From Squalus acanthias (taxonomy: Eukaryota): a DNA stretch of 64,000 bases. This document shows positions 1-64,000 of this stretch, piece by piece. The notes beneath the pieces are model-generated. The model did no database searches and was not told the origin of the DNA. It was given only the letters and a program-made list of their open reading frames with translations. Position 1 is the first letter of the stretch; every line of letters begins with the position of its first letter. The stretch is taken from the NCBI GenBank assembly GCA_030390025.1, contig CM059432.1:15254001-15318000 (forward strand). The letters are read 5' to 3'. The position numbers were made by a program, and so were the translations under genes.

Positions 1-646
1 ACCTGGTATATAATTTACACGGTCCTGTTCTGCTAGAACATGATTGCTGAATAGCTTTTGCATTGCAATTACCGCACACTTGACGAAACAATCGATTGCT
101 TGCAAATGTAAATAATATTGAACTTATTACTGGATTTATTTTATGGCTGGCAACAGAAACTTCTTTTGTCTGTCAGAGAGTGCATCTTACTTTGTTGTAT
201 TAATATTACCTGCGATTACATTTTTGTTGAATCACTGCAGTTATTCAGAAGCTTTTATCCAGCCTCTCAATCTGGTTGGGGTGAAATTATGTTTTGAAGT
301 GCACTTTTGTTACTTCTTAAGGTCTTTATTGAACTGAGGCGGTATTGTCTGCTTCGATTTCACTACCTGGCTCGCTTCTGCAGGCTCGGTTTCTGCTTAC
401 TCCGCTGGGACACATCACTCTGGCGGTAGCGCGCATCCGTTCTCGCTGGTTCCCATCCTGCTCTGGACGCTGCCGCAAGGTTTCTGCTTCGCTGCTTCCC
501 ATGGCCGCTGACTGATGTGCTTCACTTGCCCACCGGAGCTCCTCCATTACCTTTCGTTGGACTCCAACTGGCCTGGGCAAGGCCCCTGGCACAAGAGGGC
601 GTGGGGTTGGGGGGCTGGGGGGGAGGGTGTGGCTGTGGCTGGGGAA

Positions 647-846
647 TAGGGTTGCCAACCTTCCAGGGATTGTCCTGGAGTCGTCAGGAATTAAAGATTA
701 ATCTCCTGGGCGCTGCTGCAAGCAACACTTTCCATTATTAGTTATATTAAAAAAATAGTGAAGATTGGGGAAAAAGGGCTGCTTGGAGGCAGGAGATCAC
801 GTGATTAAACTTCCAGGAATACATCCAACCAGAGTTGGCGACCCTA
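647..846. mobile_element. hAT-like MITE (TAGGGTTGCCAAC termini)
   Basis: Starts TAGGGTTGCCAAC and ends GTTGGCGACCCTA (inverted). Body matches 63389-63670. Flanking 8-mers are degraded (CTGGGGAA/ATGGGAAG). Confidence 0.75.
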
Positions 847-1411
847 ATGGGAAGGGGAGTCCCAGGTCAGGAGTTTCCTTGTTTCCTGGCTGGTGGAAGA
901 ACAGCGGGCTCGTACTCCAAGTGAGAGCAGGCCTGACAATTGGCCTTCTGGTAGAAGCGACGGCCCAGCTGGGAGTCAAGGTCTGGGTGCCGAAGATTGC
1001 TAACATTTTCTGACTACATTTTGTTCCCCATATTAACTTTTTTCCCCAGGGCAGACGGGAAGGGACATCTATTATTAAAATTAAGTGGCCTCCCCGACCT
1101 AGCAAACTTTGGCAGGACGGGTGCTGAAGGTGGGTGCCTCCCAGCACTTGTGTCAGGGTGTCAGGCCCAATGATTTTCAAGCTCTGCCTGTTTTTATTAC
1201 AGGCCAGTTGGGGTCTTTATGGTTCAGGACCAGGCGCTGCCTTTACTCCTGGAACAAAGTGACCATTTTAATGGCGAGAACCAGCCATGCCAATGAAAAA
1301 AAGCAAATCACTGATGACCTGTACTTTGTCATTCAGGTGCAGTGTTGCCAAGCCAAAGTGTTTTGCAAGACACTTCTTTCTTTGGAAGCAGAAGAGGATG
1401 CAATGACGTCA

Positions 1412-1586
1412 GGGGTAATTTTCAACTTGCTGCCCAGATGTAACACTGGCATTGCGGATTGGCTACCAGTTATAGAAACCGCCCGATTTGCATTCACATG
1501 GGAAATTATAATCGCGCTGCTTCTAAAACGGGCGGCAGATCTGGAACGCCAGATGTTACGCCCAGGCAGTGCGTTGATAATCTGCC
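1412..1586. mobile_element. Fold-back MITE, Harbinger-like termini
   Basis: GGGGTAATTTTCAAC...GTTGATAATCTGCC termini; the two halves are imperfect reverse complements over most of the length. Confidence 0.55.
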
Positions 1587-3194
1587 ACAAAAACGGGAAC
1601 TTTCTATGGCCCCTGTGACAATATATGACAGCATTGCAACAGAGGTTCCAGAGCCAGATGGTTTCGGCCTGTTCCTGTTAGGGAGCCAGCCTGAAAAGTA
1701 TTTCAGCGAGGCTACAGCACCTCCTTAAAATTTGAGAGCCACAACTAAACAACAAGCGGTTAGGAACCCCATTAACCTCCTTTGTCATTATTAATTGTGA
1801 AGCACAAGAATAGCTCTCCTAGGATCCAAAGGGTTGTCAGCCTGTGAGATAACACTTTAACATATCTACTTGACCTTTCCTTGGTGTAGGGTCCACAGGG
1901 AATCTTGTCAATGCCTGGCAATTAATCTTCAGTCACAAAGTGGCTCCCGACCATTTTAATGGAGCATTAAGGACATATTGAACTATACATTTAATCGTGT
2001 AATTACTTTTTACAACAATCTGAAAGGGGATGACATCCATTTCTGATGTCACAGACCTGCTAATATTTACTAAAACCAATTGCCTCTTTTCTTTTAACTT
2101 CATTATATTCACAATAGGCTCAAGTGAAACACACAACTTAATATCCACTGTTGTAAGAATTGATCTTAATGACTCCTTAGTCCTGACATTGGGATTAATA
2201 ATTTGATATCCTATGGTGGTCAAGAAAGCTTCAGTTCACATGCAGTGTGAATTCACCACCGTTCTTTGTGTCAAGGAGGCAGTTCCGTCGCTAGCTCACA
2301 GCCTGGGATACGAGATTACTGTAGAAATACAAGTCTTTGTGAATGACTATCAGACCTGCGCTTACTTAAGTAACATTCCACTTTCATTAAACACTAACCC
2401 GCTGTCACCCTTTCACTTGCTGAAGCATTCAAATAAATAACGGTCACACATTGAGGGGGAAGAAAGGCAACTACTGGAAAATCTCAATGAATAGGTAGAG
2501 CCATTCCACCCCCCCCCCCCCCCCCCCCACCCCCCCAAGCAATAACCTCTCCTGCATGCTGGTTATGTGGGGAAAAAGGGCATTTTTAATAATGTCTTTG
2601 TGCCTGTATTTATATATGTGGAATGGAAAGCTGATTCCATGCTTCCAGCCGGGAATGATCCTCTCACGAAGTATATAGTGGGATATTACGAGCGTTATTG
2701 GATGTTAAAACCAGGGGCTATGCACCTCTGCCAGGCCCTCGTTGCTGGTGCCACTTCCGATGGAAGCACGGGAGAGCAGGATCAGGTCCTTACGGTTCTG
2801 TGGGCTCCCTCGACCCTATGGTACCTCGGCCAGATGATTATTCTTCATATGCCAGTCTAGATAGTGAAGATTGGGAACTATTCAACCATAGCAGGCATTG
2901 CCCAGCAACACACACGCACGCACACAAGCTGATGTCAATGTGTAGCAATCTACCTCAGGGGGGACAGGCACCCGTTGTAGCACTTTACTGGCATCACCTA
3001 CCTACAGATCCGTTGTCTCAACACTGACGACCGATTGAACCTGAGTATTTATACACCGTGCATTTCCCACAGACCCACCAGGGGAAGAAATTTTAAAATA
3101 TTTCTAAGCATATAAACATTATTTAAATTTAGCCATCCGGCTACAGCTCGGATGAGAATGCAGAAGCAACTCTGCTGAACCCATCGATTAAAAT

Positions 3195-3895
3195 AAGAAA
3201 AGAAAGACTTGCATTTCTATAGCGCCTTTCACGACCACCGGACGTCTCAAAGCGCTTTACAGCCAATGAAGTACTTTTTTTGAAGTGTAGTCACTGTTGT
3301 AATGTGGGAAATGCAGCAGCCAATTTGCGCACAGCAAGCTCCCACAAACAGCAATGTGATAATGACCAGATAATCTGTTTTTGTTATGTTGATTGTGGGA
3401 TAAATATTGGCCAGGATAACGGGGATTAAAGACATTGCAAGAGTTGGGATGTTGGTTTGGTGCTTTGGTGCACTGAGAAAGAAAGAAAGACTTGCATTTA
3501 TATAGCACCTTTCATGACCACCAGATGTCTCAAAGCACTTTACAGCCAATGAAGTACTTTTTTTTGAAGTGTAATGTGGGAAACGCAACAGCCAATTTGC
3601 GCACAGCAAGCTCCCACAAACAGCAACGTGATAATGACCAGATAATCTGTTTTAGTGATGTTGATTGAGGGATAAATATTGGCCAGGACACCAGAGATAA
3701 CTCTCCTGCTCTTCTTTGAAATAGTGCCGTGGGATCTTTCACATCCACCTGAGAGAGCAGACGGGGTTTAATGTCTCATCTGAAAGACAGCACCTCTGAC
3801 AGTGCAGCACTCCCTCAGTACTGCACTGGAGTGTCAGCCTAGATTTTTGTACTCAAGCCCCTGGAGTGGGACTTGAACAAACAACCTTCTGACGA
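3195..3895 (-). mobile_element. Two tandem DeuSINE (SacSINE1-like) copies (about 3195-3426 and 3477-3895)
   Basis: Deu-like core CATTGCTGTTTGTGGGAGCTTGCTGTGCGCAAATTGGCTG, L2-type tail with (CTTT)n; B-box-like GTTCAAGTCC in the second copy. Confidence 0.85.
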
Positions 3896-4386
3896 CCTGA
3901 TCTTGGATGCATCCATCTGGAGAGTTGCCAGAGGGAGGGGTGGGTAGATAAAAATAACCGAACAGGGGGTCCTTCAACAGCTCTGTGGTTAAATATACCG
4001 TGAGAGTAGCTATGAGTCAAAACGTAGCTGGCGCCATCTACCTCCAAGTGGTTTGGCATTGTCCGCGTACCCTTGTTCAGGTCCTCAGCTGGCTAGCTGG
4101 GTAAGTACACTGTCGAATGTTTAACTGAACCATCTGGGACAAGTCTAATTTCAGTAGCCCTACCTTGTGCTGTGCGCAGTGGGTGTGATACTACTCTCAG
4201 TGGCGGCTCCCATGATACAAGAGTATTTTAACCTGTTTTTTTCCCCCTAATGCGAAAGGCACTGTATAAATACCAATTGCTGTTGTTTCTGTAGATTCCG
4301 AATTCGATTTCTGTCGTCTGCTGACTCTTTTTATAGCAGTAATAAAATCCAGAGCAAAAGGTCTCCATCTCCAGTTCGTGCGGAGT

Positions 4387-4800
4387 TAGAAACATAGAGG
4401 ATAGGAGCAGGAGTAGGCCATTCGGCCCCTCGAGCCTGTTCCGCCATTTAATGAGATCATGGCTGATCATCCAAATTCAGTACCCTGTCCCTGCTTTCTC
4501 CCCATATCCCTTGATCCCTTTAGCTTTAAGAAATATATCTAACTTTTTCTTGAATATATTTAATGAATTGGCCTCAACCGCCTTCTGTGGTAGAGAATTC
4601 CACAGGTTCACCACTCTCTGGGTGAAGAAATTCCTCCTCATCTCAGTCCTAAATGGCTTACCCCTTATCCTTAGACTGTGACCCCTGGTTCTGGACTCCC
4701 CCAGCATCGGGAACAGCCTTCCTGCATCTTGTCTGTCTAGTCCTGTTAGAATTTTATAAGTTTCAATGAGATCCCCTCTCATTCTTCTAAACTCTAGCGA
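4387..4800 (-). mobile_element. CR1 LINE 3' end
   Basis: ORF 4477-4782 MRGDLIETYKIL...FFTQRVVNLWNSLP is the CR1 ORF2 C-terminus; near-identical to 22091-22505. Confidence 0.92.
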
Positions 4801-4939
4801 GTTAACTGATCTCAGCTGAGGCTGTAGTTGGGCTGTTTCAATTGGCCTCAGTACCCAGAACCAGGAAGGACAAAAAAATCAGCCAAAGCTCCCACTCCTG
4901 ATCCACAGTAAATGATTACTGCTGAAAAATGAGTGTGGA

Positions 4940-5495
4940 GAGACTAGAGAAGCTGGGGTTGTTCTCCTTAGAGCAGAGAAGGTTAAGGGGAGATTTAATA
5001 GAGGTGTTTAAAATCATGAAGTGTTTTGATAGCGTAAATAAGGAGAAACTGTTTCCAGTGGCAGAACGGTCGGCAACCAGAGGACTTCAGGTAATTTGCA
5101 AAAGAACCAGAGGCGAGATGAGGAGAATTTTTTTTTATGCAGCGAGTTGTTATGATCTGGAATGCACTGCCTGATAGTGCGGTGGAAGCAGATTCAGTAG
5201 TAACTTTCAAAAGGGAATTGGATAAATACTTGAAGGGGAAAAGTTTGCAGGGCTACGGGGAAAGGGCAGGGGAGTGGGACTAATTGGAGAGCTCTTTCAA
5301 AGAGCCGCACAGTAAAGATGGGCCGAATGGCCTCCTTCTGTGCTGTATGATTCTATGATATGTTGACAGGGCGAGATGAAGTAAGGTGGGAGGAGTCTTG
5401 TGTGGACATTAAACATTGGCATAGGTCTTTCAAAGAGCCGGCACAGGCACAATGGGCTGAATGGCCTCCTTCTGTACTGTATCATTTTATGTTTC
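4940..5495 (+). mobile_element. CR1 LINE 3' end (second subfamily) with duplicated tail
   Basis: RLEKLGLFSLEQRRLRGDLIEVFKIM; GGGCCGAATGGCCTCCTTCTGTGCTG tail hairpin, repeated near 5425-5495. Confidence 0.88.
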
Positions 5496-6023
5496 TATAA
5501 GTGAGAACCTCAAAGGCTTCTCTACACAGTGGTTTTCAGGATCGTCCAGGTAGGCCTGTTCAGGGCTTTAGTATAATTTGTAGATCCCACTATGCACATT
5601 CTTTCCCTGCACATCACTCTGTTGCAGTCGGGCTATGTTTAGCTCCTTCCTCTTCCTGTGGTCATGCACATTTAAGCTATTCCCTGGATCAAAGAGCCTG
5701 CATATGCTGGGCAATGCAGCGTTGGTCCTGCTATTGTCTCTTCTGTCCCGTGTTGCACATCCTGCACGTACTTTGTGTGCGCTGGCTTTTGCAACTTCTT
5801 GTTTGTTCTATTGTTCACATCAGTAACCTTAGTTCAAAATAAGTTTAGCTTCAACACAGCCATGTTTTTTTTTATAAAAGAGGCACTTCCAACGTAAAAA
5901 AATTATTAAGTGAGCTTTTGTGTTTGCTTAGGAAGGGAAATGAGCCATGCATTATTTTTGGCTTGACAATATGATCCACAAGTAGCAGGATGGTTATCTT
6001 GAGTGCTTGTAAACAGGTCAAAA

Positions 6024-6172
6024 TAAATGGCTGACCCCTTATTCTGAGCCTGTGACCCCTGGTTCGAGACTCCCTAGCCAGAGGAAACATCCTCCCAGCA
6101 TCTACCCTATCAAGCCCCTTAAGAACTTGATACGTTTCAATGAGATCACCGCTCATTCTACTAAACTCTAGA
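6024..6172 (-). mobile_element. CR1 ORF2 fragment
   Basis: MSGDLIETYQVLKGLDRVDAGRMFPLARESRTRGH. Confidence 0.85.
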
Positions 6173-6529
6173 GCACTAACTCTGGCTTCCTTTGTAAAAG
6201 GTCTTATTACAACCCTTCGAAACCTAAAAATGGTTAGAATTAGAGCAATATCCTATTCCAATTAAAATTTATGTTATAAAGCAGGTCACCAAGGGTGACA
6301 AGAAAGAGAGCACTTTGGATCTAGTAATAAGCATCATTTGTATGTTAAAAATAGTAAGAATGGCTTTTCTCCTGGACATGTGGACATATGAAACAAGCCA
6401 AAGGGAAATGTCTTAGTTTCCTCAGTGGTACAGTAGGTTTTAAAGAGCTGGGATTGGGCTACAGCCCCGAGTTAGAGAGTAAACATCAACGTTTGAGATT
6501 AGTAGGCAAATGCAGAGCAGCATGAACTG

Positions 6530-7170
6530 ACCAGAAAGCTCCGAGGTTCAGCCATGGTCTATACTTGGTTAGCTGATTTCAGTGAGCAACGGGGATGGCA
6601 CAGTTGGCCTCAGTGCCCTAGTGACAGGAAATAAAACCACCCAGGATTCCCACTCAATTACCTCCCAGCGATCCCTGTTAGAAAATACATGCTTATGGAT
6701 GTTGTATGAGGGCAGGAATGGGTTATGTGTGAATCCCACCCCACTCCTCCCCATAATGCAGCACCGTGCCAACACTCATTACCCAGGCTTCCGCATAAAG
6801 ACTGGCCACTTGGGTAACATATGGGAAGAGGATTGTGAGCATCTACGGAACCCCGCCCCAGCAAGTGTCAATACCTTTGGGGCGATTTTAACCCTACTCG
6901 CTCAGCGGAAACCTGACGGGTGGGCAGTTAAAATCGCCCTGGCTCTTACCTGTCTGAAAGCCGCCACGATCGCAACATCTGCAATTTTAACCCGCTCCCC
7001 TGAGCAGGCGGCAAGGACACGCGCCCGGAGCCAACAGGGTCCTTCTTTACATATGCATGTTGCGGCCTGATGACATCATTGAGACCCGACTGTAATTTCA
7101 TGTCAGGCCCGAGCGGGGGAATCCACCGGGAGTTAAAATCGGGGCCTTAAGGGAGGGTTGGAAGGTCCAC
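6530..7170 (+). mobile_element. Old dispersed SINE-like repeat, interrupted by a MITE
   Basis: Shares TTAGCTGATCTCAG...AATTGGCCTCAGTGCCC...CCAGG motifs with degraded copies near 4800, 11950, 33750, 39800, 42480, 43470, 48200, 52500 and 63000. Confidence 0.55.
6879..7146. mobile_element. Harbinger-like MITE
   Basis: GGGGCGATTTTAAC...GTTAAAATCGGGGCC termini; subterminal hairpin GGGCGATTTTAAC/GTTAAAATCGCCC; GC-rich. Confidence 0.65.
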
Positions 7171-8209
7171 TGGAGGAACAATGCTGAAGATCATAGAATG
7201 ATACAGCACAAAAAGAGGCCATTTAGCCCATCGTGCCTGTGCTGGCTCTTTGAAGGAGCTATCCAGTTAGTCCCATTCCTCTGCCCTTTCCCCATAGATA
7301 AATAAACCACTTTAAATGATTGTGTCTAACAGCTGTTGCAGTGCAGTCTTGGCTGTCAGTGTGTCAGATGAGTGATTAGCTGTTGAAGGGTAAACAAATA
7401 GAGCGGTTAAATTTTGTCATTAATTTGACTTTAACACAGAACAGAAGACATTCTCACATTGACATGCATTCATAGCTGCCAGCGCCACCAAACCGGTTGT
7501 GATTAGTTAATATATCAGCTACTTCCATAAACAACTAATTGTACTTGAAAATGAAACCACTAGGTTGGGACTACAGCGCACTCACTCATTAAGTCCTTTG
7601 CCTCGTGACAAATTTTGTTGGAATGAACTTAAAATATTAACTGTCCTTAAGGTTTTAAACATTTGATTTTGATTTTGGCAACTACAGTTACAGTAATGAA
7701 GAACCGAAGTGAAAGGGCAAAGCCAAAACTGTGGAACACCACCAAGGCAGCAGCGGAGATGAGGTAAACGAGGAAACAGTGATTAGTTTATGGCGAGCTT
7801 GTGTTTTTAAAAACTGAAAATTGCAGACAGAAATATTTTGAGAATAATGTCCTGGGAGGCAAAGTAAATGTGCGTAATTCACTCATATTATGTAAGAATG
7901 TGAATTTGGAGAAACATGGATTCATGAATGAGTATCCTTTACTAACCAGCATTAATGAGATTCTTTATTGTCGATTATCTGATAAACTCAATGAACGAGG
8001 CTCTGTAATACGCTCTATAATAAGTGAATTATCAGACAGTTGTAAGAGAAGGCAGCAACTTTGGTTGTCTTCGGCCGCTCTGGCGTGTCAGTCAGTAAAC
8101 TGGAGTATTCTTTCAGCTTGCCGTCTCGTCCAAGTCCGCAGCTGCTTCGGTCTATTGACTATCGAATCTGGCAGCGGAACACTGCAGCTGCGCATCATAA
8201 GAGTACATG

Positions 8210-8340
8210 GGCGATTTACAGGGCTATGGGGAAAGGGCAGGGGACTCGGACTAATTGGACAGCTCTTTCAAAGAGTCGGCACAGGCACGATGGGCCGAAT
8301 GGCCTCCTTCTGTGCTTGTACCATTCTCTGATTCTATGGT
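8210..8340 (+). mobile_element. CR1 3' UTR tail
   Basis: GGGCTATGGGGAAAGGGCAGGG...GGGCCGAATGGCCTCCTTCTGTG, as in other copies; a similar minus-strand tail lies at about 7193-7280. Confidence 0.8.
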
Positions 8341-8626
8341 GTGCTCAAGAATCCAAACTTTCCGATCATTCAGAAATCGAGAAAGGACACCAACACTCAG
8401 AAGCTTCATTTAATAAGACATTACTCTCGGCACAAGAAACGGTGCTGACCAAACTCATCTGCTGCTTTGTCTCTTCACAGAGGGCTGACCTCAGCATTAA
8501 CTTGAACACATTGCAGATTTATGATAAAGTTGCTGAGAAGATTTATTGGCAATATCCTAGACTTTCCTACACAGGCCTGGGCTAAACCTTGTGATAAAAC
8601 TCTCCAAATGACAAAACAAAAATAAT

Positions 8627-9305
8627 GGGCTGGATTTTGATACTGGGGCGGGTTGGGGTCGTGTCATCTGCATTTCGTGTTATCCACCCGACTGCAATTG
8701 GATGTGGGAGATTGATGCAATTTTCACCTAATTGGGCAATTGAGTTCCAGCATGTGGGAATCCATGAACCAATTAGTGTTTTCAGTCTGAAAGTCATCTC
8801 TGATGATGTCATCATTGCTGCTGCATTGAAGGTCTTCAGAGACTGTCTGGCCTTTGCTGTGAGAGGACCTGCAAAATGAGCAGCAGCAGTCCTAAGTCTG
8901 CTCCCAGATATTTTTACACCACCACTCCCAGATATATCCATCCATATATGCATCCCCATAGCCAGCCAGCCAGCCGGCCGGCTAGTCATAGTCAGCTCTC
9001 CAAATGTGCTCCCGCCAGGTTTCACATTCGTGGTTCAGAACTGGCGTGCTTCACGTAGAAAAAGGGTTAAAATCACAAAGGCCTTTCAAAATAGCATTAT
9101 AGAGGCAATTTAGTGCTTGTTAATGGCCTTAACAGCCTATCCCGCCTCTTAGAGGTGGGGCGGAGTCGGGACCAGCAGACATGATTTAATGAAAATTGCG
9201 TGGAGGCGGGATGGAGGCGGACTTATGCCCGCCCGCCAGTTTTCGCAATTTTAACCCCCCACACGCCTCCAAACCCGCCTCCACGGGTCAATGAAAATCC
9301 AGCCC
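8627..9305. mobile_element. PIF/Harbinger-like non-autonomous element
   Basis: Perfect 12-bp TIR GGGCTGGATTTT/AAAATCCAGCCC; 3-bp TSD AAT on both sides; homologous to 38316-38900. Confidence 0.88.
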
Positions 9306-9654
9306 AATAAGTACATCCCCAGCCTGAGCTTAAGGAAGGTGAGATAGCTGAGGCGGGTAGACTCATGGAAGTTAAAACACCGATCCATAATCTGAGACTA
9401 GTTGCGAATGTAACAAAATAAGGCATCCTATAGAACAGGAATGAGTTTTAATTTAATTTAATTTACATTCTCTAAACCTGAAAGTTAGTGATTTCTGCAC
9501 ACAGTCGCTCTCAGGAGCAGTCAGTCAGATTCAAAAGGCCTTCAGCATCACAGGTGACAACTGTTTGTGTTTTTGCACAGCTTTGTCTGTACGTTCCCAA
9601 TTTGCTCCACAAAATCCGCATGTTTATTGCTTGGGGCTATGAATCGCTTCAGAT

Positions 9655-10560
9655 GGCCAGAGAGTTTTCAGCCAACCTTGCTGCCTGTGGCTGTCAGAGG
9701 ACGCCGGAGGAGGTGTTGGGCGCTAGCTTTGGGGTGAGGCTGTATCATGACCACTGCTGGGTCAGGGGAGCGCTCTTGCCCCTCCGGCGCCACAGCAACA
9801 TCATTTTAATATTTCATCTGCCTGTGGTTGGTGGCCACAGAGGCCGCTGAAGAATCCTGAGTGAGTCAGGCTTAACTTCTTCACCACTCACCAGCAACGT
9901 TTTTCTTGATGGGGTCCTTCAACAGGCGTTAGGCCCCTAACTTACATATTTAAGGGGCCTAATTACGGTTTCAGATGTCTCTGCCTGGGACACCTTAGAA
10001 AAAAAGGCCCCAAGAATATAGCAGTGGGGCCAACGCCTGTGGAGGTATGGCGGACTGCAAAATTGGTATATTTTACACCTGTTTTACATCCGAAAAATGG
10101 GTGCAACGCATACCAAGTTCTACCCCCATTAGGTTTTACATGTAAGCTCATCATTACCTCTTGGCCTTTTAATTCTAGGGGGTAAAATTTGGTTATGAAC
10201 CTATTTGGACACATAACTGACAGAGTGCCCAATTGGGAGGCCTTTGGCTTGCCCAAAATTGGTCCTCGGACCTCATTTCAATAACTTGGGCGAGTTGCCA
10301 GTGCCTGTTGGGCCCCCCGCGGCAGCTCGCCCATTGTCAGTATTCCGATTTCGGTTCGCCTGCCTCCGGCCCTTGGGTAATTCCTGGGGAGTGGAGGAGT
10401 GGGGGGAGGGGGGGGTTGAAGAATAACGGGAGGGGAGCCGATCGTGGGCTGATAGTGGCTGAGTGCTGTGGAGCTGGGAGGAGCAAAGCGTCCAAAATGA
10501 AAAATGTCTTCGGCAGGAGGGCGTGCATGCAACCCATCTAGGAAAGACATTTTGCGCTAT
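9655..10560. mobile_element. Probable degraded Harbinger-like MITE remnants (one or two)
   Basis: GC-rich, with AAGTTCTACCCC near 10116-10127 and GGGGGTAAAATTT near 10178 resembling the TIRs of the other MITEs. Confidence 0.35.
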
Positions 10561-11198
10561 CACAAAAATGTCTAAACCACTGACAGAATTGCACTTTTGT
10601 GTACATTTTCCCTTTGATACAATATCGGATGTAATTGCTGCTTAAATCTTGATCAGCTCCTATCCGACTGCATTCTCATTATAACTACGTCTTCTCGTAT
10701 GTCACACATTTCAGTTTCCACAAAAACATTGAATTGCGGAATGTAATCCTAAAACGCTAATAAAATTTCTAAAAATCCAATGTAATAAAAAGTTATTTAA
10801 TTTATTCCACCGCCATGAAGCAGTGACCTTAGTCATAACCCTTTATTCAGAGTTCTTTTTCAGTGTACATTGCTTTTCGAGTTGTCAGCTATTATGGGGC
10901 TCCGTCAGCTTTTCTTTCTTTAAACTGCTCGTCAGCTTCTCCAAGTTGTGTTGGCACCTATACAAAATCATTTAAAGATCTCACTTTCCGTACATTTTCT
11001 TTAAACTTCTTTCATTAGTTGTCACTTCCGTTCCCAGACTAACTATATTATATTTATCACTTTTTGGACTTTGCTCTTATCCCCTCTTTAGGTTACGATT
11101 ATTCCCATACAAACAACGCCTGATGAATTACAGGATTGGGAAAATCAACTTTTACTGTCGTTATTACAATGCATTATTTTCAGAGTTTCTTAACTATC

Positions 11199-11529
11199 TC
11201 GCCAAGGTTTCTTCGACAGCACCTCCCAAACCTGCGACCTCTACCACCTAGAAGGACAAGGGCAGCAGGCGCATGGGAACACCACCACCTGCAAGTTCCC
11301 CTCCAAGTCGCACACCATCCTGACTTGGAAGTATATCGCCGATCCTTCATCGTCGCAGGGTCAAAATCCTGGAACTCCCTCCCTAACAGTACTGTGGGAG
11401 TACCTTCACCACACGGACTGCAGCGGTTCAAGAAGGCAGCTCACCACCGCCTTCTCAAGGGCAGTTAGGGATGGGCAATAAATGCTGGCCTTGCCAGCGA
11501 CGCCCACATCCCATAAACGAATTAAAAAA
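11199..11529 (+). mobile_element. CR1-group LINE family B 3' end
   Basis: PRFLRQHLPN...KSWNSLP...LQRFKKAAHH, AATAAA, A-rich tail. Confidence 0.88.
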
Positions 11530-11606
11530 TCTGCCAGACTGCTCAATTAGTCGTGCCTACGATAATAACAGGGTTTGATAGTATGGTGATACTCACCTCT
11601 GTAAAA

Positions 11607-11916
11607 TAGTGGTTATAAAACTTATCTGTGTGGGGATCTCCTGCAAATATTACCACATTCCCAGCAACCTCCTGCAAATATTTACACACTCCTGGGGACC
11701 TTTTCGCCTAACTCCTGAAAGTCAGTGTTAGTACTATTATTGTAGATAATATTTTATTATTACACAACAGAAATAACATGCTAATAAGTCAATGAATATA
11801 GAAGTCAAATCATAAATCTGGTGACAACTGGGCAAAGATCTGGTTACTTTGGGGAACCCCTGGGACTTTCCTCACAGATCCACTGGGGATTAGGGATCCC
11901 AGTTTGATAATCTATG
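11607..11916. mobile_element. Degraded hAT/Charlie-like MITE
   Basis: TAGTGGTTATAAAACT...AGTTTGATAATCTATG termini resemble CAGTGGTTCTCAAACT-type TIRs; both flanking 8-mers have a central TA. Confidence 0.4.
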
Positions 11917-12402
11917 GCATAAAGCATCACATTGGAAGGTCCACATCTTGGCTCAGTAAGCTAACCGCTGAGCCCTATAGACAAAGGAAGGTTCCCAATT
12001 TTGATCCCTGCTCTATGCTGAATTAGCGGATCTCAACTGGTATGTGATGATAGAGGAGCTGCAATTGGTGTCAGCATGCCTAGGCTAGGTAGGGGCAAAT
12101 AGACCAGGGCTGCCATTGCTGACTGTTAGGTAGTGACGCTACTAACAACACACGAGTGTTTCTACAGCTAATTCCAGACTATGTTTGTTGGCCCCCAAAC
12201 AGGTCTTCTCTCACCCAACAATTGATTGGTTCAAAGAGTAGCTGAGCCTCACAGGTCAGGAAGGTCTCAGGTACTGAGAATTGTTCTCAGAATTTTGGGG
12301 TAACAGAGAGAACCAAAAGGTGATCAATACCCATGGAATTCTACTTCAGCAAGATGCCAAAGGCAAGCAGGAATTGGAAAAGCATTCACAGTAAAAAGTT
12401 AC

Positions 12403-12585
12403 GGGGTAGAATTTCCATCGGGGTTCCCTGATCAGCCGGAAGAGCAGTGGAAACCACAAATAAAGGGTGTAGATAACTATTTACGCCAGTTCTCCAGGGT
12501 TTCAACCGATCCTCTACCGACGGAATGGTGGACAATGTACTTCCAATGGTGGACAATCAGAAGAAGCCCGCGGAAATTACTGCCG
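12403..12585. mobile_element. Short Harbinger-like MITE
   Basis: GGGGTAGAATTTCC...GGAAATTACTGCCG imperfect TIR. Confidence 0.5.
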
Positions 12586-12884
12586 ATGGCCTCACAACAA
12601 AACCACAACAAAAATGGTCCCATTACCATTATAGATAACAGAGTCTTTTTGCTTGCACCATAAAGCTAAGGATAGCTCTATTTTCTAATAACATTGCTTT
12701 GCTTTCTATTGTTGTAAGAGAGAAGAGATCCTAGCAGCAGTATTTGCCAGTCAAGCTCCCTTCCCGATCTCCTCCCAAGACTTGCCTTGTGGCCACTGAC
12801 GGTGAGGCAGGCAACTGGAAATTGAAGGGGCCAGATGAGGCCTGAGGACCAATTTTAGGTCATCTTTGGGTTGGCATCTTCTGA

Positions 12885-14186
12885 TGGTCTCCTTATTTAA
12901 GGAAGGATATACTTGCATTCGAGGCAGTTCAGAGACGATTCACTAAGTTAATTCCAGAGATGAGGGGGTTTGACTTATGAGGAAAGGTTGAGCAGGCTGG
13001 GCCTATACTCATTGGGGCAGAAATTAGGCTCGCCACGGGTGAGTACGCACTATGTACTCACCTGTGGACGGAACGAAAGTGCCGGTTTCTTGCATGCACT
13101 GTGCATGCGCGGGAAACCGGCACTTCCATTCCCCTGAAGGAAGGGGTTCAGAAGTCGAACGCGCACGCCGGAGGGCCAGCGTGTTCGCCTCGCACTTCGG
13201 GTTTTTTTACAGGTTCCTCCGTGAGGGTAAACACGGAGAAGATGCACATTGAGAAAGGAGGCGCAAGGCCTTCTTTTAACAAGGTAAGTGTTGATTTTAT
13301 TAAAATTTAAACATTTTTTTCACAGATTTATCTTTTTTAATTACTTTAAAGAAAAGTAAGTTTAGTTTTAGCCCCGTTAAAAAGTGTAATTAATTGTTTC
13401 AAAAATTTAAATTTGTGTTTAAAATAGTTAATTAATGTAATTTATAATTATTTTAAAAATGTGATTTTTAAAACAAAAAATATTTGTAGTTTTAGGGATG
13501 TTTTGGGGTCGATCTGTATTCATAGATTTGACAGGTCCTGTCAAATCTATGAATGAAAGATGGTCTGCTGCCATTGGCTCGCCATGGCCCACGTGATCCC
13601 AGGGGATGCATCGCACTAACTACGCCCCTGGGATACGCAAGCACTGCGCGCCGGCAGTTGGAGGAGGCCCAGGACCGGAATCCCCCCGCGGGCCCAGGGG
13701 TCAACGGCAGGCGCGGTAGGTAGGTGCGCGCGCGATCCTTGCACCCGCGGGAAGCCAGGGAGCCGAATTTCTGGCCCATAGGAATTTAGAAGAATGAGAG
13801 GTGATCTTATCGAAACATATAAGATACTGAGGGGGCTCGACAAGGTAGATGCAGAGAGGATGTTTCCCCTCATGGGGAAATCTAGAACGCGGGGGCACAG
13901 TTTCAGAATAAAGGGTTGCCCTTTCAGAACTGAGATGAGGAGGAATTTCTTCTCTCAGAGGGTCGTAAATTTGTGGAATTCTCTGCCGCAGAGAGCCGTG
14001 GAGGCTGGGTCATTAAATACATTTAAGGTGGAGATAGACAGATTTTTGCATTTTAAGGGAGTGAAGGGTTATGGGGAGCGGGCAGGGAAGTGGCTTTGAG
14101 CCCAAGATCAGCCATGATCTTATTGAATGGCGGAGCAGGCTCGAGGGGCCAAATGGCCTATTCCTGCTCCTATTTCTTATGTTCTT
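12885..14186 (+). mobile_element. CR1 LINE 3' end split by a MITE
   Basis: WSPYLRKD...RLGLYS then EFRRMRGDLIETYKILRG after the insertion; TSD TCTTCTGATG at 12877-12886 and 14183-14192. Confidence 0.92.
13014..13777 (+). mobile_element. PIF/Harbinger-like MITE (copy 1 of a pair)
   Basis: TIR GGGGCAGAAATT/AATTTCTGGCCC; flanks ATT/ATA; cleanly interrupts a CR1; near-identical inverted copy at 62213-62972. Confidence 0.9.
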
Positions 14187-14529
14187 CTGATGCGTATACT
14201 ATACATGCCAACTGGTTAAATTGGTGCGAAGCAATCTAGCTCTCTAAGAAGCTACCTCCAAGTGTTTCAAAATCTCAGACAAATCTTATTGTGGATAATA
14301 GGCCTGGAACACTCTGAAAGCAATTGAATTGATTTTCTATGCCAGCAAAATTCTGAAATGATATTTGACAAAAGAAATCAACAAAGTTGCTGCTCAAAGG
14401 ACATAAAGGTCGAGTCAAAAGCTTCCCAAGAGAAGAACAGTGAAGTGAGCCAGCTCTTTAAAGAATATATATAGCACCGAAAATGAACACTTCTGGTGAA
14501 CAAAGAGTCAAAACTGCTGATAAATTAGA

Positions 14530-14840
14530 CAACGGATGTCGTCCGCTTGTGACCGCAAAATGCTTCAAATTTTAGGCCAAACACAGGAGTTGGTTGTCAT
14601 CAAGACACGCACTGGAAAGCTAATCACTGGACCCGAACAAGTGGCTAAGAGGCTGGCAGAACACATTGAAGAGAACTTCAACAGTCAACCACTTGAAAAT
14701 ACAAATGTTAATGAGATGTATTATGCACTGATTTGCCTGTGATGCAGTTCAGTGCTATTAACCTTGACCGCCAACCACGGAAAAAGTTGCAGTTAGTGTC
14801 AAACTACTGAAGTTAAAACTCCTCGGAATAAGTAGCATAA
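14530..14840 (+). mobile_element. Ancient RTE-like LINE ORF fragment
   Basis: IKTRTGKLITGPEQVAKRLAEHIEENFN resembles the EN-RT linker motif of RTE-type ORFs. Confidence 0.4.
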
Positions 14841-15115
14841 ACCTAGAAAAACTGTAGCACAAGATTTCTTTAAGCAGTCACTACCGACTCCTGTCTACCT
14901 GCTCGCCAGAGAACATGCCATTTGATTTGTATAAATCTCCACATTTAACTTATGGTGATATTTTACTATAGCCAAAGTATTGGGCATCATTTTATAAACC
15001 GAGTCATCCCTCAACGAGAGAAGTACAGACTGAGAGCCATGGCTCAGTGGTAGCATTCTTGCCTCCGGCTCAGACGGTTGTGGGTTCAAGCTAACTCCTG
15101 AGAGTTGAGTATTTG

Positions 15116-17140
15116 GGGCTAGAAATTGGCCTCCTTAGCACCTACCGTTATTGCCTCCGGGGGGCGATAACGGGGCGCTAACGACTGAATGCCCGGGCGC
15201 GGCGTAATGAACGACTCCCGCTAACTTGGCCAGGAGGTTTGCGGCGACAGTAACACTTTGCGCCACAGTCTGCTGCGCCCGGAGATCGTGACGTCATTGC
15301 CGTGTGCATCGCCCCGGCAGTGCCCTGAAGCCGAACTTCGGTTCCGCCCCCTGCAGCATCGCCGGGCAAAAACACCGACAGCTGCAGGAGGCGTCGTTCG
15401 GGAGGCCGGGCGTTTCAGGGGCGGATGTTAAAGGGGAGGTTGCCGAGGTCAGTAGGAAAATTTCTAAAATGTTTTTTTTCAATTTTTTTCAATTCTCCTG
15501 GGCTGTGATCGATCAGCCCAGCACTCTGCTGGAGTTTTTTTTTATTTGTTTATGGGATCTGGGTGTCGCTGGCAAGGCCAGCATTTATTGCCCATCCCTA
15601 GCTGCCCTTGAGAAGGTGGTGGTGAGCCGCCTTCTTGAACCGCTGCAGTCCATGTGGTGATGGTACTCCCACAGTGCTGTTAGGTAGGGAATTCCAGGAT
15701 TTTGACCCAGCGACGATGAAGGATCGGTGATATACTTCGAAATCAGAATAGTGTGTAACTTGGAGGGGAACTTGGAGGTGGTGGTGTTCCCATGCGTCTG
15801 CTGCCCTTGTCCTTCTAGGTGGAAGAGGTCACGGGTTTGAGAGGTGCTGCCGAAGGAGCCTTGGCGAGTTGCTGCAGTGCATCTTGTAGATGGTACACAC
15901 TGCAGCCACGGTACGCCGGTGGTGGAGGGAGTGAATGTTTAAGGTGGTGGATGGGATGCCAATCAAGCGGGCTGCTTTGTCCTGGATGGTGTCGAGCTTC
16001 TTGAGTGTTGTTGGAGCTGCACTCATCCAGGCAAGTGGAGAGTATTCCATCACACTCCTTACTTGTGCCTTGTAGATGGTGGAAAGGCTTTGGGGAGTCA
16101 GGAGGTGAGACACTCGCCGCAGAATACCTAGCCTCTGACCTGCTTTTGTTGCCACAGTATTTATGTGGCTGGTCCAGTTAAGTTTCTGGTTAATGGTGAC
16201 CCCCAGGATGTTGATAGTGGGGGATTCGGCGATGGTAATGCCATTGTATGTCAAGGGGAGGTGGTTAGACTCTCGCTTGTTGGAGATACTCATTGCCTGG
16301 CACTTCTGTGGCGCGAATGCTACCTGCCACTTATCAGCCCAAGCCTAACCGTCGTCCAGGTCTTGTTGCATGCGGGCATGGACTGCTTCATTATCTGTGG
16401 AGTTGTGAATGGCGCTGAACACTGTGCAGTCATCAGCAAACATCCCCATTTCTGACCTTATGTTGGAGGGAAGGTCATTGATGAAACAGCTGAAGATGGT
16501 TGGGCCTAGGACACTGCCCTAAGGAACTCCTGCAGCGATGTCCTGGGGCTGTGATGATTGACCTTTGACCACCAGAACCATCTTCCTTTGTGCTAGATAT
16601 GACTCCAGCCAGTGGAGCGTTTTCCCCCTGATTCCCATTGACTTCAGTTTTACTAGGGCTCCTTGATGCCAGACTCGGTCAAATGCTGCCTTGATGTCAA
16701 GGGCAGTCACTCTTGCCTCACCTCTGGAATTCAGCTCCTTTGTCCATGTTTGGACCAAGGCTGTAATGAGGTCTGGAGCCGAGTGGTGTTGGCGAAACCC
16801 AAACTGGGCATCAGTGAGCAAGTTATGGGGCTGATTGGGCCGGATCGCGGCTGCTGTCGGGGACCAGCTAACTGGTCCCAATGCAGCGCCTGCTGCGATG
16901 GCCCTTCCCTTTAAGAGAGGGACGGAGCCTCGGATCGCGGCAGTACTGCACCTCTACCGCCCGCCTGCGTCCTTTAGCGCTCCAGGAAGGAAGTGGAGCG
17001 CTTGACTTAGCGCTCCACTTACTTCCTGGAGGGCAAACACCGAATTTAGAAAAATCTGGGAATCATTAGCGCCTGGCACTCAGTTTCCCAGCTTTCAAAA
17101 GTTAGCACGCCCAAACGGGCCGACACCGAATTTCTCCCCC
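15116..17140. mobile_element. Harbinger-like MITE (15116-15534 and 16826-17140) split by a LINE
   Basis: GGGCTAGAAATTGG...CGAATTTCTCCCCC termini; CpG-rich; SINE sequence resumes after it. Confidence 0.78.
15535..16825 (-). mobile_element. CR1-group LINE family B, 5'-truncated (RT domain)
   Basis: QFGFRQHHS...ALDIKAAFDRVWH...GVP, MFADD at about 16430-16445, YKAQVRSVMEYSPLAW, poly-T at left end. Confidence 0.93.
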
Positions 17141-17336
17141 GTAATCTAAGATGATACTTCAGTGTAGTACTTAGGGCAGTGCTGCACTGGCAGAGGTGCT
17201 GTCTTTCAGATGAGACATTCAACTGTCTGCTCTCTTAGGTGGACATAAAAGATCACATAGCACTAATCGAAAAAGACCAAGAAGTGTTCTAGGTAACACG
17301 TATCCCTCAATCAACACCACCAGAACAGATTACCAA

Positions 17337-19006
17337 TGCGAAATACTGCAGATGCTGGAATTCTGAAATAAAAACAGAAAATGCTGGAAATACTCAGCAG
17401 GTCAGGCAGCATCTGTGAAGAGAGATACAGAGTTAACGTTTCAGGTCAATGACCTTTCGTCAGAACTGGAAAATGTTAGAGATGGAACAGGTTTTAAGCA
17501 AGTGCAGGGGCAGGGAAAGGGGGGAGGGGAGGAAAGAACAAAAGGGAAGGTCTGTGATAGGATGGAAGGCAGGAGAGATTAAATGACAAAAGGGATGATT
17601 GTACAGAGCAAAAGGAGACGGTAATGGGACAAGTTAAGAAACAAAAGATGAGTCTAGAGAGGTGTAAATGGGAATGGCAGAATCATCAACAGCTGCCATC
17701 TGAAAAATTAGGGGCCGAGGTTATGATCTGAAATTGTTGAACTCGGTATTGAGTCCAGAAGGCTGTAAAGTGCCTAACAGAAAGATGAGGTGTTGTTCCT
17801 CAAGCTTACATTGAGCTTCATTAGAACAGTGTAGGAAGTCAAGGACAAAGAGGTCGAAGGGCCGAATGGCCTACTCCTGCTTCTATTTTTCTATGTTTCT
17901 ATGTCAAAGTGGGAGTGGAGCAGAGAATTAAAGTGACAGGCGACCGGAAGTTCGGGATCATGCTTGCGGACTGAACGGAGGTGTTCCGCAAAGCAGTCAC
18001 CCAATCTGCATTTTGTCTCCCCAATGTAGAGGAGACCGCATCGTGAGCAGCGAATACAGTATACTAAATTGTAAGAAGTACAAGTAAATCGCTGTTTCAC
18101 CTGGAAGGAGTGTTTGGGGCCCTGGACGGTGGGAATGGAGGAGGTAAAAGGGCAGGTGTTGCATCTCCTGCGCTTGCACGGGAAGGTGCCACGAGAAGGG
18201 GAAGGGGTGTTGGGGGTGATTGAGGAGTGGACCAGGGTGTCGCGGAGGGAGCGGTCCCTTTGGAATGCTGAAAGGGGAGGGGAGGGGAGGGAAAGATGTG
18301 TTTGGTGGTGGGATCACGCTGGAGGTGGCAGAAATGGAAATCTGAGGATGATCCGTTGAATGTGGAGGCTGGTGGGGTGAAAGGTGAGGACAAGGGGAAC
18401 TCTATCGTGGTTCCGGGAGGGAGGGGAAGGGGTGAGAGCAGAAGTGTGGGAAATGGAACGGACACGGTCAACGGCCGTGTCAACCACGGTACAGGGGAAT
18501 CCTCGGTTGAGGAAAAAAGAAGACATATCGGAAACACTAGTATGGAAGGTGGCATCGTCAGAACAGATGCGACAGGAGGCGGAGAAACTGGGAGAATGGG
18601 ATAGAGTCCTTATAGGAAGCAGGGTGGGAGGAAGTGTAGTCAAGGTAGCTGTGCGAGTCAGTGGGCTTATAATGGATGTTTGTCGATAGCCTATCCCCAG
18701 AAATGGAGACAGAGAAGTCGAGGAAGGGAAGGGAAGAGTCGGAGATGGACCATGTGAAGGTGAGGAAAGGGTGGAAATTGGAAGCAAAGTGAACGAAATT
18801 TTCCAGTTCGGGGCGAGAGCAGGAAACAGCATCGATACAGTCATCAATGTACCGGAAAAAGAGGCGAGGGAGGGGACCTGAGTAGGACTGGAACAAAGAA
18901 TGTTGCACATCTCCCAGGAAAAGGCAGGCATAGCTAGGACCCATGCGGGTTCCCATAGCAACACCTTTTATTTGGAGGAAGTGAGTGGAGTCACTTCCTC
19001 CAAATA
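17337..19006 (-). mobile_element. Penelope-like retroelement (RT + GIY-YIG endonuclease), 5'-truncated, decayed
   Basis: FLQIKGVAMGTRMGPSYA...FFRYIDD (PLE RT); NLVYCIRCSRCGLLYIGETKCRLGDCFAEH (GIY-YIG); pLTR tail; small CR1 tail inserted at about 17855-17902. Confidence 0.93.
17431..17467 (-). ncRNA. Minimal type I hammerhead ribozyme motif in PLE pLTR
   Basis: Minus strand AGUU-CUGACGA-A-AGGUC(AUU)GACCU-GAAA-CGUU-AACU: conserved core, stem II, palindromic stem III, 4-bp stem I. Confidence 0.75.
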
Positions 19007-19551
19007 TCTGGTCTTTTGTCTCATTGCTGTTTGTGAGGCCTTGCTGTATTTCATACAACAGTGACTATACTGGTTGGGAAGTGCTTTTGGATGTCCCGCA
19101 GTCATAAAAAGTGCTCTATAAACGCAAGATCTTTCTAATCTTCTTTGCTTTACAGCATTACCGGGATTGCTTTCACCCGCTAAATTATAGGTGACTAGCA
19201 TTCCAAATTCTTAGCTACTGACGTGCAATAACCTCACATTTCCGTATTAAATGGAAAATCTTGGTTAGTGAGGAATTTCTTAATTTGAGATTCCCGATTG
19301 TTTCCACTGAACTTTACCATCAGTGGAGCCACCAGAGTAACCAGTAATGGGATCTAATTCTACTCCTTTCTTTTGTTAATTTTGTGGTCATCAAAAGTGG
19401 GAAATATGCCAGGGACTGGTACACATTCGCTTTCATGTGCCCAGTGTCAGTGTCAAGCACTTCCAGGTCAGGTACAGCATAACTAGATACAGAGTAAAGA
19501 TCAATCTGCTTTGCCACAATGATGTGACTACACTTCAAAAGTACTTCATTG

Positions 19552-20014
19552 AAAAGGAAGACTTGCATTTGTATAGCGCCTTTCACGACCACGGGACATC
19601 TCAACGTGCTTTACAGCCAATGAAGTACTTTTTTTTTAAAGTGTAGTCACTGTTGTAATGTGGGAAACGCAGCAGCCAATTTGTGCACCCACAAACAGCA
19701 ATATGATAATTACCAGATAATCTGTTTTTGTTATGTTGATTGAGGGATAAATATTGGCCAGAATACCAGGGATAACTCCCCTGCTCTTCTTCAAAATAGT
19801 GCCTTGGGATCTTTTACATTCACCTGAGAGAGCAGACAGGGCCTTGGTTTAACATCTCATCCGAAAGACGGCACCTCCGACAGTGCAGCACTCCCTCAGC
19901 ACTGCACTGGAGTGCCAATCTAGCTTTATGTGCTCAAGTCTCTGGAGTGGGGCTTGAACCACACAACCTTCTAACTCAGAGGCGAGGGTGCTACCCACTG
20001 AGCCACAGCTGACA
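19552..20014 (-). mobile_element. Full-length DeuSINE inserted antisense into another DeuSINE fragment
   Basis: Complete head-to-tail copy; TSD CATTG at 19547-19551 and 20015-20019; host SINE tail is collinear on both sides. Confidence 0.9.
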
Positions 20015-20406
20015 CATTGGCTGTAAAAGTGCTTTGGGACGTCCTGAGGTCGTGAAAGGTGCTATATAAATGCAAATGATTATTCTTCTACTTCTAAGCC
20101 CCAACTTTATAAAATCACCTCACTGTACAAGTTCAATTTTTTTTCCAATTGTTATAGCAGCCTTATTGAATATAAAGCCCACATTTGCTGATCACCATTA
20201 TTTTAAAGTTGGCTGTAATCCACTTAAAATAAATGCATTACCGCTGAGATTAGAATAAGATAAATTAGGAAATGCAAGTCAGTAAAATGAGTGCCAATTA
20301 ATTCCAAACTAGGGGCAATTTTGTTCTGTGGGCCTATTAATTGAACAGCACAAGCTCATTTCACAAGGGCCTTTGCTTTAGGCATCCACAATGAGCTGAG
20401 ATCATG

Positions 20407-21096
20407 GGGGTAATTTTAACCCCCAAAAACGGGTGGGTTTAGGTCGGGTGGGATGTAAAAATGTAAAAAAAATCTCAAACCCAAACACAACCGCCTGCCC
20501 GCCCCCCCTTCAACCCGCCCACTTCCGGTTTAAACAGAGGTGGGACGGGGGGGTGGGGCAACCAACCCGCTCCCAGGAGGCGGGTCGCTCATTTAAATAT
20601 TTTAATCAGGCTGCGTGCCTCAGATTTTTTCCTCTCTCCCACCTTGAACCCTGGCCGGCTGGGTTTCCTGGGAATAAAGGGAGGCGAGGAGTGCTGCGTG
20701 GAAGAGGGCAAGTGCTTTTCTAGCACTGCTTGTGGGCCAGTAGCGGTCCTCCCCCGAACCCCCCGAGGCCCACCAACCTAACCTGCTTCCCTCCCCGCAA
20801 TCTGACCCGCCCACCGCGATCGAACCCCGCCCGCCCCGCGCGATCGCAGACACCACCCCTCCCCCCCGATTACTCCCGAACTTCCAAACCACGGCGTTCC
20901 CAACCCACACCCCCTGCGATCCCTGTCCTGGGGACCAACATGGGGGGGGGGGGGGAGGCCAAGCCTGTCAATCAGGCTGGCTTCTGGGCGGGGACCCTGC
21001 TAAGAAAAAACACGTCTACAGCATTTGGGGGGGGGGGCGGTACCAGAACTCCTCTCCCCTGCTTGGAAATCCCACCCCTGGTAAATATCGGGGCTC
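20407..21096. mobile_element. Harbinger-like MITE
   Basis: GGGGTAATTTTAAC start, GTAAATATCGGGGCTC end, flanks ATG/ATA; very GC-rich body. Confidence 0.65.
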
Positions 21097-22182
21097 ATAT
21101 TTCCCTTGGTTGAAAAAGTAGATCAGGATGAGTAGGATCAGAAAAATAATACAAAGTGACAAGTCAAGTGAAGGAAGAATAATGGAAATAAAGAGCCAAA
21201 ACCTCTTCTTGGTTGTCAAGATTTTCTTTTGGCAAAAGTAATTGATGATCACATAAACATGCAATGGTGTTATCTGTTTTTCAAATTACTCGCAATCTAA
21301 GTGAAAAATATTTTATGAGCACAAGCTTCCCATGGTCATCACATCTGATATTGACATTAATACATAATCCAAAGACCACTTTTGCGAGATATCACTGCCT
21401 GACCATATAATGTGCCAAAAAAATAATTTAAGCAGTAGATCATAAGAGCAAGTGTATAAAAAAAAAACCTTGTTGAGCAGTTTTCACTTTTGTTTTATTA
21501 GACAACGCTCCGTTTACCCTCTAAAATTGAAAAGAGACCTTAATAAATTTGAGTCCAGTGATACAATAAAACAAACATTCGCTCCATTCCCCAGACTCTG
21601 AGGTAAACAACTGCCCCTTGGATGACAGAAGTGATCTTGAATCTGCAACAATACCCTCAGTCTTCAGACATTAAGGCTGAACTTACACCACAACTATTTC
21701 CTCAGCTATAGTTGTAGGGTAAATCTGCAGCTGGGGCTCGACTAAACACTAGAACCAAGTAGAGTGACGACTTCCCAGAGCGCTCTGAAGTGAGGCTGGA
21801 GCCTGACTCTGGATTTACACTGCAATTTTATAGTGTTTCACTTTTAACTGACTCCAGTCCATTTTGGCTCAGTGGTTGCACTCTCTCCTCGGAGTCAGAA
21901 GGTCATTCATTCAAGCCTCACTCCAGGACTTGAGCACATAATCTGGGCTGACACTCCAGCACAGTCATGAGGGAGTGCTGCACTGTTGCAGGTGCCACCT
22001 CTCGAATGGGCGTAAAAGATCACATGACTATTCAAAGAAGAGCAGGGAGTTCTCCTGGTGCCTTGGCCAACATTTATCCCTCAAACAATACATAGAAACA
22101 TAGAAGATAGGAGCAGGAGTAGGCCATTCGGCCCCTCGAGCCTGCTCCACCATTTAATGAGATCATGGCTGATCATCCAAAT

Positions 22183-23441
22183 TCAGTACCCTGTCCCTGC
22201 TTTCTCCCCATATCCCTTGATACCTTTAGCCTTAAGAAATATATCTGACGCCTTCTTGAATATATTTAATGAATTGGCCTCAACTGCCTTCTGTGGTAGA
22301 GAATTCCACAGGTTCACCACTCTCTGGGTGAAGAAATTCCTCCTCATCTCAGTCCTAAATGGCTTACCCCTTATCCTTAGACTGTGACCCCTGGTTCTGG
22401 ACTCCCCCACCATTGGGAACATCCTTCCTGCATCTAGTCTGTCTAGTCCTGTTAGAATTTTATCAGTTTCAATGAGATCCCCTCTCATTCTTCTAAACTC
22501 TAGCGACTATAAGCCTAATCGACCCAATCTCTCTTCATACGTCATTCCTGCCATCCCAGGTATCAGTCTGGTGAATCTTCGCTGCACTCCCTCCATGGCA
22601 AGAACATCCTCCCTCAGATAAGGCGACCAAAACTGCACACAATACTCAAGGTGTGGTCTCACCAAGGCCCTGTACAACTGCAGCAAGACATCCTTGCTCC
22701 TGTACGCGAATCCTCTCGCTATGAAGGCCAACATACCATTTGCCTTCTTAACCGCCTGCTGCACCTGCATGCTTACCTTCAGCGACTGGTGCACAAGGAC
22801 ACCCAGGTCTCGTTGCACTTCCCCTTCTCCCAATCTATTGCCATTCAGATAATAATCTGCCTTCCTGTTTTTGCCACCAAAGTGGATAACCTCGCATTTA
22901 TCCATATTATACTGCATCTGTCATGCATCTGCCCAATCACCCAGCCTGTCCAAATCATACTGGAGTTTCTCTCTAGGAATTCCTCCTCCACAGTATTGTT
23001 ACTAATTTGGTTAGCCCAATCTATATGTAGATTAAAGTCACCCATGATAACTGCTGTGCCCTTATTGCACGCATCTCTAATTTCCCATTTAATGCCATCC
23101 CCAACCTCAGCATTACTGTTTGGGGGTCTGTATACAACTCCCACTAATGTTTTCTGCCCCTTGGTATTTCTCAGCTCTACCCATACAGATTCCACATCAT
23201 CAGAGCTTATATCCTTCCTTACTATTGTGTTAATCTCCTCTTTAACCAGCAATGCTACCCCATCTCCTTTTCCTTTTTGCCTGTCCTTCCTGAATATTGA
23301 ATACCCCTGGATGTTGAATTCCCAGCCTTGGTCACCCTGGAGCCATGTCTCCGTAACCCCAATTATATCATATCCGTTTATATCTATTTGCGCAGCTAAT
23401 TCATCCACCTTATTACAAATGCTCCTCGCATTAAGACACAA
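22183..23441 (-). pseudogene. CR1 ORF2 remnants (APE endonuclease and RT C-terminus)
   Basis: CLNARSI..K, GVTETWL, VYRPP, MGDFN; then KCEVIHFG, LVRPHLEYCVQFWSP. Confidence 0.9.
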
Positions 23442-23625
23442 AGCCTTCAGGCTTGTTTTTTAACACTCTTAGTCCTTTTAGAATTATTATTTACTGTGGC
23501 CCTGTTTGATTTACACCCTTGATTTCTCTGCCTTCGACTTTTGCTTTTCTCCTTCCTGTCTTTTGCTTCTATCCTTGCTTCCCTTTCCTCTGTCTCCCTG
23601 CACAGGTTCCCAACCCCCTGCCATT

Positions 23626-24575
23626 TTAGTTTAAACCCTCCCCAACAGCACTAGCAAACACTCCCCCTAGGACATCGGTCCCGGTCCTGCCCAGGTGCAA
23701 ACCGTCCAGTTTGTACTGGTCCCACCTCCCCCAGAACCGGTTCCAATGTCCCAGGAATTTGAATCCCACCCCCTTGCACCATTCCTCTAGCCACGTATTC
23801 ATCTGAAATATCCTTCTATTTCTACTCTGACTAGCACGTGGCACTGGTCGCAATCCTGAGATTACTACCTTTGAGGTCCTATTTTTTTATTTACCTCCTA
23901 ACTCCCTATATTCAGCTTTTAGGGCCTCATCCCATTTTTTACCTATATTGTTGGTACCTATATGCACCACGACAACTGGCTGTTCACCCTCCCCCTCCAA
24001 AATGGCCTGCAGCCGCTCTGAGACATCCTTGACCCTTGCACCAGGGAGGCAACATACCATCCTGGAGTCTCATTTGCGGCCGCAGAAACGCCTATCTATT
24101 CCCCTTACAATAGAAACCCCTATCACTATAGCTCTTCCACACTTTTTCCTCCCGTCCTGTGCAGCAGAACCATCCATGGTGCCAGGAAGTTGGCTGCTGC
24201 TGCCTTCCCCAATGAGCCATCTCCCCCAACAATATCCAAAGTGGTATATCTGTTTGAGAGGGGGATGGCCACAGGAGACCCCTGCACTACCTGCCTGCGC
24301 CTGCTACTCTGCTTGGCGGTCACCCATTCCCTTCCTGCCTGTGCAGCCTTTACCTGCGGTGTGACCAACTCCCTAAACATGCTATCCACGATGTCCTCAG
24401 CATCGCGATTGCTCCAGTATGTATCCATTCGCAGCTCCAGCGCCACAATGCGGTCTGCCAGTAGCTGCAGCTGGATACACTTCCCGCACACATGGTCGTC
24501 AGGGACACAGGAAGTGTCCCTGATTTCCCACATAGTTCAGGAGGAGCATGCCACAGGGCCAAGCTGTGCTGCCAT
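23626..24575 (-). pseudogene. CR1 ORF1 (Zn-finger/leucine zipper + SGNH esterase), disrupted
   Basis: MAAQLGPVACSS*TMWE..HVCGKCIQLQLL..IVALE; C-terminal GFKFLGHW..YKLDGLHLGRTG esterase motif; premature stop and frameshift. Confidence 0.85.
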
Positions 24576-26087
24576 GACTTACCCTTTAATTAATTCAAAT
24601 TAAATCAAATCAAATCAATACCACCAATTACACTACAATTAAATGATATACTCAAGGGCCCTTGTTTACTCGCACTCCCCGCTACACAACAGAGACCTTA
24701 AAAACTATAACCACAAAAATTAAGTTTGGATAAAAGCGAGAAAGAAATACTCACCAACCAATCACTTACCTGCTTTCTGCTGACGTCACACTTCGATTAC
24801 TTTTTACTTCTTTACACTCATTATACCATTAAAACTGTTTAATTAGTCATTTATCTTATTGTTGTTTGTGGGACCTTGCTGTGCGCAAACTGGGTGCGGC
24901 GTTTCCCTATATTATAACAGTAACCACACTTCAAAAGTAATGCATTGGCTGTGGAGTGCTTGGGGGTGGCCTGAGGTCATGAAAGGTGCTATATAAATGA
25001 AACTTGTGTAAATGCAGCCTACTGTGCCAATCCTTTTGCAATATGACTTATTTGGAGGGAGAAGAGGGGAAACAGTCAAATGCTCCCTTGATAGCTGCTG
25101 AAGAAATTGGTCTGGCCCTCTCCCGAGTCCTTGATAACTGTTACCCTACCAAAGAGCAATAATCCTCCCCGCCCCCGCCCCCAGCCCCCCTCCAACCATA
25201 CAGCTACTCTATCCCATCTTGAATACAATGAAAAGCTTCAAAGTAAAACCATCAGCCTCCTCCTATCTCCGCATCATCGCTCTTCATATAAATTGTCCCT
25301 GTGCCTCCACTACGGCCTGGTGCCACGATGCTGTCCTTTTACCAACTCTCTCCATGCCAGACTTGCAGAGGTACCAGGCTTGGAGTTCTGCTGCCATCAG
25401 AGGCATGGCACAGCAACGTGAACACGTTCACAGGGGGATGGTACATTTACATAAGTGTGAAGACCACCACCATGAATATTATAGCTCCGGGTTGTCATAA
25501 ATGGATTAAAAAAATTACCACAGTTCTTCAGAAGCTGAGAAAATAAAAATCTGCCTCCATAATTTGAAGTCTTTCTAGTTCACTCATGGAGCTCGTATTA
25601 TGCCTCCCCCATTAAGGTTGCTGATGCCTTTAAGGCGCAGGAACTGCCCAGACTTCCTCTTCCTATCTCTCATGCACCCGGATGTGTGCCCAGTGCGCAC
25701 CTGTCCTGGACTATTCGAGTTCGGCCCGATTGGATTTTCAGGTGCTGAAGTTGGGGTCCTGGTAGAGCACACTTCCACCACATCCTGCGCAAATAGCCCC
25801 CAGACAGCACCGGTAGAAGAAAACCAGTGCTACTGTCTTCATTAAACCGTCATGGTGACCATTTGTAGACAGCCTTGGACTCCACAGCCACAATGACTTT
25901 ACAGCATCATAAATACTTGTAAATACAAAAATAACCTGACACCTATATAGTACAGAAAATATGCAAGTGCGTTATGGTGTGTAGCACAATCTTTGATGGT
26001 GTTCATAAATCTTTCCCTTTAGTTGCTGAGGACACTTTGCTGTGTTTTCACACAGAGCACTGTGGGTGATAAGCTAAGGTCGCTACC

Positions 26088-26510
26088 TTGAGGGCATACG
26101 AGAGGAAGAAAGGAATAGAAGGACATGGATTTCAGGTAATTGGCCAAAGAGCTAGAGGCGAGATGAGGAGAATTTTTTTTACGCAGCGAGTTGTTATGAT
26201 TTGGAATGCACTGCCTGAAAGGGTGGTGGAAGCAGATTCAATAGTAACTTTCAAAAGGGAATTGGATATATACTTGAAGGGGAAAAATTTGCAGGGCTAT
26301 GGGGAAAAGGAGGGGAGGGGGTCTAATTGGATAGCTCTTTCAAAGAGCCGCACAGTAAAGACAGGCCGAATGGCCTCCTTCTGTGCTGTATGATTCTATG
26401 ATATGTTGACAGGGCGAGCTGAAGTAAGGTGGGAGGAGTCTTGCGTGGACATTAAACACTGACCTGTTGGGCTGAATGGCCTGAATCTGTGCTGTAAATT
26501 CTATGTAATT
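26088..26510 (+). mobile_element. CR1 3' end nested in an older CR1-like tail
   Basis: GEMRRIFFTQRVVMIWNALP; the older tail is collinear on both sides. Confidence 0.82.
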
Positions 26511-26815
26511 AACTACATCAGATCATGTATGTCTGCTGCCATATTCTTTCAGTAAAATCATAAAACACTAAAAACAATTTGAAAAGTTCCCATTGCAGTC
26601 ATTATACAGTCTACTGCTGCTCAAGTGTTCCTCAGCAAAGAGCAACTGTTGCTGCAATTAACCTGCACCAAACTCTGGGCAGTTGCAAGTGGAGCAGATT
26701 AAATAATACTGCCAGGTAATACAAACCACAGATTCTGATTTTCTCCAAAAATTTGGAATGGCACCATGTGCACACAAACCATAGTTTTAACAATATTATA
26801 AAATATACACCTAAA

Positions 26816-27308
26816 ATGCCTGGATGAGTGCAGCTCCAACAACACTTAAGAAGCTGGACACCATCCAAGACAAGCAGCCCGCTTGATTGGCACCCCATCC
26901 ACCACCTTAAACATTCACTCTCTCCACCACCGGTGCACCGTGGCTGCAGTGTGTGCCATCTACAAGATGCACTGCAGCAACTCGCCAAGGCTTCTTCGGC
27001 AGCACCTCCCAAACCCGCGACCTCTATCACCTAGAAGGACAAGGGCAGCAGGCGCATTGTAACACCATCACCTTCAAGTCACACACCATCCTGACTTGGA
27101 AATATATTGCCGTTCCTTCATTGTCATTGAGTCAAAATCCTGGAACTCCCCCGGCCCCCTAACAGCACTGTGGGAGTACCTTCACCACACGGACTGCAGC
27201 GGTTCAAGAAGGCAGCTCACCACCACCTTCTGAGGGGCAATTAGGGATGGGCAATAAATGCTGACCTTGCCACAGACGCCCACATCCCAGGAACTAATAA
27301 AAAAAAAT
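26816..27308 (+). mobile_element. CR1-group LINE family B 3' end
   Basis: AWMSAAPTTLKKLDTIQDK through AATAAA and poly-A. Confidence 0.9.
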
Positions 27309-27947
27309 AGTTGCCTGGTCATCACATTCATAGCCACAGACAGAGCATTGTGGGCGGGTGATCATGGATGCAGGCCCTCATGCAGTAAATGGCAGGATCT
27401 CCATTGCCTCTTTGATGAAGTGCACTCTTCTGCTATACATCTCTCACTAAGGTCTTCATAGGATCTATGCTGCCTGTATGTTCTTTTGGGAGGGGAAGGG
27501 GTGGGGCGTAATATGTGGAGCTATGCCTCACTCTCCTTTCCTGCATCCTCCCCTGCTCCTAGTCCATGATGTAAGCATTACATAGACTTACTTAGAATCT
27601 ACAGCACAGAAACAGGCCATTCGGCCCAACAGTTCTATGCCAGTGTGTATACTCTACTCGAGCTTCCTCCCACCCGAATTACATCGTCCCGCCCTGCTCC
27701 CGTATCCCTCTATTCCCTTTTCCTTCATGTGTGCATATCAAGGTATATCCATAGGGAATGCCACAGCTGCTGTTGAGAAACCTTCATGTTGGTTGGGGTC
27801 AAAATACAAACAAATCCAAGGTTGCCCAGATTGAATGCAAAAAAAATGTTTTTTTTTAAAATGGCTCCAGAAAAGTCATTCCCAGTTGCAGTCAAACTTT
27901 CAGCAATCTTCAGGCTCAGATATTCCTTACGTCGTTATTTCAAAGCA

Positions 27948-28200
27948 GGGCAGGGGAGTTCTCCCCGGTGTCCCGGCCAATATTTATCCCTTAACCAACA
28001 CCTAAACACAGACTATCTGGTCATTATCACATTGCTGTTTGTGGGAGCTTGCTGTGCACAAATTGGCAGCCGCGTTTCCTACATTACAGCAGTGACTCCA
28101 CTTCAAAAAAAGTACTTCATTGGCTGTAAAGCGCTTTGGGACGTCCTGAGGTCGTGAAAGGCGCGATATCAATACAAGCCTTTCTTTTACTTTCTTTTCA
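27948..28200 (+). mobile_element. DeuSINE 3' half
   Basis: Deu core and tail. Confidence 0.85.
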
Positions 28201-29269
28201 CTCCAGCCAGTCTCTGCTGATCCTGGCAGCAGTTGTGCCTGGTGTTTCACATCCTGACTGACTCAGACAGTGTATTGCGAGTGTAAATACAGGAAATTCA
28301 GAGCAGCTGTGCCACTTGCCACTCGGCGGGCCGACCACGCAAGGAAATTCGGGGGTGGGGGGGGGGGGGGGGAATCCATTTTGGGGTGGAAAACTATCCG
28401 ACATGGCTTCCGCTCCAAAAAAAAGTACCTGCCCCAATTTAGTGCTGCAGACTGACTAAAAACAGCAAGGAATTTCAGGGCCAAGACTTCCATGTACCGG
28501 AAACGTGAAACCATTCCGAAAACAAACTTGAGAGGCAGTCAGAACGTTTAGGCCTTCTGTAGACGGAAAATGTGTTGCTGATTAGTGGGATTGTGGACTA
28601 TAAACATTTTTTGAATGTGACCCTAATAACAAAGCATGCCCCAGGGGAGAGCTGAGATTGCATTATAGAGCAACAGTGTCATAGCATGGTACGACTCTCA
28701 AGAACGGAGAATAAAACCTTCATAACTGAACAAAGCAGCTTATTTTTGCTTTGAGTAATACTTTATTTTTGTTTACAAAGGCACCAATTAGAGGCTTACT
28801 GATTCTAATTCTGAAAATGTTTATCGTCTTTTATATCTTTATGAATGCTTACCGTGTCTGAAATTTTAGCTTCAGATTTAAAAACAAGAGCTACACTGTA
28901 TTTCATTTCATCAGATGTTCGGACAGATAAATATCATCACTGCCGCTTTCAGATGTGAGGCCAATCCTTCTTCAGGCATTGTGATAAGTCATAAACATGC
29001 TCATCAGTGTCAGGGTACTGTCTACGCAAAATGGTGGAACAGTAACTCAGTCATCTCCCCAAACCACAATGTCCATGGACTACTTCAAGTTAAACTGTGA
29101 CAAAAGGACACAGGGCACAGATTCAAACTGTTGAACAGTACTGATGTCAGAAAGCTCTGTCTTCACATAACACCAGTCAACGCACAAAATGGACTGCCGG
29201 GTAAGTTGGTGAAAGCAAAAAACCCTGGCAGCATTTAAGAATCAATTGGATGCCGTGATGACGGGCCTC

Positions 29270-29642
29270 TGGATCTGATAGAGGTGTTCAAAATCATGAG
29301 GGGTCTAGACAGAGCGAAACTGTTCCCGTTGGCGGAAGGGTCGAGAACCAGAGGACACAGATTTAAGGCGATTGGCAAAAGAACCAAAGGCGACACGGAA
29401 GAAAACCCTTTTTACGCAGCGAGTGGTTAGGATCTGGAATGCACTGCCTGAAAGGCTGGTGGAGGCAGATTCAATCGTGGCTTTCAAAAGGGAATTGGAT
29501 AAGTACCTGAAGGAAAAAAATTTGTAGGGCTACAGGGAAATGGCGGGGGAGTGGGACTAGCTGAGGTGCTCTTGCAGAGAGCCGGCACGGGCTCAACGGG
29601 CCGAATGGCCTCTTTCTGTGCTGTAACCATTGTATGATTCTA
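29270..29642 (+). mobile_element. CR1 3' end
   Basis: DLIEVFKIMRGLDR...FTQRVVRIWNALP and tail; an older CR1-like piece lies at about 29100-29260. Confidence 0.88.
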
Positions 29643-31071
29643 AGTATCATAAACTCAAAGAAGTAAGGACAACCAGCTTACCTTTTTGTAATGTTTAAGA
29701 AGGTTCATTGATAAGAACATAAGAAAGCATTGAATCAGAAAGGGCCATTGAACTTTTTACGTTAGCTCATTCAACAGACCATATAATGTACATCTTGTCC
29801 TACCCCATCCATTTAGTCTCTTCAGGGAAAGTTATACCGATTCCAGAGTATTCACAATCCTTACATTGCCACTATTAAGCCCTGGCCTGACAAAACAACT
29901 CGTGCCCAGCTACCCAGCAATAGAGGAACAATTGTCTCCCATGGAGTATATACGTATGCCTATAACCACCAATTCCATTCTCAATCATTGCCAGCACACA
30001 CAGAAAATATCCCTTGATCACACTCTCCAGTACTGGAATCTAATGCTATTTCTAATGTCATCACCTTTGGCATCTCCTTCATGATTCTCAGTAGTCTTCA
30101 GTCAGAGATTCTCCTGGACCTTGACCTCATTCTCCTCCACCCACGCACCATAAACATCACCGGTATTTGTATAGGTCAGAAGCTTCGCTTCAGCCCTGTA
30201 AAGATCTGGCTGATTGCTTAGAATGCACTTTGACGGTTTCTTCTGACTGTTTAAAAAGGGTCAACAGTAGCTCCTTCATTCACTACCAGCGTGTCAGGAT
30301 GGGAAAAATCAGAAAAATTCTTTACAAAGTAGCTGACTCTGTAACATTACTTCAAACAAGAGAGAGAAAAACTCACCACCTTTCTAGAGATCAGCTGAAG
30401 TTCAGGTGTTTCCTTTGTACGGCGCTCTAATGGAACTGTCTATTGCACTTGCAATATTTTCAAGTAAAATTAAACTGAAAAGATTCTGCACCAGTGCGAT
30501 GCAAATTCATCTGAACTTGTCAGAGGTTCAACCCCTGTCATTACAGTTAATTATGAATCTGACATAAGCGCATAATTAGCATTTAATTTGTGGATATTAA
30601 AGCATTTATTTAAGATGAGTTTCTGTTTTAATTTATTGCGGGGACAATCTGAAAGCTTCGTGGAGGGGAGACATTCCAATTGGCGTATGGACGGGGATAC
30701 TGCCAATAGCAAACAGTTACAATCTTTGCCACAGCCTGTTCTCCAGCTCTGGCAGTAAAGGGCTTACTTAATTAGGGGAGTGGAGGTTATCGGGATAGGT
30801 ATCAACTAGCAGGTGTAGCAGTTTGGAATATACATATTTACCTGCATTAATCACATTTATAGTGAAACCTACCCAGTTGATTTCTAATTAACTTTATCTC
30901 TGTTATGTGCAGCTTATCGCTTATCTATCCCTCACTTGTCTGTATACTGAGGCATTGGCAATTCTGAGGAGCTGTTTGTTTTGGGATGACTCCAGTTTGA
31001 AGAATAACAGAAACATACAGCCAGAGGCCCCTGTAAACTTCATATAATTTTGACACTGTTCCAGCACTTGT

Positions 31072-31307
31072 GATATTCCTTCAGTAAAAGAAATCTGCCG
31101 TCCTTACCCGACCTGGCCCATGTGTGACTCCAGTCCCAAACCAATGTAGTTGACTCTTAACTGCTTGCTGAAGTGGCCAGGCAAGCCACTCAGTTGTATC
31201 AAACCCAAGAAGAAGGCGGCCCACCACCACCTGCTCAGGGCAACTAAGGATGGGCAATAAAAGTTGGCCATGCCCGTGACGCCCACATCTCAGCAATGAA
31301 TAAAAAA
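31072..31307 (+). mobile_element. Bipartite non-autonomous derivative of LINE family B (5'UTR fused to 3' tail)
   Basis: 31072-31205 matches the reverse complement of about 46410-46515; 31208-31307 matches the family B tail at about 11428-11529. Confidence 0.8.
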
Positions 31308-31721
31308 CGAATTTAGAGCTTATTGAAGTAGTACAGTCCTAATAACTTTCCATGAAAATAATCTGATGTTATTGGAGCTCTACTTTGTACAGTTTCACAT
31401 ACGAGTTCTGTATCTATCTGAATTGGAACAATATTGCTTCTGATTATACCTGACAAAAGCTGCAGAAACCTCAACCCTTCTTCTTCGGCAAGGTCGTGTA
31501 TCTCATGTGTAAAGCTTCACTTTTGTCAGATTACATTAAATGATAGATTAAATATGATAGGTTCAGGGAATTTTCTAAAAAGGCGAAGCTCCACGAAAAG
31601 AACAGGATCAAGCCACTCGGAGAGCCCTGCCCAGTGTACACCATACTGGCCACCACAACACACAGACTGACAACGTAATAAGTGGCTGCTCAGAAACTTT
31701 TGCTTCCCCAGATGTTACTCA

Positions 31722-32141
31722 GAAACAAAGACTTGCATTTGTATAACACTTCCCACGACCTCGGGACGTCCCAAAGCGCTTTACAGCCAACTACGTTTTG
31801 TAGTGCAGTCACTGTTGTAATGTAGGAAACGCGGCAGCCAATTTGCGCACAGCAAGCTCCCACAAACAGCAATGCGATAATGACCAGATCATCTGTTTTT
31901 AGCTGAGGGATAAATATTGGTCAGGACACCAAGGAGATCTTTTACGTCCAGCTGAGAGGGCAGACGGGGTCTTGGTTTAACATCTCATTCAAAAGACGGC
32001 ACCTCCGATAGTGCAGCACTCCCTCAGTACTGTACTGGAGGGTCAGCCTAGCTTTATGTGCTCAAGTCCCTGGAGTGGGACTTGAACCCACAACCTTCTG
32101 ACATCAAAGGTCAGAGTGCTACCCACTGAGCCACAGCTGAC
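31722..32141 (-). mobile_element. Full-length DeuSINE
   Basis: A box TGGCTCAGTGG, B box GGTTCAAGTCC, Deu core, tail. Confidence 0.9.
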
Positions 32142-32613
32142 AATAGAATAAAGTCTACTCCACGGTTTAGAAGAGAGAGAAAAGAACAGAAGTCTCTATA
32201 ATACTTCAGAATGTAGTTCCCTCCCATCCCTGTATTTTTCTCCCATTTCCTTCTGAAGCCATGCGCTTCGTGCATCCAGCATGCATGCAAACTCCTGTTA
32301 TTATTGCGACATGGCAGCCAGTCTTCTCTCAGACCACCACTAGTTCCACCTTTGGCTTGCTGGCAATAAATGAGAGTCGGGAACTCATTCAATTTTGTTT
32401 GCCCACCTCCACCCCATTAGGTGGATGCTTGGCCTCGGCTTACCACCTCCTTAGAATGTGCTTGGCAACTAAGCAGAATAGGCAGTCTGAACAGTTTCCC
32501 TCTACCCAGAGGCACAGCTTCTACATGTAAACCTCTGTACCACTGTATTCAATCAATCCTTTTAGTAAAGGCTTCAGCCCCTTACTGCTACAATCCTTAA
32601 ATGTACATTATGA

Positions 32614-32677
32614 ACAAAGCAGCTCGCTTGACTGGCACCCCATCCACCACCTTAAACATTCACTCCCTGCACCACCT
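32614..32677 (+). mobile_element. Internal fragment of LINE family B
   Basis: ACAAAGCAGCTCGCTTGACTGGCACCCCATCCACCACCTTAAACATTCACTCCC matches about 26870-26930. Confidence 0.7.
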
Positions 32678-34002
32678 TGACCTGGCATTCATACAACAAC
32701 AAAAATGGAAAATAGATTTTAAAAACAAAATTCTAAGGAATTAGGGTGGGGAGGGGGGGGGGGTGGTGGCAGCAACACATAACCTTGACAGAGGCAAATC
32801 ATTTTTAAATGCAGCAGGTTAAATCCTTCTAAGCTGTTCGAAGAACTGTTTATCATTTCAGTCCTGATAATGTTACACACGAGCAATGCAATGATGTGTT
32901 CCATCGTGATCTATGTCCTGACATTGTACATTTGCAAGCATGAAAAAAATAAGGATTGCCAAACATTTTTTGCACAAACAAGTAGTTTCTTTTAAAGGAA
33001 GCAGTCAAAATGGAGGAACAGTCATTTCCAACTCTATTACCATGTTCTCCTTTTTCCCTTTTAATGCCGTGCCTCGAGCCTGCATGAAATAGCAAAGAAA
33101 TAATAAAGCCTCATTTATTCACAGCCTATTTCCAGCAATTCCTCTCTCTCCTGAAGACAGATTCTGTGTCAGTTCTCGATGGCTACTTAAATGCTTTTTT
33201 ATAGCTCATGACAGGTACTGAAGAGCTGCACTTTCTGGAGCATTTGGGCAATGTAACACGAACCGAGACAGCACACCACAGCTCAGACGATTCACTTATT
33301 CTTTTCTGTTCTAAAAGTAACAGAGGTTTAGATCTACATGTTCCACTGACACTTCACAGGCATCCACAAACTGTGCTTCTTGGCCGACTTATGTATTATT
33401 TCATGCATTGGAAATTTTACATTGCCCTTGAGCATAATTGAGCACCAAGGCTGAAAAGGTATCAAGATTTTCTCTTTAAATGCAGACTTTGGCGGCGATG
33501 TTTTATCCCATTCAGACTGTCTGCTCCATCTCCAGTGGTGTTCAGATGCTGGAAGTTGCACAGCCCTGTAATTTGAATGTGATTTGTACATTCACCCTCC
33601 TAAACATTGTGGTGTTATTTTTGTTCTCGATTTCAAGTTATTAAATTAGTAGACCCAATGTAATATAATACTCACTATTAATGTTGCCACTGTTGAACAG
33701 TGTTAGTATTTTAATCCTTAAAATGTAATTTATGGGGCTTCCCCCAATGGCCTAGCAGGTATATGTGCTCGATGTGAATAAGAAAGTCTTAGTACTGAAC
33801 TGAATTAGTTGATCTCAGCTAGGACACCCATAGGATACTGCAATTGGCTTCAGTGCTCCAGATCTAGGGAGGGGTGAGCGGTGCAGGGTGAGGGAGGGGG
33901 AAATCAGCCAGGGATCCTGCTCCTGATTGATATCTTGGGATGCTTGCTGAAAAGTGCATGTGTGGGGACGTCAGGTAAAGTCAAATAGCCTGTGAACACC
34001 CA

Positions 34003-34870
34003 GGGCTGGATTTTACCAGCCCTGAGGAGGCGGGTTTGGAGGCGGGACTGCTGGGAAAATGGGAAAAATTGGGAGCGGGTCACAACCCTGCTCCCAACCC
34101 GCCTCCGAACCATCTTCCCGGGAGGTGGGTCCCCGACTCGCGCAGGGATCCGTCTCCTAGCGGCGGGAAGGGGATTAGAGCCAATTAACTGCCTGTTACC
34201 AGGTAGTTAACAGGCAGTTAAGAGGCTTTTCCCCATTTTCAGCCTGCTGATGCGGGCTTCCCGACGGCGGGAAACCCCGCCAGGGTCAGCGAAGCGAGCT
34301 GTGGGTCTGCTGCAGTGTAAGTGTGCAAATGACAGCTGCAGAGGTATTGTGATGGGTGCAATGGTGCCCAGGTAAGTATGACAGGTGAGAGAATGTAGTG
34401 AGAAATATTTTTATTCTGTTTATATGTATCTGCAGGTGACAAGATTTGATGTTTCTGTGAAGCCTCATCTGATCGGGAGAATTGACAGATGGCTTCTGCA
34501 ATCTCATATGCAGCTGCCATCTGTTTTCTCCTAAGGAGAGAGTCATTGGTGAGCCTGGGTGAAAGGGCTCACCTTTGGACAGTGATTGTCAGTGTTTGAC
34601 AGCACCTCAATGCTGTCAAACACTGACAATTCATCTGTCAAAAAATTATGGTGCCTGTCCCTTTAAGAAGACCGGCAGATGAAGCGTCACGCACTGACGT
34701 CATCTGACACCGGCTTTCCCTTAATTGGCCGGCAAACCCGCAGGGCGGGCTTAACAAGGTCAATCAGGGGAAAATAGCATCAGGTCATCAGACGTCGCTG
34801 GGGGGCGGGACTAGAACCCGGAAACCAGCAGTCCCGCTCCCAACGCGCCTCCTCGGCTAAGATCGCGGCC
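34003..34870. mobile_element. Harbinger-like non-autonomous element
   Basis: GGGCTGGATTTTA start, TAAGATCGCGGCC end, flanks CCA/TCA; CpG-rich ends; internal 20-bp hairpin. Confidence 0.72.
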
Positions 34871-35738
34871 TCACTGGCTCGGTTCAAATATGAACAATGG
34901 TCAGAAGGCTGAGATCCTGCCCATGCCAGTGGAACCTTTCCCAGCATGAGTTAGTGCCTCCAGGATTAGAAAATTGGGAATAAAGCGTGGATTTACTTCT
35001 GGTAAGTTGCAAACTACTCCTGTTATTATTGTGCGCAGCAATTGAGAAGAATACTCAGCCACAAACCAGAGTCCCGTGAACCTTATCATTTAATTGGTTC
35101 CTGGTACATTATTTGCACAGGTACCTTAAGATGATTTCATAGATTATTTCTGGTGAAGGGCGAATGTTGCTCAGATACTTTGCCATAATGCTAGATAAGG
35201 GACCATGAAAGTTGGGCCTTAACAGAATTAAAAAAGTAATCTTTATTTCTAATGTGATTTGCTTTGCATTACAACCTCATAGAGTCACTGAAAGAAAACC
35301 TCAAACTAACTAGAGATTTCTTTTAAAAACTTCAAATACCAAAATAGGAAATAAAAGCAAAGGATGCTGAAGATACATTAACCTCTCTTTTCTCTTCTCA
35401 AATGCTGACAGCTGTGCAAACATGGATAAATATGCTGGGGGTTTGCTTATTGCATTTCCAGCATTTTCTCCAGTTAATTCAATTAACCTATCGGTAAAAC
35501 ACAAATCCAATAAGCAAACACATCTGAATATACACAAGCAACAAATGAGTGATTAGTCATGGTATTTTAATCTTTAAATTCTCAGTTAAGGGGCTCCACT
35601 GATGATCTCGTGGGTAAGCACATTGCCTGCTTTAACACAGGCTCAATTCATTGCTTGAATATCTCGTCTAAAAGGACACCGGATCATTTCCTGTTTATCC
35701 AGTGTTTTTTTTTTATGGTTACATTCGAAAACTATATG

Positions 35739-36618
35739 GGGGAAAAATTCAGTTGGTTGCGCCTCCCATTAGCGCCTTAAGAGGGCGCTAATGGGGCACA
35801 AAGCAACTAGCACCCAGGCGCGACGATGTTTGCGCCGCTCACGAAATTAACTAGACACTTTGCGGCGGTGCTAAACACTACCGCCACGATCTCCTGCGCC
35901 GGCAGATCGTGACATCAGTCGAGTGCGCAGCGCCCCGGAGCGGATATTGAGTGGCGCCCCCTGCCTTACCGCCTGCCGCTAGCAACGACAGGTTGAGGGG
36001 AGCGTTTTGCAGTCAGGAAGGGACTGGGGGAGCGCTATTTAAAGGCGACCGCTTCCTGCCTTTTATTGTTGGTGACATTTTTGCACCACGCATTCTGAGA
36101 GAGAGAGAGAGAGACTTCTGGAGAGATTCAACGCTGTGTCAAGGAGTTTTGGGTACTGAGCAGCACTTTGCAGGTTCCTTTTGATTTGCCCTTCCTTGTA
36201 TCGATTTAGAAGAGACTGTGGGGGCTGCACTCTGAGCTCTTTGCCTGGTACTCTCCATTGTTCTTTCCAGCAGATTCGATGTACAGGTCTCTTCAGGCCG
36301 AGATTCAAGGCTACAATGAGCAGGATGTGGATGGAAAGCAAGATCAACCCTCCCCTTTAAGAACTGGCCGGCGCCATTTTGTCTGTGTTCCATTGCTGAC
36401 TGACATCACATGAGCTTCGGCAGCGCTCTGAGGTAGCACCTCGCTCCTCGGACTTTGCGCCTTAAGACAGATGTGTAGCGCCTGATTTCGCGCTCCAATC
36501 ACCTCCAGGGGCGATAAAAGTCAAGTTTGCAGTCGGAGGCGATAATTAGCGCCAGGCGCTAATCTTTGCGCCCGGCCGATAATTGCGCCCCAAATGGGGG
36601 GATACTGAATTTCTCCCC
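35739..36618 (+). mobile_element. Harbinger-like non-autonomous element
   Basis: TIR GGGGAAAAATTCAGT/ACTGAATTTCTCCCC; homologous over its full length to 55112-56003. Confidence 0.85.
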
Positions 36619-37975
36619 TTAGATGTCTTGTGTGAACAGCATGGAGCTTGCCTTGGTTGTACTGCTTCCCATAGTCGCCTAGTCTGCCAACACTCATTGT
36701 TGAAGCTCACGTATGAAGAAGAGGCACTTGCCCAAAGTACCAGAAGGTACCCAACACCCATGGTTTGTACCCCAGCCGGAGTCAGGACAGGAAGCAGGAA
36801 AATTAGAGGACAAAAGAAAAAAAGGGGGAGTCCCACCATCAGGACTCCTTTAAACAATGAGGAACGTTATCACAAATTTAGATTCTGGGTTTTGTTATCA
36901 ACCAGAATCTTTTAATAATACTTAATTAGTATGAAATGACATTAACCTTGCTGTAGTGATTTTATTGCAACGGAGATGTGTCAGTCAAATACAGAAGCAA
37001 AGAAATTAAACTCTTAAAATGTTCTGTATTTTCCAGCATAGTCAATTAATTGATTTGAAACATCAGTGGTGTGTTGAACATGAATGAATGCAGTGATGCA
37101 CGCTGCTCTAAATTAGGAGAAGGTTGTTCATTTATTTCTCTATCAGCAGTGAGCTGTTGGACTAGCACATCTGCTCCATCTCTATATTAAAATTCTGCCG
37201 CCACGCTCTTAAATGCATTGCTACTACCATTAATCTCCACTAGTGTTTTCATTATCAGCCCCAAAAAATTGTTTTTTAAATTTACAATCACTCAGTGCGC
37301 TGCCATGTACTGGCTCCAAATCTGTCTCATAAAAATTAAGCCTATAACTTATTTGGCCGATTCAGAAGGAATCAAATAAGCATGTTAACAGGCATCTTAT
37401 GCTGATCACTAACCACTGGAGGACTGTAGTGGCCTTTCAGCACCAGAGTAATTCAAACGTAGAAATTCTGAGTTAAGTTTCCATCGTGTTCTGAATGAAG
37501 AAGTTCTCTCTTCAGTTCCTTGTTTTTAAAACTTCTATTTTTCCTCGTGCCTCTCTTGAAATGTTGATTCAGGCTAGCGGATTGTGTCAGTGCCTCTCCC
37601 AAGCAGCCATTCTTCCTGTGTAAACCTGAACAGTGAGTGTCAGTGGGTTTTTCCAACTGTTCCATCTCTGTAACCTCCTCCAGCCTTACAACCCTCTGAG
37701 CAAAGTTGAAGCCCATGGAATAAAAAGGACAGTGGCAACATGGATATGAAATTGGCTGAGTGACAGGAAACAGAGCGTAGTAGTGAACGACTGTTTATCA
37801 GACTGGAGGCAGGTACACAGTGGCGTTCCCCACGGGTCGGTTCTAGGAGCACTGCTTTTCTTGATATATATTAATGACCTATAGACTTGGGTGTACAGGG
37901 CACAATTTCAAAATTTGCAGATGACACAAAACTTGGAAGTATAGTGATCAGTGAGGAGGATAATGATAGACTTCA

Positions 37976-38062
37976 TTGGACTCATCAGTCACCTGAGAAC
38001 TCATTTTTCGTGTGGAAGCAAGTCATCCTCGGTTCCGAGGGACTGCCGAAGAAGAAGAAGAA
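37976..38062 (+). mobile_element. Short retroposed insert, RTE-like 3' end with (GAA)n tail
   Basis: 11-bp TSD GATAGACTTCA at 37965-37975 and 38063-38073; trinucleotide tail. Confidence 0.75.
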
Positions 38063-38315
38063 GATAGACTTCAAGAGGGCATAGACAGGCTGGTGGAATG
38101 GGCGGACATGTGGCAGATGAAATTTAACGCAGAAAAGTGCGAAGCGATACATTTTGGTAGGAAGAACGAGGAGAGGCAATATAAACCAAAGGCTGCAACT
38201 CTAAAGGGGGTGCATGAACAGAGAGGCCTGGGGGTATGTGTGCACAAATTGTTGAAGGTGGCAGGGCAGGTTGACCAAGCGGATGCTGGGCTTCATAAAT
38301 AGAGACATATATATA

Positions 38316-38900
38316 GGCTGGATTTTGTCTTGGGGTTGTGTTACCCGCATTTCGTGTTGTCCCCCCGACTCCAGATTAATGTGGATGAATGATGCAATTT
38401 TCACTTAATTGGGCAATTGAGTTCCAGCATGTGGGAACCCATGAACTAATTAGTGGTTTCAGTGGGAAAGTCGCCTCTGATGATGTCATCATTGCAGGCT
38501 GCCTGGTCTCAGAGATTGTCGGCTTTTGCTGTGAGTGGACCTGTCTGGATTTTGAGAGAGAGAGAGAGAGTTCTAATAGTGCACCTGCAGCTGATAGTCA
38601 GCTATCCACTTGTGCTCCCACCAGGTTTCACTGGAGTGTTTCACATCAAGCGTACTTCACGTCAGAAAAAGGTTAAACTAGCTAAAACGTTTCAAAATGG
38701 CATTACAGAGCTAATTTAGGCCTTGTTAATGGCTTTAATGGCCTCTCCCTCCTCTTGGAGGCGGGAACTCCGTGACCGATTTTGTCAAAATTGCGTGGAG
38801 GCGGGATGGAGTCGTGATGGGGTCGAGACCCCCGACCCCGCAACTTTAACCCCCCACACGCCTCCAAACCCGACTCCACAGGTCATTGAAAATCCAGCCC
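38316..38900. mobile_element. Harbinger-like element (family of 8627-9305)
   Basis: GGCTGGATTTT/AAAATCCAGCCC termini; ATA flanks; interrupts the CR1 frame. Confidence 0.87.
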
Positions 38901-40825
38901 ATAGAGTACAAAAGCAAGGAAGTTATGATGAACCTTTATAAAACACTGGTTCGGCCTCAACTGGAGTATTGTGTCCAATTCTGGGCACCGCACTTTAGGA
39001 AGGATGTGAAGGCCTTAGAGAGGGTGCAGAAAAGATTTACAAGAATGATTTCAGGGATGAGGAACTTCAGTTACGTGGATAGACTAGAGAAGCTGGGGTT
39101 GTTCTCCTTAGAGCAGAGAAGGTTGAGAGGAGATTTGATAGAGGTGTTCAAAATCATGAGGGATCCAGACAGAGTAGATAGAGAGAAACTGTTCCCATTG
39201 GCGGATGGGTCGAGAACCAGAGGACACAGAATTAAGGTGATTGGCAGAAGAACCAAAGGTGACATGAGGGAAAACTTTTTTACGCAGCGAGTGGTTAGGA
39301 TCTGGAATGCACTACCCGAAAGGGTGGTGGAGGCAGATTCAATCGTGGCTTTCAAAAGGGGAATTGGATAAGTACCTGAAGGGCTACGGGGAGAGGGCAG
39401 GGGAGTGGGACTAGCTGAAGTGCTCTTTCAGAGAGCCGGCACGGGCTTGACGGGCTGAATGGCCTCCTTCTGTGCTGTAACAATTCTATGATTCTATGAT
39501 CTCTGCGCTCCTCCGGACTTGGCCTCCTGAGCATCCCCGGTTTTCATCGCTCCACCATTGGCGGCCGTGCCTTCAGCTCCCTAGGCCCGAAGCTCTGGAA
39601 TTACCTCCCTAAACCTCTCGGACTCTCTCTCCTCCTTTAAAACGCTCCTTAAAACCCACCGATTTGACCAACCTGTCCTAATATCTCCTCATGTGGCTCA
39701 GTGTCAATTTTTGTTCGATAACGCTCCTGTGAAGCGCCATGAGACATTTTACTACATGGAAGGCACTATATAAATGCAAGTTGTTGTTGTTGTTGTTGTT
39801 GTGAAAATCATGACAGCCAAGCCTGATCCTATCCTCGCCTGACATCCACACATGTGCACGCTCCAACAGAGGATAGCAATCAGGAGGAGACACCCTGGCT
39901 GATTTCCCCTCCCACCCTCTCTAGCTCAGAGGTGATGAGGCCAACAGCCACACTGGCTGAGACGAGCTAACCCAGAAGGGACTGGGAATCAACGCTGTAA
40001 ACTTCTTAGTCTCCATCTGCTGAGCCATCAAGTGATCCACTCTGCATTGCAATCCTCATCTGCAGAAAATATCCATGCAAACGCCGTCTATTTGGCCTGA
40101 AGTACCTTGATGTGTCCTTGGAGATGGGGCAGCACCAAAATAATATGGCAATTTACAAAAAATTGCAAAGAAACAATTCCCAAACAACATTTAAGTGGCA
40201 TTTAGAACATTTAATGAGATTTTAAACCTACCATCTGAATATAGTGGACATGCTAGCGCAATTAAAAATCAATCAAAACCTGCCCAATTAATTTAAAAGG
40301 TCTCAGTGGTTGATTAATGGAGGTTAATAGAATTAACCTTCCTCAGACTCAGACTCTTTAACCTTCTCTTGTTCTCATTAAAATGGACTTTGTATTGATA
40401 ATTTTCTTAGTTTGAAACACATTCTTGTTATTTTCTCCGTTCCCCCATTTAATTGTCAGTAGAAATTATTCTTTCACGTGCTGCTTTGTAGCTCAATGTC
40501 ACTTCCTGTATTCCTTGTCAATTTGGTGACCAGTTAATTTGTGCCGTACTCAGTTCAGTTGATTATTTATTTGCCTGACAGAGGCTCTCCCTCGGTTTTC
40601 CCTTCATCCCTTCTCCTGACAGTACCGCCCAGTAGTCTCCACTAGGGGTGTGGAGAATCACACCTTGATGCCAAGCTTCACCTGCAACACCACCGATTTG
40701 GTGCACAATTACGTTTTACTCTACACTGCAACTGTTTTGCCTGTCATCTCTTCTTTTATACTCCCTTAATTTTATGCCCATTTTCTACTCAGTAGAATGT
40801 TACTGCCCCACCTCTGCCAATATCA

Positions 40826-41298
40826 AAAGAAAATAGAAAGACTTGCATTTATATAGCGCCTTTCACGACCACCGGACGTCTCAAAGCGCTTTACAGCCAA
40901 TGAAGTACTTTTGGAGTGTGGTCTCTGTTGTAATGTGGGAAACGCCGCAACCAATTTGCATACAGCAAGCTCCCACAAACAGCAATGTGATAATGACCAG
41001 ATAATCTACTTTAGTGATGTTGATTGAGGGATATATATTGGCCAGGACACCGGGGATAACTCCCCTGCTCTTCTTCGAAATAGTGCCTTGGGATCTTTTA
41101 TGTCCACCTGAGAGAGCAGACGGGGCTCGGTTTAACGCCTCATACGAAAGACGGCACCTCCGACAGTGCAGCACTCCCTCAGCACTGCACTGGAGTGTCA
41201 GCCTAGCTTTATTTGCTCAAGTCCCTGGAGTGGGACTTGAACCCACAACCTATCTGACTCAGAGGCGAGTGTGCTACCCACTGAGCCACGGCTGACAC
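40826..41298 (-). mobile_element. Full-length DeuSINE
   Basis: Intact A/B boxes, Deu core, tail. Confidence 0.9.
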
Positions 41299-41529
41299 CG
41301 TCAATCCATAAATGTCAGCCCGATGGTTTCTCCTCCTTTCATATAGAGCAGCAGCTCTCCTGGTGGCCAGACTAATATTAAGATTCTACGGTATCAGTGC
41401 CCCAGGAGTAGCAAGGTATCTCACTCCTGGTCGTTACTCAGTGATCCTCGCTGGAATTGTACATCACTGGCTGTCGAGCGAGGAACATGACCAGGCTCAG
41501 CTACAATAACCACTAGGGATGAATAGCAC

Positions 41530-41990
41530 ACAAACAACAACTTGCAGTTATATAGCGCCTTTAAGGTAGTAAAACGTCCCAAGGTGCCTCACAGGAGCGT
41601 TGTCAAACAAAATTTTGACACCCAGCCACATAAGGAGATACAAGGACAGGTAACCAAAAGCTTGGTCAAAGAAGTAGGTTTTAAGGAGGAGGAGAGAGAG
41701 AGGCGGAGAGGTTCAGGGAGGGAATTCCAGAGCTTAAAGGCCGAGGCAGCTGAAGGCACGGCCGCCAATGGCGGAGCGATGAATATCGGGGATGCGCAAG
41801 AGGCCAGAATTGGAGGAGCGCAGAGATCTCGGAGGGTTGTAGGGCTGAAGGCGGTTACACAGAGAGGGAGGAATTTGAAAACAAGGATGAGAATTTTAAC
41901 ATCGAGGCGTTGCCGGACCGGTAGCTAATGTAGGTCAGCGAGCACAGGGACGATGGATGAATGGCACTTGGAGCGAGTTAGGATATGGGC
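41530..41990 (-). mobile_element. L2 LINE 3' end
   Basis: Antisense GGRAFS..LWNSLP-type C-terminus; tail AAGGCGCTATATAA shared with the DeuSINEs; (CAA)n. Confidence 0.82.
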
Positions 41991-42668
41991 AATTATAACA
42001 CATAAATGAAGAACGGTACCTGGATGAAAACTGTAACCTGACATTAGAGACTTTTATTTTGTTCTTTCCAATTTTCTTATCACCTCACCTAAGTACCAAC
42101 ACCTCTCCCAAGTGTGCACTCTACATGTATGAGCTTAGACAGTGAATGTTAGCAACCTATTCAGCCATGGTGCCTCTCACAACCAATCCCAATATTGACC
42201 TCATCCTGTGTCCTTATAGGTGCACTTTCCCGCAGGACTCAGTGTGGTACATCTTCATGCTGGGAGCACATATTAGAAATTCAGGGGCTGCCCCTCACAG
42301 GCATTTCTATCCATTAATATTAAGTTAAAATTACTGGACAGTAAATAGTGGCGGTATATGCTTGAATTCCAGATATGAAATCCAGGTTGCCCAAGTTCTG
42401 AGCAAGAGCACCAAAGAGGAAAGTTTACCCGAATGGGTGGCAATCAGGAGCAAGAACACTGGTGGATTGTTTTTCTCTGTCCCTTCCTAACCTGGAGATC
42501 CTGAGGCCAGTTTGAATAGCCTCACCACTGCCAAGGCCAAAATCAACTGATTCAGTACAGACCTTCTCAATCTGTATGCTTCAATAACTCGCCAAGTGCT
42601 GTATTTACCTGTTGGGCATTCTGGGGTGGCCTTTTTGGCTTCAAATTGGGCAACACAAATATTATATG

Positions 42669-42764
42669 TTTCTCTCTCCACAGATGCTGCCCGACCTGCT
42701 GAGTATTTCCAGCATTTTCTCTTTTTATTTCAGATTTCCAGCATCCGCAGTATTTTGCTTTTGT
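42669..42764 (+). mobile_element. Severely 5'-truncated Penelope-like pLTR tail
   Basis: Matches the reverse complement of 17337-17428; 14-bp TSD ACAAATATTATATG at 42655-42668 and 42765-42778. Confidence 0.85.
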
Positions 42765-43884
42765 ACAAATATTATATGGTTCACCTTTCTACTATCCCAT
42801 CAAACCAATTCTTAATTTAAAGATTCAAGAAATCAGTCAACAGGGCTGCACATGCATCGGTGAACATATTTATAGTTATCCCAAATCTCACCTTTATTTC
42901 GCAGATTTTGAGGCTGTACATAGATGTATATATATATTTTTTTTAAATCTACATCATGCTTCTTGGGCTCACAATTCCCTGCGTTTATTGCACATGTCCA
43001 GGCATGTTCAGTCACTGAGAAACATTATGCTGTACACGTTCGAATCTGAAAGAGGAGCCTTGATCTGGGAGCTGCTAAAATCGCTTGCTGCTTTTATTTA
43101 ACCGACACGTGAATATTTGGCTCAAAATGTAATCAGTTCAAGGGCTGAGTTAAATGCTGAAACAATTGACGTGATTCAAATTATTAGGCTAGTGGTGAGA
43201 AAACATAGAATATGAAAAGTAGCAGGCAAGGGTTCAGTCTATCAACAGCAATAACCTATCTGTGGGAGGTTAATTACGCTCAACAGTCAAAGCCTTCTCA
43301 TTGTATTATTGATACAGTCAAGCACAGTTAAATACCCCTTACTGATATCATCGCAGGCTTCAATGCTGCAGGGGACCTGGGAAATGAGTTCATTTAAAGC
43401 ATTAAATGTCTCTAGGCTTATTCAGATATAATATGAATATTTTTTTGCAATAATGTGCATTATCGTTTTTGGCAGTTGCCTCCCCTGATCTCCTGAAGGC
43501 ACCAACACTTGCTGAGGTACCTCACCCAAGTGTACAGCCTGGACGGGGAGTATCGGCAAGCTATTTAACTGTGAGGTAGATCATAGCTGATCCTATCCTC
43601 AGCCAGCACCCACATAATAACACTTGCCGGCTTCATTAGCTAATAATCAGAACAGTAACTCTGGGTCATTTCTTCCCCTCCCCACTAAAGGAGGTTGAGA
43701 TCAATTATAGTGCCTCAACTGTTGACCAATGGAAATCCGATAATTCATTAAGGCTCAAGAACTGAACCTGGGATCTTCTGTTTTGTATGGCTCAGAATGA
43801 GAAAGGCTAACAGAGTGAATCTTTGCTGGGACAAGGTAAGGGAATGAGTTTGGCCGGACCATGCCTTTGACACTGAGACAGACC

Positions 43885-46702
43885 TTTTTTATTAGTTCCT
43901 GGGATGTGGGCATCGCTGGCAAGGCCAGCATTTATTGCCCTTGAGAAGGTGGTGGTGAACTTGGAGGGGAACTTGCAGGTGATGGTGTTCCCATGCGCCT
44001 GCTGCCCTTGTCCTTCTAGGTGGTGGAGGTTGCGGGTTTGGGAGGTGCTGTCGAAGAAGCCTTGGTGAGTTGCTGCAGTGCATCTTGTAGATGGTACACC
44101 CTGCAGCCACGGTATGCTGGTGGTGCAGAGAGTGAATGTTTAAGGTGGTGGATGGGGTGCCAATCATACGGGCTGCTTTGTTCTGGATGGTATCGAGCTT
44201 TTTAAGTGTTGTTGGAGCTGCACTCATCCAGGAAAGTGGAGATTATTCCATCACACTCCTTACTTGTGCCTTGTAGATGGTGGAAAGGCTTTGGGGAGTC
44301 AGGAGGTGAGATACTTTCTGTAGAATAACCAGCCTCTGACCTGCTCTTGTTGCCACAGTATTTATGTGGCTGGTCCAGTTAAGTTTCTGGCCAATGGTGA
44401 TCCCAGGATGTTGATGGTGGGGGATTTGGTGATGGTAATGCTGTTGAATGTCAAGGGGCGGTGGTTAGACTCTCGCTTGTGATGGAGGGAAGGTCATTGA
44501 TGAAGCAGCTGAAGATGGTTGGGCCTAGGACACTGCCCTGAGGAACTCCTGCAGCGATGTCCTGGGGCTGAGATGATTGGCCTCCAACCACCACAACCAT
44601 CTTCCTTTGTGCTAGGTATGACTCCAGCCAGTGCAGAGTTTTCTCCCTGATTCCTATTGACTTCAATTTTACTAGGGCTCCTTGATGCCACACTCGGTCA
44701 AATGCTGCCTTGATGTCACTCTCACCTCACCTCTGGAAATCAGCTCTTTTGTCCATGTTTGGACCAAGGCTGAAATGAGGTCTGGAGCCGAGTGGTCCTG
44801 GCGGAACCCAAACTGGGCATCAGTGAACAGGTTATTGGTGAGTAAGTGGCGCTTGATAGCACTGTCGAAGACACCTGCCATCACTTTGCTGATGATGAAG
44901 AGTACACTGATGGGGCAGTAATTGACCGGATTGGATTTGTCCTGCTTTTTGTGGACAGGACATATCTGGGCAGTTTTCCACATTGTCGGGTAGATGCCAG
45001 TATTGTAGCTGTACTGAAACAGCTTGACTAGAGGCGCGGCTAGTTCTGGAGCACAAGTCTTCAGCACGACAGCCGGGATGTTGTCAGGGCCCATAGCCTT
45101 TGCTGTATCCAGTGCGCTCAGCCGTTTCCTGATATCACATGGAGTGAATCGAATTGGCTGAAGACTGGCTTCTGTGATGGTGCGGTCGTCAGGAGGATGC
45201 CGATATGGATCACTCGGCACCTTTGGCTGAAGATGGTTGCGAACGCTTCAGCCTTGTCTTTTGCACTCGCATGCTGGGCTCCACCGTCATTGAGGATGGG
45301 GATATTCATGGAGCCTCCTCCTCCTGTTAGTCGTTTAATTGTCCACCACCATTCATGACTGGATGAGGCAGGACTGCAAAGATTTGATCTGATCCATTGA
45401 TTGTGGGATTGCTTAACTCTGTCTATAGCATGCTGCTTCCATTGTTTAGCATGCATGTAGTCCTGTGTTGCAGCTTCCCCAGGTTGGCACCTCATTTTTA
45501 GGTATGCCTGGTGCTGATCCTGGCATGCTCTTCTGCACTCCTCATTGAACCAGGGTTGGTCCCCTGGCTTGATGGTAATGGTAGAGTGAGGGATATGCCA
45601 GGCCATGAGGTTACAGATTGTGGTGGAATACAATTCTGCTGCTGCCCCACAGTGCCTCATGGATACCCAGTTTTGAGCTGCTAGATCTGTTCTGAATCTA
45701 TCCCATTTAGCACGGTGGTAGTGCCACACAACACGATGGAGGGTGTCCTCGGTGTGAAGACGAGATTTCGTCTCCACAAGGACTGTGCGGTGGTCACTGC
45801 TACCAATACTGTCATGAACAGATGCATCTGCGACAGGTAGATTGGTGAGGACGAGGTTAAGTAGGTTTTTCCCTCGTGTTGGTTCTCTCACAGTCATGTC
45901 CTTCAGGACTCGGCCAGTAGTGGTGCTACTGGACATTGAAGTCCCCCACCCAGAGTCCATTCTGTGCCCTTGCTACTCTCAGTGCTTCTTCCAATTGGTG
46001 TTCAACATGGAGGAGTACTGATTCATCAGCTGAGGGAGGGCAGTAAGTGGTAATCAGCAGGAGGCTTCCTTGCCGAAGCCATGAGACTTCATGGGGTCTG
46101 AAGTCAATGTTGAGGATTCCCAGGGCCACTCCCTCACGACTGTACACTGTGCCGCCACCTCTGGTGGGTCTGTCCTGCCAGTGGGACAGGACATACCAAG
46201 CGATGGTGATGGAGTCTGGGACATTGGCTGAAAGTTATGATTCTGTGAGTATGACTAGCCTGTGGGACTAGTCAAGTCCCCAGATGTTAGTGAGGAGGAC
46301 TTTGCAGGGTCGACTGGGCTGGGTGTGCCGTTGTCATGTACAAAAGTGGTGCTGCGGTCAATGCCGGGTGGTCCGTCCGGTTTTATTCTTATTATTGTTT
46401 TTCGTAGCAGTTGTGTACAACTGAGTGGCTTGCTAGGCCATTTCAGATGGCAGTTAAAAGTCACATTTCAGCCAGACCAGGTAAGGACGGCAGATTTCCT
46501 TCCCTAAAGGACATTAGTGAACCAGTTGGGTTTTTACGACAATCCGGTAGTTTCATGGTCACCATTACTGATACTAGCTTTTTATTCCAGATTTATTTAA
46601 TTAACTGAATTTAATTGTGGGATTTGAACTCACGTCTCTGGATCATTATGTCCAGGCCTCTGGATTACAAGTCCAGTAACATAACTACTATGCTACCATT
46701 CC
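43885..46702 (-). mobile_element. Near full-length LINE family B: tRNA-like head, 5'UTR, single APE-RT ORF (decayed), poly-A
   Basis: KVLLTNIWGL start, VGDFN, NLLNLVLTN, SDHRTV (APE); KAMGPDNIP, QFGFRQ, GVPQGSVLGP (RT); deletion near 44480 removes the ADD motif. Confidence 0.9.
46617..46697 (-). promoter_or_regulatory. tRNA(Thr)-like Pol III head (A box, anticodon arm, B box)
   Basis: Minus strand GGTAGCATAGTAGTT; CTGGA-CTTGTAA-TCCAG (anticodon TGT); GTGAG-TTCAAAT-CCCAC. Confidence 0.72.
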
Positions 46703-48300
46703 TGACTATTACTGAATGTCCAAGAGTAGACAGGTAGGTGAGAATTAGTCAAAATTAATTAAGTCTAGAGTAGCATAGAAGTTAGGAGTAGAGTAATGAC
46801 AGAACAACAGCTAGGCTAGTGATGCACATATCATTTGGGATGTTTCTGAATACTTTGCAAATCATGAGGAGTACATATTCATGAAGTGCCAGAGTGTTGT
46901 GTTGTTCAACCAGAGTAAGGGTGAGCTCAAGGACCCATCTACAGTCCACAGCATGGGAGCAAACATTCCTGGAAGACACATTCCAGAAGGCGGTCATCAC
47001 ATAGAAAGAATGAGTAGAGAAACAGAGGAAGGGAAGTAGGTGACCCCCCTCCCCCACAATGAGAGGGGGATGAGGAGTAAGACTAGGAAAAAGGGGCAAC
47101 AAGAGCAACAAGTATAGGAAAACCTGTGTGTCTGGACTTGCTGAATACAGGCCTAGAAAACCCTGAGGGGTGCGATCTGATCGTTTTGCTAGGATATTGC
47201 AAAGTATTACAAAGTATTTACAGCACAGAAACAGGCTCTTCGACCCAACAGGTCCATGTCTGTGTTTAAGCTCCACACGAGCCTCCTCCCACCCGTCTTC
47301 ATCTAAGTCCATCAACATCTCCTCCTCTTCCTTTCTCCCTCATGTGCTCGTTAAAGTTAGTTCCCGTCAGTGACCTCTGTCACCGACCCCAATGGTCTAT
47401 TCAGGGTCAGTGGGGGAATCACCTAATCCGCGCGTGGGCAGAAGGCATCCGTGCCACTCGTGGCACATTTTGGGTGCCCACCTACCCGGAATGCTGTAAA
47501 GATCATCCTGTGAGATTCGAACTAAGAAAGCCTACGGGCCTGTGTCTGCAGGCCCAGCTCCATCCTCCGGGGAAGGCCCAGAAATCTCAAGGCAATGTAA
47601 ATGAGGCAGAGACCTGTCAAAATAGGCCTTAAATTTCCATCATTTGCAGGGGTTTTTTTTAATTTTTATTTCTACAGCAATGAAGAAGTCCTATCTAAGG
47701 ATGAGCTGCACAATGGGGTGAGGAACCAGTGGAAACATTTCCCAAGAATATAATGAGGCTTCGTTGGTCAGCATCACCGCCTGACAGAAATTTCTTTGCC
47801 ACAGAATGTGGCATGCCTCCCATCAGACACAAAGACCTCTGCACTCGATTTTCTGACGCACGCCTCAGTCTAGCAAACCTCACAGAATCAACCCTGTAGA
47901 CGTGAACAAAGAGAGTGCAATACAAAAATAAATCTCAAGCCATTACTTTTACATTAAAATCCTGTCCATTTCCTTTTGAAAAAGCTTCTAGAGGCGCTAC
48001 ACTCACCGTGCTTGTTGTCATTTAATTCCAGCAGTTTTAACTTTACTGAGAAGTTGAACCTAAGTAGCCTCTAATGCAACCTTTCCTAAGGGCTCCTGTT
48101 GCTCCTGTTTGTACTCAACAGCCTTGACTATATCCATTTATATAGCCTCTGTTCATTCTGAAGCACTTGAATCATTCTCTCCGCAATCTTTCATTTTTTT
48201 TATTTGTTTCCTTAGTTGGTCCTCTTCTTTCCTGAAAGCACTAACTGTTGCTAGCGACAATTTCACCAGTGCTGGCAATCCTCTGGTACCTTACCCAAGT

Positions 48301-49582
48301 TGTGAAGGAATAAGCCATATTCAGAAAAATACACCATTCTATGAAAGAATTCTAGACTTATTAAAACATGACATACTGGGTTTGGAAATCTAAAAACCTA
48401 ACAGTGGAGAAGCTGTAAACAGCATACAGGCTATTGAGATAAGATAAGTTGTTGACACTGAATCAATAACCTTATTGATACAGGAGGTTGGAAGCTCCTG
48501 AAGTCTGAAGCTTTGGAAAGAACACAATGGTACACCCTGTTAAGGTGTCTTAAACCAACACTTCGGAAAGAAACACAGAAAATTAAGAAACATATGCCTT
48601 CATAAAAATGACATCAAATGAAACACAGGAAACACGATTCTGTGTTGCAACCAGCTGAGGTAACTAAGAAGACAATGGTGCACCCTGTTGAGGTGTTTTA
48701 ATATACATGTAGTAAAAAGACATAAACAGAAGACCTTGGTAAGAATGACATCAAATAGATGCATCTGCTGTCACACCGTTTTTATGATAAGCTCTGAACA
48801 CCTAGGGTAGAGACACGATTCTTAATGCTACCAGCTGAACTGACTGTAAGAATAGCAGGGGTCAGCAGAAAAATGACTAGAGATAATTAGCTTACATCAG
48901 CAGAAAACTTCAAAGGACATACCACTGAAAAAGGATATAAATATTGAACTTTCAAATGGGATGATAGTCTCGCTGTAAAGGGGCAAAGCGATTCTCGGCT
49001 TCAGAGGCAAGCTCTGTAAGTCTACAACTCTTTGTACCTCGGGGATCAAGGTATTGTACTGTATTTGATTTTGGTGGATATCCTGGAATAAAGACTAAGA
49101 ACTGTAAAAATGTAACGAAGTTAAGATTTGAGAATAAGGATCTCTGATAATAGAATTGTAAGATTTCTGTTTTTGGAACTGTTAATGTTGCGATTGAATC
49201 ACCAACTGCAAATTACATGTCGGTTCTTTAATAAATCTATATATTTTTAGAATTGTCTCACATAATACTTCTGTATCAAACTCGCGAACTCAATCTCTGT
49301 ACGCTCTTTGGTGAGGAGTTGCAGAATTCTGGGGGAGTTATCCGGACCCTCATAATATCCGGAAGGTTACAGTCTAGCTAAACTTATTAAAAGTGCTATC
49401 TGGAGGACGGTAACATCTTCAGGTTGTTCCTTTCCTTTAGGGAAAGATAGTCTGGACCTTTAGACCCAATTAAGCATCTTTAGGATTCGGCTACCTCAAA
49501 CTTTAGTTGAAAGTGAACGTCTGGGGAATACGCCTGATCGGGGGTAGCCCTAAAGGGGCTAGGACTAGTAATTATCCCTTCA
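48301..49582 (+). mobile_element. Solo LTR (1282 bp)
   Basis: TGTGAAGG...CCCTTCA; 4-bp TSD AAGT; TATAAATA 48936-48943; AATAAA at 49087 and 49230; interrupts an old SINE. Confidence 0.85.
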
Positions 49583-49693
49583 AAGTGGCCATTCTTTATA
49601 TGCCAGTTTGCACATTAAAGTGTTGGCAGGCTATTTAACCATGGAAGCAGCGCAGCCAAACACAATGCTGCCTTCATCTGACTTCCTTTGGGC

Positions 49694-49815
49694 GGTAGAC
49701 TGGCACAGCAGGTAGACCGGCACAGCGGGTAGACTGGCACAGCAGGTAGACCGGCACAGCGGGTAGACTGGCACAGCAGGTAGACCGGCACAGCGGGTAG
49801 ACTGGCACAGCGGGT
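49694..49815 (+). repeat. Minisatellite, 7 x 17 bp with alternating variants
   Basis: GGTAGACTGGCACAGCA alternates with GGTAGACCGGCACAGCG. Confidence 0.95.
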
Positions 49816-49975
49816 CACCCACTCCATCATGTCAGCTGGGTTCTCCGACAGGCGGGTGATCCACTCTGACCACTTGCTGCCCAAACAAAGAAGGTGAAAA
49901 TTACCCCCAAGTGCTTTCCAGCAGGGGCTTTTCTTCTCCCTTGACCAACAATACTATGCACAATTGTAGTGCCAC

Positions 49976-50537
49976 TTTTTTTTTAAATTCATTCATGGGA
50001 TGTGGGCATCGCTGACAAGGCCAGAATTTATTGCCCATCCCTAATTGCCCTTGAGAAGGTGGTGGTGAGCCGCCTTCTTGAACTGCTGCAGTCCGTGTGG
50101 TGAAGGTACTCCCACGGGGCTGTTAGGGGGGAGTTTCAGGATTTTGACACAGCGACGTTGAAGGAACGGTGATATATTTCTAAGTCAGAATGGTGTGTAA
50201 CTTGGAGGAGAACTTGGAGCTGGTGGTGTTCCCATGCACCTGCTGCCCTTGTCCTTCTAGGTGGTAGAGGTCACGGGTTTGGGAGGTGCTGCTGAAGAAG
50301 CCTCGGCGAGTTGCTGCAGTGCATCTTGTAGATAGTACATACTGCAGCCACGGTACACCGGTGGTGGAGGGAGTGAATGTTTAAGGTGGTGGATAGGGTG
50401 CCAATCAAATGGGCTACTTTGTCCTGGATGGTGTCGAGCTTCTTGAGTGTTGTTGGAGCGGCACTCATCCAGGCAAGTGGAGAGTATTCCATCACACTCC
50501 TGACTTGTGCCTTGTAGATGGTAGAAAGGCTTTGGGG
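49976..50537 (-). mobile_element. LINE family B 3' end
   Basis: MEYSPLAWMSAAPTTLKKLDTIQ; poly-T at the left end. A plus-strand family B tail also lies at about 52310-52419. Confidence 0.9.
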
Positions 50538-52302
50538 AAATTCAAAAAGGCTAATGGAATGCTGGCCTTTATATCTAAAGGACTAGAATACAAGGGGGCA
50601 GAAGTTATGCTGCAGCTATACAAAGCCCTGGTTAGACCACACCTGGAGTACTGTGAGCAGTTCTGGGCACCACACCTTAGGAAGAATACATTGGCCTTGG
50701 AGGGAGTGCAGCGTAGATTTACCAGAAAGATACCCGGACTTCAAGGGTTAAGTTACGAGGAGAGATTACACAAATTAGGGTTGTGTTCCCTAGAATTTAG
50801 AAGGTTAAGCGGTGATCTGATCGAAGTTTTTAAGATATTAAGGGGGACAGATAGGGTAGATCGAGATAAACTATTTCCACTGGTTGGGGAGTCTAGGACT
50901 AGGGGGCATTAGTCTAAAATGTAAGGTTTCCAAAATTTGCAGATCCCCAAAACCTAAGGAAAAAGGACTTTGGAACTACCTCAGAGTGATAAAAATGCAT
51001 TTGGGCCTAAATTTAAGACCAAAAACCAAGTTTTGGCATTTTAAAAACATGTCTGGGCCTGTAAAGGGAGAAAAGGCTGTGAAGGAAGTTGGATCAACCT
51101 CTGTAAAAGCAGTTTTGGGTATTGCAGTTAATTGCAATGTCTGGGGAATCGGGATGACCTCACTCAAAGCCCCAGCAAGCATTAACATTTTGACAATAGA
51201 CCCTAGGAGAAGACAGTCCCACACAAAACAACAGGCCCCATCAAACCGTTTACAGAACCCATTAAAGACATGCATAAAGCAAATATTCTATAGAAGTCCC
51301 AGACCCAGTCAAGAAACTCAAAACATGAGGACAATTCAAACTCCGATTAAACAGCAGATCGACAGGATGGAGCTATCCTGAAACCACTTCACACATTTAC
51401 AAAACCAGTTAACACGCTAGTAAAGTCGTTACTGTTAACGAGGTCTTACAATGATTTGGTTTTGATTAAGGCCACTTCAATTTAGTATAATTGAAGGCCC
51501 ATCAAGCAGTGACAACAGTTCAAGTTCAACAGAAGGCAGTTCTGCAGTTTGGAGTTCAATTTGAAAGCCTGTTCTGCAAGAAGACAGTTACAGTTCTGCA
51601 AGAAGGCAGTTCCACAGCTCAGAAGAAGACAGTTTAAACAGAGGCAGAGTTCAACAGAAACAGTTCAACAAAGAAGGCCAACAGCTCCAGAAGCAGGCCG
51701 ACTCGCAAGAAGAAACCAGAGCGACTGCCTCAGTGACCATCGGACACCTCGCGGCAACAAGGGCCTGACGAAACTTTTTACTCAAAAGACTCTAAACCCT
51801 GACTCTCAACTGTCAAGGATTCATTTGGTGAGCATTATCCCTGGTTCTCCAGAGTCCAACCTAGCTGGTGAAGTGGGATTGGGAGGGGTGAAGTATTCTT
51901 CTAATGTTATGTCCCTCGCGTGTACCGAAGTGTTCCCCACCTTTAGAGTGTTAAGAGTGTTTGTGTTGTGTTTTACTTTCTTGAATAAAGATTGAAGTTC
52001 TTTCATCAAACTCAGTTGTCTGCTGCACCTTTGTATCACAACCCCCAAATAAGTCCAAGGTCTAGAACCAAGGGAGTGGGAGCGATTCGAACCGCTCAGA
52101 AGTCAGAGGTAAAGCTGACACAAAAACACCACCCCCTACAAAAAATTAGATCCAGACCGTTCAGGAGTGAAATTAGGAAACACTTCTACACAAAAAGGGT
52201 TGTAGAAGTTTGGAACTCTCTTCCGCAAACGGCAATTGATGCCATATCAATTGTTAATTTTAAATCGGAGATTGATAGCTTTTTGTTAACCAAAGGTATT
52301 AA
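50538..52302 (+). mobile_element. CR1 3' part split by a solo LTR
   Basis: KKANGMLAFISKGLEYK...GESRTRGH resumes as KIRSRPFRSEIRKHFYTKRVV after 52140. Confidence 0.9.
50920..52140 (+). mobile_element. Solo LTR (1221 bp)
   Basis: TGTAAGG...CCCTACA; 4-bp TSD AAAA; AATAAA 51984-51989; removing it restores the CR1 sequence. Confidence 0.87.
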
Positions 52303-52772
52303 GCGACCAGATGGACTGCAGCGGTTCAAGAAGGCAGCTCACCACCTGCTCAAGCACAATTAGGGATGGGCAATAAATGCTGGCCTTACCAGCGACGCCC
52401 GTGAATGAATTTTTAAAAATAGTCCTAGGAGAGATTCCATTCATCCTGGGTCATTGTGACCTCAACTATACACAGTCTCATTGGGACCTACCACTGAGTT
52501 CTAAAACTCCGTTGTCTCTGGACTAACACTAGCAATACAAGAGGTGCAGCCCAGAACAAATAAAATGTAACAAGCAGAGAGTAGACAGCCACGTTTTTCA
52601 AATGGTGTACGTTTCCTTCCTCCTCCCAAGGGCACTTGCCCCTACTGGTGTATAGTTTCACAGATGACAGCAACCAAACTGTAGCTTGTCTGATTGGGTA
52701 TGCATCGTAATGCACATAAGCCAGTGACTCCCAGGGCAACAGCGGCCACCCAATCATAACCTCATCCAACAG

Positions 52773-53172
52773 TTCAGAAGAATGAGAGGTGATCTCATTG
52801 AAACATAACTGAGGGGGATTGACAGGGTAGATGCTGAGAGATTGTTTCCCCTGGCTGGAGAGCCTAGAACTATGGGGGCATAGTCTCAGGATAAGGGGGC
52901 GGCCTTTTAAGACTGAGATGAGGAGGAATTTCTTCACTCAGAGGGTTGTGAATCTTTGGAATTCTCTGCCCCAAAGGGCTATGGAGGCTGAGTCGATGAG
53001 TACATTCAAGGCTGAGATCGATAGATTTTTGGACTCTCGGGAAATCAAGGGATATGGGGATAGTGCAGGAAAGTGGAGTTGAGGTCGAAGATCAGCCACG
53101 ATCTCATGGAATGGTGGAGCAGGCTCGAGGGGCCGTATGGCCTACTCCTGCTCCTAATTCTTATGTTCTTAT
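52773..53172 (+). mobile_element. CR1 3' end
   Basis: GHSLRIRGRPFKTEMRRNFFTQRVVNLWNSLP and tail. Confidence 0.9.
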
Positions 53173-54044
53173 CCTCACCAACAGACTTACCAGCAGGGGT
53201 GACTAAACAGCAATCAGGAGTGAGAATCTTGGCTGATCAAACCCGGGATTTTCTGGTCTCTATGGTTCAGTACCACACCACACAATGTATTCACTCACTA
53301 ACTCGGGAGTCCCCGAGCACAAAGCCAGTCTTCAAAATGCTCTTTTCGCAAAATCTTTGACAGAAAGGACATTCCTCCATTTATGGAGGAAAAATTATGG
53401 AAAACAACAGTTTAGTGAAAGAGGAAATGTTTTGCAAATGGAAGAAAGTTAACAAAGATTATTAAATGACAGAAATCTCATCTGGAAAATGTTTATTTAA
53501 AGGTCCGGATAAGGCACAGATCTCTGACTGAACTGCACCCTCACTAACTCTTGAAATAATGAGATATGCACGACTGACATAAAGAATGGCTCAGAAAACA
53601 CAAATGTAGCAGAAGCATAGATTAGCAGAATTTAAAGGGCAGAAATCGAGTAAATGATTCAGCTCGGCACAGATAAGAGACAATCTGATTAATTATTTAA
53701 ATCACAATCCAATTAAATAGGCTGGAATAACTAATTACTGGAAATAAATCTGTGTAAATGTTTTAAGGTGTTCAGAACTGCATTAATGATGTGAAGAAAA
53801 AGCTTGTTATCTGGTATCTGCTCCTTCTCTCACTTCTTGTCTTCTGCCGCTCTGTCCATGATAGCCTTTCTTCGCTCTCTTTTATCAGTGCTATTATGGA
53901 TATTGCTCCTTGGACCTATCTTCATTCATTCCTCCTAATCTGCAGATACACATGTCTTTCACTTCCCTGCAGCTTCATGTGTTGAAACCAAGACTCATTG
54001 TACAGTTGACTCTAGAATCTATTATTAGGGACATGGTTATTTCT

Positions 54045-54375
54045 TATGTTCTCTTATCTTATGTTTTTAAGTACAGATCCGCCATGATCTAAGTGAATGG
54101 CAGAGCAGGCTCGAGGGCTGAATGGCCACCTCCTGTTTCTATGTTCCTATGACTGTAACAGGACAGAAACAGAAACAGCTGCAAATATACGTTGCAATTT
54201 ATTCATATTATAGATAGATTTTTGGACTTTAGGGGAATCAAGGGATATGGGGATCGGGCGGGAAAATGGAGTTGAGGTCGATGATCAGCCATGATCTTAT
54301 TGAATGGCGGAGCAGGCTCGAAGGGCCATATTGGCCTACTCCTGCTCCTATTTCTTATTTCTTATGATCTTATGT
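54045..54375 (+). mobile_element. Two short CR1 3' tails
   Basis: GCCATGATCT..GAATGG..GAGCAGGCTCGA..CTCCTG..CTAT repeated twice. Confidence 0.8.
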
Positions 54376-55111
54376 GGTAACAGGGCACTTAGAAAATCAT
54401 AATATGATTAGGCAGAGTCAACATGGTTTTATGAAAGGGAAATCATGTTTGACAAATCTGTTAGAGTTTTTTGAAGATGTAACTAGTAGGATGGATAAGG
54501 GGGGGACCAGTGGATGTGGTGTATTTGGATTTTCAAAAAGCATTCGATAAGGTGCCACACCAGAGGTTATTGCACAAAATTAGGACTCATGGGATTGGGG
54601 TTAATATATTAGCATGGATTGAGGATTGGTTAATGGACAGAAACAGAGAGTAGGAAAAGACGGGACTTTTTCAGGTTGGCAGGCTGTAACTAGTAGGGTA
54701 CCACAAGGATCAGTGCTTGGGCCTCAGCTATTTACAATCTATATTAACTACTTTGATGAAGGGACTGAGTGTAACGTATCCAAGTTTCCTGATGATACAA
54801 AGCTAGGTGGGAAAGTAAGCTGTGAGGAGGACGCAAAGAGGCTGCAGAGAGATATAGACAGGTTGACTGAGTGGGCAAGAACATGGCAAATGGAATACAA
54901 TGTGGGGAAGTGTGAAGTTATCCACTTTGGTCGGAAAAGCAAAAAAGAAGAATATTTTTTGAATGGTGAGAGACTGGGAAATGTTTGCATTCAGAGGGAC
55001 CTGGGTGTCCTTGTACATGAATCACAGAAAGTTAACATGCAGGTACAGCAAGCAATTAGGAAAGGAAATGGTATGCAAGCTTTTGTTACAAAGATATTAG
55101 AATATAAGAGT

Positions 55112-56003
55112 AGGTAAAAATTCACTTGGTTGCGCCACCCGTTAGCGCCTTAAGAGGGCGCTAATGGGGCGCAAAGCCGCTAACGCCCGGGCGCAGCGAT
55201 GTTTGCGCCGCTCGAGAACTTAACTTGAGATTGTGCAGCGGCGCTAAAACTTACCGCTGCGACCACCTGCGCGCGCAGATTGTGACGTCATTCCATGGTG
55301 CAACGCCCTTGGGGCGCCCCGTAGCGGAAATTGAGTGGCGCCCCCTGCCTTACCGCCTGGCGCTTCCAACGACCAGAAGACTGGAACGCTATCAATCGCT
55401 GTGGGGCTGGGGGGGGCGCTATTTAAAAGGGGCCTCTTCCTGTCTTTTATTGTTGGTGGCATTTTTGAACTACGCATTCTGAGAGAGAGAGGGAGAGACT
55501 TCTGGAGAGATTCAACGTTGTGTGAAGGAGTTTTGGGTACTGAGCAGCACTTTGCAGGTTCATTTTGATTTGCCATTCCTTGTATCGATTTAGCAGAGAC
55601 CGTGGGAGCTGCACTCTGAGCTCTTTGCCTGGTGCTCTCCATTGTTCTTTCCAGCACATTTGATGTGCAAGTCTCTCCAGGCCGAGATTCAAGGCAGCAA
55701 TGAACAGGATGTGGATGGAAAGCAAGATTAACCATCCCCTTTAAGAACTGGCCCGTGCCATTGTGTGTGTGTTCCATTGCTGACTGACATTACATGAGCT
55801 TCGCCAGCGCTCCGAGTTAGCGCCTCACTGCTCGGCCTTTGCGCCTTAAGAGAGGTGTGCAGCGCCTGCTTTAGCGCTCCACTCACCTCCCGGGGAGGTA
55901 AAAGTGAAGTTTCCCATCAGTGCCGATAATTAGCGCCAGGCGCTAATATTTGCGTCCGGACGATATTTGCGCCCCAAATGGGGCGCGACCTAATTTCTAC
56001 CCC
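55112..56003 (+). mobile_element. Harbinger-like non-autonomous element (family of 35739-36618)
   Basis: GGTAAAAATT...AATTTCTACCCC termini; same internal segment with (GA)n. Confidence 0.87.
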
Positions 56004-56071
56004 AAGAAGTCTTACTACAATTAGACAGGGCATTGGTGAGGCCACACCTGGAGTACTGTGTACAGATCTTG

Positions 56072-56745
56072 GGGGGAAAAATTGGGTCGCGCCCCCTTTG
56101 GGGCTCTAACTTCGCTGGGGTACTACTTTTAGCGTCCCGAAAAAGTTAGCGCCCCCACACCCGAAATTCACCGGTAGCGCCCCAAGAGGGAGGCGGAGCA
56201 CTACTGGAAGCGCTCCGCCTCCCTCTTGGGGCGCTGCGAGTGAATATCGCGGCACTATGTGCCGCGGTACTGCAGGCCTTCCTCCCCTTACTAAAGGGGA
56301 GGGGCCTAGCGCAGCGCAACTCGGGGCCCAGCTGGGCCACCAGGGATCGGAGTGCCGGCAAACGAGCCCAGCACTCAAGAGAAGTGCCGGGCCCATGGAG
56401 TGCAGGTGGCCAGCAACAGAAATAGCCGCCCGGCACCTTCCCTTTAATTGGCGCCTCCCCGGTCGCAGGTAGGCCCCCCTGACCCCGTCGGACATAGCGT
56501 CCGGCGGGAAGTCAGGGGACGCTACCGAAGATCGCAGCCGGGGTGCAAGCGGGGCGCTGCGCATGGCGATGACATCATCGCCGGCAGCGCAGCACCGCAG
56601 GGCACTAACCGCCGCCGCTAACGTCCCACTGAATTTCGCGGGAGTTGTTAGTGGCGCCACGCCCAGGCGCTAGTTGCTTTGCGCCTCCCGTTAGCGCCCT
56701 CTTAGGGCGCTAACGGGAGGCGCAAATCAACTGAATTTTTCCCCC
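56072..56745 (-). mobile_element. Harbinger-like MITE, related ends, different interior
   Basis: Perfect TIR GGGGGAAAAATT/AATTTTTCCCCC; flanks TTG/CTG; 23-bp subterminal palindrome. Confidence 0.88.
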
Positions 56746-57119
56746 CTGGTCTCCTTACCTAAGGAAAGACATACTTGCCATAGAGGGAGTGCAGCGAAGG
56801 CTCACTAGACTGGTTCCTGGGATGAGGGGATTGTCCTATGAGGAGAGATTGAGTAAACTAGGCCTTTATTCCTCAGCGTTTAGAAGAATGAAAGGTGATC
56901 TAATTGAAACACATAAAATTCTTAAGGGGCTTGACAGGGTTAATGCTGGGAAATGTTTCCCCTGGCTGGGGAATCTAGAACACGGGGTCACAGTCTCAGA
57001 ATAAGGGGTCGGCCATTCAGGACTGAGATGAGGAGAAATTTCTTCACTGAGAGGGTGGTGAATCTTTGGAATTCTCTACCCCAGAGAGCTGTGGATGCTC
57101 AGTCGTTCATTATATTCTA

Positions 57120-58152
57120 CATGATGTGGAGATGCCGGCGTTGGACTGGGGTGGACAAAAATGAGAAGTCGCACAACACCAGGTTATAGTCCAACAGATT
57201 TATTTAAAATTACAAGCTTTCGGAGCTGTCGCCCCTTCCTCAGGTAGAGTTACTGTGAGACAATCTACCAGAATTCACAGAATATAAACACAGAGAAAAT
57301 GCATTCAATCTTTCCCTACATCAAAGACACACTAAGAGCACAGCCAAGACAATGAGATGTGTCCCAGGGGGTCCAACGTGTCAAAACACCTGCTGGCTGC
57401 ATATCCTCTCCATTTGGGTTTGTTTCTTGTGTTTGTTTCTTGTGTTTGTTTTTTTTAAAAAGCTGGAAAGACCGGCAACGATGTCAAGTCACGTTCTGTA
57501 TCGTGACATGAACCCGATATCCCGATTGAGGCCGTCCTCATGAGTGTGGAACTTGGCTATCAGTTTCTGCTCGATGATTTTGCGTTGTCGTGTATCCCGA
57601 AGGCCGCCTTGGAGAACGCTAACCCGCAGATCCGAGGCTGAATGCCCTTGACTGCTGAAGTCAAGGGCATTCAGCCTCGGATCTGCGGGTTAGCGTTCTC
57701 CAAGGCGGCCTTCGGGATACACGACAACGCAAAATCATCGAGCAGAAACTGATAGCCAAGTTCCACACTCATGAGGACGGCCTCAATCGGGATATCGGGT
57801 TCATGTCACGATACAGAACGTGACTTGACATCGTTGCCGGTCTTTCCAGCTTTTTAAAAAAAACAAACACAAGAAACAAACACAAGAAACAAACCCAAAT
57901 GGAGAGGATATGCAGCCAGCAGGTGTTTTGACACGTTGGACCCCCTGGGACACATCTCATTGTCTTGGCTGTGCTCTTAGTGTGTCTTTGATGTAGGGAA
58001 AGATTGAATGCATTTTCTCTGTGTTTATATTCTGTGAATTCTGGTAGATTGTCTCACAGTAACTCTACCTGAGGAAGGGGCGACAGCTCCGAAAGCTTGT
58101 AATTTTAAATAAATCTGTTGGACTATAACCTGGTGTTGTGCGACTTCTCATT
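57120..58152. mobile_element. Palindromic Penelope-like insertion (inverted 3' ends)
   Basis: 494-bp arms 57160-57653 and 57659-58152 with a 5-nt loop; each arm encodes a GIY-YIG C-terminus (GHSASDLRVSVLQ..EQKLIAKF.T..GLNRD); TSD TCATTATATTCTA. Confidence 0.9.
58066..58101 (+). ncRNA. Minimal hammerhead-like motif (mirror copy at 57211-57246, minus strand)
   Basis: UAC-CUGAGGA-A-GGGGC(GACA)GCUCC-GAAA-GCUU-GUA. Confidence 0.65.
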
Positions 58153-59214
58153 ATATTCTAGACAGAGGTTGATAAATCTTTGGGAACAAAGGGAATTAAG
58201 GGATATGGGGATAGTGCGGGAAGGTGGAGTTGAGGTAGAAGATCAGCCATGATTTTGTTGAATGGTGGAGCAAGCGCAAAGGGCCAAATGGCCGACTCCT
58301 GCTCCTATTTCTTATGTTATTATGAATCATTTTTTTCCCTCAGGACCTCAGAACTGTGGGACTACTTACATCCCTCAGTCTCCTCTTCCTCGTATAGTCT
58401 ATAGGGTTTTAAAACCTTGGCTTGACGTGATTTAACTGATATTACTGCGTACTTCGTCTTCTTCTCCTGCTCTTTTCAACCTTAATCGTGTCCTGTACGA
58501 TTGGTCTTGGCCCTGCACATAGATTTCTCAAAATAATACAGTAAACCATTTTTCCCCGCAAGTAAACTTTGAACACTCAGGATCTTTCATGCATCCCCAA
58601 TGCTCCCAGCTCAGATACTAACTAAAAATTCCTTTCACGATGGTCTTCCCCGGCCAACTTTGACCTTTCAAAGTTTTCATTTCAACTTTAAGTTCTCTTT
58701 GTTCCCGCAGTGTATTCCACTTAACCTTTTCAGTCAGAGAGACCTTACATAGCTTTGGACAACATGCATTCAGGACATTATTCATTTATGTTTCTGTTCG
58801 CATTGATGTCTTTAAATTAATAATCGTGACATTTCGTGAATAACTGGATACAAGTCAATAACTGAGCAAAGAAACTTTCAGTAATTAACAGGGACAATCA
58901 ATATCCAGAGTTACAATTTCCAGCTGGGTTTAAAGGATAGAAATCAAGTAAGTGAAGTTGTAACAATCAGGACTTAATGTATTGCGACTGTCTGGGTAAA
59001 AGCTGGATGGGAAAGGTCGTAGAAAAAGACGTTTTTAAGCTGCTTTTTCATTGTCCTTTGAAGGAATTTGTCCCCCTCATTCCCGAGCTGTGCCGCACTC
59101 ACCCAGTGACAACCCCAATGAAAACTTAATGGTTTCACAAAGACTCGCGACCATTTTTTATACCCTACCTTCACAGAAGCTGAGCTTAGTGTAACTGGAA
59201 AATTTACATTGGAG

Positions 59215-59558
59215 TTGAAAGAAAGAAAGACCTGTATTTCTATAGCGCCTTTCACGAGCACCGGACGTCCCAAAGCGCTTTACAGCCAATGAAGTACTTT
59301 TTGAAGTGTAGTCACTGTTGTAACGTAGGAAATGCAGCAGCCAATTTGCGCACAGCAAGCTCCCACAAACAGCAATGTGACAATGACCAGATAATCTGTT
59401 TTTTTGCGATGTTGATTGAGGGACAATTATTGGCCAGGACACCGGGGATAACTCCCCCTGCTCTTCTTCAAAATAGTGCCAAGGGATCTTTTACATCCAC
59501 CTGAGAGCGAGCAGGCGGGGCCTCGATTTAACATCTCATCCGAAAGACGGCACCTCCT
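59215..59558 (-). mobile_element. DeuSINE lacking its head
   Basis: Tail, Deu core and body. Confidence 0.88.
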
Positions 59559-59626
59559 CACATGCTGCTGCGTGTGTTAGGCCCATGTGTCAGGGGCCAT
59601 TCAAAGACAAACGCTGGCTGAGAAAA

Positions 59627-60095
59627 AGTTCTGATGAAGGATACACACCAAAACGTGAGCCTGCGTTGAGTATCGGAGGTTGAGGGGGTGATCTGATCGA
59701 GGGGTTTAAAATGTTAAAAGGATTTGATAGGGTGGATACGGAGAAACTATTTCCTCTGGTGGGGAGTCCAGAAGAAGGGCCATCGTCTTAAAATTAGAGC
59801 TCGATACTCAAGAGCAAAATCAGGAAGCAATTCTTCGCACAAAGGGTGGTAGAAATGTGGAACTCTCTCCTCCAAAATGTTGTGGATGCTGGGACAATTG
59901 GAGCTTTCAAGACTGAGATAGATGGACTTTTCTTGGGTACAGATACCAAGGGGTGCAGAGTTGAAGTACAGATCAGCCAAGATCTAATTGAATGTCGGAG
60001 CAGACCTGAATGGTCTACTTCTGTTCCAATGTTCTCTCTACAGATGCTAATTGACCTTTTGATTATTTCCAGCATTTTCTGTTTTGATTTCAAGT
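59627..60095 (+). mobile_element. Degraded PLE pLTR split by a CR1 3' end (about 59670-60030)
   Basis: AGTTCTGATGAAGG..AAAACGT on the left; CTCTCTACAGATGCT..ATTTCCAGCATTTTCTG on the right; CR1 motif RVVEMWNSL between them. Confidence 0.65.
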
Positions 60096-60365
60096 TTGCA
60101 TTGGGGTTGTCACTGGGGGCATAACACCCACACATCTCGAACAAACAGCAGCGGCACCCTTTGAAGGACAATGTAAGAGTAGCTTTTGTTAGTTGGGGCT
60201 GCACCAAGGATATCAGTGTTCAAAGCAACTGATTGTTTAACTTAATAATGAAATATGAAACTAACTTGTTTGAGTAAACAATTCAAAGATTAGCATTTAC
60301 CAAGATGAGACAAGCGTATTTAAGTCTGTGTTGTGTGCCTTGAATTTAAATCTTTACAATATACA

Positions 60366-60570
60366 AATGCACTCCCTGAAAGGGTCGTGGAAGCAGATTC
60401 AATAATAACTTTCAAAACTGAATAAATACATGAAGGGGAATAAATTGCAGGAGGTAGAGGGAAAGAGCAGGCGAGTGGGACTAATTGGATAGCTCTTTCA
60501 AAGAGCCGGCACATGTCTGATGGGCCGAATGGCCTCCTTCTGTGTTGTATCATTCCATGATTCTATGATA
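60366..60570 (+). mobile_element. CR1 3' tail
   Basis: AATGCACTCCCTGAAAGGG..GCAGATTCAAT..GGGCCGAATGGCCTCC. Confidence 0.82.
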
Positions 60571-62212
60571 CCCCACTTCATTCCATAATATAACTACCTT
60601 GACTGTCTGACTGACATATTGTCCCATTTAAATTGCAAGGCAGAGTAGGAAACAACTTCCTAGGAGTATGATTTGCATACGCTCAGAGGCTCTGAGCACC
60701 ACTTTAAAGCAACTGTACATGACGCGCAGTTAGTTCAACGAAAGATTTGCGACTCTGTGAATCTAGCCACAGTCTGTCGGAGGAATGGTTGGTATAAACC
60801 AGTAATAATGAAAGCACATGTTGGCTTGCAGTTGTGGACTGGCCAAGTGGAAAATCGGGAGATTTCCTGAGTGCCCTCGCGAATGGTTCCACAGTGGCTG
60901 TATTATCTGTGCCGCCCCTGTTTCCAGGAGAAACCCGAAGAATCCCACTCCCTTTTGGGGGAGTCAGCCCACCGCTGCTGGCTGACAGGACAGCTCTCCT
61001 AGCCCAATATGGAAGACCTCCGCCTAAATGCCATCACCGGCCAGGCAGTCAAAGGCACCCTGGGAAAAGCCAAGAATAGCAATGGTGCCTTTGACGGCAC
61101 TGGCAGCAGGTTGTTGATTTTACAGGACTGTCTCCAGCATCGCCCCTGCCATCAGAGGAAGCCGTGTACAGTGAACGGGGTATGAAAGGAGAAACAGTGA
61201 GTGACCCCACCAAAGAATAGAACAGGGAACATTCTAGCTTTAAAATACTGATCGCATTGCCAGTACAATTATCAAAATCTGTAAAAGATTTACTGCATAT
61301 TCATAAATCCATCTTTACAATAGTTTGGTTTATATTCATATAATTACAGGACTCCTTCACAATGACACTCACGGATATACCACGAGCCCCATTCATGGCT
61401 CCCTCATTAAACTATATTGAAATTAGACAAAACATGGTTCCCCGTTACATGATCTTCACTCTAACAGAAGTTTTGTATGGGATCAAAATACAGGGTTATA
61501 GAAGAAGATCTAATATATTTGTGCCCAGACTTCAGAGATGGTATGGATATATATTGCATGTCTCTGTTTGTTTATTTATATATGCCCAACTCCAAGTGGT
61601 CTGGAATCCATTCCTTTTACATTGGGGCAATAAATGTTGAAGCATCAGCTGCTACATCAAACACAACGGTACATGTGCAAAATTCTTCACGTCCAGTTGT
61701 TTAAGAGTCGCACTGGCCAGTGCTGGCCTGTATGGGTGGGCTGTGCACTCATCCATGGCATTGTGCAGCAGCCAGCACCGTCACTGGCAACCATGTTTCT
61801 TTGGTGCCAAAATGCACTGCGTCTTCAGCAGCCCGAGGAGTAAAAAAAAATCCTCTTGACACACGATAATCTGTGCTGCTAAAGGCGGGCCAGCCTCGTT
61901 TATACCCCACATGGCTAGCTGACTCAGGGCTGTCAGTGGCAGCATTGCGTACACAAACACTGCCAAGGTTCAGGGCCCAAGTCTAAATACAATAACAAGC
62001 TGACTTGATGACATGTGCCTGGAAAACACTGCATGCTACCTTGTACTTGTTAGGTTTGGTTCTGGGTGGCTCAGGGCTGACATTATGATTCATAATAGTG
62101 TGACGGTGGAACTCGTTGCAGCTTTACCCAAGCAGGTACTTTATTTTACCTTGTAGTACAACTTGCTGCAAAGTGCTTCTCTTTCTATTTCTTGGGGTTG
62201 GCATTACTTATT

Positions 62213-62972
62213 GGGCCAGAAATTCGGCTCCCTGGCTTCCCGCGGGTGCAAGGATTGCGCGCGCACCTACCTACCGCGCCTGCCGTTGACCCCTGGGCCC
62301 ACGAGCAATTCGGGTCCTGGGCCTCCTCCAACTGCTGGCGCGCAGGGCTTGCGTATCCCAGGGGCGTAGTTAGTGTGATGTGTCCCCTGGGATCACGTGG
62401 GCCATGGAGAGCCAATGGCAGCAGACCATCTTTCATTCATAGATTTGACAGGACCTGTCAAATCTATGAATACAGATCGGCCCCAAACATCCCTAAAACT
62501 ACAAATAATTTTTTTTTTTAATCACATTTTTAAAATAACTATAAATTACATTAATTAACCATTTTAAACAAAAATTTAAATTTTTGAAACAATTAATTAC
62601 ACTTTTTAACGGGGTTAAAACTAAACTTACCTTTCTTTAAAGTAATTAAAAAAGATAAATCTGTGAAAAAAATGTTTAAATTTTTATAAAATCAACACTT
62701 ACCTTGTTAAAAGAAGGCCTTGCACCTCCTTTTTCAATGTGCATCTTCTCCGTGCTTGCCCTCACGGAGGAACCTGTAAAAAAACCCGAAGTGCGAGGCG
62801 AACGCGCTGGCCCTCCGGCGTGCGCGTTCGACCTCTGAACCCCTTCCTTCAGGGGAACGGAAGTGTCGGTTTCCCGCGCATGCGCAGTGCATGCAAGAAA
62901 CCGGCACTTTCGTTCCGTCCACGGGTGAGTACATAGTGCGTACTCACCCGTGGCGAGCCTAATTTCTGCCCC
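62213..62972 (-). mobile_element. PIF/Harbinger-like MITE (copy 2 of a pair)
   Basis: TIR GGGCCAGAAATT/AATTTCTGCCCC; perfect TSD ATT; reverse complement of 13014-13777. Confidence 0.92.
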
Positions 62973-63388
62973 ATTATGTTTAAATTGTAGATAGTAATTT
63001 TGGGTGTGGAGATATTTTGTGCTTTATTCCCCCACCACCTGCCACCCCACCTCCGCTCCAGTTTGCTTGACTCTTCTTCAGAAGGCACTGATCTTGCTGG
63101 AGGTACCGAACTATGGCACCATCTACCCTTTGGCACCTCATCCGGCAAGCCATCCTTCTACACGAGCCCAGACTGTGGGTATAAGTCGATTATTTGACCA
63201 CTCAGGGTATCATAGCCAAACCAAATCTTATTGTCCACATACATAAACTTTCCAAGCAAGGGTCACTGGATAGCAACTGGGGAAAGAACCCTGGCCGATT
63301 TTTTTTCTTCCGTTGCCCAAGATCACTTCGGTCAATAATAAATAGTAACCTTGCCACCCGAGTTGAGGTGAGCTAACTCGGCACAGCC

Positions 63389-63670
63389 TCGGGATGCCAA
63401 TCCTCCAGCATTGCCCTGGAGTCTTCAGGAATTAAAGATGAATCTTCTGGACGCTGTTGCGAGCAAACCCCGGGAGAAAAATCATAGGAGCATTAAAAAA
63501 AATGGTGTTTTTAAAAAAAAAATTATTTGAACACTTTTATTTATTAGTTATAAAAGTATTGGTGATGGGGCGGCGGGGGGAAAGGCAGTTTGACTGGGGA
63601 GGGCGATTGGAGGTCGGAGGTCACGTGATGAAACCTCCATGAATGCATCCAACCAGAGCTGGCAACCCTA
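63389..63670. mobile_element. hAT-like MITE inserted in an old SINE-like repeat
   Basis: TCGGGATGCCAA/CTGGCAACCCTA termini; 8-bp TSD GCACAGCC/GCACAGCT. Confidence 0.82.
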
Positions 63671-64000
63671 GCACAGCTCGGACGTTCAACCTGAGACCTT
63701 CTCTAACACCTCACTTCCACACTTCCGAACTGCTTCCAAACTTAAGCAGTAGGGCAGGTGCAGATTTTGTATTTTTACATTAAATCTCAGATGTGAGCTT
63801 AAACACATACACATTCGAGCTCGGCGCAGCAAATTAGATTGCAGACCTGGCAAGGAGGTTCAATGTAAAGCACACGGAAAGTCAAATAAGAAGGTCAAAT
63901 AACAACACAGGAAGAAAAGAACATTTTCCAACCGAACTTCACAGCGGCAAGAATCATATCCACCAGCATCGTGCTCCAATAAATAGGGGTCTTATCGTTT

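Follow-up and report, generated by a model that had tools for sequence, protein, structure and literature searches.

Endonuclease-containing Penelope-like elements (PLEs), among them Pen2a of Adineta, are described in the available parts of two reports (PMC3846280, PMC8557442) as carrying an inverted, 5′-truncated copy at their 5′ end, a tail of 30–40 bp at one end only, a target duplication and a palindromic junction. In these reports, the junction is attributed to self-priming, for which an antisense template is considered probable, and the tail to resolution by the endonuclease; the counts presented here instead favour priming from both target ends. Self-priming is the explanation found in print (PMC3846280), and the accessible text of PMC8557442 names the origin of the tandem and inverted repeats of PLEs as an open problem. 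According to the available part of a third report (PMC11167929), the purified protein of the Anolis Poseidon PLE PAc cuts and extends both target strands in vitro and starts at two sites that bracket the tail; a dimer is predicted and the pLTR contains a hammerhead. Inverted insertions are not addressed in that part, and the start sites are given without a strand difference, whereas in all but one of the 82 intact family B palindromes studied here the start site differs between the two ends.

Related products are known from other systems. Twin priming of L1, as far as described in the accessible sections of PMC4245944, resembles the present case in its two primers from one staggered break, the inversion, the full-length target duplication and the microhomology joint. 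A different kind of junction arises when a free 3′ end pairs at a short inverted microhomology and is briefly extended, leaving a joint of 0–5 nt, as in the snap-back 5′ junctions of R2 (PRINT; PMC11371274). Foldback inversions of 5–34 bp at yeast breaks (PMC11724301), which are made by a host polymerase plus end joining, and inverted duplications at L1-induced ends (bioRxiv 10.1101/2024.12.14.628481) are of the same kind, judging from the available parts of these sources. Unlike these snap-back cases, the junction reported here belongs to a natural, fixed PLE insertion; the junction kind as such is not PLE-specific. Published work thus already covers the palindrome architecture, the notion of self-priming and junctions of the snap-back kind. 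The literature searched yielded no description of double-ended copying of the same RNA in PLEs, nor one that explains PLE inversions by two primers.

The window analysed here, a stretch of 64,000 nt from the genome of Squalus acanthias (contig CM059432.1, positions 15,254,001–15,318,000), contains a 16-bp hairpin at the 5′ end of a PLE at 17–19 kb (family A) and a 494-bp palindrome at 57.6 kb (family B). A preliminary description, made from the window sequence, had interpreted both as a shared self-priming signature. In a genome with thousands of young PLE copies, such models can be tested by counting. We regard it as likely, with a probability of about 0.7, that the two structures differ in origin: the hairpin would be a rare snap-back, and the palindrome the product of reverse transcription primed from both cut ends, with the cDNAs joined at a 3-base overlap.

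Methods

All counts were obtained from one genome assembly of 3.7 Gb. For family B, the first 100 listed places among 3,632 exact genome-wide matches to a 30-mer of the tail yielded a sample of 87 loci. Palindrome centres of family B were in addition searched genome-wide with four gap patterns, allowing centres of ≤30 nt, at four anchors, which returned 20, 19, 24 and 33 loci; the window copy determined the choice of the first anchor, and the other three were selected by conservation alone. Removal of four paralogues and the window copy left 91 centres, three of which are shared with the tail-anchored sample.

For family A, 90 loci from the first 100 listed places (2 of them unorientable), 29 earlier loci and the window copy gave a sample of 118, from which 5 duplicates and 16 censored or full-length loci were removed, leaving 97 scored loci. 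A second family A anchor was scanned genome-wide with a gap pattern that detects only arms holding the whole 12-mer, so that the rate of short snap-backs among the approximately 1,400 5′ ends within 30 nt of it (extrapolated from 9 of 88) is bounded only loosely.

Results

The truncated family A element extends over 17333–18993 on the minus strand (C-terminal half of the RT, GIY-YIG-like domain and pLTR with tail; the native sequence starts at 18993) and separates two halves of a host SINE on the plus strand. By repeat comparison, the left half (17160–17332, start approximate) ends in ...ACAGATTA and the right half (19005–19135, end approximate) starts with TATCTGGTC. Exactly as the preliminary description had stated, perfect 16-bp arms (18969–18984 and 18991–19006) enclose the loop GTGGAG at the truncation point, after which the SINE resumes; arms of ≥12 bp did not occur in 20 dinucleotide shuffles of the whole window. 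In other copies and in the consensus, the native sequence at this point reads ctcctt-TGA-ctccac-TCA-cttcc. The micro-hairpin TGA-ctccac-TCA (18982–18993, minus strand) that had been postulated from the coding sequence is therefore real, its stem being intact in 25 of the 27 other family A loci displayed (29 fetched), and the 16-bp inverted repeat is absent from the family A consensus, which was built from genomic copies in this analysis.

The arms are perfect over 16 bp, as described before, but they contain less copying than that length implied. The second arm consists of 3 native stem bases, 11 templated bases and the TA at 19005–19006, which is also part of the host SINE (native SINE sequence ACAGATTATCTGGTC), so that the purely templated part is 11 nt only; the rough chance of such a match is 6e-5. 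The 11 templated nucleotides and the TA together form a 13-nt inverted duplication of 18969–18981, located at 18994–19006 on the plus strand, which is a likely snap-back product. TA is the sole duplicated host sequence at the joint, without a full target duplication, and the junction is unique in the genome according to a junction search of the one assembly. In the predicted fold of the cDNA end, the 18982–18993 micro-hairpin lies outside the minimum-energy structure (terminal-pair probability 0.05–0.23). An assembly error was ruled out for this small hairpin by Logan contigs of two samples: one from run X1, possibly the source sample, covers 18964–19200 including the hairpin, and one from run X5, another sample from another study, covers 18989–19200. 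As the junction is unique, lacks a target duplication and has a 2-nt joint, like the 5–34-bp foldback inversions at yeast breaks, we read the hairpin as the likely trace of an infrequent event in which a stalled cDNA 3′ end snapped back before end joining. It also corresponds to the snap-back class known from R2.

Further perfect hairpins of 18–24 bp are present in the window at 34585–34630, 13518–13554, 62435–62471, 56176–56235 and 56678–56726. They look built into their repeats, since the 18-bp hairpin recurs twice and those at 56 kb lie in a palindrome-rich repeat.

The family B insertion at 57.6 kb is located inside a CR1-like LINE (label assigned by eye) and is flanked by a 13-bp target duplication with its left copy TCATTATATTCTA at 57107–57119 and its right copy at 58148–58160, both on the plus strand. 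The tailed arm (57120–57661, minus strand, delimited by copy comparison) includes a 40-nt tail at 57120–57159 (minus strand) that is restricted to the left arm and ends at the ORF start codon. Neither the tail nor the target duplication appeared in the preliminary description. Perfect arms of 494 bp (57160–57653 and 57659–58152) surround a 5-nt loop, and the centre (57651–57661, plus strand) is a 3-bp overlap ACT/AGT whose native loop is carried by the tailed arm. The tail-less arm (57659–58152, plus strand) ends at the fixed second start site of the family and overlaps the target duplication by 5 nt. The native sequence at the centre is gaac-ACT-tcagc-AGT-caag; the stem, which had been correctly deduced before, is intact in 26 of the 27 family B loci displayed (28 were fetched, among them three loci that are each represented by two views), and the comparison with other copies shows that the long inverted repeat is not native. 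For the cDNA end, this stem is also the predicted hairpin of lowest energy (−0.4 kcal/mol, pair probability 0.29–0.60). Private mutations common to both window arms were not found among 479 15-mers, a result that is uninformative on copying. Taken alone, the window palindrome fits a fold-back equally well.

In the pLTR, a motif scan located the core CTGAGGA...GAAA, which we take to be hammerhead-like, at 58069–58094 (plus strand), with its mirror at 57218–57243 and a family A analogue in the pLTR at 17439–17463 (minus strand). An Rfam scan of 57000–58300 returned no hammerhead family; the matches at 57.6 kb were miRNA models fitting a perfect hairpin, all below threshold, and were rejected.

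By their sequence features, both families fit PLEs of the Penelope/Poseidon type. The consensus ORFs built here encode 902 aa (family A) and 913 aa (family B), in each case as a single ORF with an RT, and the pLTRs occur in direct or inverted orientation with a 30–40-bp tail at one end. The RTs are 34% identical between the families. The window copy of family A is 88% identical to its consensus. Pfam gave an RVT_1 match in the family B copy L131 (E=3e-5, below Pfam's cut-off) and no match for the two window fragments of family A. Downstream of a cysteine cluster, inspection by eye shows the motif VY.I.C...YIGET, presumably of GIY-YIG type, for which Pfam returned no GIY-YIG match; among solved structures, none resembling the family B protein was found. 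A full-length family B element (L132, C15:17092000-17099300) has one frame break, and L106 contains a full-length tail-less arm. The nearest copies are 99–100% identical to the window copy over 200 nt, which indicates that family B is young.

The palindrome is the normal form of family B. The 87 tail-anchored loci comprise 60 canonical head-to-head arrangements, 1 two-tailed and 3 complex loci, 17 solo or other copies and 6 censored ones. A target duplication of ≥10 bp was found in 55 of 59 loci, window included, and overlaps the start of the tail-less element by 1–5 nt in 46 of these 55. The outer ends of the tail-less arms fall at reference positions 3001–3015 in all 58 called canonical loci, the class itself being defined as 2995–3016. 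The two arms of a locus diverge by ≤1.6% in 49 of 50 loci, compared with medians of 1.6–8.8% to other copies.

Arm lengths differ in a biased manner. Of the 60 canonical loci, 40 have a longer tail-less arm, 17 have a longer tailed arm and 3 are ties (p=0.003); the tail-less arm exceeds the other by up to 2.7 kb, while the tailed arm is longer in about a third of the loci and by >60 nt in seven. The arm ends are ≤30 nt apart in 28 of 60 loci versus 6.9 after permutation; within this group of the tail-anchored sample the sign bias is not significant (16 vs 9, p=0.23). At the inversion joint, overlaps of ≥3 bp were found in 12 of 33 direct joins versus 5% expected, and inserts occur at 25 of 58 called joins, several of them visibly copied from nearby sequence. 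Inserts copying nearby sequence once or repeatedly were noted in L078, L088, L116, L135, L138, L139, L191 and L274; these presumably resemble polymerase-theta templated insertions.

In three of the 58 called loci (L086, L097 and L118), the tailed arm is the tail alone and stops at the second start site. These are the classic non-duplicating product of twin priming, with arms that copy non-overlapping parts of the RNA. A short hairpin at the 5′ end was seen in none of the 17 family B solos (one 8-nt match lies 64 nt away). Thirteen solo rows, two of which represent one duplicated locus, have their own target duplication of 6–14 bp, and 9 of them are tail-less and 4 tailed; both start sites thus also work alone.

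Several observations on family B stand apart from the joins. The 5′ breakpoints of short copies cluster at reference 2905–2930, in the pLTR and at the hammerhead-like motif, which ribozyme cleavage or an RT pause could explain. Within other repeats, an identical or almost identical target site is shared by L121, L123 and L140, by L094 and L096, by L069 and L103, by L107 and L148, and by L082 and L136; these shared sites suggest preferred target sequences. Inverted 5′ segments with an outer end inside the ORF were found in both families (L038, L110, L116 and L063 in B; L214, L231 and L025 in A), some of them not overlapping the main arm, as in ordinary L1 twin priming.

The genome-wide centres gave the same picture. 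One tailed and one tail-less arm are combined in 81 of 82 intact palindromes (9 are broken; p ~2e-23 versus independent choice), and in length the tail-less arm exceeds the tailed one in 50 and falls short of it in 24, with 10 ties and 7 unknown (p=0.003). In the 45 joins with an overlap of ≥2 bp, the loop measures ≤0 nt in 8, 1–2 nt in 11, 3–6 nt in 11 and ≥7 nt in 15, against 8%, 18%, 23% and 51% under uniform breakpoints. The fold-backs at pre-existing micro-hairpins expected by the preliminary description are consequently not enriched (3–6-nt loops 11/45 vs 23%), and loops of ≤2 nt are enriched modestly (19/45 vs 26%; p=0.017, the null assuming uniform breakpoints). No loop is present in 8 of 61 direct joins; these centre on self-complementary 2- or 4-mers, as expected if two identical 3′ ends anneal together. 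Where the stem is ≥3 bp and the loop ≥3 nt, the loop is carried by the tail-less arm in 8 of 8 joins. The stem of the window palindrome is used again in L262, L267, L191 (loop on the tailed arm) and L263 (mirror). As a hot spot it was rejected: 3 of 19, a count that includes the otherwise ambiguous L267 by eye, equals the microhomology expectation (13–15%, p ~0.5), and the region was chosen post hoc.

These data bear on the possibility that both ends prime, that either cDNA then snaps back at a micro-hairpin and that its extension anneals to the other cDNA, which would set many near-symmetric centres including that of the window. Such a hybrid course allows the loop on either arm. The window stem is thermodynamically favoured and recurrent, and it was once used for an independent, stand-alone short snap-back in a solo copy (L199–L201, 11-bp arms; three paralogues of one event). 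At the second family A anchor, three turn-arounds were detected, all of them long palindromes with one tail each, which speaks for priming from both ends; two of the three share the same 3-bp stem and 5-nt loop in mirror orientation. The absence of an excess of 3–6-nt loops, the many loops of ≤2 nt and the recurrence of the window stem at microhomology level argue against the hybrid course, as does the equal overlap length of near and far joins (≥3 bp at 7/17 near-symmetric and 5/13 grossly asymmetric joins, p=0.67). We consider this course unlikely; given the small numbers at the family B stem, snap-back may still contribute within a two-primer reaction.

Fold-back as the general route, in which a tail-primed cDNA turns back on a native stem of 3 bp and serves as its own template, with later deletion producing asymmetric centres, is largely refuted, and we give it a very low probability. 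The native stems at both window junctions, the excess of near-symmetric palindromes, the near-identical arms and the self-priming proposed from palindromic junctions in Adineta (accessible part of PMC3846280) speak in its favour. Yet a longer tail-less arm (40:17 and 50:24) is impossible on this route without strand-biased deletion, and the one-tail rule, the kept target duplications and this length bias together mean that fold-back of a tail-primed cDNA cannot produce the family B pattern. None of the 8 foldable stems of ≥3 bp has its loop on the tailed arm; loop-less centres and tail-less solo copies with their own duplications also disagree with it, as do the solos of both families, of which 0/73 (A) and 0/17 (B) show a short fold-back.

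Family A is abundant, with at least 13,856 genomic copies of one exact 22-mer. Of its 97 scored loci, 74 are solo and 23 have an inverted 5′ segment. An inverted repeat of ≥9 nt at the 5′ joint was found in none of the 73 other solos, leaving the window copy alone among 74; in a shuffled-pair control it occurred in 10 of 1,094. The family A stem was likewise rejected as a fold-back hot spot, the window copy being the only case genome-wide. A signature shared by both families is hence not supported: the hairpin is unique in family A, and the palindrome is the norm in family B. Snap-back of a cDNA 3′ end remains the best reading of the 16-bp hairpin, with L199–L201 as one more independent event, but as the general route to PLE 5′ inversions it is not supported.

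Internal inverted 5′ segments in family A are short as well as long (37 nt in L154, 61 nt in L020), and those of L214 and L231 are non-duplicating. They lend some plausibility to the idea that the 16-bp arm is a second target-primed cDNA that started internally just downstream of the stall and was aborted after ~13 nt. Only TA is duplicated at the hairpin, however, in contrast to the full duplication in family B (55/59) and to the 11–15 bp kept by L151, L164 and L258, family A loci with a tailed second arm. This contrast is not absolute, as the duplication measures 6 bp in L231 and 5 bp in L213, and we rate an aborted second cDNA as improbable. Separately, arms and solo copies of family A often end at reference 2724–2729, ~370 nt upstream of the pLTR end and near the ORF stop (L152, L159, L160, L166, L167, L207, L227, L014 and L017), so that this position may be a third site of priming.

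Long palindromes without mismatches are known to arise as artefacts of sequencing. Although the palindrome centre is not bridged by any of the contig pieces listed, a contig of run X1 bridges the outer junction (58130–58201), and the target duplications, the one-sided tail, the resumed host repeats, the many different centres across loci and the small hairpin in contigs of two samples make an assembly or library fold-back hardly credible.

Discussion

Priming from both target ends would account for family B as follows. A staggered cut of 12–14 bp, the length of which is given by the duplications, would open the target. One target end would prime at the end of the RNA tail and the other at a fixed A/T-rich site ~40 nt upstream, aided by pairing of 1–5 nt; the end positions and the overlaps of target and element are observed. 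Both primers would likely copy the same RNA; the enzyme primed at the tail would follow behind and displace the first cDNA, PLE RTs not being known to have an RNase H. The tail-less arm would then tend to be longer, and both arms would often stop together. Host end joining would likely link the two 3′ ends through the 1–4 nt microhomologies or short templated inserts seen at the junctions. In family A, the likely course is that 3 bp of the cDNA end paired around a 6-nt loop and that the end, after extension by 11–13 nt, unwound and was joined via TA to a trimmed target end.

Both primers probably used one RNA, with which the one-tail rule, the common subfamily of the arms and their coupled lengths agree. 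Arms of the same subfamily may equally have been copied from two separate RNAs that share one source and sit on an asymmetric dimer, and under a strict trailing-enzyme model a longer tailed arm is obtained only with later trimming or two RNAs. Deletion at palindrome centres after insertion may still contribute.

The preliminary description had set the PLE fold-backs apart from L1 twin priming, which inverts without duplicating. The bias towards a longer tail-less arm, together with the loop and overlap counts, indicates that this contrast is likely backwards and that the data fit a duplicating form of twin priming. Family B has a full target duplication, target/element microhomology at the outer end of the second arm and microhomology at the inversion joint. 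L1 inversions are mostly non-duplicating; in family B, the second start lies at a constant distance of ~40 nt from the first, and as a result the arms usually duplicate each other, unlike in L1.

The hairpin that prompted this work is a minor example of an already described junction kind, and the weight rests on the family-wide result. The counts favour two-ended priming and connect what is found in the genome with the pair of start sites observed in vitro; the predictions can be tested in the existing purified system. More tentatively, with the odds slightly against it, PLEs may integrate by programmed double-ended priming, in which one complex seats both ends of a 12–14-bp staggered cut on a single RNA, at two fixed positions separated by 40 nt, and the trailing enzyme copies that RNA again while displacing the cDNA in front. 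If true, this single arrangement would account at once for the presence of a tail on one side only, the inversion of the pLTRs and the palindromic junctions of PLEs.

Follow-up and report, generated by a model that had tools for sequence, protein, structure and literature searches.

LINEs are usually viewed as Pol II units and SINEs as Pol III units. A locus on the minus strand of the window, by which we mean the complete stretch of 64,000 nucleotides of Squalus acanthias DNA analysed here, raises the question of whether a tRNA-derived head of the SINE type can belong to a protein-coding LINE and, if so, which polymerase makes the RNA of such an element.

Structure and Identity of the Focal Element

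The initial annotation had described a tRNA-like unit followed by approximately 300 nt of UTR and then directly by the APE endonuclease, the reverse transcriptase (RT) and a poly-A tail, with no space left for an ORF1. This layout was confirmed (Table 1), and the APE start KVLLTNIWGL, which had been expected near 46300, was placed at 46303, ~310 nt past the B box and ~400 nt past the 5′ end. A Pfam search of the focal element detected RVT_1 at 44454-44726 (E 1.8e-14) and matched the APE domain weakly (E 0.05). The focal copy thus contains a single APE-RT ORF with no space for an ORF1 between its 5′ end and APE. Both the esterase ORF1 and the microsatellite tail of canonical CR1 elements (HER1 type) are absent from it, and no 2A motif, taken as DxExNPGP-like, was present upstream of KVLL in the three frames of the focal copy. 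ORF1 loss has been linked to 2A peptides in the available text of PMC3894237.

Table 1: Coordinates of the focal element, its parts and related copies in the window.
Feature	Position	Strand	Remarks
Zenon LINE copy, CR1 group	46702-43885	-	2.8 kb, decayed
tRNA-derived head; element 5′ end ~46702	46617-46702	-	boxes, Rfam match, 7/7 elasmobranch consensuses
A box	46695-46685	-	read from sequence
Anticodon-like hairpin, 5-bp stem, CT-TGT-AA 7-nt loop	46676-46660	-	
Second hairpin, 5-bp stem	46655-46638	-	
B box, GTTCRANNC type, with A in place of the first G in the longer GGTTC form	46629-46621	-	
UTR/body common to LINE and short SINE-like form	46416-46616	-	matches short copy 31077-31198; joints
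LINE-only linker: A-rich tract, out-of-frame AUG site, Arg/Lys-rich stretch (ORF2 frame)	46304-46415	-	
Single ORF2: APE endonuclease, linker, reverse transcriptase; stops, frameshifts, deletions	43941-46303	-	
3′ tail: AATAAA 43936-43931, hairpin 43929-43915, A-tail 43890-43885	43885-43940	-	
5′-truncated SINE-like copy, Zenon UTR joined to Zenon tail	31077-31307	+	
5′-truncated LINE copy, FADD motif kept	15537-16829	-	gap 16285-16457 only relative to focal deletion
5′-truncated copy, same LINE	49979-50538	-	
5′-truncated copy, same LINE	26819-27304	+	
5′-truncated copy, same LINE	11198-11528	+	

The focal copy is dead, as it carries frameshifts and many stops and is ~0.5 kb shorter than the consensuses; one of its deletions took out the FADD motif, which is kept in the copy at 16.4 kb. 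No target-site duplication was found around it. In all seven aligned window copies AATAAA is invariant, 45 nt ahead of the tail, and the 3′ hairpin gave a fold z of -2.5 in the focal copy and -3.0 in the copy at 15.5 kb.

In a survey of the CR1 group published in 2026 (PMC13343379), the available text describes elasmobranch Zenon elements without ORF1 and with a poly-A tail, the missing ORF1 being universal in Zenon and the poly-A tail unique among CR1-group elements. As both traits are already published for Zenon, neither is novel here. The focal element likewise ends in a poly-A tail, and the first 400 nt of the consensus SquAca_Zenon-1 are, by eye, almost letter for letter those of its 5′ end. 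By its sequence it is a dead copy of an elasmobranch Zenon LINE, belonging to the same family as SquAca_Zenon-1/2/3, CarCar, RhiTyp, ScyCan and HypSab and differing from them structurally by decay alone. The earlier view of a once-autonomous APE-RT element, tRNA-headed in its full-length form, was supported, whereas the missing ORF1 lost its surprise. A whale-shark "CR1-Zenon" is named once in the available text of 10.1101/443036.

Among named proteins, the best relatives (72-89% identity) were pieces exonised in gene models of sharks and rays. The RT pieces were 45-53% identical to the single-ORF proteins P0008 and P0012 and scored far lower against the canonical CR1 of the window. Shark gene models with in-frame Zenon ORF2 pieces were P0001, P0002, P0006, P0009, P0010, P0013, P0014, P0016 and P0018; judging from the matches, these pieces would represent exonisation or annotation error. 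The top copies of all seven families retain 77-100% RT cover, and intact ORFs are very few (0/2313, 1/1419 and 3/612). A scan for outgroups yielded 80 distant LINE loci (21-38% identity), none of which had A and B boxes or matched the head, and which are too distant to polarise the trait.

The tRNA-Derived Head in the Window

The Rfam tRNA model matched 46617-46695 at 24 bits, below the gathering score of 29, with an E of 0.11 for 5 kb, and the alignment spans model positions 8-63 only, so that there is no acceptor stem. The head was not listed in the whole-window Rfam scan at E<=1, was not called by ARAGORN at default or at 90%, and does not form the full cloverleaf with acceptor stem of a functional tRNA gene; its folding was no better than that of shuffles (z -1.0). 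Nevertheless, an A box followed after 25-65 nt by a B box occurred four times in the window versus 0.08 times expected from 200 block shuffles, namely in the focal head and in three copies of a different SINE family. In having a 5′-terminal head that derives from a tRNA and bears both boxes, the focal element resembles a SINE2. The LINE is neither short nor non-coding (2.9-3.3 kb consensus, APE-RT frame), whereas the short form described below is both. The "variable arm" within 46676-46638 (-) duplicates the anticodon-like arm, one 5-bp stem sequence occurring twice in the focal copy and the dogfish consensuses; galeomorph consensuses have another stem sequence at that arm, with pairing retained.

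The Head as a Trait of the Family

The initial annotation had asked whether the head is constant in other full-length copies. For this comparison, the first 400 nt of each of seven elasmobranch Zenon consensuses (2,886-3,314 nt) were taken from the available part of Supplementary Table 2 of PMC13343379, representing four sharks and one ray (white shark, whale shark, catshark, three from dogfish, and stingray). By eye, all seven open with this head, continue with the UTR and then enter ORF2. Full-length copies without the head and an ORF1 deleted only here, the two findings that would have spoken against the annotation, were thus not encountered, as none of the consensuses has space for an ORF1. 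We regard it as practically certain that the head is the constitutive 5′ end of elasmobranch Zenon.

Also by eye, the consensuses of the five species start 5-10 nt ahead of the A box. Conservation covers both boxes but not the sequences of the hairpins, and there is no acceptor stem (Rfam; consensuses by eye); the stem sequences are swapped between squalomorph and galeomorph consensuses, with the two hairpins conserved (by eye). The B box of the stingray consensus is short of one base. As a control, six full B-box spellings matched 6 of 1,003 CR1-group consensus starts, all of them elasmobranch Zenon; the stingray row was missed because its box is degenerate. Looser B-box 7-9-mers matched three Zenon and ten other consensus rows, among the latter one with a B-box-like 9-mer and, by eye, no A box. 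The head is missing from all three other vertebrate Zenons, two of hagfish and one of coelacanth (by eye), which are perhaps 5′-incomplete. Since lepidopteran Zenon is without a tRNA head in the available text of PMC6740152, the head is likely an acquisition of the elasmobranch line.

Contig Cover and a Short SINE-Like Form

Contigs from four of 21 runs were aligned to the element; their summed depth does not equal copy number, contigs cannot reveal a transcription start or a polymerase, and X17, a run taken for RNA by guess only, does not bear on transcription. In three organisms cover stayed even between APE and the LINE-only linker, with no drop at the boundary between UTR and endonuclease (716k/718k/715k in X2, 193k/329k/245k in X9 and 152k/247k/118k in X13). 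It rose 4- to 17-fold across the region common to the LINE and the short form, and beyond 46696 it dropped ~80-fold or more in three of the four runs and 70-fold in the remaining one. No cluster of loose ends between 46272 and 46470 was seen among the matches listed, and no single contig of the four runs covered the head through APE.

In all four runs joints led from 46416/46417 to the LINE tail, that is, head and UTR were fused directly to the tail. These joints and the short copy in the window demonstrate a SINE-like element that shares both ends with the LINE. Most simply, this short form with a Zenon tail would be a later internal deletion of the LINE, like Persaeus; as to whether the LINE captured the head or the SINE arose by deletion, both steps probably occurred. 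Motifs of the body were not found in the supplements of a hagfish SINE paper or in two MetaSINE paper files. A scan for the junction motif gave three matches in viral contigs, all by chance, and none in metagenomes.

Transcription

In a retroposed family, the RNA starts where the 5′ end of the element lies, and internal Pol III promoters of SINEs preserve their boxes even as the stems diverge and the acceptor stem disappears. The consensus starts 5-10 nt before the A box and the collapse of cover past 46696 therefore place the RNA start where an internal Pol III promoter would put it. As the tRNA head extends across the whole family, use of Pol III appears likely, and the Zenon head is probably an internal Pol III promoter making the RNA that is copied, the template. 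Thus, the "SINE-like promoter" of the initial annotation is consistent with the conserved boxes and the position of the 5′ end, and its activity stays a prediction from sequence.

Sense-strand TTTT was absent from 730 codons of the focal LINE body and from four other copies, compared to four TTTT in 548 codons of the co-resident canonical CR1; the Phe codons TTT:TTC were 3:13 in Zenon versus 12:9 in the canonical CR1. With P values of 0.077 (codon-usage-preserving shuffle), 0.16 (dinucleotide shuffle) and 0.005 (uniform synonymous choice), this depletion is compatible with Pol III read-through and suggestive only. Two copy-specific T4+ runs in the focal UTR occur in none of the consensuses; by eye, the first 400 nt of the seven elasmobranch consensuses contain no TTTT, and the three headless Zenon starts have TTTT.

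In the mechanism we propose, a SINE head would have taken the place of Zenon's original 5′ UTR no later than in the common ancestor of sharks and rays, and the variable A-rich linker is perhaps the old A-tail of that SINE. TFIIIC would bind the A and B boxes in every new full-length copy, and Pol III would traverse the TTTT-free body and terminate in the flank. The ORF2 protein would bind the 3′ hairpin and insert the RNA via target-primed reverse transcription, and the same machinery would mobilise the short form too. The shortness of SINEs has been tied to weak Pol III processivity in the available text of PMC10886601, and 3.3 kb is far above SINE length; the same text argues that, where an element has a Pol III promoter, its coding partner has to rely on Pol II. 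AATAAA is employed by some Pol III SINE RNAs (PMC8466645, available text), and the AATAAA ahead of the Zenon tail fits Pol II processing equally well.

Translation of ORF2

Pol III RNA is uncapped. In the focal copy nine ATGs lie upstream of APE, none of which opens into ORF2, and an in-frame AUG ahead of APE is absent from the focal copy and from the stingray consensus (by eye, whole stretch displayed), so that translation would be non-canonical or lost. An AUG ~80 nt upstream is conserved in six of the seven consensuses; the focal site (46386-46384) reads ATA. Relative to ORF2, this AUG lies in another frame both in the stingray consensus and at the corresponding focal site; SquAca-2, a deleted form, is the only one in which the frames agree. 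The upstream ORF2 frame is rich in Arg and Lys and resembles the short Met-started leaders of the relatives P0008 and P0012. ORF2 might therefore start by non-AUG initiation within the basic leader, or else the conserved out-of-frame AUG might be used with a -1 shift. Two further ideas were abandoned, a common non-AUG start (TTG following the UTR) and reading through a uORF of two codons, as in each case the frame differs in two of the five species (by eye). A 70-aa open frame across the junction gave two compositional matches and no real relatives, and a search for relatives of the ORF2-frame leader found none; a hidden mini-ORF1 is thus unsupported.

The production of ORF2 is the least certain step of the Pol III explanation. 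That one 3.3-kb Pol III RNA, uncapped, without an in-frame AUG and driven by the captured tRNA promoter, serves as both template and message is a possibility which we put forward tentatively from the sequence features.

Alternative Explanations

A SINE and a LINE that came together only once at this locus, as a chimera or by chance, or an ORF1 lost in the focal copy alone, might be suspected as the window holds no second full-length copy and no target-site duplication is present. Given the identical arrangement of the seven consensuses (2.9-3.3 kb) in five species, the even cover over the junction in three organisms and the lack of ORF1 throughout Zenon, this is practically inconceivable, and the chimera was rejected on account of the consensuses. 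It also appears improbable that the headed 3.3-kb form is an untranslated giant Pol III element that is non-autonomous and depends on trans copying by a rarer, headless Zenon with a proper start codon. The missing in-frame AUG and the scarcity of intact ORFs would suit such an element, but the survey yielded only headed Zenon families in five species, and cover of APE and RT is near complete despite lineage-diverged heads, a state that requires the ORF of the source copies to be under selection. Alternatively, the tRNA-like fold might be a processing signal, with RNase P-type cleavage freeing the 5′ end from longer host transcripts. An equally sharp 5′ end would result, and the two hairpins that persist with swapped stems agree with this. 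However, RNase P requires an acceptor stem, which neither the Rfam alignment nor the consensuses reveal, and the head as a whole folds no better than shuffles. Even with the precedent of self-cleaving ribozymes, which do likewise for R2 and RTE elements (cited in PMC5786205), we consider processing very improbable.

Finally, the head could be constitutive and the coding RNA nevertheless be made by Pol II, either from the UTR or by read-through host transcription. The boxes would then remain as a relic or a chromatin aid, or because a short form that exchanges sequence with the LINE requires them; in a split version, Pol III makes the template and Pol II the message. The invariant AATAAA, Zenon UTRs without Pol III boxes elsewhere (PMC6740152, available text), the easier translation of capped RNA and the weakness of the TTTT depletion are all in line with Pol II. 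On the other hand, in each of the five species the 5′ boundary lies right ahead of the A box, this boundary is sharp in the four runs, and the upstream ATGs of the focal copy would make ordinary scanning no easier, so that this explanation seems rather unlikely to us.

Comparison with Known Systems and Significance

According to the available text of PMC6740152, lepidopteran Zenon and Persaeus resemble the elements described here in having a single ORF, a poly-A tail and a short form made from both ends; Persaeus is reported there without tRNA homology or a Pol III promoter, whereas the common 5′ end in elasmobranchs is the tRNA head. RTE-1_DAn and elements related to it are likewise LINEs with a tRNA-like sequence that matches many SINE2 elements, but they belong to the RTE clade, and PMC5786205 does not give the position and role of that sequence. 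Bov-tA, CoeSINE4 and SINE2_Gav (PMC5786205) as well as SacSINE1, HE1 and the CmiSINEs consist of a tRNA head, a body and a LINE-derived tail, like the short form. Their head sits on the non-coding SINE only, with RTE, Vingi, L2 or HER1 as partners, whereas in Zenon the coding partner is headed too (SacSINE1 and HE1 being set apart by their descriptions, not sequences). Partners of shark SINEs are L2, HER1 or CR1-2_CM in the available texts of PMC5499810, PMC4824008, PMC3747384, PMC1845163 and PMC7245038. The TRIMp3 elements Cassandra, Helenus and Ajax are, in the available text of PMC10886601, also non-SINE retroelements with a small-RNA-derived Pol III promoter; unlike Zenon, they are short non-coding LTR elements.

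The available texts of PMC13343379 and its preprint mention neither "tRNA" nor "promoter" nor "Pol III", and no description of a tRNA-headed Zenon or of a Pol III-transcribed autonomous LINE was found in a search that left Repbase, Dfam, SINEBase and subscription journals outside. The family-wide tRNA head on a known LINE family has thus apparently gone unremarked until now. Zenon makes up 0.7-6.8% of six elasmobranch genomes, a figure that may include the short form, so the SINE-type head sits on the coding form of an abundant LINE family and will lead to SINE/LINE misannotation in shark genomes. If Pol III makes Zenon RNA, the family would offer a natural test of Pol III transcript length and of the translation of uncapped RNA. 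Should a single Pol III RNA suffice, it would be a natural Pol III protein-coding unit lasting since the shark-ray split and would erase the promoter divide between SINEs and LINEs, a SINE then being the LINE unit minus its ORF. Even without Pol III, Zenon clearly exemplifies a SINE and a LINE with both ends in common, which offers a route to SINE origin through simple internal deletion.

Other Repeats in the Window

A second, unrelated tRNA-SINE family, ~460 nt long and with its A box and B box intact, is present at 19553-20015, 31721-32142 and 40826-41298 (-) and in shorter copies; one copy was called tRNA-Gln by ARAGORN, and the family has only the T-arm in common with the Zenon head. The canonical CR1 that served as control (22095-24830, -) contains an esterase ORF1 (GDSL), APE and a microsatellite tail; its middle is deleted, joining APE to the C-terminal part of RT. 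Two repeats occur in two copies each (13013-13778/62212-62973, 95% identical, and 35740-36629/55113-56013, 84%), and a Pfam scan of the open frames in both gave no match. Strong hairpins at 56162-56249, 56666-56737 and 57609-57702 matched miRNA models far below thresholds and are probably inverted-repeat elements.

Follow-up and report, generated by a model that had tools for sequence, protein, structure and literature searches.

Penelope-like elements (PLEs) that bear an endonuclease (EN+) typically carry an adjacent inverted, 5'-truncated copy and a tail of 30-40 bp on one side only (PMC8557442, PMC3846280, PMC8969392). For example, Pen2a_Av has an inverted copy with a TSD of 9-10 bp (PMC3846280). 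Minimal hammerhead motifs of metazoan PLEs have been described as pairs on opposite strands, 100-700 bp apart (PMC4209133). How the inverted repeats and the one-sided tail are formed is an open question according to two of these sources (PMC8557442, PMC3846280). Self-priming on antisense RNA has been proposed (PMC3846280), and resolution by the endonuclease has been suggested (PMC8557442). Purified protein of an anole PLE (PAc) cleaves and extends both strands, with two RT starts that bound the tail (PMC11167929).

Here we describe a palindrome of ~1 kb in Squalus acanthias. It lies in a window of 64,000 nucleotides, by which we mean the whole stretch of DNA that was analysed. Its head-to-head inverted layout is known PLE anatomy, and an earlier note on this DNA had given it as known that PLEs can carry inverted pseudo-LTRs and hammerhead motifs (PMC8557442, PMC3846280, PMC4209133). 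The palindrome is a single TSD-flanked PLE insertion, the arms of which likely come from two separate first-strand cDNAs, with one primer on each nicked strand of the target. The locus itself is ordinary. Its family, however, is a handle on the open mechanism of PLE inverted repeats: it is young and so abundant that there are enough insertions to choose between models. Its ORF is intact, and both the consensus of its target and the stagger are defined.

Results

Structure of the palindrome

Self-comparison of the window gives two arms of 494 nt each (57160-57653 and 57659-58152), which are 100% complementary with 0 mismatches around the loop GCTGA; the first mismatch outward is 57159/58153. 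This bears out the mismatch-free palindrome of the earlier note, and the other parts of its description hold as well. The GIY-YIG C-terminus that it placed at 57659-57823 is the last 54 codons of an ORF with RT and GIY-YIG, and one minimal hammerhead motif is found in each arm, where hammerhead-like cores had been seen. The extra 40 nt on the left side alone (57120-57159) are the element 5' UTR of the next tandem unit, up to and including its ATG; they match exactly L045:5104-5143, directly before the ORF of that copy. The flanking repeat TCATTATATTCTA is a 13-bp TSD (57107-57119 and 58148-58160), of which 5 nt overlap the right arm. At the centre, the two arms have a 3-nt overlap, AGT, and the tailed arm is 8 nt longer than the tail-less arm (Table 1). 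The central junction reads ACT-GCTGA-AGT, a natural mini-hairpin.

The insertion interrupts a LINE that we take to be CR1. Once one TSD copy is taken out, the remaining sequence can be aligned gap-free with further copies of CR1, e.g., window 52927-53079 at 81%; the host is continuous across the site, as had been claimed. One TSD around both arms in continuous CR1 also supports the earlier claim of a single insertion event. The host LINE (window 54368-58320) is split three times, the PLE palindrome being one of the splits. The other two are a GC-rich insert at ~55113-56003, with an 85% similar copy at 35740-36629, and an insert at ~56071-56746 with 13-bp terminal inverted repeats (GGGGGGAAAAATT); both GC-rich inserts resemble elements of the MITE type that contain internal hairpins. 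Pfam gave no match for the 54-aa arm frame alone and two CR1 frames, and, in the search for a host gene, none for the 100 longest of 265 non-repeat window frames, a search that short exons could escape.

Table 1. Coordinates of the palindrome, its parts and its host in the window
Feature	Position	Strand	Remark
Left TSD copy TCATTATATTCTA (host CR1 sequence)	57107..57119	+	13 bp
PLE tail, 40 nt, 5' UTR of the next unit ending in ATG; marks RT start site B	57120..57159	-	exact L045 match
Tailed arm, element 3' end from e2507 (counted from the L045 ATG); includes the loop, which is element sequence	57160..57661	-	
Minimal type I hammerhead motif (predicted), left arm	57211..57246	-	
Central junction, loop GCTGA and 3-nt overlap AGT common to both arms	57654..57661	.	
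Tail-less arm, which is the element 3' end between e2515 and RT start site A	57659..58152	+	
Last 54 codons and stop of the ORF with RT and GIY-YIG	57659..57823	+	mirror at 57489-57653, minus strand
Minimal type I hammerhead motif (predicted), right arm; predicted cut after 58098	58066..58101	+	
Right TSD copy; its initial 5 nt (TCATT) are shared with the element at site A	58148..58160	+	
Host CR1-like LINE, 3' part, interrupted by the insertion	56747..58320	+	bounds approximate

Hammerhead motifs and folding

The motif in the right arm reads UAC-CUGAGGA-A-helix II (5 bp)-GAAA-GC-UU-GUA. The hammerhead descriptor built for this analysis has one match per arm and 2 others in the 64 kb. The core is conserved across the family ends with N7 variable, and one pair of helix I covaries among the ends compared (U-A 117, C-G 43, U-G 6, other 2). 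Rfam, searched up to E=1, returned no hammerhead family, and only sub-threshold microRNA hairpin models, which are due to the palindrome. On RNA folding the region is no more stable than its shuffles (z -0.73 to +0.13); this is expected of a minimal motif and lends no support to a hammerhead. It is a predicted minimal type I motif with putative self-cleavage. Any single transcript of the window palindrome holds one sense hammerhead only.

The earlier note had also foreseen double-stranded RNA and a cruciform. From the sequence, it is possible that a read-through transcript would fold into a duplex of ~494 bp and that a DNA strand would form the same hairpin; no transcript specific to the locus was found.

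Identity and abundance of the element

In the arm we recognise the 3' end of elements from a young family, which has 2,540 candidates in its own 3.7-Gb genome; 40 of these were scored and are ~98-99% identical. In L045, a 919-codon open frame (892 codons from the ATG) contains RT (RVT_1, E=7e-8) and then a C-terminal GIY-YIG. The Pfam scan of this frame did not match GIY-YIG; many homologs of the ORF carry PF01541 and align through the GIY-YIG domain. The ORF has the motifs VVYLIRCSKGC...WYIG, NGH and EH (GIY-YIG with a CCHH motif), ADKGG and GLKF, and its linker finger, CHGNLCKTC (CX4CXXC), is conserved in the homologs. The closest named homologs of the protein are from shark (80-91%), followed by turtles, sea urchin and lancelet (35-45%). 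L045 and L165 show the pseudo-LTR that results from a partial tandem (pLTR-ORF-pLTR), and the inverted truncated copy and the optional 30-40-bp tail are both present in this family. The element is an endonuclease-bearing PLE. By the linker finger CX2-5CXXC between RT and EN, a trait of the Neptune clade that is also found in Nematis, it would be Neptune-like. A MITE or foldback DNA transposon was ruled out, as the ends are asymmetric and no centre is common among 30 loci. Full-length or near full-length copies are L045:5004-8145, L165, L174 and L145. Since the 892-codon ORF of L045 is open from its ATG, the family may still be active. The homodimer prediction for ORF residues 1-260 had a score of 0.17 and a mark of 0.32.

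A 31-nt motif from the element end has 67,282 exact matches genome-wide. Among the first 100 matches listed, which cover 5.6 Mb of C1, there are 29 adjacent pairs head to head within 3 kb. One locus (L037:4045-8628) is a 4.6-kb palindrome within a 14-bp TSD, and its arms of ~2.3 kb both have long open RT and EN frames. The window palindrome is neither rare nor special within the family. A rough extrapolation from 29 pairs per 100 matches gives a number of the order of 20,000 head-to-head repeats of this family in the genome. Such repeats are a standing source from which double-stranded RNA or cruciforms may arise, and it would be wrong to discount perfect palindromes of this type as assembly errors.

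Two sets of loci were compared. The young set consists of the window and 66 loci that are the best matches of two DNA queries; because they were picked by similarity to these queries, they are no random sample and are biased to long, young copies. The position-ordered set (L081-L140) comprises 60 of the 71 regions from the first 100 motif matches listed, with all 29 pairs and 31 of the 42 singles. The pair counts derive from the first 100 matches listed of two patterns. Most copies of the position-ordered set are older, at an identity of ~90%, and very short, the arms measuring 20-110 nt. Many begin just upstream of the hammerhead, a clustering that is partly a subfamily alignment boundary. 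L102 and L103, at a distance of 17 kb from each other on C1, do not differ in insertion or flanks; this is a local duplication and was counted once.

Ends and target sites

One tailed and one tail-less end are found in 71 of the 76 pair rows. The tailed end (site B) is at the ATG of the ORF, and the tail-less end (site A) is ~40 nt upstream; in tail coordinates, t100-112 is the range of the A ends and t138-151 that of the B ends. Site A (t100-112) is also the 3' end of single copies. The other five rows are two with unclassified ends, the double counts L083 and L163, in which older ends are nested, and the partial tandem L165, in which the outer end is A. A TSD of 10-15 bp (mode 12-13) surrounds the whole palindrome in 74 of 76 rows, here the 71 above and five older pairs added by hand; L107 and L141 are without TSD. 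In the young set, 34 of 35 pairs have a TSD of at least 10 bp, compared with 17 of 32 singles (p=2e-5).

At both ends, TSD and element share more microhomology than they do after permutation, with 1.70 vs 0.69 at A ends (0/5000; n=73, one duplicate dropped) and 1.23 vs 0.41 at B ends (0/5000; n=73). It is uncorrelated with TSD length, and the 5 nt of the window are at the upper end of the family distribution. The bases preferred at one edge of the TSD mirror those preferred at the other (r=0.81 overall and 0.83 outside the TSD; 0/20000 permutations), and the target motif, C..TG.C|T...T on both strands, is dyad-symmetric. The same target sites inside other repeats have been reused independently (L094/L135/L162/L168; L106/L163; L089/L092; L084/L130), for example a TSD beginning TTCATAAATAGA four times, which is consistent with the target motif of the family.

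Origin of the two arms

We consider it probable, though well short of certain, that reverse transcription is primed from each of the target nicks, at the two RNA start sites on either side of the tail, and that the two cDNAs are joined head to head. On a dyad-like target, the endonuclease would nick the two strands at positions 12-13 nt from each other. Each 3'-OH would then anneal by 0-6 nt to the sense RNA and start a cDNA, one of them at B and the other at A. The cDNAs would both end early, and 0-4 complementary nucleotides, AGT/ACT in the window, would serve to join their 3' ends head to head; repair would fill in the second strands. The product is a dead 5'-truncated copy. Single copies that end at A or B would go back to events with only one successful priming. 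The arms run antisense from each nick, with a preferred start and primer-like microhomology, and so have the look of two target-primed first strands. The fuller TSD in pairs than in singles would also follow, because extension of both 3' ends would protect it. Since A and B are strictly paired and the arms share a haplotype, both reverse transcriptases may have worked on one RNA molecule, which is the weaker part of the proposal. We draw this picture from genomic patterns and have observed no intermediate, so that our confidence in it goes beyond an even chance without being high.

The earlier note had favoured another course, in which the cDNA snaps back, copies itself near to its start and is joined by microhomology. 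Here the tailed cDNA would fold on a 3-bp stem, be copied back and be joined at site A, perhaps after trimming by the endonuclease. At the window, the mini-hairpin at the junction, the 8-nt excess of the tailed arm and the identity of the arms fit this course, but the junction fits twin priming equally well. Among the young pairs (with the window and one old pair dropped), the tailed arm is longer in 12 of 29, as snap-back would have it, and near-equal arm heads are in excess (3/29 vs 0.6 expected, p=0.015). However, snap-back cannot yield the 17 of 29 pairs in which the tail-less arm is longer, 16 of them by >50 nt; in the position-ordered set, the tail-less arm is longer in 12 rows vs 3, with 6 ties (21 resolved of 33 rows). 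Because the tail-less arm is longer in 17/29 and 12/21 pairs, there is no containment of one arm in the other. The containment that snap-back implies fails both ways when the tail-less arm is long and the tailed arm short, and each arm then requires a template of its own. Nor can snap-back yield L166, where a 1.4-kb A-ended arm is joined to an 18-nt inverted stub of tail only within a 12-bp TSD. The tail-less end is no random stop but a fixed site, A, where single copies normally have their 3' end too, and one near-equal pair, L033, has the longer tail-less arm. As the mechanism of the family, snap-back is thus not borne out, and we regard it as unlikely. It could hold for the window locus and the near-equal-arm subclass; near-equal arms could equally be the result of two enzymes running off one truncated RNA.

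Private variants do not settle this point. Near-equal loci, including the window, have 9 on both arms and 14 on one, compared with 19 and 71 elsewhere. A snap-back subclass, or later gene conversion, would give this excess, but private variants on both arms also occur in loci with a longer A arm (15 in 11,192 sites) and are therefore no proof of cDNA copying. At 66 of 74 informative sites the two arms have the haplotype of their subfamily in common, minority subfamilies included; the 2711 T>A differences, which lie at a homopolymer boundary, were left out. The private variants would fit one RNA, two RNAs of one source, or gene conversion alike, and the arm haplotypes would fit one RNA as well as two RNAs of one source.

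In a third course, self-priming on antisense RNA would form an intermediate with its arms head to head, which would be resolved by the endonuclease at A and B and then integrated (PMC3846280; PMC8557442). This course allows either arm to be the longer and agrees with the central junctions, most of which overlap by 0-4 nt, with 1-4 nt common; the antisense RNA would come from palindromic copies. Palindromic master copies, for their part, were ruled out, since no central junction is common to different loci among 30 loci. Against self-priming, the target microhomology at both outer ends and the ~12-nt spread of the ends fit primer annealing better than cutting, and it was sense RNA that was extended from both strands in vitro (PMC11167929). 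In addition, the 18-nt tail-only stub of L166 would require a fold-back over 1.4 kb. We find this course quite improbable.

Reality and age of the locus

Sequencing reads were compared over 57615-59200, i.e., the loop, the right arm and the right flank (four runs, all contigs). A 72-nt contig spans 58130-58201 with 0 differences in two runs of one sample; only ~20 nt of it are on the element side, below the 31-letter rule, and the sample may be the source of the assembly. This contig is about as deep as the unique flank (12 vs 12.1; 3 vs 3.7), a hint that the insertion is present on both chromosomes in that sample. Neither the loop junction nor an empty allele is among the matches listed for this interval, which are the smaller part of all its matches. 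At 58748 the window has C, and all three DNA runs compared have T at full depth; this is either another individual or an assembly error.

We see very little chance that the palindrome is an artefact of the assembly or of a fold-back read. The identical arms and the absence of the loop junction among the read matches listed would suit an artefact. However, the unlike flanks rejoin to a gapless CR1 with a direct 13-bp repeat, the asymmetry of the outer ends follows the rule of the family, and the 72-nt contig reaches across the right end, albeit by ~20 nt. Two independent opposite insertions at one site, which the target preferences of the family and its reuse of sites within other repeats might suggest, are close to refuted by the single TSD that encloses both arms in 74/76 rows, by the lack of tail-tail pairs within 3 kb among the first 100 tail-only motif matches listed (three are at 4-6 kb) and by the haplotypes that the arms share.

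At the pooled arm-to-arm divergence of the family, 0.77% (29 young pairs), 0 mismatches in 494 has P ~0.02. The window locus is therefore young or homogenised, and no outlier. That the insertion is very recent, as had been said, was not confirmed.

Discussion

Priming from both target nicks leads us to a wider view, to which we give about even weight: the inverted pseudo-LTR and the one-sided tail would be one phenomenon. A particle with two active sites would nick a dyad-symmetric target with a 12-13-nt stagger and make two first-strand cDNAs on the same RNA, always one per tail edge. Palindromes would then be the normal complete product, and singles would be half-failed. In the literature searched, which left older PLE papers and most subscription papers outside its scope, we did not find a model with two nicks and two cDNAs, and its novelty is thus not assured.

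In LINE-1 twin priming, the second nick in the target starts another cDNA on the RNA of the element, and microhomology joins the cDNAs. Second-nick priming and joining through microhomology are thus common to LINE-1 and to the model suggested here. LINE-1, however, primes internally, which gives a 5' inversion with little duplication, whereas in the PLE both primers would start at the 3' end, 40 nt apart, and hence give an inverted duplication.

The EN+ PLEs reported to date (PMC8557442, PMC3846280) share with this family the head-to-head truncated copy, the tail at one end, the short TSD, partial tandems (here L045 and L165), the C-terminal GIY-YIG and the hammerhead in the pLTR. The layout is identical. 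What has been counted here is the pairing of one A with one B end, the TSD mode of 12-13 bp, the fact that either arm may be longer and the dyad symmetry of the target, in a family of >67,000 ends. The minimal type I hammerheads of metazoan PLEs (PMC4209133) likewise have the CUGANGA and GAAA core, an extra base before helix II, G-C as the first pair and a palindromic helix III remnant; those of the present family are known from the sequence motif.

The closest biochemical counterpart is PAc, the Poseidon element of Anolis carolinensis (PMC11167929), with the in vitro data of which priming from two nicks fits. Two RT start sites bounding the tail, cleavage and extension of both strands, and a hammerhead adjoining the ORF start are shared. 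A term search of the available text found two-strand extension tied neither to inverted copies nor to TSDs, and PAc showed no difference in start site between the strands, so that the strict pairing of A with B is left unexplained there. The start sites of PAc, a member of the Poseidon clade, lie inside the ORF, whereas the sites of the present family bound the 5' UTR up to the ATG and belong to an element whose protein has a CX4CXXC linker.
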